From Gemmata obscuriglobus (GTDB lineage: Bacteria > Planctomycetota > Planctomycetia > Gemmatales > Gemmataceae): a stretch of DNA of 32,000 nucleotides. Where the stretch lies: positions 2,640,001 through 2,672,000 of the forward strand of contig NZ_CP042911.1 in NCBI RefSeq assembly GCF_008065095.1, in the 5' to 3' direction. Positions 1-32,000 of the stretch are shown here, piece by piece; the first letter of the stretch is position 1; each line of letters starts with the position of its first letter. Position numbers and translations under genes: made by a program. The notes under the pieces were generated by a model. The model had not been told where the DNA came from, made no database searches, and saw only the letters and a list, made by a program, of their open reading frames with translations.

Positions 1-135
1 AAGGTGCTGTACGTGAGCGGGTACGCGGACGACGCGGTGGTCCGGCACGGGGTGCTCCGCGCCGAGGTGGCGTTCCTCCAGAAGCCGTTCACCCCCGCCG
101 CGCTCGCCGAAAAGGTCCGCTCCGTTCTGGAATGA
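1..135 (+). CDS. 3' end of a response-regulator or hybrid-kinase receiver (REC) domain gene, 5'-truncated by the window edge
   Basis: Frame +1 is open from base 1 to TGA at 133-135. The translation [44 protein letters not shown] has the ..VSG(Y/F)..FLQKPF.. ending typical of CheY-like receivers. The same pattern ends the kinase at 8634-10607. Confidence 0.6.
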
Positions 136-144
136 CGCGCGCGG

Positions 145-1167
145 CTACTTTTCGGCGACCGTGAACCGTGTGATTCGCCCCTTCGGCCCGACGGCCCACC
201 CTTCACCGGTCGCCGTGAGCCCGACGCTGTTGTACTTTTCCTTGTCGAGCGGCGCCCAGGTCGCGCCGTCGTCCGGTGACACCTCCGCGCCCGACGTGCC
301 CACCGCGACCCACCGATCCTTCGCCCAGGCGACCGCGGACCGGAACGGCAGCGGCTTCTTGACGACCGCCCACGTTTTCCCGCCGTCACTCGTCACCGCG
401 ACGGTTCCGGCGGTGTCGTCGGGCTTGCGGTAGTCGCCGCCGACGATCACCCCGTGGTCCCGGTCCCGGAAAGCGAGCCCGAACGCGCCGGCCGACGCGC
501 CCCCGGCCAGGAGGGGTAATTCGACGACGGTCCAGGTCTGTCCCCGGTCGGTCGAGTGAAACGCCCGCGCGACTTTGGCCCCGCCGGTGCAGAACCAAAC
601 GTCTTTCTCGCCGCGGGCGATGAGGCAGGTGCCGCTGGCCGCGAACGCGCCCTCGCCGGCCAGCGCCTCGGGCCGGCTCTTCTCCGGTAGCGGCTCCCAG
701 GTGGCGCCGCTGTCAGTGGTCGTGAGCAACTGGAACCGCCCGTTCACCGGGTCACCGAAGGCGATCCCGGTCTTCTCGTCCCAGAACGCGATGGCGTCGA
801 GGAACCCTTGCGGCTCGGGGTTCTTGAACTGAAGGACCCAGGTCTTGCCGCCGTCGGTCGTTTTGTAGATACGCGAGTCCGCGCCCGGGCCGGCGCTCAT
901 CAGATAGGCGGTGCCCGCTCCGAACGCCTCTACGTCCCGGAAGTCGAGCTTCTCGGCCCCGGGAACGGTCCCGGCGGTCCAGGTGGCCCCTCCGTTCGTG
1001 GTGCGCCCGAACGTGCCCTTCGTGCCGCTGACCCACGCGACTTTCGGCTCCACGACGCACAGCCCGCGGAAGTCGGCGTCCGTTTTGATCGTTTGCGGCT
1101 GCCACTGCCCGGACGCGCCGGGCGCGCACAGCCCGAGGAGCGCCGCGGCGCCGAGTGCCAGTTTCAT
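145..1167 (-). CDS. secreted BNR/Asp-box beta-propeller protein (Ycf48/sialidase-like fold)
   Basis: 340-aa ORF with signal peptide MKLALGAAALLGLCAPGASG. It carries six spaced S/T-x-D-x-G-x-T-W Asp-box motifs: TTNGGATW, TTDGGKTW, TTDSGATW, STDRGQTW, TSDGGKTW and SPDDGATW. Confidence 0.8.
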   Translation of the reverse strand: MKLALGAAALLGLCAPGASGQWQPQTIKTDADFRGLCVVEPKVAWVSGTKGTFGRTTNGGATWTAGTVPGAEKLDFRDVEAFGAGTAYLMSAGPGADSRIYKTTDGGKTWVLQFKNPEPQGFLDAIAFWDEKTGIAFGDPVNGRFQLLTTTDSGATWEPLPEKSRPEALAGEGAFAASGTCLIARGEKDVWFCTGGAKVARAFHSTDRGQTWTVVELPLLAGGASAGAFGLAFRDRDHGVIVGGDYRKPDDTAGTVAVTSDGGKTWAVVKKPLPFRSAVAWAKDRWVAVGTSGAEVSPDDGATWAPLDKEKYNSVGLTATGEGWAVGPKGRITRFTVAEK

Positions 1168-1241
1168 AAAGCGGTTCCCGAAGGGACGGTGTTACAGACT
1201 TCGGCGTTCAGTCTACCGCACCCGCGGGCCGGAACCGAGGC

Positions 1242-1424
1242 TCAATCGGCGTCGCCGCCGCCCCACTCGCTCGTGTCCCACTCGACCGAGTAGTGAACGT
1301 GGGCGCTCGGCTGCACCGCCGCGGCGCTCGGCTGCCGGGTGTCGTGGCCGGCGTACCCGTCCTGTGACCCCGCCGGCTGTGCGCCCGCCCCGTCGGGCGT
1401 GCCGCTTCGTGTTTCATCGCGCAT
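1242..1424 (-). CDS. small acidic hypothetical protein (60 aa)
   Basis: Internal ATG at 1424 of ORF 1242..1484. On the minus strand it is preceded by GGAGGCGATAAC-ATG, a strong SD. The frame is very GC3-rich throughout. No recognisable domain. Confidence 0.3.
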   Translation of the reverse strand: MRDETRSGTPDGAGAQPAGSQDGYAGHDTRQPSAAAVQPSAHVHYSVEWDTSEWGGGDAD

Positions 1425-1654
1425 GTTATCGCCTCCGACGAGGTTAGCTTGGCTTCGGGCGTCCCGCCGGCACGGCGCCGGCACCTCTTATATCGTGCGG
1501 GTTGGTGAATTGCTTGCGGACAAGTTCGCGCACTTCCGCGGGTGGCCGCCGGTACGACCCGCAGGCCCGTCAGGGGCGCGTAAGCCCCCGCCCGCCCGCA
1601 GGTATCCTCGCGCGCCTCGTTCCCCCCTCGCGCGCGATGTGCTTAAATAGCGTC

Positions 1655-3202
1655 ATGACCCGCTTCATCCTCCCACTGCTGGTGCTGCTCGCGTCGTGTG
1701 CCCCGGCGCTCGCGCACCCGCTGCCGAACTTCCGGTACGACCGCGAACTCGACGTGCGGCTCAGCGCGCGAACGGTCGAGGTGCGGTACGTGCTGCTCGT
1801 CAGCTTCTGGACCATGTTCACCGATAGCCAGAAGCTGTTCACGCCCGAAGAGATCGAGCAGATGGGCGGCAAGCTGCGCGAGGTGAGCCGCCGGTACTGT
1901 GAGAAGATGGCGCCGCTCATGGCGCAGGCGCTCGAGGCGAAGCTGGGGGGCGCCGCGCTCCAGTTCCGGGCCACGAAGCTGGACGTTGAGCAGGACCGCG
2001 ACCACGCCCGGTTCCGGTTCGTGTTCCAGGCCCCGTGGCGGCCCGCGGGCGGCGGGCCGGAGAACGCCTTCACGTTCGAGGACCGCAACTTCGAGGGCGA
2101 GACGGGGGCCGTGTGGCTGGTCGTCAAGCCCGACGAGTCGGCGCTGGACGTCAAGGAACTGGTCGAGCCGGAAGACCTTCGCAAGCGCGACCCGAGTCAG
2201 TACAAGCCCGGCGACGCGGCCCGCGCCCGGCGGGCGTCCGCCGTGTTCACCGCCCCGGGCCTCCCGCCGCTCGGGGCCGAACCGCCGCCCACCCCTCCGG
2301 CACCCGGGAGCGCCCCGGAACCCGAACCGGCCCCGGCCGTGGTGGAGCGGGCGCCCGACGAGGGCTTCTTCGCGCTCCTGTTCGAGCGCGGCCCGAAGGC
2401 CCTCTTTGACACCAACTTCGGCCTCGGGATGCTGTTGTTCACGGCGGCCGTCTTCGGCGCGTTCCACGCCTTCGCGCCGGGGCACGGAAAAAGCGTCGCG
2501 GCGGCGTTCCTGGTGGGCGAGCAGGGGACGTACCGGCAGGCGGCGCTGCTCGGGCTCAGCACCACGCTCGCGCACACCGGCAGCGTGATCCTGATCGCGG
2601 GCGTGTTCTACTTCCGCTACCGCGAGTCCGTCCCGGAGGAGGCCCAGCACTGGCTCGGGCTGTTCGGCGGGCTGCTCGTGCTGTTCGTGGGGATGTGGCT
2701 GTTCATGCGCCGGTTGCGCGGGAAGGTCGATCACGTCCACCTGTTCGGCGGGTGCGCCGACATGTGCGGGAACCACGCCGCCGCCCCGCGGGTGCCGGAG
2801 TGCCGCGCCCCGGTGCGCGGCCGGGACGCGACCGGTGAGCAAGTTCAGGTGCTCCAGCTCGCGCCCGCGAAGACGCCGCTGAGCTGGGTCCGCGTGGTGC
2901 TCCTCGGCATCGGCGCCGGGGCCATCCCGTGCGTGGACGCGGTGCTGCTACTGATGCTCGCGGTGTCCGCGGGCAAGCTCGGGCTGGCGCTGCCGCTGCT
3001 CGTCGCGTTCAGCGTCGGGCTGTCGAGCGTGCTGGTGCTGGTCGGGTCGCTCGTTGTGGCGATCCACCGGACCGGGCGCCGGGTGTCGGGCGAGAACGGC
3101 TGGTTCCGGTTCCTCCCCACCGCCAGCGCGGTCCTTCTAATGGGCATGGGGCTGTGGATGGCGCGCGACGCCTGGAAGGGTTTCACCGCCGGCGTCCAAT
3201 AG
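1655..3202 (+). CDS. RcnA/NicO-family nickel/cobalt efflux permease with a large N-terminal extracytoplasmic domain
   Basis: ATG at 1655 opens a signal-like MTRFILPLLVLLASCAPALA. About 250 aa of soluble domain and a Pro-rich linker precede the membrane core. The core motifs are FHAFAPGHGKSVAAAFLV...LAHTGSVILIAG and ...GAGAIPCVDAVLLLMLAV...SVGLSSVLVLVG, which match the RcnA layout (HxxEPGHxK ... IPCPAA) as I remember it. Confidence 0.7.
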   Translation: MTRFILPLLVLLASCAPALAHPLPNFRYDRELDVRLSARTVEVRYVLLVSFWTMFTDSQKLFTPEEIEQMGGKLREVSRRYCEKMAPLMAQALEAKLGGAALQFRATKLDVEQDRDHARFRFVFQAPWRPAGGGPENAFTFEDRNFEGETGAVWLVVKPDESALDVKELVEPEDLRKRDPSQYKPGDAARARRASAVFTAPGLPPLGAEPPPTPPAPGSAPEPEPAPAVVERAPDEGFFALLFERGPKALFDTNFGLGMLLFTAAVFGAFHAFAPGHGKSVAAAFLVGEQGTYRQAALLGLSTTLAHTGSVILIAGVFYFRYRESVPEEAQHWLGLFGGLLVLFVGMWLFMRRLRGKVDHVHLFGGCADMCGNHAAAPRVPECRAPVRGRDATGEQVQVLQLAPAKTPLSWVRVVLLGIGAGAIPCVDAVLLLMLAVSAGKLGLALPLLVAFSVGLSSVLVLVGSLVVAIHRTGRRVSGENGWFRFLPTASAVLLMGMGLWMARDAWKGFTAGVQ

Positions 3203-3246
3203 AGCGGCCCTACACGAACGCCCTTTCTCCCTTCGGCGGCGCCACC

Positions 3247-3915
3247 ATGAGCGCGAACGAAATCGACGGCTTCTCGGGCACGGTGCGGCTGTTTCCGCTG
3301 CCGAGCCTCGTGGTGTTCCCGCACGTGGTGCAGGCGCTGCACATCTTCGAGCCGCGGTACCGGCGGATGACCGCCGACGCGCTCGCGGGCGACGGGCTCA
3401 TCGCGATGGCCACGCTCAGCGCCAACGCCGACGAGCCCGCCGACCGCCCCGCGATCGAGCCGATCGTGTGCGTCGGGCGGATCGTCTGGCACGAAAAGCA
3501 CCCCGGCGGGAAGTACGACCTGCGGTTGCGCGGCCTCAGCCGCGCGCGGGTGGTCGAGGAGCTTGATTCCGACGCGCCCTACCGCACCGCCCGCGTGGAA
3601 CTGATCCCCGACACCGCGTCGGTGAATCTCTCCCGACTGACCGAGCTGCGCCGCGACCTCGCGGCGGCCGTTCTGCCGCGGTTCGAGGACGACTCGCCGG
3701 CCCAGCGGCAGTTGGGCGAACTGTTCGACGGGGACGCCCCGCTCGGGCAGGTGTGCGACGTCCTGGCGTTCGCGCTGCCCCTGCCCCCCGAGTTGAAGCT
3801 CGCACTTCTGGCGGAACCGCTCGCGGACCGCCGCGCGACGGCCATCGCGGACGCGCTGCGGGTCTCCGCGGCGCGTGCCGAGCGCCCGTTCCCGCCGCCG
3901 TTCAGCGCGAACTAA
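3247..3915 (+). CDS. LON N-terminal (substrate-binding) domain protein
   Basis: ATG at 3247 inside ORF 2929..3915. The segment VRLFPLPSLVVFPHVVQALHIFEPRYRRM...IEPIVCVGRIV...GKYDLRLRGLSRARV is the typical LON_substr_bdg / ATP-dependent protease La N-domain pattern. Confidence 0.7.
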   Translation: MSANEIDGFSGTVRLFPLPSLVVFPHVVQALHIFEPRYRRMTADALAGDGLIAMATLSANADEPADRPAIEPIVCVGRIVWHEKHPGGKYDLRLRGLSRARVVEELDSDAPYRTARVELIPDTASVNLSRLTELRRDLAAAVLPRFEDDSPAQRQLGELFDGDAPLGQVCDVLAFALPLPPELKLALLAEPLADRRATAIADALRVSAARAERPFPPPFSAN

Positions 3916-3966
3916 TGTCCCACCCAATCTAAATATTCGGGTGGCGTTGCTTCGGTTAACATGGGA

Positions 3967-4390
3967 TTAAGCGATGGTGAGTTGCGAATTGACGGCTCGT
4001 TGTTTGTCATTGGTGCGGATCGCCCCGGCGGCCCTTTCGGCCACCGAACCGCGCGCCTCGGTGCGTCGATCCCCGAGGTACTGGCATGTCAGGTAAAGGA
4101 CTTTGCACCCCGCCGCGTGGATCCCACGGCCGCGTTTGGGGGCGACGACGCCAATTCGGCGCACGTAGGGGGGGGGGCCATGACGGGCGGGATTGCTCAC
4201 CGCGTGTGGTGCTCAAGTTATCGCAGACGAGTGCGATTCGCGGCACCCGAGCGTACCGCGCTTCCGGCGAGTGAGCCACCTCGATCGCCCAATCGACCGT
4301 GGCGTGGCGGGACCGGCGGAACCCGGAGGGCGGCTCGGCGGACCGGAAGATGCTAGCCGTGCCCTTGCGCTCGTACTCGTACTCGACGCG
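3967..4390 (-). pseudogene. IS630-family transposase remnant (DDE/C-terminal part, multiple frameshifts)
   Basis: Minus-strand frames give VEYEYERKGTASIF...DWAIEVA...RIALVCDNLSTT, the IS630-type D-D-E region. In another frame, after a G10 run (4168-4177), comes LTCQYLGDRR...AAGAIRTNDKQRAVNSQLT, which resembles the IS630 C-terminus. No intact frame or N-terminus is present. Confidence 0.55.
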
Positions 4391-4869
4391 CTCGGGGCTC
4401 CTTCGTAGCGGGGATCGGCACCCGGGTCTCGCGCAGGCAGTGGAGCTGGCACAAACGGCGGTCATCGGCGGGGGACACGGCGAGCCGTTCGTCGTACCGG
4501 TCCAGGAGATTGGTCACGGTCGCTCGGATACCGGCACGTGGCGCCCCATCAGGTGGGCACGGACCGGTGCTCGGCGCACCGCAACCGCCCGATGAGGGCC
4601 ACCACGTCGAGCCCGAACTCGTGCCGCGGGAGCGCAAAGGCCCCCTCGGCTTCGGGCCGGTACGGCCGCTTGTGGAGCCCGCACCCGACGTGGTGGCGCC
4701 GGCGGATGGTTCGGTTCAGGCGGGTGACCCCGGCCAGGGTGTGAACGGTCCGCCGGTTGGCGTAATCGGCGGTCACCGGGTGCCCGCACTTGGCGCACGT
4801 CGCACGCTCGGGCGCCTGGTCGTAGGTGATCGTCGGCTCCGCGGTCTTCACCTTCTTCATGAGACGCAC
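4391..4869 (-). pseudogene. unrelated transposase N-terminal remnant (Cys-rich zinc-ribbon-like plus HTH-like segment), frameshifted and truncated
   Basis: ORF 4549..4869 reads MRLMKKVK...TCAKCGHPV...RRRHHVGCGLHKRPYRPEAEG...GLDVVALIGRLRCAEHRSVP. It continues after a frameshift in ORF 4353..4637 with ...RATVTNLLDRYDERLAV... The overall look is that of a transposase N-terminus. I did not assign a family. Confidence 0.4.
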
Positions 4870-4984
4870 TTCAGGCGTTACCTAAAGGCTAACCCCGACG
4901 ACACTTCCGATCCAGTCAGGTTTGCCGGCCGAGTGCTCTGCCTACGCTAAATTTTCGGGTCGGAACACCCTGCTTTTGCAGGAA

Positions 4985-5084
4985 CTATCATGTACGTACC
5001 CGGTAATGCGGCCGCTTTTGTTGACGAGCCGCGACCGCCGGGGAGCGGGAGACGTGGCACCGCTCCCTGGCCAGTAGTTTCAAG
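4985..5084. repeat. IS-A left terminal inverted repeat (contains internal hairpin GGGAGCGG...CCGCTCCC)
   Basis: Sequence: ..TCATGTACGTACCCGGTAATGCGGCCGCTTTTGTTGACGAGCCGCGACCGCCGGGGAGCGGGAGACGTGGCACCGCTCCCTGGCCAGTAGTTTCAAG. Its reverse complement matches the right end. Confidence 0.65.
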
Positions 5085-6249
5085 TGGTTGCGGTGGTTGT
5101 AAGTGTTTTGTTCGGCAGTGTGATACATCGCGTGCGTGGGTACCGGGCGCGGATGCGTTGTGTGAGCCAGTCGAGCATCTCGGCCAACGGGAACTCGGCC
5201 ACCCACGCGCTCGGCGCGAGCCGTTGTGCGCGCGCGATCCGGAGGGTCAGGCACACCCACACTTGTCGCAACAGCAACGCCACCCCTTCGAGCAGCCGTC
5301 GGTACTCGGGGTCGGTGCGGGTGGTCCACCCGCGGGCTTGATTCTTTTGCCGATAGCTGGTCTCGATCCCGAACCGCTCGCGGTACCGGCGGCGGCCCAG
5401 CCGAGCCCGGTTCGCCTCGGACACGGCGGTCGCATCGCCCCACCCGCGGAACGCGTACACCCGGGCCGCCCCTTCGCCCGTGCGCTCCCACACCAACACC
5501 CGGGTGGACACCGCCTGACGGGTCTTCTCGGTCACCCGTTCCATCGTGGTGATGGTGCCCGACGGTTGGGTGTAGCACTCGTTGCGGCGGTTGGTCCCTT
5601 TGCCCTTCTTGCGGATCGGCACCGTGTAGTTGAGGTTCCGTTGCTGCAACAGCAGCAACGTTTCCCCGCTGTCGAACCCGGCGTCCAGCACCACCCCGCG
5701 GACCGTCAGCCCGCGGGCAACTACTTGATCCAGAAGGGTTTGCACCTGCTGGTGCGGCTTGACGCCCTTCGTTACGCTCATCAGCCCGACGGTGTAACGC
5801 CGTCGCTTATGAATCAGAACGCAGGTGGCGTACGCATGGAAGAATGAGGTGCCGGCCTTCTTGGGTCCGCCGATGATGCCCGGGGTGCTGCGGTCCCCGT
5901 AAAAGGGCACGTAATGCACGTCGATGGCGCACGTCCACCGGCGGGTCCGGTCCCGGCGGGTGAACGTCGCCACGTCGTGAAGGGCGTCCACCAACCGGGT
6001 CGTGAGTTGGTCCCGGGAGCCCAGGTTCGCGCGCAGCGCCTGCCGCGCGGTCTGGTGGGAGAACCCGAAGTACCGGGTGACCACCGCGAACAGGGTGCGG
6101 GTGGTGCCCGCGATCAACAGCACCAGGTCCAACAACTGGGTGCGCGTCACCGACTGCTTGTAGTCGGTCCAACCGAGTGCCCGAGCCAACGTTCGCCGGG
6201 ACAACGCATGGACCACCGCCGGGGTGATCGTAGAGTAACCGCGTCGCAT
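5080..6249 (-). CDS. DDE transposase of IS-A (IS4/ISH3-like)
   Basis: Intact 389-aa ORF. Candidate catalytic residues lie in CAIDVHYVPFYG and VVLDAGFDSG. The YREK-type signature RRYRERFGIETSYRQKNQ is present. The stop codon lies inside the left repeat. Confidence 0.85.
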   Translation of the reverse strand: MRRGYSTITPAVVHALSRRTLARALGWTDYKQSVTRTQLLDLVLLIAGTTRTLFAVVTRYFGFSHQTARQALRANLGSRDQLTTRLVDALHDVATFTRRDRTRRWTCAIDVHYVPFYGDRSTPGIIGGPKKAGTSFFHAYATCVLIHKRRRYTVGLMSVTKGVKPHQQVQTLLDQVVARGLTVRGVVLDAGFDSGETLLLLQQRNLNYTVPIRKKGKGTNRRNECYTQPSGTITTMERVTEKTRQAVSTRVLVWERTGEGAARVYAFRGWGDATAVSEANRARLGRRRYRERFGIETSYRQKNQARGWTTRTDPEYRRLLEGVALLLRQVWVCLTLRIARAQRLAPSAWVAEFPLAEMLDWLTQRIRARYPRTRCITLPNKTLTTTATT

Positions 6250-6315
6250 GGGAGCTTCCCGTTCAAGTGCCTGAGAACCTTGAACTTAGGAACTCCCATG
6301 CGGCACTTCAAAACC

Positions 6316-6366
6316 CTTGAAACTACTGGCCAGGGAGCGGTGCAACGTATCCCGCTCCCTGGCGGT
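6316..6366. repeat. IS-A right terminal inverted repeat, inner part (interrupted by IS-B)
   Basis: CTTGAAACTACTGGCCAGGGAGCGGTGCAACGTATCCCGCTCCCTGGCGGT is the reverse complement of 5036-5084, with 3 mismatches. Confidence 0.65.
6357..6366. repeat. target-site duplication of IS-B (left copy, CCCTGGCGGT)
   Basis: The identical 10-mer directly abuts both ends of IS-B, at 6357-6366 and 7840-7849. Confidence 0.75.
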
Positions 6367-7839
6367 TAATGGCACTCGTTTTATGTTGGTGTGTGGTTGG
6401 TGGTGGTTCGCGGTTTGCGTTTTTTGAACTGGTCGGCTTTCGGGCGCCTCGGGTACGCCTCTCGCTCGTACCGGCGATCGGGCGGGCGTTGGGGTAGTCG
6501 GTCGCGCATGGCGTACCCGAGCGCCCGCTCGTAACCGGCGCGCCATTGCCCCGCCGTCGTGAACATCTTTCCCAGCAAGAACGTTCGGAACGTGGTCCAC
6601 ACGCGCTTAAAACTCAGCTCCCGTGGCCGGCACTTGGCCCGCTCGGCCGCTTGCCGGCGGAACGGCACCACTAGGTTGTACGACACCACCGACATCAGCA
6701 ACTCCTTACGGAACATCGCCTCGCTTCGCACCGCCATGTGCTCGGTGTTCAGCACCACCTTCACGTTCCGGATGTCCACTTCCACGGTGCCCCGTTGCCG
6801 GTACCACGAGCCCACGTCGCTGGCCGTGGCGTCCGTGTCCGTCACCACCGCCAGCGCCCCGCCGTTCGGTATGCTCACCTCGTGCACCCGCGCCTTCAGC
6901 TCGGCGTCCGCCGCCCACTCCGGGTGCTTGCGCCGCTCCTTGGCGCTGGGGCGCCACGCGAATTCCCCGGTCCACCACCCGTCCCCACGGCCCACCTCAC
7001 GAGCCGTGCGGCGGTATGCGGTGAACCGCGCCGCCGTCAGCCGGAACACGAACCCCAGGCCCCGCGCGCGAGCCCCGAGCGCCACCGCGAAGATCCCGAA
7101 CCCGGCGTCCGCCATCACCACCCCGTTGGCGGGCAGGCGGTCCATGACGGCCCCGGCCAGTGCCGTTTCCGACACCGCGTGGGGGCCGAACGTGGCCCCC
7201 ACTTCGGGCACCACGGCGGCCCCGCTACTCAACTCGTGGGCGACCACCAGCAGTGCCACCGGCCACACCCCGCGGCCGTGCGGGTTCGTGGCCGGTGGGT
7301 ACTTCTCGCGGAGCTCGGGTTCGGGGGCCAGGGTCCGGGTGGTGCCGTCGATCAGGAACACGCGCCGCCCGGACCACGTGGGCGGGGCACCGTCGATGCG
7401 CGCGCGGCTCACATGGTCGGCGAACCATCGGGCCGCTTCGAGCGGTAGCCACTGGCGGGCGTCGGAGTAGCTGCTGGTATTCGACGACAGCGCGTTCTCG
7501 CGCACCCGCTTGGTGTTAGGGAGCAAATCGGGTCGGGCGTCGAGCAGATGCTTGACGGTGGCTTCCAGGGACTTGTCGGGGTGGGTGCGCTGGTACACGA
7601 GCATCCAGAGGATGACCGAGGCGGTATACACGGCGTTGGCCCGCCGGGGGAACCGGGCATCGGCCTCGGATGGGTCGAAATGAGCGGCGAGGAGGTCGAA
7701 CGCGCGCTCGAACTCCTCGCCCGTCGGTCCGGAAGGCTCGGTCATGGCAACGGTTCCGTCGGTGGATGACACAACCAGTGCGCAATAACCGTGCCAACGA
7801 GCACCCGAAACACACCAAAACTGAAAACGAGTGCCATTA
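6367..7839 (-). mobile_element. IS element 'IS-B' (IS4 family), 1473 bp, nested in the right repeat of IS-A
   Basis: Perfect 16-bp terminal inverted repeats: TAATGGCACTCGTTTT at 6367-6382 and AAAACGAGTGCCATTA at 7824-7839. The element is flanked by a 10-bp direct duplication. Removing IS-B plus one duplication copy restores the IS-A repeat. Confidence 0.8.
6381..7745 (-). CDS. IS4-family DDE transposase of IS-B
   Basis: Start taken at ATG 7745 (MTEPSGPTGEEF...). The longer ORF reaching 7910 would begin outside the element. Motifs are RVFLIDGT, VVMADAGF and YRQRGTVEVDIRNVK (YREK-like). Confidence 0.85.
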   Translation of the reverse strand: MTEPSGPTGEEFERAFDLLAAHFDPSEADARFPRRANAVYTASVILWMLVYQRTHPDKSLEATVKHLLDARPDLLPNTKRVRENALSSNTSSYSDARQWLPLEAARWFADHVSRARIDGAPPTWSGRRVFLIDGTTRTLAPEPELREKYPPATNPHGRGVWPVALLVVAHELSSGAAVVPEVGATFGPHAVSETALAGAVMDRLPANGVVMADAGFGIFAVALGARARGLGFVFRLTAARFTAYRRTAREVGRGDGWWTGEFAWRPSAKERRKHPEWAADAELKARVHEVSIPNGGALAVVTDTDATASDVGSWYRQRGTVEVDIRNVKVVLNTEHMAVRSEAMFRKELLMSVVSYNLVVPFRRQAAERAKCRPRELSFKRVWTTFRTFLLGKMFTTAGQWRAGYERALGYAMRDRLPQRPPDRRYEREAYPRRPKADQFKKRKPRTTTNHTPT

Positions 7840-7849
7840 CCCTGGCGGT
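7840..7849. repeat. target-site duplication of IS-B (right copy, CCCTGGCGGT)
   Basis: See 6357-6366. Confidence 0.75.
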
Positions 7850-7897
7850 CGCGGCTCGTCAACAAAGCGACACCGCGGGTGGGTTCATGTATCAGGC
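7850..7897. repeat. IS-A right terminal inverted repeat, outer part
   Basis: CGCGGCTCGTCAACAAAGCGACACCGCGGGTGGGTTCATGTATCAGGC continues the match to the reverse complement of the left repeat. Confidence 0.55.
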
Positions 7898-8633
7898 GCC
7901 GGCGCCACAATCGCCCCTCCGCTACTTCGCGACATCACCCGAGCAATCGCCAGATACAAAATTTACGTCAAGTCCTGCGGGATGCCCCGCGTTCAGTTCT
8001 GCCCCGATCGATACCCGGCCACGTTTGAGGGCACGCCACAACGTCCGATGTTCCCCAACCGAGGCGGTTCGCGTGACAGCAAAAACGATGTCGTCAGGAT
8101 TTCACCACATTTTCGTGAAGAAATGCGATCACTTCCCCGTAGTAGAATCGCGGTGCGGCCGGACCGGTCACTCGTCCATCTGAAGCGATTGAAGTCCGCC
8201 GGCCGCCGCAGGAAATTGCTGTACAAGCTGTGTAAGAACGTTATTCTGGATTACGCTGCTGCCGCGATCGTTGGCCAGCGCCGGAACCGGGACTGGTCGG
8301 AGCGATCCCAGTCGTTTCAAGTTCGCACCTCGGACCGGTGTGTTAGTTCGGATTGTGGTCCGCTCACGCCGCGAGCGGTCCATCGGCGCCTCGGATGCGC
8401 GTGTCGCACAACGACGGAGCGAATGACACCGACACCGGGAGCGGTTCGGTTACGCGAAGCGACCGCTCACGGCCGGAGCGGACCACACCCCAGGCCCGAA
8501 CCACGCGCGAACTTGAAACGACTGGACTCGCCGGACGCGGCAAGGAGTGGTGACGCCCCGGGGGCGATTTGGCACGCGAAATGCCACCGATTCAGGCGCT
8601 CACGCTCCGCCCAGTTACCGCCCAGAGCGAACG

Positions 8634-10607
8634 ATGTCCCAGTCGCCCGATGTGTCCGACGATTCCTCCGTCGAGGCTGAGCGCCAGCTCGGCCTCGCCC
8701 GCCAGCGTCTTGCCGCGCACGTCGAAAACACCCCTCTGATCGTCATCGAGTGGGACCACGAGAGCCGGGTGTGCAGTTGGAACGCGCAGGCCGAGCGCGT
8801 GTTCGGGTGGTCGGCCGCGGAGGTGCTGGGTAAGCGCCCGTTCGACTGGCCGTTCCTCCACGAAAGCGCCACCGCAGCGGTCGAGCAGATGGTGGCCGAC
8901 GCGGCGGCCGGGAGACAACCGCGGAGCGTCACCGTCAGCCCGAACTACACCAAGGCAGGCAAGGTCGTTTGGTGCGAGTGGCACAGCTCGATCTTTTACG
9001 ACGGCGACGGGCGGATGGTCTCGTCCCTCTCGCTCGCGCTCGACGTGACCCCGTACCGCACCACGGCAACGGCCCTCGAGCGCAGCCAGGCCCGGCTCCG
9101 CGCCGCGCTGGACGGCGCGCGGATGCTGGCCTGGGACCTCGACCTGCTCACGAACCGGTGGGAAACGACCGTCGACGTGGCCGACTTTTACGGGCTGCCC
9201 CGCGGCCCGGACTATTCGGACCCGCAGTTCGCGCTCCGGGCGGTTCACCCGGACGACGTGCCGGCGGTGCTGGCCGGCCGGCAGCACGCCATCGACACCG
9301 GCGCCCCGCTGCGGTACGAGTTCCGCGGCCGCGTCCCGGCCCCGGACGGCGGCCCGCGGTGGTTCGCCACCCACGGCGCGGTGCTCTACGACGGCACCGG
9401 GCGGCCGGAGCGGATCGTCGCGGTGACCAGCGACGTCACCGAGCGGAAGCGGTCCGAGGAGCAGCGCGAGGCCCTCAACCGGCAGCTCCGCGACGCGGCC
9501 AAGTGGGAGAGCCTGGGGGTGCTCGCCGGGGGCGTGGCCCACGACTTCAACAACATCCTCACGGTCGTGCTCGGCAGCGCGAACCTGGCCCGGCGCGGCC
9601 TGCCGCCGAACTCCTCGACCGTCGCGTACCTGGATCAGATCGAGCAGTCGTGCCGCCGGGCGGCCGAGGTGTGCCGGCAGATGCTGGCGTACTCGGGCCG
9701 CAACCACGGCGGGGCCGCGCGGATCGACCTGACGCCGCTGGTGCGCGAGGCCGCTCCGCTGCTGGCCGGGCCGGAGGGCGCGGCCCCGGTCCGGTACGAG
9801 CTGGACGACGCGCTGCCGCTCGCGCCCGCCGACGCGACGCAGGTGCGCCAGGTGCTGATGAACCTCGTCGCCAACGCGGTGGAGGCGCTCGACGCCGGCG
9901 CGGGCGCGGTCGTCGTGCGCACGTCGGCTGAGGAGGTGCCCCCGGGCGTGCCGGACGGCCTGTTCCACCTCGCGCCGGTCCCGGGGCGGTACGTGTGCCT
10001 GACGGTCGAAGACACCGGGCACGGCATGTCGCCCGAGGTGCGGGCCAAGATGTTCGACCCGTTCTACTCGACCAAGTTCACGGGGCGCGGGCTGGGCCTG
10101 GCGGCGGTGCTGGGCACCGTCCGCGCGCACCGGGGCGGCATCCGGGTCGAGAGCGCGCCGGGGGCGGGCACCACCGTGACCGTGTACTGGCCCGCGCCGG
10201 CGGAGCAGCTCGCGGCCCCGCCCCCGGCGGTCGTACCCGCCGTTGCCAACGTCGCACTGGTGATCGACGACGAACTGTTCGTCCGCGAGGTGACGGCGTC
10301 GATTCTGGAGGAGCTCGGGTTCGCCCCGGTGCTGGCCGCGGACGGGGCGTCGGGGGTCGAGCTGTTCCACCGCAACCGCGAGGCGATCAAGGTGGCCGTG
10401 ATCGACGTGGTGATGCCGGGGATGACCGGCGACCAGGTGCTCAAAACGCTCCGGCTGTTCGCCCCGGGGCTCCCGGTCCTGCTGGTGAGCGGTTTCACGG
10501 ACAGCCGGATCATGACGGCCGACCTGGGCGCGCGCACCGAGTTCCTCCAGAAGCCCTTCCACCCCGAAGACCTGATGAACGCCGTGCGCCGGCTCGCACA
10601 GAAGTAG
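8634..10607 (+). CDS. PAS-PAS hybrid sensor histidine kinase with C-terminal receiver domain
   Basis: ATG at 8634. There are two PAS-like segments (ENTPLIVIEWD...VFGWSAAEVLG and LDGARMLAWDLDL...). The kinase core has H-box GGVAHDFNNILTVVLG, N-box VLMNLVANAVEA and G-boxes EDTGHGM / GRGLGLAAV. The receiver shows VIDDE...DVVMPGMTG...LLVSGF...QKPF. Confidence 0.85.
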   Translation: MSQSPDVSDDSSVEAERQLGLARQRLAAHVENTPLIVIEWDHESRVCSWNAQAERVFGWSAAEVLGKRPFDWPFLHESATAAVEQMVADAAAGRQPRSVTVSPNYTKAGKVVWCEWHSSIFYDGDGRMVSSLSLALDVTPYRTTATALERSQARLRAALDGARMLAWDLDLLTNRWETTVDVADFYGLPRGPDYSDPQFALRAVHPDDVPAVLAGRQHAIDTGAPLRYEFRGRVPAPDGGPRWFATHGAVLYDGTGRPERIVAVTSDVTERKRSEEQREALNRQLRDAAKWESLGVLAGGVAHDFNNILTVVLGSANLARRGLPPNSSTVAYLDQIEQSCRRAAEVCRQMLAYSGRNHGGAARIDLTPLVREAAPLLAGPEGAAPVRYELDDALPLAPADATQVRQVLMNLVANAVEALDAGAGAVVVRTSAEEVPPGVPDGLFHLAPVPGRYVCLTVEDTGHGMSPEVRAKMFDPFYSTKFTGRGLGLAAVLGTVRAHRGGIRVESAPGAGTTVTVYWPAPAEQLAAPPPAVVPAVANVALVIDDELFVREVTASILEELGFAPVLAADGASGVELFHRNREAIKVAVIDVVMPGMTGDQVLKTLRLFAPGLPVLLVSGFTDSRIMTADLGARTEFLQKPFHPEDLMNAVRRLAQK

Positions 10608-10703
10608 CACCGACTTGGTGTGATCGTGCGGCCGTCATTATTACTACGGTACTCCTGGCGCGGGTGCCGTTGCCGTACCCGGCGGCAGTCACGATCTGAT
10701 GTA

Positions 10704-10725
10704 CCGGCCCTGGCAACAGGGCCGG
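10704..10725. terminator. GC-rich hairpin downstream of the kinase gene
   Basis: CCGGCCCTG-GCAA-CAGGGCCGG: a perfect 9-bp stem with a 4-nt loop, and no clear T-tract. Confidence 0.35.
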
Positions 10726-10844
10726 TCCCGACGCGGGACGAGACGGTCCGGTAGGGCCGGCGGAACAACGCGCCGCGGGTGCTGGCGGCGTTGCGGGGCC
10801 GTGCCCCATGCGCCCCGCGGAACACCGCCCGCGCAGGCCGAAAC

Positions 10845-10884
10845 GGTCGGAGGCGTGAGCGGTTCGCCGCTCACGCCTCCGACC
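10845..10884. terminator. strong hairpin between convergent genes, probably a bidirectional terminator
   Basis: GGTCGGAGGCGTGAGCGG-TTCG-CCGCTCACGCCTCCGACC: a perfect 18-bp stem, 37 nt past the stop of the TolC-like gene. Confidence 0.5.
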
Positions 10885-10921
10885 GCACCGCCGCGCGTGT
10901 TGCTTACAGGCCGCCCGACAT

Positions 10922-13480
10922 TTACGGCAGCGTCGGCGGAATCGTGGGCGGTTGCGGGGTAGTCACTCCGCCGGTCGCGGGCGGGGTCGGCAGCGCCGGC
11001 GGGCTCCAAACCGGGTCGCTCGACTTCTTCGTTTCGGGCGGCAGTGTCGCCCGGGCGTCCGAGCGGAACGATTCGCCCGCGGCGCCGGCGGTGCCCGCAG
11101 GGGGCGTGGCGCCCGGCGCCGGCGCGTCCGTCGCGCTGCGGTACGGCGGCGGTTCGGGAACCAGCGCGCGGCCCTCGGAGCGGAAGTACCCGTCCGGGTT
11201 GCTCGTGGCCCCCCCGCCGGCCGGCGGGGTGAACCCGGACCCGACCGAGCGGCTGCCCGGGGGCAGCGGCGGGAGCGTGGCCCGGCCGTTCGGCTGGAAC
11301 TCGGCCCCGGAGCCGGTCCCGAAGGTCGGGAGCGGGCGCGGCTGCCCCACCGGGCCGGCCCCCAGCGGCCCGGCGCCCGGCTGCACCCGGCCCCCGGGCG
11401 GGGTGTCCGAGCCCGGCCGCGTCGGGACCGCGTCGTCCGTCTTCGGCAGCTCCATCGGCAGCGGGTCCCGCTTCTCCGCGAACGGCGGCAACTGGAGCAG
11501 CGAGGTGGTGCCGCCCGCCGGGGCGATCGGGTGCCCGCCGACCGCCGTCCCGCCCGGCGGGGGCGCTTGCTCCCGCAGCTTCAGCGCCGCCTCGGTGCGT
11601 TCGCGGATGTGGTCCGCGGCCCGCTTCGACACCCACGGCGGCAGCGCCCCCTCGCTGACCGACACGCGGTTGTACTGCTGGATGGTCCCCTTCGCGTACT
11701 CGAACTGGGCCAGCGCGATGTTGTAGTTCGCGATCGCCTGCGTTTCGGCCGCGACGGCCAGAGCGAGCTGCTGCTGCACGGTCAGGTCGTTGAGGAACTC
11801 GTTCGGGTCCGGGCCGCCGATGTCCACGGCCGCGCGGGCCCGGGCGACGTACTTCTGGTTCGCCTCCCGCTCGGCCCTGCGCGGCGCGATCACGGCGTGC
11901 AGCTCGTTCACCCGCCGGTACTGGAGGGTCAGGTTCTCGATCGCCCGCAGCTCCTCGTTGCGGAGCTGGAGGTAGCTCTTTTCCATGTTCAACTGGGCCT
12001 GCCGCACCAGGGCGTTGGCGTCGCGGAACCCGATCGGCATGTCGAGCCGCACGCCCAGGGTCCAGCTGTTGAACCGGTTGTCGATGAAGTTGCCGAACGC
12101 GTTCCCGGGGCTGGCGCCGGTGGGGCCGAAGTCCTCGGCGCGGCCGTCCAGGCGGGTACCCAGGCCGGCCATGTCGTACTGCGCGAACCCGCGCAGGTCG
12201 GGCCGCCGGAGCTGCTTCTGGAGCAGCAGGTCGAGCTGCCGGAACTTCACGTCCTGGCGGGCGATCAGCAGCTCCGGCCGGTACGCGATGGCGTCGTTGG
12301 CGGCCTCGTGGAAGTCCGGCTGGTACGGGGCCAGGTTGGGCTCGTCGATGGGCACCAGCCGCACCCCGTCGTCGCTGCGCAGCCCGATCAGGCCGCGGAG
12401 CTGCCGCTCGCTCTCGAGCACCTGCCCGCGGGTCTGGTACACGCCCGCCCGGAACCGCTCGAACTGGGCCTGGACCTGGTCCAGCCGCTGCGGCTTCAGC
12501 GCCCCGGCGTCCACCCGCAGCTTGGTGTAGCGGTAGGCCTCGAACGCCTGCCGCAGGCCCTCCTCCTGGGCGTACAGGTTGTAGTAGCTGGCGTAGAGGT
12601 TCCAGTACGCCGCCTCCACGTTCAGCAGCATGGTGTTCACCAGCTGGTCGAACGTGGCCCGCTGCTGGTCCATCCGGATGCGGGTGATGAGGATGCCCTC
12701 GGTGCCCTGCCCGGTGGACTGCAGCCCGGTAATCAGCAAGCTCCCCGGGTGGGTCGGGCTGAGCTGGTTCACCTCGACCCCGAACAGCCGCAGCAGCGGC
12801 TGCTCGACGGTGAGCTGCACCCGCGGGGTGTAGTTCGGGTTCACCAGTTGGGTCTGGGTTGTGGCCTGCTGCGAGAACTTGGAGTAGTCGGTGCTGAACG
12901 TGATCCCGGCGACGCCGCCGGTGGGCAGCGGCTTGGCCAGGGTGCTGCTGAAGCTCGCCGCGTCACGGGACTGCTGGAACGACAGGAACTGGGCCGCCAC
13001 CGGCTGGTCGATCTTCTGCCACTGCATCGAGGTGATCCAGCGGGCGTCGAACTTGCTCAGCGAGCGCTCGATCTCCGCGGCCGCGATGGCCGGGTCGATG
13101 GCGAACGAGCGGATCGCGTCGGACCCGCCCACGCCGCGGCCGGAGAACTGCTGCAGCGAGTCGTTCTTGAACCCGGGGTTGTTGGGAGACTGGCTGCCCA
13201 CGCTCCCCTGCTCCATCGCCAGCGCGATGCACTCGGACAGCTTCATCATGCGCGGCGGGCGCACGAAGTCGGTCACGGTGTTGACCGGGCCGCCGAGCTT
13301 GTCCACCTGGCCCGGCGCGATCGTGCCGTGCGGGTTCGCCTCCAGCGACTTGGGCAGAGCGACCTGGGCGGCGTCCTTGTAGTCGGCCGGATCCATGAAG
13401 AGCTGCTGCTTACACCCACCGGCGGCGGAGATCGTCAGCACCCCGGCGAGCGCTCGCTTGAACCAACGGCTCCGGCTCAT
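10922..13480 (-). CDS. TolC-like outer-membrane efflux protein (OEP family) lipoprotein with a roughly 235-aa Pro/Gly-rich C-terminal extension
   Basis: 852-aa ORF with a lipobox-like N-terminus ...LTISAAGGC. The long alpha-helical/OEP-type body includes ...ATFDQLVNTMLLNVEAAYWNLY... and ...VQQQLALAVAAETQAIANYNIALAQFEYAKG. The tail is low complexity. Confidence 0.75.
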   Translation of the reverse strand: MSRSRWFKRALAGVLTISAAGGCKQQLFMDPADYKDAAQVALPKSLEANPHGTIAPGQVDKLGGPVNTVTDFVRPPRMMKLSECIALAMEQGSVGSQSPNNPGFKNDSLQQFSGRGVGGSDAIRSFAIDPAIAAAEIERSLSKFDARWITSMQWQKIDQPVAAQFLSFQQSRDAASFSSTLAKPLPTGGVAGITFSTDYSKFSQQATTQTQLVNPNYTPRVQLTVEQPLLRLFGVEVNQLSPTHPGSLLITGLQSTGQGTEGILITRIRMDQQRATFDQLVNTMLLNVEAAYWNLYASYYNLYAQEEGLRQAFEAYRYTKLRVDAGALKPQRLDQVQAQFERFRAGVYQTRGQVLESERQLRGLIGLRSDDGVRLVPIDEPNLAPYQPDFHEAANDAIAYRPELLIARQDVKFRQLDLLLQKQLRRPDLRGFAQYDMAGLGTRLDGRAEDFGPTGASPGNAFGNFIDNRFNSWTLGVRLDMPIGFRDANALVRQAQLNMEKSYLQLRNEELRAIENLTLQYRRVNELHAVIAPRRAEREANQKYVARARAAVDIGGPDPNEFLNDLTVQQQLALAVAAETQAIANYNIALAQFEYAKGTIQQYNRVSVSEGALPPWVSKRAADHIRERTEAALKLREQAPPPGGTAVGGHPIAPAGGTTSLLQLPPFAEKRDPLPMELPKTDDAVPTRPGSDTPPGGRVQPGAGPLGAGPVGQPRPLPTFGTGSGAEFQPNGRATLPPLPPGSRSVGSGFTPPAGGGATSNPDGYFRSEGRALVPEPPPYRSATDAPAPGATPPAGTAGAAGESFRSDARATLPPETKKSSDPVWSPPALPTPPATGGVTTPQPPTIPPTLP

Positions 13481-13812
13481 GTGTTTTCCCCGCTCCCACC
13501 CTGATCCGCCACAGCCCGCTCCGGTCCCTCCGCCCGCGGTGCGAGCGGCCCGAGTCGATCCGGAGGTGCCTTCAACGAACCAATCGACGGGTCGCGCGGA
13601 AGTATTTAGCTAGTTTGTCGGTCGAATCGGAAATTTCTTTGTTTTCGTTCAAGTTCCGGGCAAGCGCCGCGAGGTGGGCAGGTTCCGCGAGCGCGGCAGC
13701 CCTGGCGCTCCGGTGCGGCGGGCAAGAGTAGGGAACCGTACGCTTGAGGCGCCGGCCCGTTCGCGATAGGCTGAGCGGAGTCGTCAACGAGTCCCGCACC
13801 GAGGAGGTCACC

Positions 13813-14022
13813 ATGGACCAACCCGCCACCCCGGAACAGAAGCAGGCCCGGATGACCGAGTTCCTGCGGTTACTGCCCCTCACGCTAGAACTGGCGGGGT
13901 TGCCCAAGGCGGACCCGGCCCGGCCATTCTCGGGGGATCAGATTGAGGGGCGGGTGATGAGCCTCCGGACCGCGTACAAAGCCGCCCGCGCGCTGATCCG
14001 AGAAGTGGGAGACGGGATTTAG
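13813..14022 (+). CDS. small hypothetical protein (69 aa)
   Basis: ATG at 13813 preceded by GAGGAGG at 13801-13807. The frame is GC3-rich. No recognised domain. Confidence 0.5.
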   Translation: MDQPATPEQKQARMTEFLRLLPLTLELAGLPKADPARPFSGDQIEGRVMSLRTAYKAARALIREVGDGI

Positions 14023-14035
14023 AAACGCGGAGCGC

Positions 14036-14118
14036 GGAACTCGGAGTGCGGAATAAAGACAGTCGGACGTCGTTGTCGGCCGGTGTTCTTTGTTCTTCCG
14101 TTCCGCACTCCGAATTCC
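14036..14118. terminator. long-range inverted repeat between convergent genes (18-bp arms, 47-nt spacer)
   Basis: GGAACTCGGAGTGCGGAA (14036-14053) against TTCCGCACTCCGAATTCC (14101-14118), with 17 of 18 positions complementary. Confidence 0.35.
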
Positions 14119-14130
14119 ACATTTCTCCCG

Positions 14131-14553
14131 TCAGTCGTCCAGCGCCGTGTCCTCCTGGACCGGCGGGCCGGCGACGCGACCGGCAATCGCGGTCGCGGTC
14201 GCGAACGAGCGGCAGAACGCCATTGTGAGCAGCACCTGGTTAACCCCGCGGGCGGCCTGAAGTTCCCCGACCGCCCCGATCACCACGGCGCGGGGCGTCT
14301 GCCCGGGCTCGCACAGCACCTCCACATCGGTCCAGCTCATCCCCCGCTTCCAGGTGGTGCCGAGCGCGCGGAGCACCGCCTCCTTCGCCGCCCACAGCGC
14401 CGCGAACTGCTCGGTGGTCTGCCGGCGCGAGTGACAGAACCGCACCTCGCGGTCCGTGTACACTTGCCGCAGGAACGCGTCAGCGTGCTCGTCAAGTAGT
14501 TGCCGCACCCGGGCGCATTCCAGCACCTGGGTGCCGAGTCCGAGTATTTCCAT
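14131..14553 (-). CDS. acpS: holo-[acyl-carrier-protein] synthase (4'-phosphopantetheinyl transferase)
   Basis: 140-aa C-terminal part of ORF 14131..16350, starting at ATG 14553. MEILGLGTQVLECARV...REVRFC...FAALWAAKEAVLRALG...W.DVEV fits the AcpS pattern. Confidence 0.8.
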   Translation of the reverse strand: MEILGLGTQVLECARVRQLLDEHADAFLRQVYTDREVRFCHSRRQTTEQFAALWAAKEAVLRALGTTWKRGMSWTDVEVLCEPGQTPRAVVIGAVGELQAARGVNQVLLTMAFCRSFATATAIAGRVAGPPVQEDTALDD

Positions 14554-14617
14554 CCCCCCCCCAGGCTGAGCTTCGCACCGTCCGCGGGAGTCGGTAAAAT
14601 CCGCGGGACGAGCCCCG

Positions 14618-14650
14618 CCCCGTCCGGGTCCCGATCGGGACCGGACGGGG
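14618..14650. promoter_or_regulatory. near-perfect palindrome in the acpS / uvrD divergent intergenic region (possible operator)
   Basis: CCCCGTCCGGGTCCC-GATC-GGGACCGGACGGGG with one bulged base. A direct repeat TCCGCGGGA lies nearby, at 14581-14589 and 14600-14608. Confidence 0.3.
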
Positions 14651-14682
14651 TAGGTCTCTTTGTACTCACCGAAGGATTCGCC

Positions 14683-16950
14683 ATGTCCGACGACGCCGAC
14701 CTGCTCGCCGATTTGACCCCCGACCAGCGGGCGGCGGTGATGCACGGCGAGGGGCCGCTGTTGATCCTGGCGGGGGCCGGCAGCGGCAAGACCCGCGTCA
14801 TCACCCGCCGGGTCGCGTACCTGCTGCGGGCGGGCGTGCGCGCCCACAACATCCTGGCGATCACGTTCACGAACAAAGCCGCCGGTGAGATGAAGAACCG
14901 TGTGGAGAAGCTCGCGCCCGGCAACCGGGTGTGGGTGAGCACGTTCCACAGCCTCGGCGCCCGGCTCCTGCGCCAGTACGCCGAGCGGCTCGGGTTCGAC
15001 CGCAACTTCACCATCTACGACACCGACGACCGCAACAAGCTCGTCAAGGACGCGCTGGAGGCGGCCGGCATCGACAACGTGAAGTTCACCCCGGAGCGCA
15101 TCGCCGGCGCCATCAGTAAGGCAAAGAACCAGCTCGTCACCCCGCCGCAGTACGAGCGCACCGCCACCGACTTCTTCCAGAAGACCGTGGCCGCCGTGTA
15201 CCCGCGGTACGAGAAGCGGCTCCGCAGCGCCAACGCGATGGACTTCGACGACCTGTTGTACCTGCCCGCGATGGCGCTCAAGCAGAACGAGGAGCTGCGC
15301 GCCGAACTGGACTCGCGGTTCCGATACATCATGATCGACGAGTACCAGGACACGAACTCCGCGCAGTACCAGATCGTCAAGCAGCTGAGCATTAACAACC
15401 CGAACGTCTGCGTGGTGGGGGACCCCGACCAGAGCATTTACAAGTGGCGCGGCTCGGACATCAAAATCATCCTCGACTTCGAGCGCGACTTCCCGAACGC
15501 GCGCACCATCACGCTCGCGCAGAACTACCGCAGCACGAAATCCATCATCCGCGCCGCCAGCGTGCTGATCGACCACAACAAGCAGCGCAAGAAAAAGGAC
15601 CTGGTCACCGACAACCCGCAGGGCGAGCCGGTCAACGTCATCACGTTCGACAACGGCCTGGACGAGGCCGAGGGCGTCGTGGTGCGGATCAAGGAGGCCG
15701 TGAAGGCCGGCACGTTCAAGTACCGCGACCACGCCATCTTCATGCGCATCAACGCGCTCACGCGGTCGCTCGAGTCCGCGTTCGTGAAGCACGGCGTCCC
15801 GTTCCAGATCGTAAAGGGGCTGGCGTTCTTCGAGCGCAAGGAGAACCGCGACGTGCTCGCGTACCTGCGGCTGCTGACCAACCCGCACGACGGCGTGAGC
15901 TTCCTGCGCGTGGTGAACGCGCCGGCCCGGGGCATCGGTAAGGTGTCGCTCGACAAGCTGCAATCGTTCGCCGCGAGCCAAGAAATCGGGCTCCTCGCCG
16001 CCGCTGGGCAGATCGCCAAGATCACCGAGATCAAAGGTAAAGCAGCGACAGGGCTGCGGGACTTCCACCGGCTCATGACCGACCTTCGCTCTAAGATGGA
16101 CCAGCCCCCGCACGAACTGGTGCGCCTCGTGCTGGACAAGTCGGGCTACGAGGCGATGCTCCGCGACTCGACCGACGAGGAGGACGCGGACCGGCTCGCG
16201 AACGTGTCCGAACTCGTCACCGCCGCGAAGCAGTTCTGGGACGAGGACAACTCGCGCACGATCACCGACTTCTTGGAACAGATCACGCTCGCGTCCGACA
16301 CGGACGGCTGGGACGAGCAGGCCGATCACGTGTCCGTGATGACGCTGCACGCGTCAAAGGGGCTGGAGTTCCCGGCGGTGTACATCCTCGCGGTGGAACA
16401 GGGGCTCCTGCCGCACGAGCGCAGCCTGGCGAACGACGAGGAGATCGAGGAGGAGCGGCGGCTGTGCTTCGTGGGCATGACCCGCGCCATGAAGGAGCTG
16501 TACCTGTGCCACGCGCGGATGCGCGAGTTCCGGGGCCAGCTCAACTACTGCATCGTGAGCCAGTTCATCCAGGAGCTGCCGCGCGACGTGCGGTTCATCG
16601 ACCCGTCGATGGCGCGGAACGTGGCCCGCACCGCGGCCGACGAATGGCGCGTCAAATCGAGCGCCGCGGCCAAGGACTGGGCGGACACCGGGCTGCGGCC
16701 ACTCATCCCGCCTGCGTCACGAAAACCGAACCCGGGGCTGAAGCCGACCATCCCCGACGCGCCCGATACCGGTTTGGCCGTCGGGGTACTGGTTCAACAC
16801 GAGGAGTTCGGAATCGGCAACGTGGCGGAGGTGTCCGGGTTCGGGGCCCTGCGCAAGGTGCGCGTGCGGTTCGCCGCCCACGGGGTGAAGCTGTTCGTCG
16901 GCGACAAGATCAAACTGAAGGTGATAGTCCGCAAGAAGGCGGAGGAATGA
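14683..16950 (+). CDS. uvrD: UvrD/PcrA/Rep-type ATP-dependent DNA helicase
   Basis: ATG at 14683. Walker A is AGAGSGKT. Helicase motifs are TFTNKAAGEM, IMIDEYQDTN, VVGDPDQSIYKWRG, LAQNYRS, VMTLHASKGLEFPAV and CFVGMTRAM. Confidence 0.9.
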   Translation: MSDDADLLADLTPDQRAAVMHGEGPLLILAGAGSGKTRVITRRVAYLLRAGVRAHNILAITFTNKAAGEMKNRVEKLAPGNRVWVSTFHSLGARLLRQYAERLGFDRNFTIYDTDDRNKLVKDALEAAGIDNVKFTPERIAGAISKAKNQLVTPPQYERTATDFFQKTVAAVYPRYEKRLRSANAMDFDDLLYLPAMALKQNEELRAELDSRFRYIMIDEYQDTNSAQYQIVKQLSINNPNVCVVGDPDQSIYKWRGSDIKIILDFERDFPNARTITLAQNYRSTKSIIRAASVLIDHNKQRKKKDLVTDNPQGEPVNVITFDNGLDEAEGVVVRIKEAVKAGTFKYRDHAIFMRINALTRSLESAFVKHGVPFQIVKGLAFFERKENRDVLAYLRLLTNPHDGVSFLRVVNAPARGIGKVSLDKLQSFAASQEIGLLAAAGQIAKITEIKGKAATGLRDFHRLMTDLRSKMDQPPHELVRLVLDKSGYEAMLRDSTDEEDADRLANVSELVTAAKQFWDEDNSRTITDFLEQITLASDTDGWDEQADHVSVMTLHASKGLEFPAVYILAVEQGLLPHERSLANDEEIEEERRLCFVGMTRAMKELYLCHARMREFRGQLNYCIVSQFIQELPRDVRFIDPSMARNVARTAADEWRVKSSAAAKDWADTGLRPLIPPASRKPNPGLKPTIPDAPDTGLAVGVLVQHEEFGIGNVAEVSGFGALRKVRVRFAAHGVKLFVGDKIKLKVIVRKKAEE

Positions 16951-17173
16951 GACCACCGCTAGCCCTGCCTGCTGACGCGGGGCTCGCGGCGCCCGCCGCC
17001 CCTTCGCTGCGCGTGGCCGTTGGGGCATCTCGCGTCCGCTCGCATGTAAGCCCGTTACCATCGGGCCGGTAGTCCCTACACTTCCCTCGACCGCCCACAT
17101 CAACCGCGGTCGCGAAGGAGCCGGCCAGAGTGGCCGGCGAACGTCCCGTTCTTTCACGCGGAGAAACCGACCC

Positions 17174-17716
17174 ATGCCGAAGAGCCTCGTCGCCGTCGCG
17201 CTGCTCGCAGCCCTCAGCGTCACCGCGGCCGCCGCGGACACCAAGTACGCCCTCACCGGCGAGAACACGAAGGTCACGTTCGTCGGCAAGAAGCCGGACG
17301 GCAAGCACACCGGCGGTTTCGGCAAGGTGTCGGGCACCGCAACGGTTACCGACGGCGACCCGAGCAAGCTGGCCGTGACCGTGGACATCGAAACGGAGTC
17401 ACTCTACTCCGACGACGCGAAGCTCACCGGGCACCTCCGGAACGCCGACTTCTTCGACGTGAAGAACCAGCCGAAGGCCACGTTCAAGTCGACCAAGGTT
17501 GAAAAGACCGCGGCCGGCTACACCGTGACCGGCGACCTCACCCTGCTCGGCAAGACGAAGCCGGTGAGCTTCCCGGCCACCATCACCGAGAAGGACGGCA
17601 AGTTGGAGGTGAGCGCGGAGTTCGCCATCGACCGCACCCAGTGGGGCATGAACTACGGCAAGGGCAAGATCGACGACAAGGTCGACCTGGGCATCAAGGT
17701 CGAAGCCAAGAAGTGA
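17174..17716 (+). CDS. YceI-like periplasmic (polyisoprenoid-binding) protein
   Basis: Signal peptide MPKSLVAVALLAALSVTAAAA, followed by the YceI pattern ...KVTFVG.K....H.G.F.......V.......V.VDI...S..SDD.KL..HL...DFFDV...KATF.ST......Y.VTGDLTL.G.TKPV... Confidence 0.85.
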   Translation: MPKSLVAVALLAALSVTAAAADTKYALTGENTKVTFVGKKPDGKHTGGFGKVSGTATVTDGDPSKLAVTVDIETESLYSDDAKLTGHLRNADFFDVKNQPKATFKSTKVEKTAAGYTVTGDLTLLGKTKPVSFPATITEKDGKLEVSAEFAIDRTQWGMNYGKGKIDDKVDLGIKVEAKK

Positions 17717-17730
17717 CCCGGTTCGCCGCC

Positions 17731-17756
17731 GGGCGCCGTTTTGTGAAACGGCGCCC
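17731..17756 (+). terminator. hairpin after the YceI-like gene
   Basis: GGGCGCCGTTT-TGTG-AAACGGCGCCC: a perfect 11-bp stem, 14 nt after the stop. Confidence 0.5.
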
Positions 17757-17928
17757 GACGTGACGGCGATCGGTCCGTGCGCCTCAAGCGCAACCCTTAC
17801 AGTACGCACACAGTCTCTCAACAACTCGACGCCGCACCACACGAAATAGCAGGCAACACCCCGCGCGCCACCAACGGTGGCAGCACTCGGGCGCCGCGCG
17901 CCCGGGCACCTAAACATCAACACGACCT

Positions 17929-18927
17929 ATGCCCCCGCCCCCACCGATCAAAGACGTTCTCGACGCGATGTCACTCTGCGTACTGCCGTGCGCCGGTGCG
18001 GCGGCGGTCGTGATGTGCGCGTTCCTGGTTGTGGGACGGTGGCGGGCGGCCGCGCTCGGCTCGGCGGTCGCGGTGGTGTTCGCCTTTATGGGCGGGAACT
18101 TCACGCTCGCGAATCTCAACACCGAGCAGCCGGCGCCGACCTGGGAGAACACGTCGCGCCTTCTGCCCTGGCAGCCGGGTGCGGAGGCGCCGGGCTACCA
18201 GTGGCTCGCACGGGCCGCACTTGTGCTCGTCGTGACCGGCTTGCTCACACGCTGGCTCGGGCTGGCGCTGGGGCGTGTGCTACCGGAGCGGGTGTGGTGG
18301 CTCGCGAACGTGGCGGTGTGGTGGCCCCGGCTGTGGGCCATCGGCATCGTCAGCGGGTGGCTCGTACTCGGCAACGCCGCAGCGGACCCGCAGTGGGCCG
18401 GGTTACGGTGGCAGCTCGCCGGCGCCGCGGCGCTCGTGTGGCTGGTCCTCGACGGGGTCGCCCGCGGCGGCGCGAGCGGCGAACTCTCCGCTCAACTCGC
18501 GGCGGTGTTCTTCGCGGGCTCGGCGGTGCTGCTGTATTCGCACAACGCGAAGTTCATGGAACTGGCGGTGATACTTGGTTCCGCGATGTTCGGAATCGCG
18601 GCGGCAGTGCTCACGAGACAACACCTCGACGACGCGCCGAAGGCGCTGGCGAGCGGCGCGGTCCCCGCGGCGGCGCTCTTCCTGCCCGGGCTGCTGCTCG
18701 GTACGCGACCGTCGCACGCGGAGAACAAAGTGCCCGACCTGTCGTTCTGGCTCATCGCGCTCGCGCCGCTGGTGCTCGCGCCGTTCCTGATTCCGCGGGT
18801 GAGCCGCCAGAACCGGTGGGTGCTGATCGTCCTGCGGACGCTGCTGATTCTCGCACCGCTCGTGATCGCGGTCGTACTCGCCGGGCAGCACGAAAAGTTC
18901 CCATACGAGGAAGAGCCGGAGTGGTAA
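17929..18927 (+). CDS. multi-pass integral membrane protein, function unknown
   Basis: 332-aa ORF with about 8 hydrophobic segments and many Trp/Leu/Ala residues. It is GC3-rich. No family recognised. Confidence 0.6.
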   Translation: MPPPPPIKDVLDAMSLCVLPCAGAAAVVMCAFLVVGRWRAAALGSAVAVVFAFMGGNFTLANLNTEQPAPTWENTSRLLPWQPGAEAPGYQWLARAALVLVVTGLLTRWLGLALGRVLPERVWWLANVAVWWPRLWAIGIVSGWLVLGNAAADPQWAGLRWQLAGAAALVWLVLDGVARGGASGELSAQLAAVFFAGSAVLLYSHNAKFMELAVILGSAMFGIAAAVLTRQHLDDAPKALASGAVPAAALFLPGLLLGTRPSHAENKVPDLSFWLIALAPLVLAPFLIPRVSRQNRWVLIVLRTLLILAPLVIAVVLAGQHEKFPYEEEPEW

Positions 18928-18954
18928 CCGGCCCTCCCCCTTCCGGAACTGGGC

Positions 18955-20226
18955 TTATGCAACGTCCTTCGTGAACGGCTTCGGCTTCTCCACGATCTGA
19001 ATCGGGCGCCCGGTCGGGGTCTCGTTCTTCTTCGTGTGATCGATGCCGAGCAGTTCGCACACCGTCGCCAGGAAGTCCTGCGCCGTGGTCGGCCGGTCCT
19101 CGACGCTGGCCCCTTCCTTGTCGGTCTTACCGAGCACCTGACCGCCCTTAAGCCCGCCGCCGAACATCGCCAGACTCCACGCCCGCGGGAAGTGGTCGCG
19201 GCCCGGCTTCGCGCCGCGGGTGTTGATGTTCGGGGTGCGGCCGAACTCGCCCATCCACACGATCAGCGTGCTATCCAGCAGTCCCTTCTCCTTCAGGTCG
19301 GTCACCAGCGCGGACAGCGCCGAATCGACCTGCCCGGACAGCGACTTCACGCGCTCGAAGTTGTCCTGGTGGGTGTCCCAGCCGCCCAGCGACACCTCCA
19401 CGAACGGCACGCCCACTTCGACCAGCCGCCGGGCCATCACAACGCCGTCCGCGAACCGGCCCGAGCCGTACTTCCCCTTGGTCCCGTCGCCCGCGATGTC
19501 GAACGCCTTCGCCTCTTTCGATTGCATCAGGCGCACGGCGCGTTCGTAGGTGGTTTTGTGATCGGTGATGGAGTCGGCGCTCTGCTCGCGGTGGAACGCC
19601 TTCTCCATCTGTTCCAGCAGTCCGGTGCGGTTGCCGAGTTGGGCCGCGGACACGGCCGACTTGAGGTCCTCCACGCCGCGAGCCGGGTCGGTGACCAAAA
19701 GCGGCTGGTGTTTCGGCCCGAGGAACCCGGAGCCGTAGCTGCGCCCGCCGATCGCGACGTAGTTCGGCACCGTGTTGTCGGCCTTGCCCATTTCCTGCGA
19801 GACGATGGACCCGAGCGACGGGTACACGACCCCGCCCTGTCCCTCGCGGAAGCCGGTGTGCATGTAGTACTTGGCCCGGGGGTGCGCCCCCTCTGGCGTC
19901 GTCATCCCGCGCACGACCAGGCCGTGGTTCATCACCTGCGCCACCTTCGGCAGGTGCTCGCTGATCTCCACGCCCGGGGCGGCCGTCTTGATCGGCTTGA
20001 ACTCGCCGGCGCCCTTGCTGTCGGGCTTCAGGTCCCAGGTGTCCTTGTGGCTCGGGCCGCCGTCCATCCACAGCAGGATGCACGACTTCGCCTTGCCCCG
20101 ACCACCGGTCGGGGCCGCCTTGGCGAGCAGCGGGAACCAGCCGGACAGCGCGGGGGCGAACACGCCCGACGCGGCCAGCTTCATTACGTCGCGCCGGCTC
20201 TTCTCTTGCAGCTTGGTCGAGAACAT
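18955..20226 (-). CDS. DUF1501 domain protein (sulfatase-like fold, Tat-type signal)
   Basis: SRRDVMKLAASGVFAPAL is Tat-like. The motifs CILLWMDGGPSHKDTWDLKP, GGWDTHQDNF and IVWMGEFGRTP are typical of DUF1501. Confidence 0.85.
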   Translation of the reverse strand: MFSTKLQEKSRRDVMKLAASGVFAPALSGWFPLLAKAAPTGGRGKAKSCILLWMDGGPSHKDTWDLKPDSKGAGEFKPIKTAAPGVEISEHLPKVAQVMNHGLVVRGMTTPEGAHPRAKYYMHTGFREGQGGVVYPSLGSIVSQEMGKADNTVPNYVAIGGRSYGSGFLGPKHQPLLVTDPARGVEDLKSAVSAAQLGNRTGLLEQMEKAFHREQSADSITDHKTTYERAVRLMQSKEAKAFDIAGDGTKGKYGSGRFADGVVMARRLVEVGVPFVEVSLGGWDTHQDNFERVKSLSGQVDSALSALVTDLKEKGLLDSTLIVWMGEFGRTPNINTRGAKPGRDHFPRAWSLAMFGGGLKGGQVLGKTDKEGASVEDRPTTAQDFLATVCELLGIDHTKKNETPTGRPIQIVEKPKPFTKDVA

Positions 20227-20282
20227 GGCCGCTCCGGGATGAATGTTGTGTTCGGCGCACCGCCCTTGCGAGCGGGTCGCGT

Positions 20283-21995
20283 TTATCGCACCAGTGTGAA
20301 TTCGCTACTGTTGAGCACGGCCCAAAGGATGTCGCCGTAGGCCGTCGGGGTGCCGATGCGGGCGACGTAGGCGTTCAAGTTCTTCACCTCGTCCGAAGTC
20401 GGACGGCGCGACAGGCACGCGAGGTAGATCCGCTCGAACGCCTCCTCGGACCGCCCTACCTGTCCGATGACAGCACGCGCCGCGGCCGGGCTGTTCGTAA
20501 CCGGCGCGTTCATCAGTTTGAGGGCCTGCGGGATGCCGGCCTCGTAGTCGAGCGCGCTGGCCGAGTCCGCCCCGGCGAGGAAGAAGTTCACGAACTGGTC
20601 GCGGGCGCCGAGCCGCACGCCCTTTTGCGCGCTTTGCGCCTTCGCGCCCTTCTTGTCCATCACGGCCGCGTTGTTCCCCGTCACCTGGGCCAGCGAGTCG
20701 TAAAGCTGCTCGGGCGACATCACCTTGACCGCGGGGTGGCTGTACAGCGCCTGATCGGCCTTGTTGTCCGCGGTGGGTTTGCTCGTGCGCTGGTACGTCT
20801 CGCTCAGACAGATCGCCTTGATGAGGTACTTCAGGTCGAACTCGGCGGCGGTCGAAACGTGGTGGGCCAGCGCGTTGAGCAGGTCCGGGTGCGTCGCCTC
20901 GTTTTCCGGGAGCATGTCGTCCACCGGGTTCACGAACCCGCGGCCGAACAGGTGCGCCCAGGTGCGGTTCACCAGCGCCTTCGCGAAGAACGGGTTGGTC
21001 GAACTCGTCATCCACTTCGCCAGCGCGGGCCGGTACGGGTCCGCGGCGCCCAGCGCCGGTTGCTCGCCGCCGAGGTACCGCGCCGGGACCGTCTTTGCCG
21101 ACTCCGGGAAGAAGTCCTTCTGCCGGGTCGTCACCCGCCCCTCCTGAACGCCGATCTGGGTGTTGTCGCCGCCCTTGTTCGCGTTCTTCGGGTTGTCCGC
21201 CTTCACCTTGCTGTAGAACGCCGCCATCCCCCAGTACTCCGTCTGCTTCCAGGAGGTGAACGGGTGGTTGTGGCACTGCGCGCACTGGAGCTGGATGCCC
21301 AGGAAGTGCTGCGACGTGGTGTCGGTGAGCTTGTCCACCGACCGGTTCGCGAGGAAGTACGTGGTCGCCGGGTTGTCGGCGACGGTGCCGGTCGCGGTCA
21401 CCAGCGCGGCGACCAGTTTGTCCCAACCCGGGTTCGTGTTGAACTGCTCCTCCAGCCACTTGTACAGTGGCTCTTTCAGTACGAACCGGTTCGCGCTGTC
21501 GCGGGGGAACAGCTTGGCGGCCCAGATGTCGGCCATCCGGCGGCCGAAGTGCGGGTCGGCGAGCAGTTCGTCGATCAGCCGGGCGCGCTTGTCGGGGCTC
21601 GTGTCGTCGAGAAACGTTTTCGCGCGCTCGGCGGTCGGGATCACACCGGCGATGTCGAGCGACACGCGGCGGAGGAACTCGTCGTCGGCACTCCGGGCCG
21701 AAGCCACGAGCTTCGACGCCACGAGTCGCTTGTTGATCTCGTCGTCGATCACCCGCGCCAGCGCCGCAGCGTCTTTCGTTTTGGGCGTCGCGACGGTGAT
21801 AACGACCGGCTTGACCTCGACCGGAACCGCGGGCTTGGCCACGGGAGCCGGCGGCACGGCGGCGGGCGGATCGGCCTTCTTGTTCTTCTTGCCCTTCTTG
21901 TTGGCTTTGTCCTGCGCGTCGGCGAGTGTCAAATCACCGGCGAGAGCGACCAGGCCGGCGGTGAGCGCGAACAGTGCCAGCGAGCGAAACCGCAT
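20283..21995 (-). CDS. DUF1549/DUF1553 domain protein (planctomycete PSD1-type), partner of the DUF1501 gene
   Basis: FLRRVSLDIAGVIPT is DUF1549-type. LGIQLQCAQCHNHPFTSWKQTEYWGMAAFY is also present. The C-terminus ...RPTSDEV...ILWAVLNSSEFTLVR is DUF1553-type. The gene lies directly upstream of DUF1501, as is usual. Confidence 0.85.
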   Translation of the reverse strand: MRFRSLALFALTAGLVALAGDLTLADAQDKANKKGKKNKKADPPAAVPPAPVAKPAVPVEVKPVVITVATPKTKDAAALARVIDDEINKRLVASKLVASARSADDEFLRRVSLDIAGVIPTAERAKTFLDDTSPDKRARLIDELLADPHFGRRMADIWAAKLFPRDSANRFVLKEPLYKWLEEQFNTNPGWDKLVAALVTATGTVADNPATTYFLANRSVDKLTDTTSQHFLGIQLQCAQCHNHPFTSWKQTEYWGMAAFYSKVKADNPKNANKGGDNTQIGVQEGRVTTRQKDFFPESAKTVPARYLGGEQPALGAADPYRPALAKWMTSSTNPFFAKALVNRTWAHLFGRGFVNPVDDMLPENEATHPDLLNALAHHVSTAAEFDLKYLIKAICLSETYQRTSKPTADNKADQALYSHPAVKVMSPEQLYDSLAQVTGNNAAVMDKKGAKAQSAQKGVRLGARDQFVNFFLAGADSASALDYEAGIPQALKLMNAPVTNSPAAARAVIGQVGRSEEAFERIYLACLSRRPTSDEVKNLNAYVARIGTPTAYGDILWAVLNSSEFTLVR

Positions 21996-22587
21996 GGGAC
22001 ACCTCCGACGGGGCGAAGCAGCGATACCGGATCAAACCCCCACAAACTGGTGCAAGTTCCGCGCGGATCGAGATAAGACCAACACGAGAGAGACTCGTTC
22101 CGGCCGCCGAGTCACCGGCAGTCGTGCGACCCGCGTATCAGGTATTTCCCCACCTGATTTCTCAACATCGGACTACCGGATGTTTCTTCCCGGCCCAAAC
22201 CCCAACTCTCACGAGGAGCCGGCAGGAGCTTCTCACCCATAAATCCGAACGGGAATCACAACAAGAACCCATCGTAAACAGTATCGGGACAAGCCGTTAC
22301 ACTTTGCCGACGGCGGCCCCGAAGGCGTTCTCTCCTCGCTGCGCGAGTTGCTCCCGAGAGGTAAAAGTCCGTGATTGGAAGGTAGCAGCGCCCCAGCGAC
22401 CCGGTAGCGAATCGCCAGCCCGAAGCCAGCGAATGTCCCGTCGGCGCTCTATCAGTTGCGACCGGCACGGCGAGGCTGTAACGGGGGTTACAGCGCGCAC
22501 TCGTTGCGAACAGCGAGAGCATTCGGGTGCTGCCGCGGTCATCATCGGTCGTGAACCCCGCGCCCGGAGGGACGACTCGCAGCGGCC

Positions 22588-22726
22588 CATACATGACCAC
22601 ACGACCACCTGCGGTGTCGCTTGTGTTGACGAGCCGCGACCGCCAGGGAGCGGGATACGTGGCAACGCTCCCTGGCGGTCGCGGCTCGTTAAGACAGCGG
22701 TAGCATTACCGGATACGTGTATCAGG
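22588..22726. mobile_element. MITE-like palindromic element (~140 bp), an internally deleted derivative of IS-A in the opposite orientation
   Basis: The left part matches the reverse complement of the outer IS-A right repeat. The right part matches the reverse complement of the outer IS-A left repeat. The junction falls at CGCTCCCTGG|CGGTCGCGG. The whole element folds as a long hairpin: GACGAGCCGCGACCGCCAGGGAGCG...CGCTCCCTGGCGGTCGCGGCTCGT. Confidence 0.65.
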
Positions 22727-22735
22727 CCGACGGCA

Positions 22736-23506
22736 TCAGATGACGAACAGCGTCTTCGCGTTCCGCGTGGTGTGCTCTTCCAGTTCCGCAACGCTCACGC
22801 CCTTCACCTGGGCCAGAAGTGCGGCAGTGTGTGCCACGTGCGCCGGCTCGTTGCGCTTGCCGCGGACCGGTTGCGGGGCGAGGTACGGGCTGTCGGTTTC
22901 GACCAGCAATCGGTCGAGCGGCACCTCCTTCGCCACATCCCGAAGGTTCTGGGCACTGGGGTAAGTGACCATCCCGGCAAATGACACGTACAGACCTAAT
23001 TCGAGGCACGCGCGGGCGGTGTCGATGTCCCCGCTGAACGAGTGCATGACCGCGGCCAGCGGTCCGTTCTGCTCCTGACCGCGGAGCACCTTCACAACGT
23101 CCGCTTCGGCCTCCCGGCAGTGGATCACGAACGGCTTGCGCAGCCGCCGGGCCAGTTCGATGTGCCGCGCGAAGTAGTCTTCCTGCACGTGAAACGGTGC
23201 CCGGTCCCAGTACCGGTCGAGTCCGGTTTCGCCGATCGCAACGACGCGCGGCTCGCGCTCGGCGAGTTTCACGATCTCGTCCCAATCGCCGGCGCCGGCT
23301 TCGGCGGTGTGGTTGGGCTGAATGCCCACCGCCGCGACCACGAGGGGGTACTTGTTCGCGATCTCGACCGACGCGCGCGACGACTCCAGATCGATCCCCA
23401 GACACACGATCCGCTCCACGCCGGCCGCCGCGGCGCGGTCCAGCACCGCCGGCAGGTCGTGGCGGAACTTCTCGTCGAACAGGTGCGCGTGCGTGTCGAT
23501 CAGCAT
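22736..23506 (-). CDS. tatD: TatD-family metal-dependent hydrolase/DNase
   Basis: Start at ATG 23506 (MLIDTHAHLFDEKF). The motifs IDTHAHL, FVIHCREA, MHSFSG and VETDSPYLAP are present. Confidence 0.85.
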   Translation of the reverse strand: MLIDTHAHLFDEKFRHDLPAVLDRAAAAGVERIVCLGIDLESSRASVEIANKYPLVVAAVGIQPNHTAEAGAGDWDEIVKLAEREPRVVAIGETGLDRYWDRAPFHVQEDYFARHIELARRLRKPFVIHCREAEADVVKVLRGQEQNGPLAAVMHSFSGDIDTARACLELGLYVSFAGMVTYPSAQNLRDVAKEVPLDRLLVETDSPYLAPQPVRGKRNEPAHVAHTAALLAQVKGVSVAELEEHTTRNAKTLFVI

Positions 23507-23592
23507 CGGTGTTGGGTGCGTGTGTGAAGGAATGGCGTCTTGTTGTGGAACCGTCCGGTACACGATCCGGTGGGGGGTGGTGTCTGCTTCTT

Positions 23593-23656
23593 GTGGCACA
23601 GACATTCTTGTCTGTGCAGCTTTGCGATCCCGCACCGACAGGAATGTCTGTGCCAC
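23593..23656 (-). promoter_or_regulatory. three-segment alternative-pairing structure in the nuoN-tatD intergenic region
   Basis: GTGGCACAGACATTC (23593-23607) is perfectly complementary to GAATGTCTGTGCCAC (23642-23656). Its core GCACAGAC (23596-23603) also pairs with the adjacent GTCTGTGC (23610-23617). Confidence 0.35.
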
Positions 23657-23702
23657 AAAAACAAAATCCGAAACAGACGCTCGAACCGAACCGTGAATGC
23701 GT

Positions 23703-25247
23703 TTACTTCACGCCGAACGTCGCGGCAGCGCGAGCGGTTTCGGCCGTCAGCGGGTCCCACACGACGCCGGCCGCGATCAGGGCCGCCACGAGGGCCAGAA
23801 GAAGAAGCGCCGCGCCGGGCGGGCACGCCACGGGGGCGACCCCGAGTTCGGGGTCGTCGAGCAGCATGGCCCGAACGACCTTGAGGTAATAGTACGCGCT
23901 GAGCGCGGTGTTCACCGCCCCGACGCCCAGGAGCACGAAGAACAGCGTTCCCAGCCCCGGCGGGCCGCTCGCGTGGGTCGCATCCGCTGCGGCGTACACC
24001 GCGGCGAACACCTGGAACTTCCCCGCGAACCCCGCGAGTGGCGGCAACCCCAGCAGGCTCGCCAGGAACACCGCGAGCGTAACCGCGAGGATCGGATTCC
24101 GACGCACCAGTCCGCGATACGCGCCGAGGTCTTCGCTGCCGGTCGCGTTGCGCACCAGCGCGACCACGCCGAACGCCCCCAGGTTCATCGCCACATACGC
24201 GCACAGGTAGTAGAGCACCGCCGCAGCGCCGGCGGAACTTGTCACCGCCAAGGCCATCAGCATGTAGCCCGCGTGCGCGATGGTGGAGTACGCCAGCAGG
24301 CGCTTCAGGTTCGTTTGGCCGAACGCGACGAGGTTACCGAACGTCGCGGTGAGCATCGCGACCACCGCGACCATCGCCCCGAGGTGCGCGGGAACCGCCG
24401 CGGTGTCCGGCTGTGCGGCGTGGAGCGTGAGCAGCACCCGCCCTACCAGTCCGATGGCAACCGCCTTCGATGCCACCGACAGGAACCCGGCGACTTCGGC
24501 GGCGGCGCCCTCGAACACATCGGGGCACCAGAACTGGAACGGCACCGCCGCGAGCTTGAACCCCAACCCGACGGACACGAGCGCCAGACCCGCGAGAACC
24601 GGCAAATCCGGCCCGCGCTGGGCGATCCCCGCGGCAACGTCGTGCAGCGTTCCGGTGCCGAACACGCCCGCAAGGAGCGTGAGCCCGTACAGCATCACCC
24701 CGCTCGCCGCGGCGCCGTACACAACGTACTTCAGCGCGGCCTCGCTCCCGGTGCGCCGGCCCTTCAGGAACCCGGCCAGTGCGTACCCCGGTAGGCTCGC
24801 CATCTCGACCGCGATGAACACCATGAGCAGGTGCCCCGCCGACGCCATCAGCGACATCCCGAGCGTGCCGCCGAGGAGAAGGACGTAAAAGTCGGCCGAA
24901 TCGTCGCGGTCCGGAATACCGGTGGCGAGCGTGAGGAGCACGGTAACCAGCGCCGCCACCAGTACGATCAAGCGCACGAAGCGGCCCCACGAGTCCGAGA
25001 GCAGCATCCCGGCGAAGTACGCCCCGCCCGCAGGCGGTTCGTACACCTGATACCCGCCGGCGAACAGGCTGACCGCGACCGCGATCACCGCCACCCCGCC
25101 GAGGTGAACGCGGTCCAGCGCAGGAAGGAGGCGCGCGAGCAGGAGAGCGACGATCCCGACGCACAGGCTCAGTTCGGGCAGGAAGAGCAGCAGGTCGTTT
25201 TCCAGCGCGGACTGGAGTTTGACGATGTCGTCGTGCGTGGGGAACAT
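23703..25247 (-). CDS. nuoN: NADH-quinone oxidoreductase subunit N (NuoN/ND2 family antiporter-like subunit)
   Basis: 514-aa polytopic protein. The NuoN-type N-terminus is ...LLLFLPELSLCVGIVALLL. Other motifs are FQFWCPDVFEGA, KRLLAYSTIAHAGYMLMAL and GLPPLAGFAGKF. Confidence 0.8.
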   Translation of the reverse strand: MFPTHDDIVKLQSALENDLLLFLPELSLCVGIVALLLARLLPALDRVHLGGVAVIAVAVSLFAGGYQVYEPPAGGAYFAGMLLSDSWGRFVRLIVLVAALVTVLLTLATGIPDRDDSADFYVLLLGGTLGMSLMASAGHLLMVFIAVEMASLPGYALAGFLKGRRTGSEAALKYVVYGAAASGVMLYGLTLLAGVFGTGTLHDVAAGIAQRGPDLPVLAGLALVSVGLGFKLAAVPFQFWCPDVFEGAAAEVAGFLSVASKAVAIGLVGRVLLTLHAAQPDTAAVPAHLGAMVAVVAMLTATFGNLVAFGQTNLKRLLAYSTIAHAGYMLMALAVTSSAGAAAVLYYLCAYVAMNLGAFGVVALVRNATGSEDLGAYRGLVRRNPILAVTLAVFLASLLGLPPLAGFAGKFQVFAAVYAAADATHASGPPGLGTLFFVLLGVGAVNTALSAYYYLKVVRAMLLDDPELGVAPVACPPGAALLLLALVAALIAAGVVWDPLTAETARAAATFGVK

Positions 25248-25401
25248 GCCGCGTCGTTCCTGGCGGAGGGGAGAAGCGTAGCCTACCCGCGTGCCGGCGC
25301 AACGGGAAGTGCTTCGCCGACCGACGGAGCTAAAGCGCGGTTATCAGAAGCCGGGGTTTTGCTCACCCTTCTGGGCAGGCCAATATTGCGTCGGCCGACT
25401 T

Positions 25402-25493
25402 CAGTAGTTCCAAGTTCCAAGTAGAGTCACGAGCCGCACGAACCGTTGGAACTTTTGACGAGCCCTGGGCCGACTTGGAATCTGGAACTACTG
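25402..25493. repeat. imperfect palindromic element overlapping the 3' end of the toxin-fusion ORF
   Basis: CAGTAGTTCCAAGTTCCAAGT (25402-25422) against ACTTGGAATCTGGAACTACTG (25473-25493), with 19 of 21 positions complementary. The spacer contains CACGAGCCGCACGAACCG and TTGACGAGCC, which resemble the IS-A repeat motif TTGACGAGCCGCGACCGCC. Confidence 0.45.
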
Positions 25494-26008
25494 GAATTGC
25501 TACGACCGCACTCCACCCAGCATTGGCGGTGACGAGCAACTCCCGCCGCACCCCCGCTCTCGCCTCTTTGTGGGGAGCGGGCCAGTTCGATTTGTGGACG
25601 AATGAATTGCGCCAGAGCGGCGTCGCTCTCACCGCCCTTCTCTTCCAAATAGTCGGCGTAGACGAGCCGCGCGGTGTCGTCGTCCGGGTCGGCAGTAACG
25701 GCGGCCAGCAGCGCGGCTTCGGTGGACACGCGAGCACCCTCACGCGAACAGTTCCCGACCCACTTCACGGCCGCAACGTACACCACCTTCGCTGCGTCGT
25801 CGATGAAGAACGCGACGCACAGCGGGCGATGGAACCACAACCGGATGTCAGCCCGCTCGCGCGACTCGCCCAGGTCGAACGGCCGGTCGCGGAGCAACCG
25901 GTTAACGACATCGGCCAGTTCGGCGATCGATTCTTTCAGAAACGCTCGCGCCCACAACCAGCGCAAACGCGCCTCCGCGAGCGGCAGCCAGCGCACGGTG
26001 TAGTTCAT
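25427..26008 (-). CDS. RelE/ParE-like toxin fused in frame to a TIGR02996-type N-terminal domain, with a degenerate C-terminus
   Basis: Residues 1-86 read MNYTVRWLPLAEARL...IRLWFHRPLCVAFFIDDAAKVVYVAAVKWVG, which has the RelE/ParE pattern. Next comes (GTG)STEAALLAAVTADPDDDTARLVYADYLEEKG...FIRPQIELA, the TIGR02996 signature as I remember it. The last ~35 aa are encoded by the palindromic element. Confidence 0.55.
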   Translation of the reverse strand: MNYTVRWLPLAEARLRWLWARAFLKESIAELADVVNRLLRDRPFDLGESRERADIRLWFHRPLCVAFFIDDAAKVVYVAAVKWVGNCSREGARVSTEAALLAAVTADPDDDTARLVYADYLEEKGGESDAALAQFIRPQIELARSPQRGESGGAAGVARHRQCWVECGRSNSSSSRFQVGPGLVKSSNGSCGS

Positions 26009-26250
26009 CGCCCCTCCCGCAAATCGCGGAGGATGTCTTCGAGCGGCCGGCCGGGGCCGGTCTGATCGAACGCTTCCCTCAACTCTTCTTCCGTAAACGG
26101 CTCCTCAATCGGGATGCCCATCAGCCGGTCCAGCGCGGCCGGCGACAGCGCGTAAGCGATGACCGCCCCGGACTCGTCGCACAGTTGCACCGGTTGGCCC
26201 AGCCCGCTCAGTTTGGCCCGCGTCGCGGCGTCGAGAATCACCTTGCTCAT
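26005..26250 (-). CDS. putative antitoxin (81 aa)
   Basis: Its stop overlaps the toxin start by 4 bp (ATGA). It is small and acidic. MSKVILDAATRAKLSGLGQPVQLCDESGAVIAYALSP... resembles small antitoxin-like proteins found upstream of toxins in cyanobacteria and planctomycetes (from memory). Confidence 0.5.
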   Translation of the reverse strand: MSKVILDAATRAKLSGLGQPVQLCDESGAVIAYALSPAALDRLMGIPIEEPFTEEELREAFDQTGPGRPLEDILRDLREGR

Positions 26251-26743
26251 GTGTCACCTCCTCCACGCATGATACCACCCGCGGCGGGTCAACAGAACGG
26301 GGACCGAAGCCCCGTCGCGAACCGCGCCACGCCTTCAGCGCGTCGTCGTGCCGGCCCCAGCTCGGCGGTAGGTCGGCCCTCCGGCAGTTCGCCAGCGCCG
26401 TCTTCGCGCCGGCGAGGCGGTGAAGATCGCTTTCAGGTTCGGCACAGTCGAGCCCCTGGGTGAACGGCAGAGCAGAAGTGCGGGCGCGCGCAACTGACGA
26501 GCCCAGTGTGTGGGAAGGGGTCGCCCGGATGGAATCGCGAGCGGTGCGACGAGTGCGGCGCCGGCGGAACGAGACGGGCGAACGCGCACGCGGTCAGTGG
26601 ACCGAAAAGGGACAAGGGTCTTGAGCACGGGAGACGTGCGGGGGTACACTTCGGGCGTGTTGGCCCGAGAGAACGCGCTGGCTCACGAAAGTCGGATGCA
26701 AAGGTCACCGGGCGCAGCATCGGAATGACGTTCGCGCGAACCG

Positions 26744-26809
26744 TTACCGTGTTATTGTGCGAGCCGTGAAGGGTAGGGCTCAGTTTCGCACGGCCCATTA
26801 CCGTGTTAT
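26744..26809 (+). repeat. 12-bp perfect direct repeat TTACCGTGTTAT (26744-26755 and 26798-26809) in the ORF-less leader region
   Basis: Exact duplication 54 bp apart. A related CCGTGTTATTG occurs inside repeat B2 at 29549-29559. Confidence 0.6.
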
Positions 26810-26882
26810 GTCGCATATTGTGGAGATATGCCGTCACATGGTAACATAAGGCCGTTGAGTCGTTCGGTTCCTGACTCGCGGT

Positions 26883-26942
26883 GCGCCGGGCGAAATTGCC
26901 GCACTAGTGCACGAATCATCGCACATTAAACACCGGTTCGGC
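26883..26942 (+). repeat. B-type repeat B1 (ends in GGTTCGGC), upstream of the first cassette ORF
   Basis: GCGCCGGGCGAAATTGCC...CGAATCATCGCACATTAAACACCGGTTCGGC is homologous to 29531-29592. Confidence 0.6.
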
Positions 26943-26967
26943 ACCAGAAGGACGCAAACGGCGGGCG

Positions 26968-27498
26968 ATGACCAAGGATGAATGGCTGTCCTGCACCGAC
27001 GCGATGGCGATGTTGCAGTTCCTTCGTGACCAGCCGGTCTGTCGGCCGAGCTCTCGGCAACTTCGGTTGCTCGCTTGTGCTTGCTGCCGCCACGGATGGG
27101 ATCTTCTGACCGACCAACGAAGTCGCAACGCCGTGGAGATCGGAGAACGGTACGCCGACGGCCGCGCCTCGGACCGGAAACGCAGGAGTGCGTATCGGGC
27201 GGCCTCGGATGCCGCCAGAGCGATGCTTGGCGACATCGAACGTGCGGAGCAGGCCACCGGAACGTACGACACCGATGAGTTGGATGCCGCGGGAGCTGCA
27301 CTTACAACGGTTCTCACGAACCACCAACTGCGGTTGTTCGGTAGGCTGGCGAACTGGGACAAGGTGGTCTATCTCGCCCGCTACCGTGTCGGGCGCAAAC
27401 TCTGGGAGGACCTCCCGTCGGCCGAGGACGTGGCACCGCGACTGGTGCGGGACATCCTCGGCGGCCCTTTCGGCCCGGTTGCGGGCTCCCCCGTTTAG
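26968..27498 (+). CDS. hypothetical protein resembling the module that normally follows TIGR02996 domains ('headless' copy)
   Basis: 176-aa ORF containing W..CTDAMAMLQFL...RQLRLLACACCRHGWDLLTDQRSRNAVEIGERYADG...RDILGGPFGPV. I recognise this from memory as a Gemmata/myxobacterial paralog family. It ends 17 nt before repeat A1. Confidence 0.6.
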   Translation: MTKDEWLSCTDAMAMLQFLRDQPVCRPSSRQLRLLACACCRHGWDLLTDQRSRNAVEIGERYADGRASDRKRRSAYRAASDAARAMLGDIERAEQATGTYDTDELDAAGAALTTVLTNHQLRLFGRLANWDKVVYLARYRVGRKLWEDLPSAEDVAPRLVRDILGGPFGPVAGSPV

Positions 27499-27515
27499 CT
27501 CGTCGCGAGGGGGCC

Positions 27516-27605
27516 GCCGAGCCCGGCGTTGCACCTGACAACGCCATGTAGTTTGGACGGCATCGCGCCCTTGGAGGGACGGTGCAGGCGATCTGTACGT
27601 TCGGC
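27516..27605 (+). repeat. attC-like repeat A1 (most degenerate copy)
   Basis: GCCGAGC-CCGGC-GTTGCACCTGACAACGCC...GGACGGTGCAGGCG-ATCTGTAC-GTTCGGC. Confidence 0.6.
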
Positions 27606-27623
27606 CACCCGAGGACATCACGG

Positions 27624-28025
27624 ATGGAATCGCAAGAGCCGCGTGTTTCCTCTGACCCGTTCCAGGGTCAGCCCGCGCAGTGCCCGTGCTGCGGTGCGCC
27701 GTTCCCAGCGGCCGGCACCGATGTCGGTGAGTGGGTGGCCAGTTATGTGGCCGGTTTCGAACCCGATCAGATGAGGGTAGTCAGTAACACGTTGTTCCGG
27801 GGCAGATGCTCGGAATGCGGTACGGCTCTGTGTGCCCCGGGGACGGGAAAGCACACTTTGGGACGAGTGCGAGCCGGCCACGGTTGTTTGGTTTCGCGAC
27901 CGGCAAGCAGAAGTGACGCACCGCGTACCGGCCCCGCCCGCGCATTGGCCGCGTCGGGCACAGGTTCAGTAACATCGACACCGGCGCGCCGATCTTTCCG
28001 GAATGGCCGAGTTCAATCGCGATGA
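27624..28025 (+). CDS. small zinc-ribbon protein (CPCC...CSEC); C-terminal half doubtful
   Basis: ATG at 27624, 18 nt after the GTTCGGC of A1. The first ~75 aa look protein-like (two CxxC pairs). The rest is Arg/Ser/Ala-rich. Confidence 0.4.
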   Translation: MESQEPRVSSDPFQGQPAQCPCCGAPFPAAGTDVGEWVASYVAGFEPDQMRVVSNTLFRGRCSECGTALCAPGTGKHTLGRVRAGHGCLVSRPASRSDAPRTGPARALAASGTGSVTSTPARRSFRNGRVQSR

Positions 28026-28038
28026 GGCGAAACAAGAG

Positions 28039-28129
28039 GCCGAACCCGGCGCGGCACCTGACACCGCCCGCTGACTTGGATGGCATCGCTCACGGTATGA
28101 TGGCGGTGCCGGTGAACTGGATGTTCGTC
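28039..28129 (+). repeat. attC-like repeat A2
   Basis: GCCGAAC-CCGGC-GCGGCACCTGACACCGCC-33 nt-GGCGGTGCCGGTGAAC-TGGAT-GTTCGTC. Confidence 0.65.
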
Positions 28130-28142
28130 AACCCGAGGCCCC

Positions 28143-28580
28143 ATGCGTCGGAAGCGCTGGCTTGCACTCACCGTCGCGGCGCTCGGCCTCGTCGCATTGG
28201 CCGGTTGGGCGTACTGCCGTCCGCCTGCCGTCAACGCCCTCGACGCCACCGCGATCCGCTCCGTCGAAGTGCACATGTACCCGTGGGGCCACGAGGCCAC
28301 TGCACCGCCCGGAACAACGTCTACCGACTCTGCCGCGATTGAGGAGTTGGTAAGCGTGCTCCGCGCTGGCACCGAGGCCCAGTTTCACAAGTGCGGGTCG
28401 CGCGGGGGGCTCATCGTGCGGCGGTTGTTCGGTCGCCCGCTGTTGGTCGAGTTCCTACCCGGACACTCTGCCGAGTGGTACGAGTTCCATTACGACGGCA
28501 AGCCGTACCGAGTTCCACGGGCGGCGTTCGTGAACGCGATGCGGCGGTTCGGGGTCGCGGTTCCACTGGAGTGCCCGTAG
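28143..28580 (+). CDS. membrane-anchored or secreted hypothetical protein (145 aa)
   Basis: ATG lies 13 nt after A2. The N-terminal anchor is MRRKRWLALTVAALGLVALAGWAY. The stop is 1 nt before A3. Confidence 0.6.
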   Translation: MRRKRWLALTVAALGLVALAGWAYCRPPAVNALDATAIRSVEVHMYPWGHEATAPPGTTSTDSAAIEELVSVLRAGTEAQFHKCGSRGGLIVRRLFGRPLLVEFLPGHSAEWYEFHYDGKPYRVPRAAFVNAMRRFGVAVPLECP

Positions 28581-28581
28581 A

Positions 28582-28671
28582 GCCGAAACCGGCGCTGCAC
28601 CGGACACCGCCACCGGCCACCGTTGTGGTGCTCACTGCATCACGGCGGTGCAGGTGAGCTGTCAGTTCGGC
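28582..28671 (+). repeat. attC-like repeat A3
   Basis: GCCGAAA-CCGGC-GCT-G-CACCGG-A-CACCGCC-32 nt-GGCGGTG-CAGGTG-AGC-TGTCA-GTTCGGC. Confidence 0.7.
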
Positions 28672-28701
28672 GACAAGCTTCTTTCCAGGAGTCGCTTTCC
28701 C

Positions 28702-29316
28702 GTGTTGCGGTTGCTGGGACTCGGCTTGGGGTGGATCGCGCTCGGCGCGGCCGTCTCTCTCCTCCTACTGGGATTCACGGTCGGTGCGTTCGCCGTAGTG
28801 GTCTTGTCCGCCCCCGTGCTCGGCGAGGAGTACGGAACCGCGGTTGGACTTTCCCTGCTCTGCGTCGGCCTGCCGATCTCGTTCGTGCTCGCGGTGGCCA
28901 CCCACGAATTGGGGCACGTGTTCGCGGGCGCGTGCGCGGGGTTCCGCCCCCAGTTCGCCCATATCGGGCCGATCACCTTCACCCGGCGGGCGGGGCGCTG
29001 GAGGCTCGGGTGGGACGGGCGGCAGTCCTGGCTGGGCGGTCGGGCCGTCTGCGCCCGCCGGCCGGGGAGCCGGGCTCGCGTTGCGGCCTTCCTCTTGGCT
29101 GGGCCGTCGGCCAACTTGGTGACGGGTGTGGCCGCGGCCGTGTGGTTCGCCGACGCCGGATCGCCCGCGCTGCCGCGCTGCTGGGCGGGGCTATTCGCCG
29201 TTCAGTCCCTGTTCTTCAGTGTCGTAAACCTCGTGCCGGTGAGGTACCGGCGGCTCGACTCAGACGGACTTGCCCTCTGCCGGCTGTTCGCCGGTTGTGG
29301 GCTGAAGGGCGAGTAA
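28702..29316 (+). CDS. small membrane metalloprotease, M50/site-2-protease-like
   Basis: GTG at 28702 lies 10 nt after AGGAG (28687-28691). There are about 5 TM segments. HELGH sits in a TM helix, and NLVPVRYRRLDSDG resembles the NxxPxxxLDG second motif of S2P proteases. Confidence 0.55.
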   Translation: MLRLLGLGLGWIALGAAVSLLLLGFTVGAFAVVVLSAPVLGEEYGTAVGLSLLCVGLPISFVLAVATHELGHVFAGACAGFRPQFAHIGPITFTRRAGRWRLGWDGRQSWLGGRAVCARRPGSRARVAAFLLAGPSANLVTGVAAAVWFADAGSPALPRCWAGLFAVQSLFFSVVNLVPVRYRRLDSDGLALCRLFAGCGLKGE

Positions 29317-29323
29317 CAACCGA

Positions 29324-29431
29324 GCCGAACCCCGCGCGGCACCGGCCACGGCCATGCCACAATCTGACACCCGCGCGCGGACCCATGAGGCGCGGTCCTT
29401 GTTGACCGGGTGCCGGCGCTCGTTGTTCAGC
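29324..29431 (+). repeat. attC-like repeat A4 (divergent, 108 bp)
   Basis: GCCGAAC-CCCGC-GCG... ...CGC-TCGTT-GTTCAGC. The outer boxes, 5-nt spacers and 3-bp inner box are conserved, but the inner stem differs. Confidence 0.5.
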
Positions 29432-29530
29432 AACAGGGCCTGGTTGCCGCTTGGCGCCTCGGCCGCGTGCTGGTCTAATCGCATTTGAGCTGCCGTAGTA
29501 AGAGCACCGAGTCCAGCCCGAGCGCGTGGC

Positions 29531-29592
29531 GCGCCGGGCGAAATGGCCCCGTGTTATTGCGCGAAGCCTCGCACACTAAACACAGGTTCGGC
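29531..29592 (+). repeat. B-type repeat B2
   Basis: GCGCCGGGCGAAATGGCCCCGTGTTATTGCGCGAAGCCTCGCACACTAAACACAGGTTCGGC is homologous to B1. Confidence 0.6.
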
Positions 29593-29653
29593 GGCAGAAA
29601 CCGAGGCCGTGAATGGTCCATTTCGCATAGCCCTTGTGGGAGGGTTGATCCCC

Positions 29654-30037
29654 ATGCCTCGGCCCCTGTTGGCATTCGTTGTTTTCTCGCTGTCCGCCTC
29701 GCCGGGCATGGCCAGCGACTTGAAGGCTGTCATCTACGAGGTTCAGTCCGTCACTGTCCCCAGCGGGAAGCACGCCGGTGCAGACGGATTTCTCCTCCGC
29801 GCTGAACCCCAAGAGGGAGAGAAGGACGGCAGGACCGTCACCGTGCCTGACCTGAAGAGCGTCCGGCTCACCATCAATGGTAAAGCGGCTACACGGGCTG
29901 AGGTCATCGGGTGGGTGTCCGATCAGAGGTATCCGCGCGTCGAGGTGACGACCGATCCTCAAAAGAATGATGCGCCAGTTCAGCTCCGCTTCTACGGCTG
30001 CCCGCCGGAGTCGCGGGGGAAGAAGTCCGACAAGTGA
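29654..30037 (+). CDS. secreted hypothetical protein (127 aa)
   Basis: ATG at 29654 follows GGGAGGG (29638-29644). The signal peptide is MPRPLLAFVVFSLSASPGMA. Confidence 0.6.
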   Translation: MPRPLLAFVVFSLSASPGMASDLKAVIYEVQSVTVPSGKHAGADGFLLRAEPQEGEKDGRTVTVPDLKSVRLTINGKAATRAEVIGWVSDQRYPRVEVTTDPQKNDAPVQLRFYGCPPESRGKKSDK

Positions 30038-30066
30038 CGCGGTGGCGGGGTGGGTCGCAAAGGCAC

Positions 30067-30157
30067 GCCGAACCCGGCGCTGCACCTGACACCGCCATCG
30101 GATCTGCGTTATGATGCTCACTCGATCCTGGCGGTGCAGGTGAGCTATTCGTTCGGC
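30067..30157 (+). repeat. attC-like repeat A5 (best-folding copy)
   Basis: GCCGAAC-CCGGC-GCT-G-CACCTG-A-CACCGCC-33 nt-GGCGGTG-CAGGTG-AGC-TATTC-GTTCGGC. Confidence 0.75.
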
Positions 30158-30174
30158 CACAGGAGGGCTCGGGG

Positions 30175-30639
30175 ATGTCGTGGTTCCCGGACATGGGAAC
30201 GGCTTGCATGATCGCCCACGGGGATCACGTCCGTGCGGTCGGCTGGCTGTCCGACCAGCACCCGTTCCCGACGGGCGACACACCGCCCGAGTTCCTGGCG
30301 CGGCTGAAGGAGTTCTGCCGGCGGTGGGACGAAGGGTTGGGGCCGCTGGTCTGGGATGTCTTCATGGGACCGCACCGCTGCGAGTTGTGCGGCCGGTGCG
30401 TGGCCAGTGGCAACATCGGGGTGCCGGCAGGGGGTGTGCTGTTCGCCGCCCCGGAGATGATCGCCCACTACGTCGAGGTTCACAAGTACGCCCCGCCGGC
30501 CGAGTTCGTAGCGGCCGTGCTGTCGGCGCCGCTGCCCGGCACCAGGGAGTACGCGGTGGCGGTGGCGGCGTTCCGAGCCGTCGCGCTCCAGCAACAACTC
30601 GGCGAGCTGTATCGGCCGGGTCAGCCACCGCGAGCGTAG
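30175..30639 (+). CDS. hypothetical protein (154 aa) with a CxxC motif
   Basis: ATG at 30175 follows AGGAGGG. Motifs are WLSDQHPFPTG...HRCELCG...PEMIAHYVEVHKYAPPAEF. It looks like a conserved family, but I cannot name it. Confidence 0.6.
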   Translation: MSWFPDMGTACMIAHGDHVRAVGWLSDQHPFPTGDTPPEFLARLKEFCRRWDEGLGPLVWDVFMGPHRCELCGRCVASGNIGVPAGGVLFAAPEMIAHYVEVHKYAPPAEFVAAVLSAPLPGTREYAVAVAAFRAVALQQQLGELYRPGQPPRA

Positions 30640-30648
30640 CAAAGGCCG

Positions 30649-30741
30649 GCCGAACCGGGCGCGGCACCTGACACCGCCGGCTGATATGCGACGTGCCGAT
30701 CGTCCGTGGTGGCGGTGCCGGTGAGCTATTGTTCGTTCGGC
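30649..30741 (+). repeat. attC-like repeat A6
   Basis: GCCGAAC-CGGGC-GCGGCACCTGACACCGCC-32 nt-GGCGGTGCCGGTGAGC-TATTGTTC-GTTCGGC. Confidence 0.7.
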
Positions 30742-30760
30742 AACCAATGGGGGGGGCACC

Positions 30761-31903
30761 ATGCGACACGGCCTACTTGCTCTGGCGCTTCTGTTCGCCC
30801 CGGTCGCGGCACGCGCGGACGAGAGCGAAGACGCTGCGGTCAAGGCTGTGGAAAAGGTCTATGGGAAAGTGCTTCGTGACGCCAACCAGGTCATCACAGG
30901 TGTCGATCTCTCTGCGGGAGCTGCCCAAGGGCACCGGGTGACGGACGAGGAGCTGAAGGAATTGCTGCCCCTCAAGAGCCTGACCTCCATCGACCTTTCC
31001 CACACGGGCGTGACAAACGCGGGACTGAAGGTGCTCGTAGCCTTCAAAAGCCTCACGACCTTATCTTTGCACGACACCGGGATCACGGACGCCGGTTTGA
31101 AGGAGCTGGCACCGCTCAAGAACCTCACCGCCTTCAACCTGTCCAACACGAAGGTAACGGACACCGGTCTGAAGGAACTAACAGCAATCAGGAATCTCAC
31201 CGCTCTTCACTTGCGAAAGACAGAGATCACGGACGCCGGCCTGAAGTCACTGCCACCCATGAAAGATCTCACCACCCTTGACCTGTCCGACACGAAGGTT
31301 ACGGACGCCGGTCTGAAGGCGCTGGCACCGCTCGAGCGGTTGACGAACCTCTACCTGTACAACACGGAGGTCACGGACACCGGATTGAAGGAACTGGCTC
31401 CGTCGAAGAACCTCGCCGTCCTGCTCCTGTACAACACGAAGGTCACAGACGCGGGGCTGAAGGAACTGGCTCCATTAAAGAGTCTCTCAGTCCTCGTCTT
31501 GGGCGAAACGGAGGTTACGGATGCGGGATTGAAGGAGCTGGCTCCACTCAAGAACCTCACGGCTCTCAACCTGTACGGCACGAAGGTTACGGACGCGGGG
31601 GTAAAGGAACTCGCGCCATTTCAGAACCTCACCCTACTCGACCTGAGCGGCACGAATGTTACAGACGCGGGAATTAAGGAACTGGCGCGATTCAAGAACC
31701 TCGCCCACCTCGAGCTGTCCTCCACAGCGGTAACGGATGTCGGCTTGAAGGAGCTGGCATCACTCAAGAAGCTCACCAAACTATTCCTGATTAGTACGAA
31801 GACCACATTCGCCGGAATTAAAGAGTTCCAAAAAGCCGCGCCCAAATGCGATGTCTGGAACACCCTGAGTCTTAAAGGCCAGCCCGCGCTTGGGAAGTGG
31901 TAA
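30761..31903 (+). CDS. secreted leucine-rich-repeat protein
   Basis: Signal peptide MRHGLLALALLFAPVAARA, followed by about 12 tandem 24-aa units of the type LKELAPLKNLTALNLSNTKVTDAG. Confidence 0.85.
   Translation: MRHGLLALALLFAPVAARADESEDAAVKAVEKVYGKVLRDANQVITGVDLSAGAAQGHRVTDEELKELLPLKSLTSIDLSHTGVTNAGLKVLVAFKSLTTLSLHDTGITDAGLKELAPLKNLTAFNLSNTKVTDTGLKELTAIRNLTALHLRKTEITDAGLKSLPPMKDLTTLDLSDTKVTDAGLKALAPLERLTNLYLYNTEVTDTGLKELAPSKNLAVLLLYNTKVTDAGLKELAPLKSLSVLVLGETEVTDAGLKELAPLKNLTALNLYGTKVTDAGVKELAPFQNLTLLDLSGTNVTDAGIKELARFKNLAHLELSSTAVTDVGLKELASLKKLTKLFLISTKTTFAGIKEFQKAAPKCDVWNTLSLKGQPALGKW
30926..31817 (+). repeat. tandem 72-bp coding repeats (LRR units)
   Basis: The DNA motif ...ACGGACGCCGGTCTGAAGGAACTGGCACCGCTCAAGAACCTCACC... 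recurs with a 72-bp period. Confidence 0.8.
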
Positions 31904-32000
31904 TGGCCCTACTGGCGGCACAGGTTATATCGGCGTGCGAAGTACCATAAGGCGCCCAAGTGGTTCCTGGGGCACTTGGAGAAGGTGAGTGTCTTCCGCA

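Follow-up and report, generated by a model that had tools for sequence, protein, structure and literature searches.

An orphan attI-like site heads a gene-cassette array without its own integrase in the chromosome of Gemmata obscuriglobus

The window analysed here, a 32 kb stretch of the Gemmata obscuriglobus chromosome, contains the first half of an array of gene cassettes with 13 attC sites and no integrase gene of its own, and its six repeats (A1 to A6) are genuine integron attC recombination sites. The array is very probably an integron gene-cassette cluster of the CALIN type, i.e. a cluster of attC sites lacking an integron integrase (Cury et al. 2016, PMC4889954). Elements of this kind are known, the small twist being a spare attI copy at the front: new here is that an orphan copy of the intI-to-attI region (B1) stands at the head, and that a partial copy (B2) lies within.

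Identity and structure of the attC sites

As put forward in the original prediction, six homologous repeats are present, all on the + strand (Table 1). The pattern GCCGAANCNGGCGCNGCACCNGACACCGCC, with up to three mismatches, matches in the whole 32 kb only at the first base of each of them, with a chance expectation of 0.00 matches (100 shuffles), and a de novo repeat search of the window recovers the family too (D2-D4). Re-reading of the sequence bore out the end motifs, the spacings between GTT cores (524, 542, 760, 726 and 584 bp) and the placement of the sites, which begin 1-29 nt downstream of a stop codon and, A4 excepted, have a start codon, with a GAGG-like motif, 13-31 nt further on.

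Table 1. Features of the cassette array and its left flank; R1, covariance model scores; L001, contig extension past the window end
Feature	Position	Strand	Details
Left flank ORFs	25427..26250	-	two small overlapping ORFs, 193 aa and 81 aa
Segment X	26541..26781	+	non-coding, upstream of attI-like site
B1	26782..26942	+	orphan attI-like site; GTTCGGC core 26936-26942
Cassette 1 ORF	26968..27498	+	176 aa, no family match
attC A1	27516..27605	+	R1 56.8 bits, E 1.1e-12, end to end; R'' GCCGAGC
Cassette 2 ORF	27624..28025	+	133 aa, two CxxC pairs
attC A2	28039..28129	+	R1 72.5 bits, E 9.1e-17; R' GTTCGTC
Cassette 3 ORF	28143..28580	+	145 aa, hydrophobic N-terminus
attC A3	28582..28671	+	R1 73.5 bits, E 5.1e-17; R'' GCCGAAA
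Cassette 4 ORF	28702..29316	+	HExxH membrane protein, M50-like
attC A4	29324..29431	+	R1 28.3 bits, E 2.8e-5; R' GTTCAGC
B2	29526..29592	+	partial attI-like copy inside array; GTTCGGC core 29586-29592
Cassette ORF after B2	29654..30037	+	signal-peptide-like N-terminus
attC A5	30067..30157	+	R1 90.9 bits, E 1.5e-21; best copy
Cassette ORF DUF7919	30175..30639	+	154 aa; Pfam PF25535, 98 bits
attC A6	30649..30741	+	R1 73.3 bits, E 5.7e-17
Cassette ORF LRR	30761..31903	+	secreted LRR protein, 380 aa
Sites past window	L001 2145-2235 (window-equivalent 32264-32354), 2601-2712, 3514-3603		R1
Sites past window, continued	L001 4092-4203, 4870-4959, 6060-6137; truncated 5' half at 6878		R1

A search with an attC-type model had been proposed as a check, and the covariance model R1, trained solely on 74 sites from loci outside the window locus, matches A1-A6 end to end at the exact boundaries first drawn (28.3-90.9 bits), the best match elsewhere in the window scoring 19.3 bits and the opposite strand at most 30 bits. 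It also detects six further full sites in L001. The sites are 90-108 nt long and share one layout, i.e. R'' (7 nt), 5 nt, 3 bp, a bulged G, 6 bp, a bulged A, 7 bp and a variable loop of 20-56 nt, after which the stem returns as 7-6-3, followed by 4-9 nt and R' (7 nt). The R box of the family is 7 bp (GCCGAAC/GTTCGGC) with an unpaired spacer of ~5 nt, and in the L stem of 3+6+7 bp the R''/L'' arm carries two bulged bases at a distance of 6 bp. A4 is a divergent, weak site in which part of the 3' arm is missing. The minimum free energy structure of the A5 bottom strand is the exact canonical attC shape (z = -6.2), and A5 is nearly identical to L024 5318-5407, a site in an intI-linked array of another member of the Gemmataceae; single-sequence folding of the other five of the six sites was no better than that of shuffles (z +0.07 to -1.7), in a 66% GC background.

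The stem is supported by compensatory changes across Gemmataceae. Paired cells make up 94.1% of the 74-site alignment as against 25-43% in slid controls, with a bias in the columns of the R''/R' complementarity and seven L-box pairs for which these reference sites had been filtered; compensatory changes occur in 11 pairs (153 cells), mostly at stem positions unused for site selection. For the 12 sites of the window array the paired fraction is 89.2% versus 25-42%, with compensatory changes in nine pairs. The family was thought to be specific to one genome; it is in fact common to Gemmataceae. A strict signature yielded 197 sites in 45 loci with a median core-to-core spacing of 507 bp.

Integrase and extent of the array

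No tyrosine recombinase was found in the window by tblastn with IntI1 and the genome's own IntI, in line with the original prediction, and the search of the genome revealed one integron integrase with the IntI-specific region. This protein (P0129) reaches 427 bits on TIGR02249 (cutoff 265) and can be aligned to VchIntIA (PDB 2A3V; E 3e-84) along almost the entire protein with hardly a gap. Its gene lies at CP025958.1 6,641,959 and the nuoN gene of the window at 5,355,111, i.e. ~1.29 Mb apart, and it is co-directional with an array in which at least 22 attC sites of this family form a homogeneous set, 17 of 20 copies being identical across 30 nt of the 5' arm. Sites of this family are located directly downstream of intI in this locus (L071) as well as in L024, L006, L043 and L078 of other Gemmataceae.

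The window array does not end at A6 but runs on past the window end. With at least 12 full sites plus a truncated one, and without intI, it can be classed as a CALIN. Both options offered beforehand, a CALIN-type array and an intI located elsewhere, hold, the sites matching in family those linked to the distant intI.

The attI-like copies

B1 is a paralogue of the entire region from the intI stop codon to the attI core of the genome's complete integron: by blastn, L071 10969-11134 matches window positions 26782-26943 (70.7% over 174 nt, E 4e-10), with the L071 match starting at the third nucleotide of the intI stop codon. B1 has its simple site, CTAAACACnGGTTCGGC, and its upstream CCGTGTTAT repeats in common with L071, L078, L024 and L006. 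Segment X, for which Rfam gave no match, forms together with B1 a module of ~400 nt, and window positions 26541-26942 show 76.8% identity over 422 nt (E 4e-84) to L078 3627-4046, which in G. algarum separates intI from the first cassette. A degraded copy of the module is found at the syntenic G. algarum locus L073. No intI remnant was found upstream of B1. The partial copy B2 is 89.6% identical over 67 nt to L071 11068-11133 (E 8e-19), and the interval from A4 to B2, 161 bp core to core, is without an ORF. Judged from these alignments, both copies are homologous to attI, and either may be used for insertion.

Cassette content, flanks and comparison with G. algarum

The content of the cassettes is broadly as anticipated, i.e. 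a CxxC...CxxC protein, two proteins with signal or transmembrane N-termini, and HExxH, DUF7919 and LRR proteins. The sole family match of the cassette 2 ORF is weak (IS66 N-terminal zinc finger, E 3.4e-4, far below cutoff), the cassette 3 ORF is alone in its 90% cluster, and the cassette 4 ORF scores 26 bits against Pfam Peptidase_M50, just short of the 27.2-bit cutoff. The likely start of the latter is GTG 28702, with AGGAG 10 nt upstream (mechanical ORF start 28648), and that of the ORF following B2 is ATG 29654 (mechanical ORF start 29543). The LRR cassette closes at the next attC, the first one outside the window.

Gene order is not fully conserved in G. algarum: synteny with L073 amounts to 95% as far as the left flank and is then lost, the divergence falling exactly at the array. 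The two left-flank ORFs had been taken for a toxin-antitoxin pair, for which there is no Pfam support even at E<=10; the larger one carries a TIGR02996 domain. The 5' part of the left flank (26156-26409) recurs at the distal end of the array (89.5%). G. algarum JC717 also has the cassette 1 ORF (90% cluster P0008), at L077 3005-3535 and flanked by two attC sites, with the homology starting precisely at GTTCGGC, and the left neighbour of this ORF differs between the two sister species. As read from the sequences, this change of context with a core junction shows recombination since the two lineages split.

Proposed mechanism and alternative explanations

According to established integron biology, the single-stranded bottom strand of each attC site would fold into a hairpin consisting of the 7-bp R box, the unpaired ~5-nt spacer, the L stem with two extrahelical bases and the variable loop, the shape of which would be recognised by the integron integrase, with cutting between G and TT of GTTCGGC. 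Each unit comprises one ORF, presumably promoterless, followed by an attC site of ~90 nt. P0129, which heads the larger and more homogeneous array of the same family and points in the same direction as its cassettes, could act in trans and excise cassettes of the window array as circles, which could then re-insert at an attI site; IntI may still be acting on these particular sites. Because B1 heads the array and B2 lies within it, the window array has the appearance of an integron platform, a former or a duplicated one, without an integrase gene.

It is conceivable, if rather doubtful, that this platform is a dead fossil, i.e. a decaying remnant with sites no longer recombined by IntI and with genes that have become pseudogenes or ordinary, fixed genes of the chromosome. 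Its sites score lower and more unevenly than those of the intI-linked array (28-91 versus 80-97 bits), and 8/12 of them, versus 14/74 reference sites, have a mismatch in the central stem pair CACC[T/G]G : C[A/C]GGTG, which suggests decay and makes present recombination competence uncertain. Further signs of this kind are the R'' of A1, which fits the loss of 8 nt compared with its G. algarum counterpart, the broken AAC triplet of A3 (AAA in place of AAC), the truncated final site (L001 6878) and the degraded attI-like module in the syntenic G. algarum region, where GTT has become GAT. However, the GTT core, R box, spacer and both bulges are intact in five of the six window sites, as is GTTCGGC in B1 and B2, and the different left neighbour of cassette 1 in the sister species, with its breakpoint at the core, argues for mobility. 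Moreover, imperfect stems are tolerated by integron integrases, the relaxed requirements of which are discussed by Cury et al. (2016, PMC4889954).

A second complete integron that includes the array, with its own intI just outside the DNA examined, is highly improbable. The distal side was followed for 5.4 kb beyond the window, to the contig break of L001, which leaves room for such a gene; yet in all intI-linked Gemmataceae loci seen, attI directly follows intI, which faces the cassettes, while upstream of 26782 there are non-coding DNA, two small ORFs and nuoN, and no IntI remnant. In addition, the distal end consists of a truncated attC followed by the left-flank paralogue, and a protein-cluster look-up gave a single IntI for G. 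obscuriglobus. Least credible is a reading as REP/BIME-like or terminator-type extragenic palindromes unrelated to integrons, the position behind ORFs then reflecting transcription termination or mRNA stability. Imperfect palindromes do stand right behind stop codons, one terminator-like match lies within A1, and the genome has other dispersed intergenic repeats (e.g. 5013-5071 and 22618-22676). But mapping of the copies revealed strictly co-oriented sites in arrays only (30/31 multi-site loci co-oriented), instead of a REP/BIME-like scatter, with no sites in the window's 26 kb of housekeeping DNA, and the same family directly behind intI in five loci. The asymmetric bulges conserved on one arm, needed for attC strand selection and not for termination, and the cassette junctions at GTT likewise speak against palindromes of this kind.

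Comparison with known integron systems

As a CALIN, the window array has two or more (13) attC sites, co-oriented and spaced by less than 4 kb, and no intI nearby, with IntI elsewhere in the genome, as for about half of the surveyed CALINs (PMC4889954). Its sites are likewise more heterogeneous than those of the complete integron, and its cassettes are of unknown or accessory function. It is above the typical size, 83% of CALINs having fewer than six sites (PMC4889954), and copies of the attI region at the head and inside are seldom part of CALIN descriptions.

Sedentary chromosomal integrons, such as the Vibrio cholerae superintegron with its VCR-type attC, are likewise chromosomal, with many small cassettes of unknown function and lineage-specific attC sites, which are highly homogeneous in the intI-linked array. 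By contrast, the window array is unattached to intI, the Gemmata intI is co-directional with its cassettes, the core is GTTCGGC (C at position 4) instead of GTTRRRY, and the extrahelical bases of the bottom strand are T and C instead of T and G. The layout of Treponema-type 'atypical' integrons, with intI transcribed toward attI (PMC3607928), is also that of G. obscuriglobus, G. algarum, Gemmata sp. SMAG_U3706 and Planctomycetota SCN18, where a co-oriented intI stands upstream of the cassettes. Phylum and attC sequence family differ, and the likeness is that of the main integron, not of the window array.

The Planctomycetes-specific attC covariance model (Ghaly et al. 2021, PMC8352920, Supplementary file 3) has the same R'' of 7 nt, 5-nt spacer, 3 bp, bulge and stem, the same preference for G at the top-strand bulge, the same pairing of 5' GCY-G-CA(C/G)C with G(C/G)UG-ARC, and near-invariant AAC and GTT triplets. 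Its consensus, unlike the Gemmata sites, is GCCTAAC/GTTAGGC-like, and G/C at core position 4, as in Gemmata, accounts for ~5-7% of emission probability. Its sequence-only filter HMM gave marginal matches to A5 (E 0.022), A2 (0.42) and A6 (2.1) and missed A1, A3 and A4.

The attI1 of class 1 integrons consists of a simple site plus the integrase-binding repeats DR1/DR2. B1 and B2, by contrast, as putative integrase-binding sites, do not adjoin an integrase gene, and past short motifs they have no sequence homology to attI1. Like attI1, both copies and the intI-adjacent site lack hairpin symmetry and have upstream direct repeats with GTTA (CCGTGTTAT), and the simple site that they share, CTAAACACnG|GTTCGGC, resembles the attI1 sequence CTAAAACAAA|GTTAGGC.

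Structure of the repeats

The reading of the six repeats A1 to A6 as sites of the attC type is supported. Direct reading of 26500-32000 revealed six homologous + strand repeats of ~90-108 nt, each placed after the stop of an ORF and before the start of the following one. A 30-nt degenerate 5'-arm pattern (≤3 mismatches) matched exactly the starts of those six in 32 kb, with 0.00 matches expected from shuffles, and the repeats were also recovered by a repeat search (families D2-D4). The end motifs, the distances of 1-29 nt from the preceding stop codon and the GTT-to-GTT spacings of 524, 542, 760, 726 and 584 bp all agreed with the original prediction.

Where RYYYAAC and GTTRRRY are expected, the 5' and 3' end heptamers R'' and R' are complementary (GCCGAAC...GTTCGGC, with R'' on the side of the upstream ORF); GTT is kept in all six window sites and AAC in five (A3 has AAA), and 96.4% of the R-box cells pair when all 12 sites of the array are counted. 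The deviation predicted at core position 4 proved systematic, i.e. a G/C pair is found there. In the model alignment, the 5' half of a site consists of R'' GCCGAAC, 5 unpaired nt, 3 bp, a bulged G, 6 bp, a bulged A and 7 bp, followed by the loop, the complementary 7, 6 and 3 nt, an unpaired stretch and R' GTTCGGC. The central spacer is unpaired on its 5' side (5 nt in every site) and its 3' side (4-9 nt), and the terminal loop of 20-56 nt is unalignable between subtypes. The top-strand G and A bulges lie on the R''/L'' arm, 6 bp apart, and correspond to C and T on the bottom strand. Both are present in A1, A2, A3, A5 and A6; in A4 the second position is C and the 3' arm is incomplete. The 6-bp spacing is shared with attC-aadA7, and the arrangement is that of the extrahelical bases marking the recombinogenic bottom strand.

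Covariance models and covariation

A naive structural attC finder, based on complementary xxxxAAC/GTTxxxx ends and folding energy, gave dozens of false positives across housekeeping genes. Since such a finder is useless in this GC-rich DNA (the window has 65-70% GC), a covariance model was chosen instead. This model, R1, was trained on 74 diverse sites from other loci, three of them from L071, the G. obscuriglobus locus with an intI-linked array, while L001-L003 and the window were left out; the attC layout was imposed on the alignment and searches were run with filters off. R1 matched all six repeats end to end, at precisely the boundaries predicted for them, and scored 32-78 bits on six sites of L001, a public contig prolonging the array beyond the window end. 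Its best match elsewhere in the window reached 19.3 bits, and the reverse strand gave ≤30 bits.

In the 74-site alignment, 94.1% of cells pair as against 25-43% with partners slid, compensatory changes occur in 11 pairs (153 cells) and the covariation score is 0.228 as against ≤0.071 in controls; the R box and seven L-box pairs of this alignment are biased by the selection filter, and the bulk of the covariation lies in columns 21-30, outside the selection, including one pair with C-G 32, A-U 29 and G-C 4 times. The 12 sites of the array itself are 89.2% paired (25-42% in the slid comparison), with compensatory changes in 9 pairs, in an alignment that is model-fitted and leans toward structure. 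For the bottom strand of A5, the minimum-energy DNA fold is exactly the attC layout (z = -6.2), and the single-sequence folding energy of the other five sites is no better than that of shuffles in this GC-rich background. As only A5 beats its shuffles, folding alone is not the evidence, and the structural case comes from covariation. Rfam returned nothing at the gathering threshold in the whole window.

An attC covariance model specific to Planctomycetes is available in the supplement of Ghaly et al. 2021 (PMC8352920), with the consensus GCCUAAC-AAUGC-GUU-G-CAGC ... GCUG-AAC-UUCGUC-GUUAGGC. The architecture of the window sites is alike, including the top-strand G bulge, and the G/C variant at core position 4 makes up about 5-7% in that model (PMC8352920). 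A rebuilt sequence-only filter HMM of this model (nhmmer) matched three of the six sites marginally and in register (A5, E 0.022; A2, 0.42; A6, 2.1), these being the best matches in the window. Marginal matches are expected, since the profile uses sequence only and the GCCTAAC type dominates it.

Coordinates of the window array and related features of G. obscuriglobus (L001 position + 30119 = window coordinate; scores are those of model R1)
Feature	Location	Strand	Detail
A1	27516-27605	+	56.8 bits
A2	28039-28129	+	72.5 bits
A3	28582-28671	+	73.5 bits
A4	29324-29431	+	28.3 bits
A5	30067-30157	+	90.9 bits
A6	30649-30741	+	73.3 bits
Further full attC sites	L001 2145-2235, 2601-2712, 3514-3603, 4092-4203, 4870-4959, 6060-6137
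Truncated attC 5' half	L001 6878
X (non-coding)	26541-26781
B1 (attI-like)	26782-26942
B2 (attI-like)	29526-29592
(A/C)ACCnGAGG-like motif	window 27606-27620, 28130-28140, 30158-30170, 26943-26955; L071 after most sites
Window proteins			locus tags GobsT_22540-22600 (exact protein match)
intI	L071 10001-10969	+	L071 = CP025958.1:6,631,959-6,652,927
Window nuoN	CP025958.1:5,355,111-5,356,655

Extent of the array and cassette content

The array outruns the window, with six more full sites on L001, each preceded by a small + strand ORF, so that it spans about 10 kb and comprises 12 complete sites plus a broken one, with core-to-core spacings of 161-1613 bp. The widest gap belongs to the LRR cassette, which is unusually long (1613 bp core to core) and contains a 99-aa minus-strand ORF (window 31909-32000, L001 1790-2089) with a weak DDE_Tnp_IS1 match, probably an IS fragment inserted in this cassette.

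The accessory content proposed for the cassettes was largely recovered, i.e. + strand ORFs for a CxxC/CxxC protein, two proteins with hydrophobic N-termini, a DUF7919 protein and an LRR protein; the presumed M50-like protease is an HExxH protein falling just under the Peptidase_M50 cutoff. The 'toxin-antitoxin pair' placed upstream (25427-26250) did not hold up, being only two overlapping small ORFs without family support. A TIGR02996 domain is also encoded in the window; this domain and the GC content are consistent with the exact protein matches, which assign the window to G. obscuriglobus.

Directly 3' of GTTCGGC, most attC sites as well as B1 and B2 carry a conserved (A/C)ACCnGAGG-like motif. 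Each cassette thereby has a Shine-Dalgarno-like sequence near its 5' end, always equally far from the crossover point. The sole sigma-70-like promoter match in 26200-32000 lies inside A5 (30086-30115; CTGACA, 18 nt, TATGAT), its -35-like hexamer being part of the conserved L'' arm common to most sites of the family; the match could be due to chance, the scan rules not covering Planctomycetes promoters.

The integrase and the main integron

As predicted, no integrase is present in the window according to tblastn with an IntI1 query and with the genome's own IntI, and neither an IntI nor a remnant of one was detected in the 26.8 kb upstream of the array or on its downstream side, which was covered for 5.4 kb as far as the truncated last site (tblastn; blastn with the intI gene). 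The suggestion that intI lies elsewhere in the genome was borne out by P0129 (WP_010036109), a G. obscuriglobus protein that clusters at 90% with the integron integrase of G. algarum and is already annotated as an integron integrase in RefSeq. P0129 scored 427 bits on TIGR02249 (cutoff 265) and aligned with VchIntIA (PDB 2A3V) near-gapless over nearly its full length (E 3e-84), including the segment between patches II and III, which sets IntI apart from Xer recombinases.

Downstream of intI and on the same strand, at least 22 attC sites of 90-92 nt run off the end of L071; they score 80-97 bits with R1, and the 30-nt 5' arm is identical in 17 of 20. Given the positions of nuoN and L071 on CP025958.1, intI is about 1.29 Mb away from the window array, which lies on the other strand of the chromosome. 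IntegronFinder defines a CALIN, i.e. a cluster of attC sites lacking an integrase, by the absence of intI within 4 kb (PMC4889954; the array also satisfies a limit of 10 kb), with at least two same-strand attC sites less than 4 kb apart, of which the array has 12 full and one truncated. By this definition it is the CALIN-type cluster that had been proposed, in a genome also holding a complete integron; the window array itself is not a complete one, with the attI-like B1 present and intI absent.

The first three cassettes after attI of the main integron (L071 11127-12318, CP025958.1 ~6.643 Mb) are paralogous, GC-rich and ORF-less, of ~425 bp, with internal ~100-bp repeats. Similar ORF-less units occur after attI in G. 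algarum (L078 4047-4082) and, in Gemmata sp. SMAG_U3706, in second place among the cassettes (L006 minus strand ~430-195); they may represent non-coding cassettes in the best-expressed positions. Rfam E-value scans gave no meaningful match either in these first cassettes or in the attI-like region of the window, the single match being a chance mir-228 (E 0.099).

The attI-like elements

A second repeat family, B, is found at 26886-26942 and 29520-29592, and both copies end in CTAAACACnGGTTCGGC. Neither B1 nor B2 adjoins an intI gene, yet both are homologous to the intI-adjoining site of the same genome. B1 corresponds to the entire stretch from the intI stop to the first cassette (L071 10969-11134 vs window 26782-26943, 70.7% over 174 nt), the homology to the real integron starting from the final nucleotide of the stop codon of intI, and B2 corresponds to the last 67 nt of the intI-to-attI stretch (89.6% identity). 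Cassette 1 abuts B1 exactly at the core, and no trace of intI was found upstream of B1.

At the integrase locus of G. algarum the order is intI, a degenerate attI (core GGTGCGGC), an X+B1-like segment with 76.8% identity over 422 nt to window 26541-26942, an intact GTTCGGC and the cassettes. Therefore, X+B1 is the same module as the one standing in front of an intI-linked array of the sister species. In strain JC673 (L078 3600-3631), the core of the intI-adjoining attI is mutated, with GGTGCGGC instead of GGTTCGGC, and a second, intact X+attI module heads the cassettes ~420 bp further on, i.e. the attI is in tandem. Since a degraded X+B1 copy is found at the syntenic G. algarum locus (L073), the orphan platform is older than the divergence of the two species.

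Comparison with G. algarum

Positions 13556 to about 26415 of the window are collinear with G. algarum contig 99 at 95% identity; collinearity reaches two small flanking ORFs and is lost beyond them. Cassette 1 (26968-27498) has a homologue of at least 90% identity in G. algarum JC717, located between two attC sites on another contig (L077). The two cassette-1 loci are alignable rightward from GTTCGGC and unrelated leftward, the left neighbour being B1 in G. obscuriglobus and an attC site in G. algarum. At the level of the alignment, this junction is the signature of integrase-mediated cassette movement with crossover in the core, and it reads alike for either direction of transfer between the lineages. 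Falling exactly on GTTCGGC in both species, it gives indirect evidence that an integron integrase recombines such sites as folded single strands.

The attC sites after cassette 1 (27516-27605 vs L077 3561-3641) share their arms, and the central loop is unrelated between the species. This difference is not predicted by simple cassette transfer and suggests exchange or conversion between attC sites. Upstream of the array, a 193-aa ORF (window 25316-26008) joins a small toxin-sized N-terminal part to the TIGR02996 domain; at the corresponding place in G. algarum (L073 1298-2797), the orthologue measures 86 aa and a distinct LRR protein of 384 aa comes after it, and G. obscuriglobus appears to have lost about 1 kb here, fusing the remnants. 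The whole array is bracketed by a direct repeat of 89.5% identity (window 26156-26409 and L001 7030-7282, i.e. window-equivalent 37149-37401), which covers the 5' end of an 81-aa ORF together with the DNA upstream of it, as well as the beginning of a 69-aa gene. The second copy is seen up to the end of L001, which stops inside it. This repeat may record how the platform was duplicated or moved.

Distribution of the repeat family

Among species-representative genomes, the 5'-arm pattern was found at 67 loci, almost all of Gemmata or Gemmataceae, in a scan that returned no G. obscuriglobus locus, though L071 has 17 exact pattern matches. Carriers include G. algarum, Gemmata sp. SMAG_U3706, IIL30, Bin_69, CJuql4 and a Planctomycetota MAG, and a locus typically has many copies in one orientation, with a maximum of 11 in 8 kb. 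A strict signature gave 197 sites at 45 loci with a median core spacing of 507 bp, and all sites were co-oriented in 30 of the 31 multi-site loci. The scatter between housekeeping genes that would mark a REP/BIME element was not seen, and no repeat of the family occurs in 26 kb of housekeeping DNA of the window. The co-orientation and cassette-sized spacing across loci thus indicate array behaviour rather than REP-like scattering.

With IntI1, tblastn detected proteins of 51-55% identity in four of the pattern-bearing loci. In two intI-linked loci (L024 and L006), the integrase gene is followed by a same-strand non-coding stretch ending in ...GTTCGGC and then by cassettes with sites of the window family, one of which (L024 5318-5407) is almost identical to A5. 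A contig of a MAG labelled uncultured Alcaligenaceae (L007, CAZKIQ010000141.1) encodes an IntI homologue (1050-1814, 55% identity to IntI1) and contains an exact match to the Gemmata 5'-arm pattern (3381-3410), representing either a mis-binned planctomycete contig or cross-phylum sharing of the Gemmata attC type. Another dispersed repeat of ~59 nt, which has no relation to the attC family, lies in intergenic DNA of the window (5013-5071, 22618-22676 and, inverted, 6312-6366 and 7840-7882). Its copies are 93-95% identical, occur in both orientations and contain a hairpin of their own (GGGAGCGG...CCGCTCCC). This repeat resembles a G. obscuriglobus element of the REP or MITE type.

State and significance of the array

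G. obscuriglobus is a 9-Mb planctomycete with unusual cell biology. Our data support the reading of the repeats as an integron cassette array, i.e. a CALIN of the G. obscuriglobus integron system. That this array is a fossil, no longer competent for recombination, seems somewhat unlikely to us, even with several features pointing that way: its sites are more heterogeneous and lower-scoring than the intI-adjoining ones, A4 is weak, A3 is without AAC, A1 has lost 8 nt, only a truncated site remains at the far end, and one stem pair is mismatched in 8 of the 12 array sites as against 14 of the 74 reference sites. CALINs are described as more degraded than complete integrons (IntegronFinder 2.0), and the state of the window array fits this description.

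It is tempting to speculate that Gemmata has a distributed integron in which one integrase gene serves several attI platforms, an arrangement that we regard as rather unlikely. B1, B2 and the attI-like simple site heading another G. algarum array (L011) would then be live sites used in trans, cassettes would be captured and expressed at several chromosomal places and not only beside intI, and the X+attI module would carry a promoter expressing the first cassettes.

The integron of G. obscuriglobus is a well-documented example outside Proteobacteria that does not overturn current understanding, and its novelty is modest, lying in the orphan attI copies, the Gemmataceae attC subtype and the co-oriented integrase. 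None of the papers searched combines Gemmata, integron and attC, and the IntegronFinder 2.0 text does not mention Gemmata; standard software would very likely call the window array. The new point is that a CALIN carries recognisable copies of attI, one at its head and one in its interior, with no integrase gene beside them. These copies offer a handle on the origin of CALINs by duplication or loss of a platform, not by insertion at random secondary sites, and lead one to ask whether several platforms could be served by a single integrase. For annotation, the small ORFs of the region should be labelled as integron cassettes.

The Gemmataceae have large homogeneous arrays, an integrase co-oriented with its cassettes, secondary arrays far from the integrase, and an attC subtype of their own with a GTTCGGC core, T and C bulges on the bottom strand and ~91-nt or ~112-nt size classes. 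The usual extrahelical bases of the bottom strand in attC sites are T and G. An integrase pointing toward the cassettes is an atypical layout described for Treponema (PMC3607928), and the main integron of G. obscuriglobus resembles it in this respect, its integrase being directed toward its cassettes.

Follow-up and report, generated by a model that had tools for sequence, protein, structure and literature searches.

Organization of the Locus

The 32-kb window, i.e. the whole stretch of Gemmata DNA that was analysed, harbors six copies of a repeat, termed A1 to A6, which lie on the + strand every time and alternate with a series of + strand open reading frames (ORFs). At the head of this series is the leader element B1 (26700–26942), followed by ORF 1 (26968–27498), which encodes a protein of 176 aa with paralogues in at least seven other Gemmata arrays. 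Repeat A1 (27516–27605) separates it from ORF 2 (27624–28025), for which no family match was found, while A2 (28039–28129) precedes ORF 3 (28143–28580), whose 145-aa product has an N-terminus that by eye resembles a signal peptide. Next to A3 (28582–28671) lies ORF 4 (28702–29316), encoding a membrane protein with a weak match to Peptidase_M50. Between A4 (29324–29431) and ORF 5 (29654–30037), a second leader element, B2 (29432–29592), is found. The stop codon of ORF 5 precedes A5 (30067–30157), the repeat that is treated here in most detail. ORF 6 (30175–30639), a member of DUF7919, starts 17 nt past the R' box of A5, and A6 (30649–30741) is followed by ORF 7 (30761–31903) for a leucine-rich-repeat protein.

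These ORFs are short, mutually unrelated and, according to Pfam scans, mostly without family match. For the copies other than A4, the distance from the + strand stop codon to the R'' box of the repeat amounts to 1–29 nt, and the end of the repeat is separated from the next start codon by 13–31 nt. The resulting units, and hence the spacing of the copies, measure 524–760 bp. The initial annotation had described this orientation relative to the ORFs as canonical for the attC sites of integrons, and this description holds: the copies are co-oriented, are located directly 3' of ORF stops, and point with their GTT core towards the next ORF. The array runs past the end of the window, with five further attC sites in an overlapping contig (L063), so that the total reaches at least 11 sites (six in the window and five in this contig).

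The window has a G+C content of ca. 67% and contains the planctomycete marker families DUF1501 and PSCyt2/PSD1. One of its genes has an identical counterpart on contig ABGO01000246.1 of assembly GCA_000171775.1, a prefix that belongs to Gemmata obscuriglobus UQM 2246, which makes G. obscuriglobus the probable source of the DNA. Two DDE transposase genes are encoded ca. 20 kb from the repeats, and an IS1-like fragment is located within the downstream part of the array. Scans of the window with Rfam (gathering threshold) and for tRNAs found nothing. When the ORFs were compared between genomes, only paralogues with 26–47% identity were obtained, which thus provide no direct evidence of recent cassette mobility.

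Sequence and Fold of A5

The + strand of A5 reads GCCGAAC-CCGGC-GCT-(G)-CACCTG-(A)-CACCGCC, followed by 33 nt and by GGCGGTG-CAGGTG-AGC-TATTC-GTTCGGC, in agreement to the nucleotide with the sequence that had been put forward initially. Its R'' box (30067–30073) and its R' box (30151–30157) form the perfect 7-bp box GCCGAAC/GTTCGGC. Adjacent to these are the spacers CCGGC (30074–30078) on the 5' arm and TATTC (30146–30150) on the 3' arm, i.e. 5+5 nt that are non-complementary and unpaired. The 5' arm continues with the L'' box (30079–30081), an extrahelical G (30082), one side of a 6-bp stem (30083–30088), an extrahelical A (30089) and the inner stem (30090–30096), which leads into the loop (30097–30129) and the uninterrupted 3' arm (30130–30145). 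Counted from the first base, the two bulges fall at positions 16 and 23 and are referred to as G16 and A23 in the following. In the Gemmata sites, R'' and R' each deviate at one position from the consensus RYYYAAC/GTTRRRY, as position 4 is G instead of Y in the former and C instead of R in the latter.

The proposed architecture of 7 bp, 5+5 nt, 3 bp, G16, 6 bp, A23, 7 bp and a loop proved to be the minimum-energy fold of the single-stranded DNA (ssDNA) for both strands; in these folds, an additional short helix forms within the loop. The calculated energies are −26.2 kcal/mol (z −5.17) for the + strand and −28.4 kcal/mol (z −6.23) for the − strand, and on either strand, all 200 dinucleotide shuffles fold less well than A5.

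Comparison with Canonical attC Sites

As defined in the literature, attC sites comprise R' and R'' boxes with a conserved AAC triplet and an unpaired central spacer of 5–6 nt on each arm (PMC5027507). Extrahelical bases are found on the L'' arm, usually a bottom-strand G at position 16 and a conserved T at position 23/24, with a 6-bp stem that has to separate the first from the last of them (PMC5027507). The sites are 57–141 bp long, and their bottom strand is more stable and purine-rich (PMC5027507). Consistent with the attC geometry claimed at the outset, A5 matches this definition in R''/R', spacer, L box, positions 16 and 23, 6-bp stem, length and placement relative to the ORFs. Position 23 corresponds to a bottom-strand T in the Gemmata sites. 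At position 16, all copies carry a bottom-strand C instead of the usual G.

This deviation can be placed with the help of 12 canonical attC sites of class 1 integrons that were extracted from plasmids (aadA1, aadA2, psp, qacL, aac(6')-IIc, aacA4, dfrA14, dfrB1, dfrA27, estX, cmlA1 and lnuF). The frame of a 7-nt box, a 5-nt spacer, a 3-nt box, an extrahelical base, a 6-bp stem and another extrahelical base is common to all 12. Read on the top strand, 11 of them have A as their second extrahelical base, while the first is C in nine and G in three, the latter being estX, cmlA1 and dfrA14. The G16 of Gemmata is a minority state within known attC variation, yet a consistent departure from the usual base.

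Covariance models were employed to compare the two groups of sites further. Since their calibrations were short, the E-values given here are rough. When canonical sites were aligned over their full length with MAFFT, the 3' arms came out of register, and constructs reduced to the arms were aligned instead. The resulting model R2, with canonical arms only and a 6-nt loop, found no A copy in the window. It also missed canonical sites of 82–114 nt, among them one of its own training members, and gave just 14 bits for estX, so that the negative result for the A copies is uninformative. Model R3 was constructed from 14 canonical class 1 sites with their natural loops and without any Gemmata sequences. 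Aligning the repeat to an attC model, as had been suggested, turned out in favor of the assignment: A5 is the best R3 match in the window on either strand, with 37.4 bits and a (rough) E-value of 8.6e-8, and is aligned at its exact coordinates, end to end and with both bulges in register. Five of the seven top-ranking R3 matches in the window are A copies. Besides A5, these are A3, A6, A1 and A2, which were found at exact coordinates with 15.4–11.0 bits, whereas A4 is absent. Across the Gemmata loci described below, R3 retrieved 168 sites at E ≤ 0.01.

The reciprocal approach gave a corresponding result. Model R1 was built from five window copies with the structure of the initial annotation and scores A5 with 105 bits. 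In 91 kb of plasmid DNA, its ten best matches are canonical attC sites on the correct strand (35.3–17.3 bits), with noise from 16.5 bits down.

The Other Copies in the Window

Apart from A4, the window copies are 90–93 nt long, and they differ in how well the A5 architecture is retained. A1 (R1 83.9 bits, R3 13.2 bits) is a partly degenerate attC site with R'' = GCCGAGC, i.e. AGC instead of AAC, two of three base pairs in the L box and one mismatch in the stem. In A2 (R1 94.9 bits, R3 11.0 bits), merely one of the three L box pairs and five of the six stem pairs are formed, and R' reads GTTCGTC. A3 (R1 91.4 bits, R3 15.4 bits) has R'' = GCCGAAA, in which AAA replaces AAC, along with an intact L box and five of six stem pairs. 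A6 (R1 87.2 bits, R3 14.8 bits) shows two of three L box pairs and spacers of 5+8 nt, the 3' spacer being the longer one. A23 was recovered as a bulge in A1, A2, A3, A5 and A6, as stated in the initial annotation, which was also right about the L box with G16 (intact in A3 and A5, two of three pairs in A6; in addition, A1 retains two and A2 one) and about the loop motif GCTCAC shared by A2, A3 and A5. Its statement that both bulges always occupy the arm proximal to the stop codon, i.e. the R''-L'' arm, applies to A1, A2, A3, A5 and A6, but not to A4, where the bottom-strand fold places them on the opposite arm.

The folding of all six copies, which had likewise been proposed, supports the structure for A5 with significance, but A1, A2, A3 and A6 taken alone do not fold significantly better than shuffles. 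For these four, the architecture hence rests on alignment to the family rather than on folding. Their mismatches and scores of just 11–15 bits with the canonical model (E 0.06–0.8, rough) suggest that some of the window copies may be poor recombination substrates.

A4 (R1 25.3 bits, no R3 match) is an aberrant or decayed attC-like palindrome of 108 nt, in which only the 5' arm is family-like and the 3' arm is rearranged. With bulges on the other arm in a 6-bp spacing, it was considered as an inverted attC site. This assignment was rejected, as the minus strand reaches only 8.7 bits with R1 and does not match R3. A4 is treated as a rearranged copy.

A Repeat Family in Gemmata

An exact-pattern scan for the 5' arm, with one genome per species, retrieved 62 loci, nearly all of them from Gemmata or other Gemmataceae, including G. 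algarum JC673 and Gemmata sp. SMAG_U3706, IIL30 and CJuql4. In the 327 kb covered by these loci, R1 detected about 300 copies, which fall into length classes of ca. 90 nt and ca. 111 nt. They always occur in co-oriented tandem arrays, and not a single locus carries copies on both strands. Among the 150 best of the ca. 300 R1 copies, G16 is present in all 150 and A23 in 145, the AAC triplet is kept in at least 146 and GTT in at least 136, and insertions in the 3' arm do not occur. Standard pairs occupy 95.4% of the pair cells in this set, as compared with 29–43% if the partners are slid by 1–3 columns, and three stem pairs show compensatory changes with both sides altered, albeit in an alignment that leans towards the structure because it was fitted to the R1 model. 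An independent MAFFT alignment of the ca. 111-nt subclass yielded the same frame with unchanged bulges. Here, the stem is altered with compensation to CACCGG/CCGGTG and CCCGGCC/GGCCGGG.

The initial annotation had named two outcomes that would speak against an attC site. One of them, bulges that are not conserved or that switch arms, was not encountered in the family, with A4 as the single exception. The other, an RNA hairpin recognizable by compensatory changes, is a more ambiguous case: such changes are present, but an RNA hairpin and an ssDNA hairpin are not separable thereby. A blastn search with A5 against 72,556 plasmids returned chance-level matches only (E 0.3–0.9), 90-nt structural sites being beyond blastn; by this search, the repeat family appears to be absent from known plasmids.

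The two strands of the repeats were also compared for their stability, as had been recommended. The bottom strand of A5 is favored by 2.2 kcal/mol, but three of the six window copies show the opposite. Over the family, the bottom strand is more stable in 90 of 135 copies, with a mean difference of −0.48 kcal/mol (Wilcoxon p = 4e-4). Its purine fraction of 0.518 reflects a marginal enrichment, and G:T wobbles lean slightly to the same side (51 on the bottom strand versus 36 on the top strand). The stability advantage of the bottom strand has the right direction, and the effect is small. If strand choice operates as in the studied systems, it would depend above all on where the bulges are placed.

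Integrases and attI-like Leaders

Integron integrases are encoded in several of the related loci. With a query that is 100% identical to annotated IntI1, tblastn detected IntI1-like proteins of 51–55% identity in four of them (L039, L020, L003 and L004). All four pass the NCBIfam model TIGR02249 'integron integrase' with 367–450 bits at a cut-off of 265, and their genes lie 0.8–3 kb upstream of the first A repeat on the same strand. A fifth locus (L022) retains a 47-aa C-terminal integrase remnant. Such an 'inverted integron-integrase' arrangement has already been documented (PMC4889954, PMC8352920), and the layout in the four loci, with the integrase upstream on the array strand, is the same. 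This likeness is limited to the related loci, as the window itself is devoid of an integrase. Pfam scans found no tyrosine recombinase among its large ORFs, and tblastn searches with IntI1 and a Gemmata IntI (E ≤ 10) revealed neither intI nor a remnant of it in the 27 kb upstream and the 7 kb downstream (L063) of the array. With no intI within ca. 4 kb of the array, the window does not contain a complete integron. The array is of the integrase-less CALIN type and, lacking an integrase, would be served in trans or be a relic.

The elements B1 and B2 add a further facet to this organization. Both contain direct repeats of the CCGTGTTAT type, and both end with CGCACAyTAAACACnG directly followed by GTTCGGC just upstream of an ORF, the end of B1 being TAAACACCG and GTTCGGC. 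Using nhmmer, only seven copies of the B element were found. G. algarum accounts for five of them and the window for the other two, and each of the seven heads an A array on its 5' side. Stretches of 27–30 nt of B are nearly identical to the DNA right after the stop codon of one of the integrase genes mentioned above (L039), with z = 13.6 and z = 6.5 versus shuffles, and these matches extend through the GTTCGGC core. With the heads of the other three integrons, B shares weak matches only (z 0.2–4). From these sequence relationships, B is best read as a putative attI-type site that heads arrays without an integrase. The location of B2 directly after the aberrant A4 suggests two tandem platforms.

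Tentatively, one may envisage satellite integron platforms in Gemmata, that is, integrase-less arrays at several loci that are headed by B and served in trans, with two such platforms in tandem in the window. If this holds true, the first platform would consist of B1 and cassettes 1–4 and the second of B2 and cassettes 5 onward, and the rearranged A4 would mark their junction. One or a few integrases encoded elsewhere would then serve all arrays, and attI could persist and function apart from intI.

Assignment of A5 and Alternative Explanations

Taken together, A5 is very probably an attC site, a type of recombination site also called 59-base element, located at the 3' end of an integron cassette. 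This cassette is one of at least 11 that make up a co-oriented array on a Gemmata chromosome. This assignment rests on the structure, on conservation and covariation, on the placement at cassette boundaries, on the linkage to integrases, and on the mutual recognition by the covariance models. By homology with the IntI1 and VchIntIA systems, the bottom strand would fold into a hairpin once the DNA becomes single-stranded. Two integrase monomers would then dock onto this hairpin at its R box (GCCGAAC/GTTCGGC) and its L box, while bottom-strand C16 and T23, on the arm opposite 5'-AAC-3', may mark the substrate strand along with the unpaired 5+5 nt spacer. Cleavage is expected to split the bottom-strand AAC at its A-C step, equivalent to G/TT in GTTCGGC on the top strand, and the predicted crossover in A5 is therefore located at 30151/30152. 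Cassettes would leave the array through attC x attC recombination and enter at attI, and this rule for cleavage and strand would permit attI insertion in one orientation only. Recombination of A5, the strand that is used and the integrase that acts on it are projected here from the studied systems.

It is possible, if doubtful, that the repeats merely descend from attC sites and that the array is a fossil in which recombination has ceased. The lack of intI in the window and in the overlapping contig would fit, as would the mismatches in L box, stem or R box and the weak canonical scores of A1, A2, A3 and A6, the rearranged A4, and the IS1-like fragment in the array. Recent cassette exchange was not detected either, given that the paralogues share just 26–47% identity. 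However, A5 is a perfect site, and G16, A23 and the pairing with its compensatory changes are kept over ca. 300 copies, a family-wide conservation that points to ongoing selection. Furthermore, integrases are present in related genomes, the window is but a fraction of the genome, so that intI may lie elsewhere, and mobilization of CALIN cassettes in trans has been proposed (PMC4889954).

Other explanations dispense with an integron origin altogether. An intergenic RNA hairpin that acts as a terminator, stabilizer or processing site, with a coincidental likeness to attC, would also sit between co-oriented ORFs and be expected to accumulate compensatory base changes, and the top strand, corresponding to the mRNA sense, indeed comes close to the bottom strand in its folding. 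This reading is nevertheless very improbable. The stem is not followed by a T-run, as illustrated by 3' flanks such as CACAGGAGGGCTCGGGGATG, and a terminator scan flags no full A repeat and shows no enrichment (five sites versus 3.7 expected from shuffles), while the next start codon is just 13–31 nt away. The missing T-tract and the integrase linkage disfavor a terminator in particular. Traits specific to attC sites are seen in the invariant bulges 16 and 23, in the spacer of 5+5 nt that stays unpaired, and in the AAC and GTT ends, and canonical attC models recognize the family. It is scarcely credible that the repeats are REP- or MITE-like extragenic palindromes that owe their spread to a transposase with no relation to integrons. 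High copy number, intergenic position and palindromic nature are shared with such elements, draft assemblies break at the repeats, and the window does encode two DDE transposases. Yet, these genes are ca. 20 kb away, target-site duplications and terminal inverted repeats were not seen, and the copies are confined to strictly tandem, co-oriented arrays with one ORF per unit instead of being scattered. Again, architecture and integrase linkage are those of attC.

With A5 as an attC site, an integron cassette array can now be annotated over ca. 5 kb in the window and over 10 kb or more of the chromosome. Such an array would account for the run of short, unrelated and mostly unannotatable ORFs, as well as for the breaks of draft Gemmata assemblies at this locus.

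Relation to Known Integrons

The closest counterparts of the Gemmata sites are the attC sites of class 1 integrons (aadA1/aadA2, aac(6')-IIc, dfrB1, estX and cmlA1). The frame is identical from an R'' that ends in AAC through to a mirrored 3' arm and an R' with GTT at its start, A23 is on the same arm, and the covariance models of either group recognize the sites of the other in register. In attC(estX), even the letters are those of the long Gemmata class: L box, 6-bp stem and both bulges read GCT-(G)-CACCGG-(A) on one arm and CCGGTG-AGC on the other. In contrast to class 1 mobile sites, which are 57–86 nt long, the Gemmata sites extend to 90–112 nt with a terminal region of 33–54 nt, and they are chromosomal and highly homogeneous in sequence. 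Moreover, their first extrahelical base on the top strand is always G, while it is C in nine of the 12 class 1 mobile sites.

Homogeneous attC families are known from sedentary chromosomal integrons (PMC5027507, PMC8352920). The Vibrio cholerae repeats (VCR) likewise constitute a genus- or species-specific homogeneous attC family with long terminal structures that is abundant in long co-oriented arrays, and in both VCR and Gemmata arrays the cassettes are mostly of unassigned function. VCR carry three extrahelical bases, bottom-strand G16, T20 and T24 (PMC5027507), whereas two are present in Gemmata (bottom-strand C16 and T23). Unlike VCR integrons, the Gemmata relatives encode an integrase that is co-oriented with the array, and their arrays are split among numerous loci, the majority of which lack an integrase.

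CALIN elements, clusters of attC sites lacking an integron integrase, are defined as two or more attC sites on one strand with distances below 4 kb and without nearby intI (PMC4889954). The window array, with six sites plus five in the overlapping contig and no intI, corresponds to this definition, but additionally possesses attI-like leaders, B1 at the head and B2 inside, which are outside of it. A description of attI-like leaders on CALIN arrays was not found in the literature consulted. Planctomycete integrons as such have been reported since 2007–2008 and have been detected by IntegronFinder (PMC4889954). The literature also offers an attC model specific to planctomycetes (PMC8352920), while our search found no paper on the Gemmata arrays specifically. 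A5 belongs to an established type of element and not to a new one, here in a genus that has received little study. Since catalogues already cover the integrons of planctomycetes along with their attC sites, A5 alone opens no new question.

What the comparison does establish is that Planctomycetota share their attC frame, nucleotide by nucleotide, with the mobile integrons of γ-proteobacteria, which is useful for annotation and for tracing the origin of cassettes. The part most worth pursuing is the attI-like leaders on integrase-less arrays.

The attI-like leader and the aberrant copy A4

The array in the window is headed by an attI-like leader, the B element (B1, 26700-26942), which is characterized by direct repeats of the CCGTGTTAT type and ends in TAAACACnG, followed directly by GTTCGGC. 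Further copies are present in L013 (7049-7132), L038 (300-382), L058 (2680-2757), L060 (3714-3797, minus strand) and L008 (51-80), and each copy found stands at the start (5' end) of an attC array. No intI adjoins the element in the B-bearing loci, i.e. the window, L013, L038, L058, L060 and L008. In L039, one of the Gemmata loci with an integrase gene upstream of the A array, the DNA directly 3' of the intI stop codon is near-identical to the B element over 27-30 nt.

The window array carries a second, internal leader copy (B2, 29432-29592), which is located immediately 3' of the aberrant attC-like palindrome A4 (29324-29431). The 5' arm of A4 is family-like, its 3' arm is rearranged, and in the bottom-strand fold the two bulges, separated by 6 bp, are both shifted to the opposite arm. 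A covariance model derived from canonical class 1 attC sites only (R3) did not recognize A4 on either strand.

Cassette genes and surroundings of the array

The product of cassette ORF 1 (26968-27498) gave no match in a Pfam search. It belongs to a protein family whose paralogues, at 26-46% identity, occur in no fewer than seven further arrays of Gemmata cassettes (L006, L040, L047, L049, L025, L011 and L057). Cassette 7 (30761-31903) encodes a 380-aa leucine-rich-repeat protein with ten 72-nt tandem units; on L063, the contig overlapping the window end, it is followed by a minus-strand IS1-like transposase fragment (1790-2089), which precedes the next attC site.

Just upstream of the array lie two small, mutually overlapping minus-strand ORFs of 81 aa (26005-26250) and 193 aa (25427-26008). 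Since the downstream contig carries, about 11 kb away at its distal end, a partial copy of the 81-aa product with 79% identity (L063 7008-7121, minus strand), genes related to this ORF may flank the array or recur in it. Judged by eye, the 193-aa product looks similar to the TIGR02996 repeat-companion domain of planctomycetes. Two strong inverted repeats are located near the TatD gene, at 22622-22696 (31 nt at 94% complementarity) and, between TatD and a NuoN-like gene, at 23588-23661 (30 nt at 90%), with loops of 13-14 nt. Upstream of the array, at a distance of about 20 kb, lie two neighbouring DDE transposase genes of the IS4/IS5 type (Pfam DDE_Tnp_1; 5080-6249 and 6381-7910, both minus strand).

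The attC repeats within and beyond the window

Across the A-repeat family, a GCTCA(C/T) motif is also kept in the loops. A sigma-70-like promoter match (CTGACA-18 nt-TATGAT, 30086-30115, plus strand) was found inside A5, i.e. one match versus 0.6 expected by chance; its first hexamer falls within the conserved 5' arm (CCTGACACC).

In draft Gemmata assemblies, many short contigs start or end in an A repeat, as seen for the G. algarum contigs L007, L015, L018, L023, L031, L033, L036, L041, L044, L048, L050, L052 and L055 (292-1396 nt each). Short-read assemblies are fragmented by the attC family, and true array sizes are therefore underestimated.

The attC of estX from class 1 integrons (plasmid locus L070, 4908-4977) and the Gemmata long class of about 111 nt (e.g. 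L058 3637-3748) are identical in the L box, in both extrahelical bases and in the 6-bp stem, the common segment being GCT[G]CACCGG[A] / CCGGTG-AGC with the extrahelical bases bracketed. This identity could reflect convergence, or it could hint at the origin of that cassette type.
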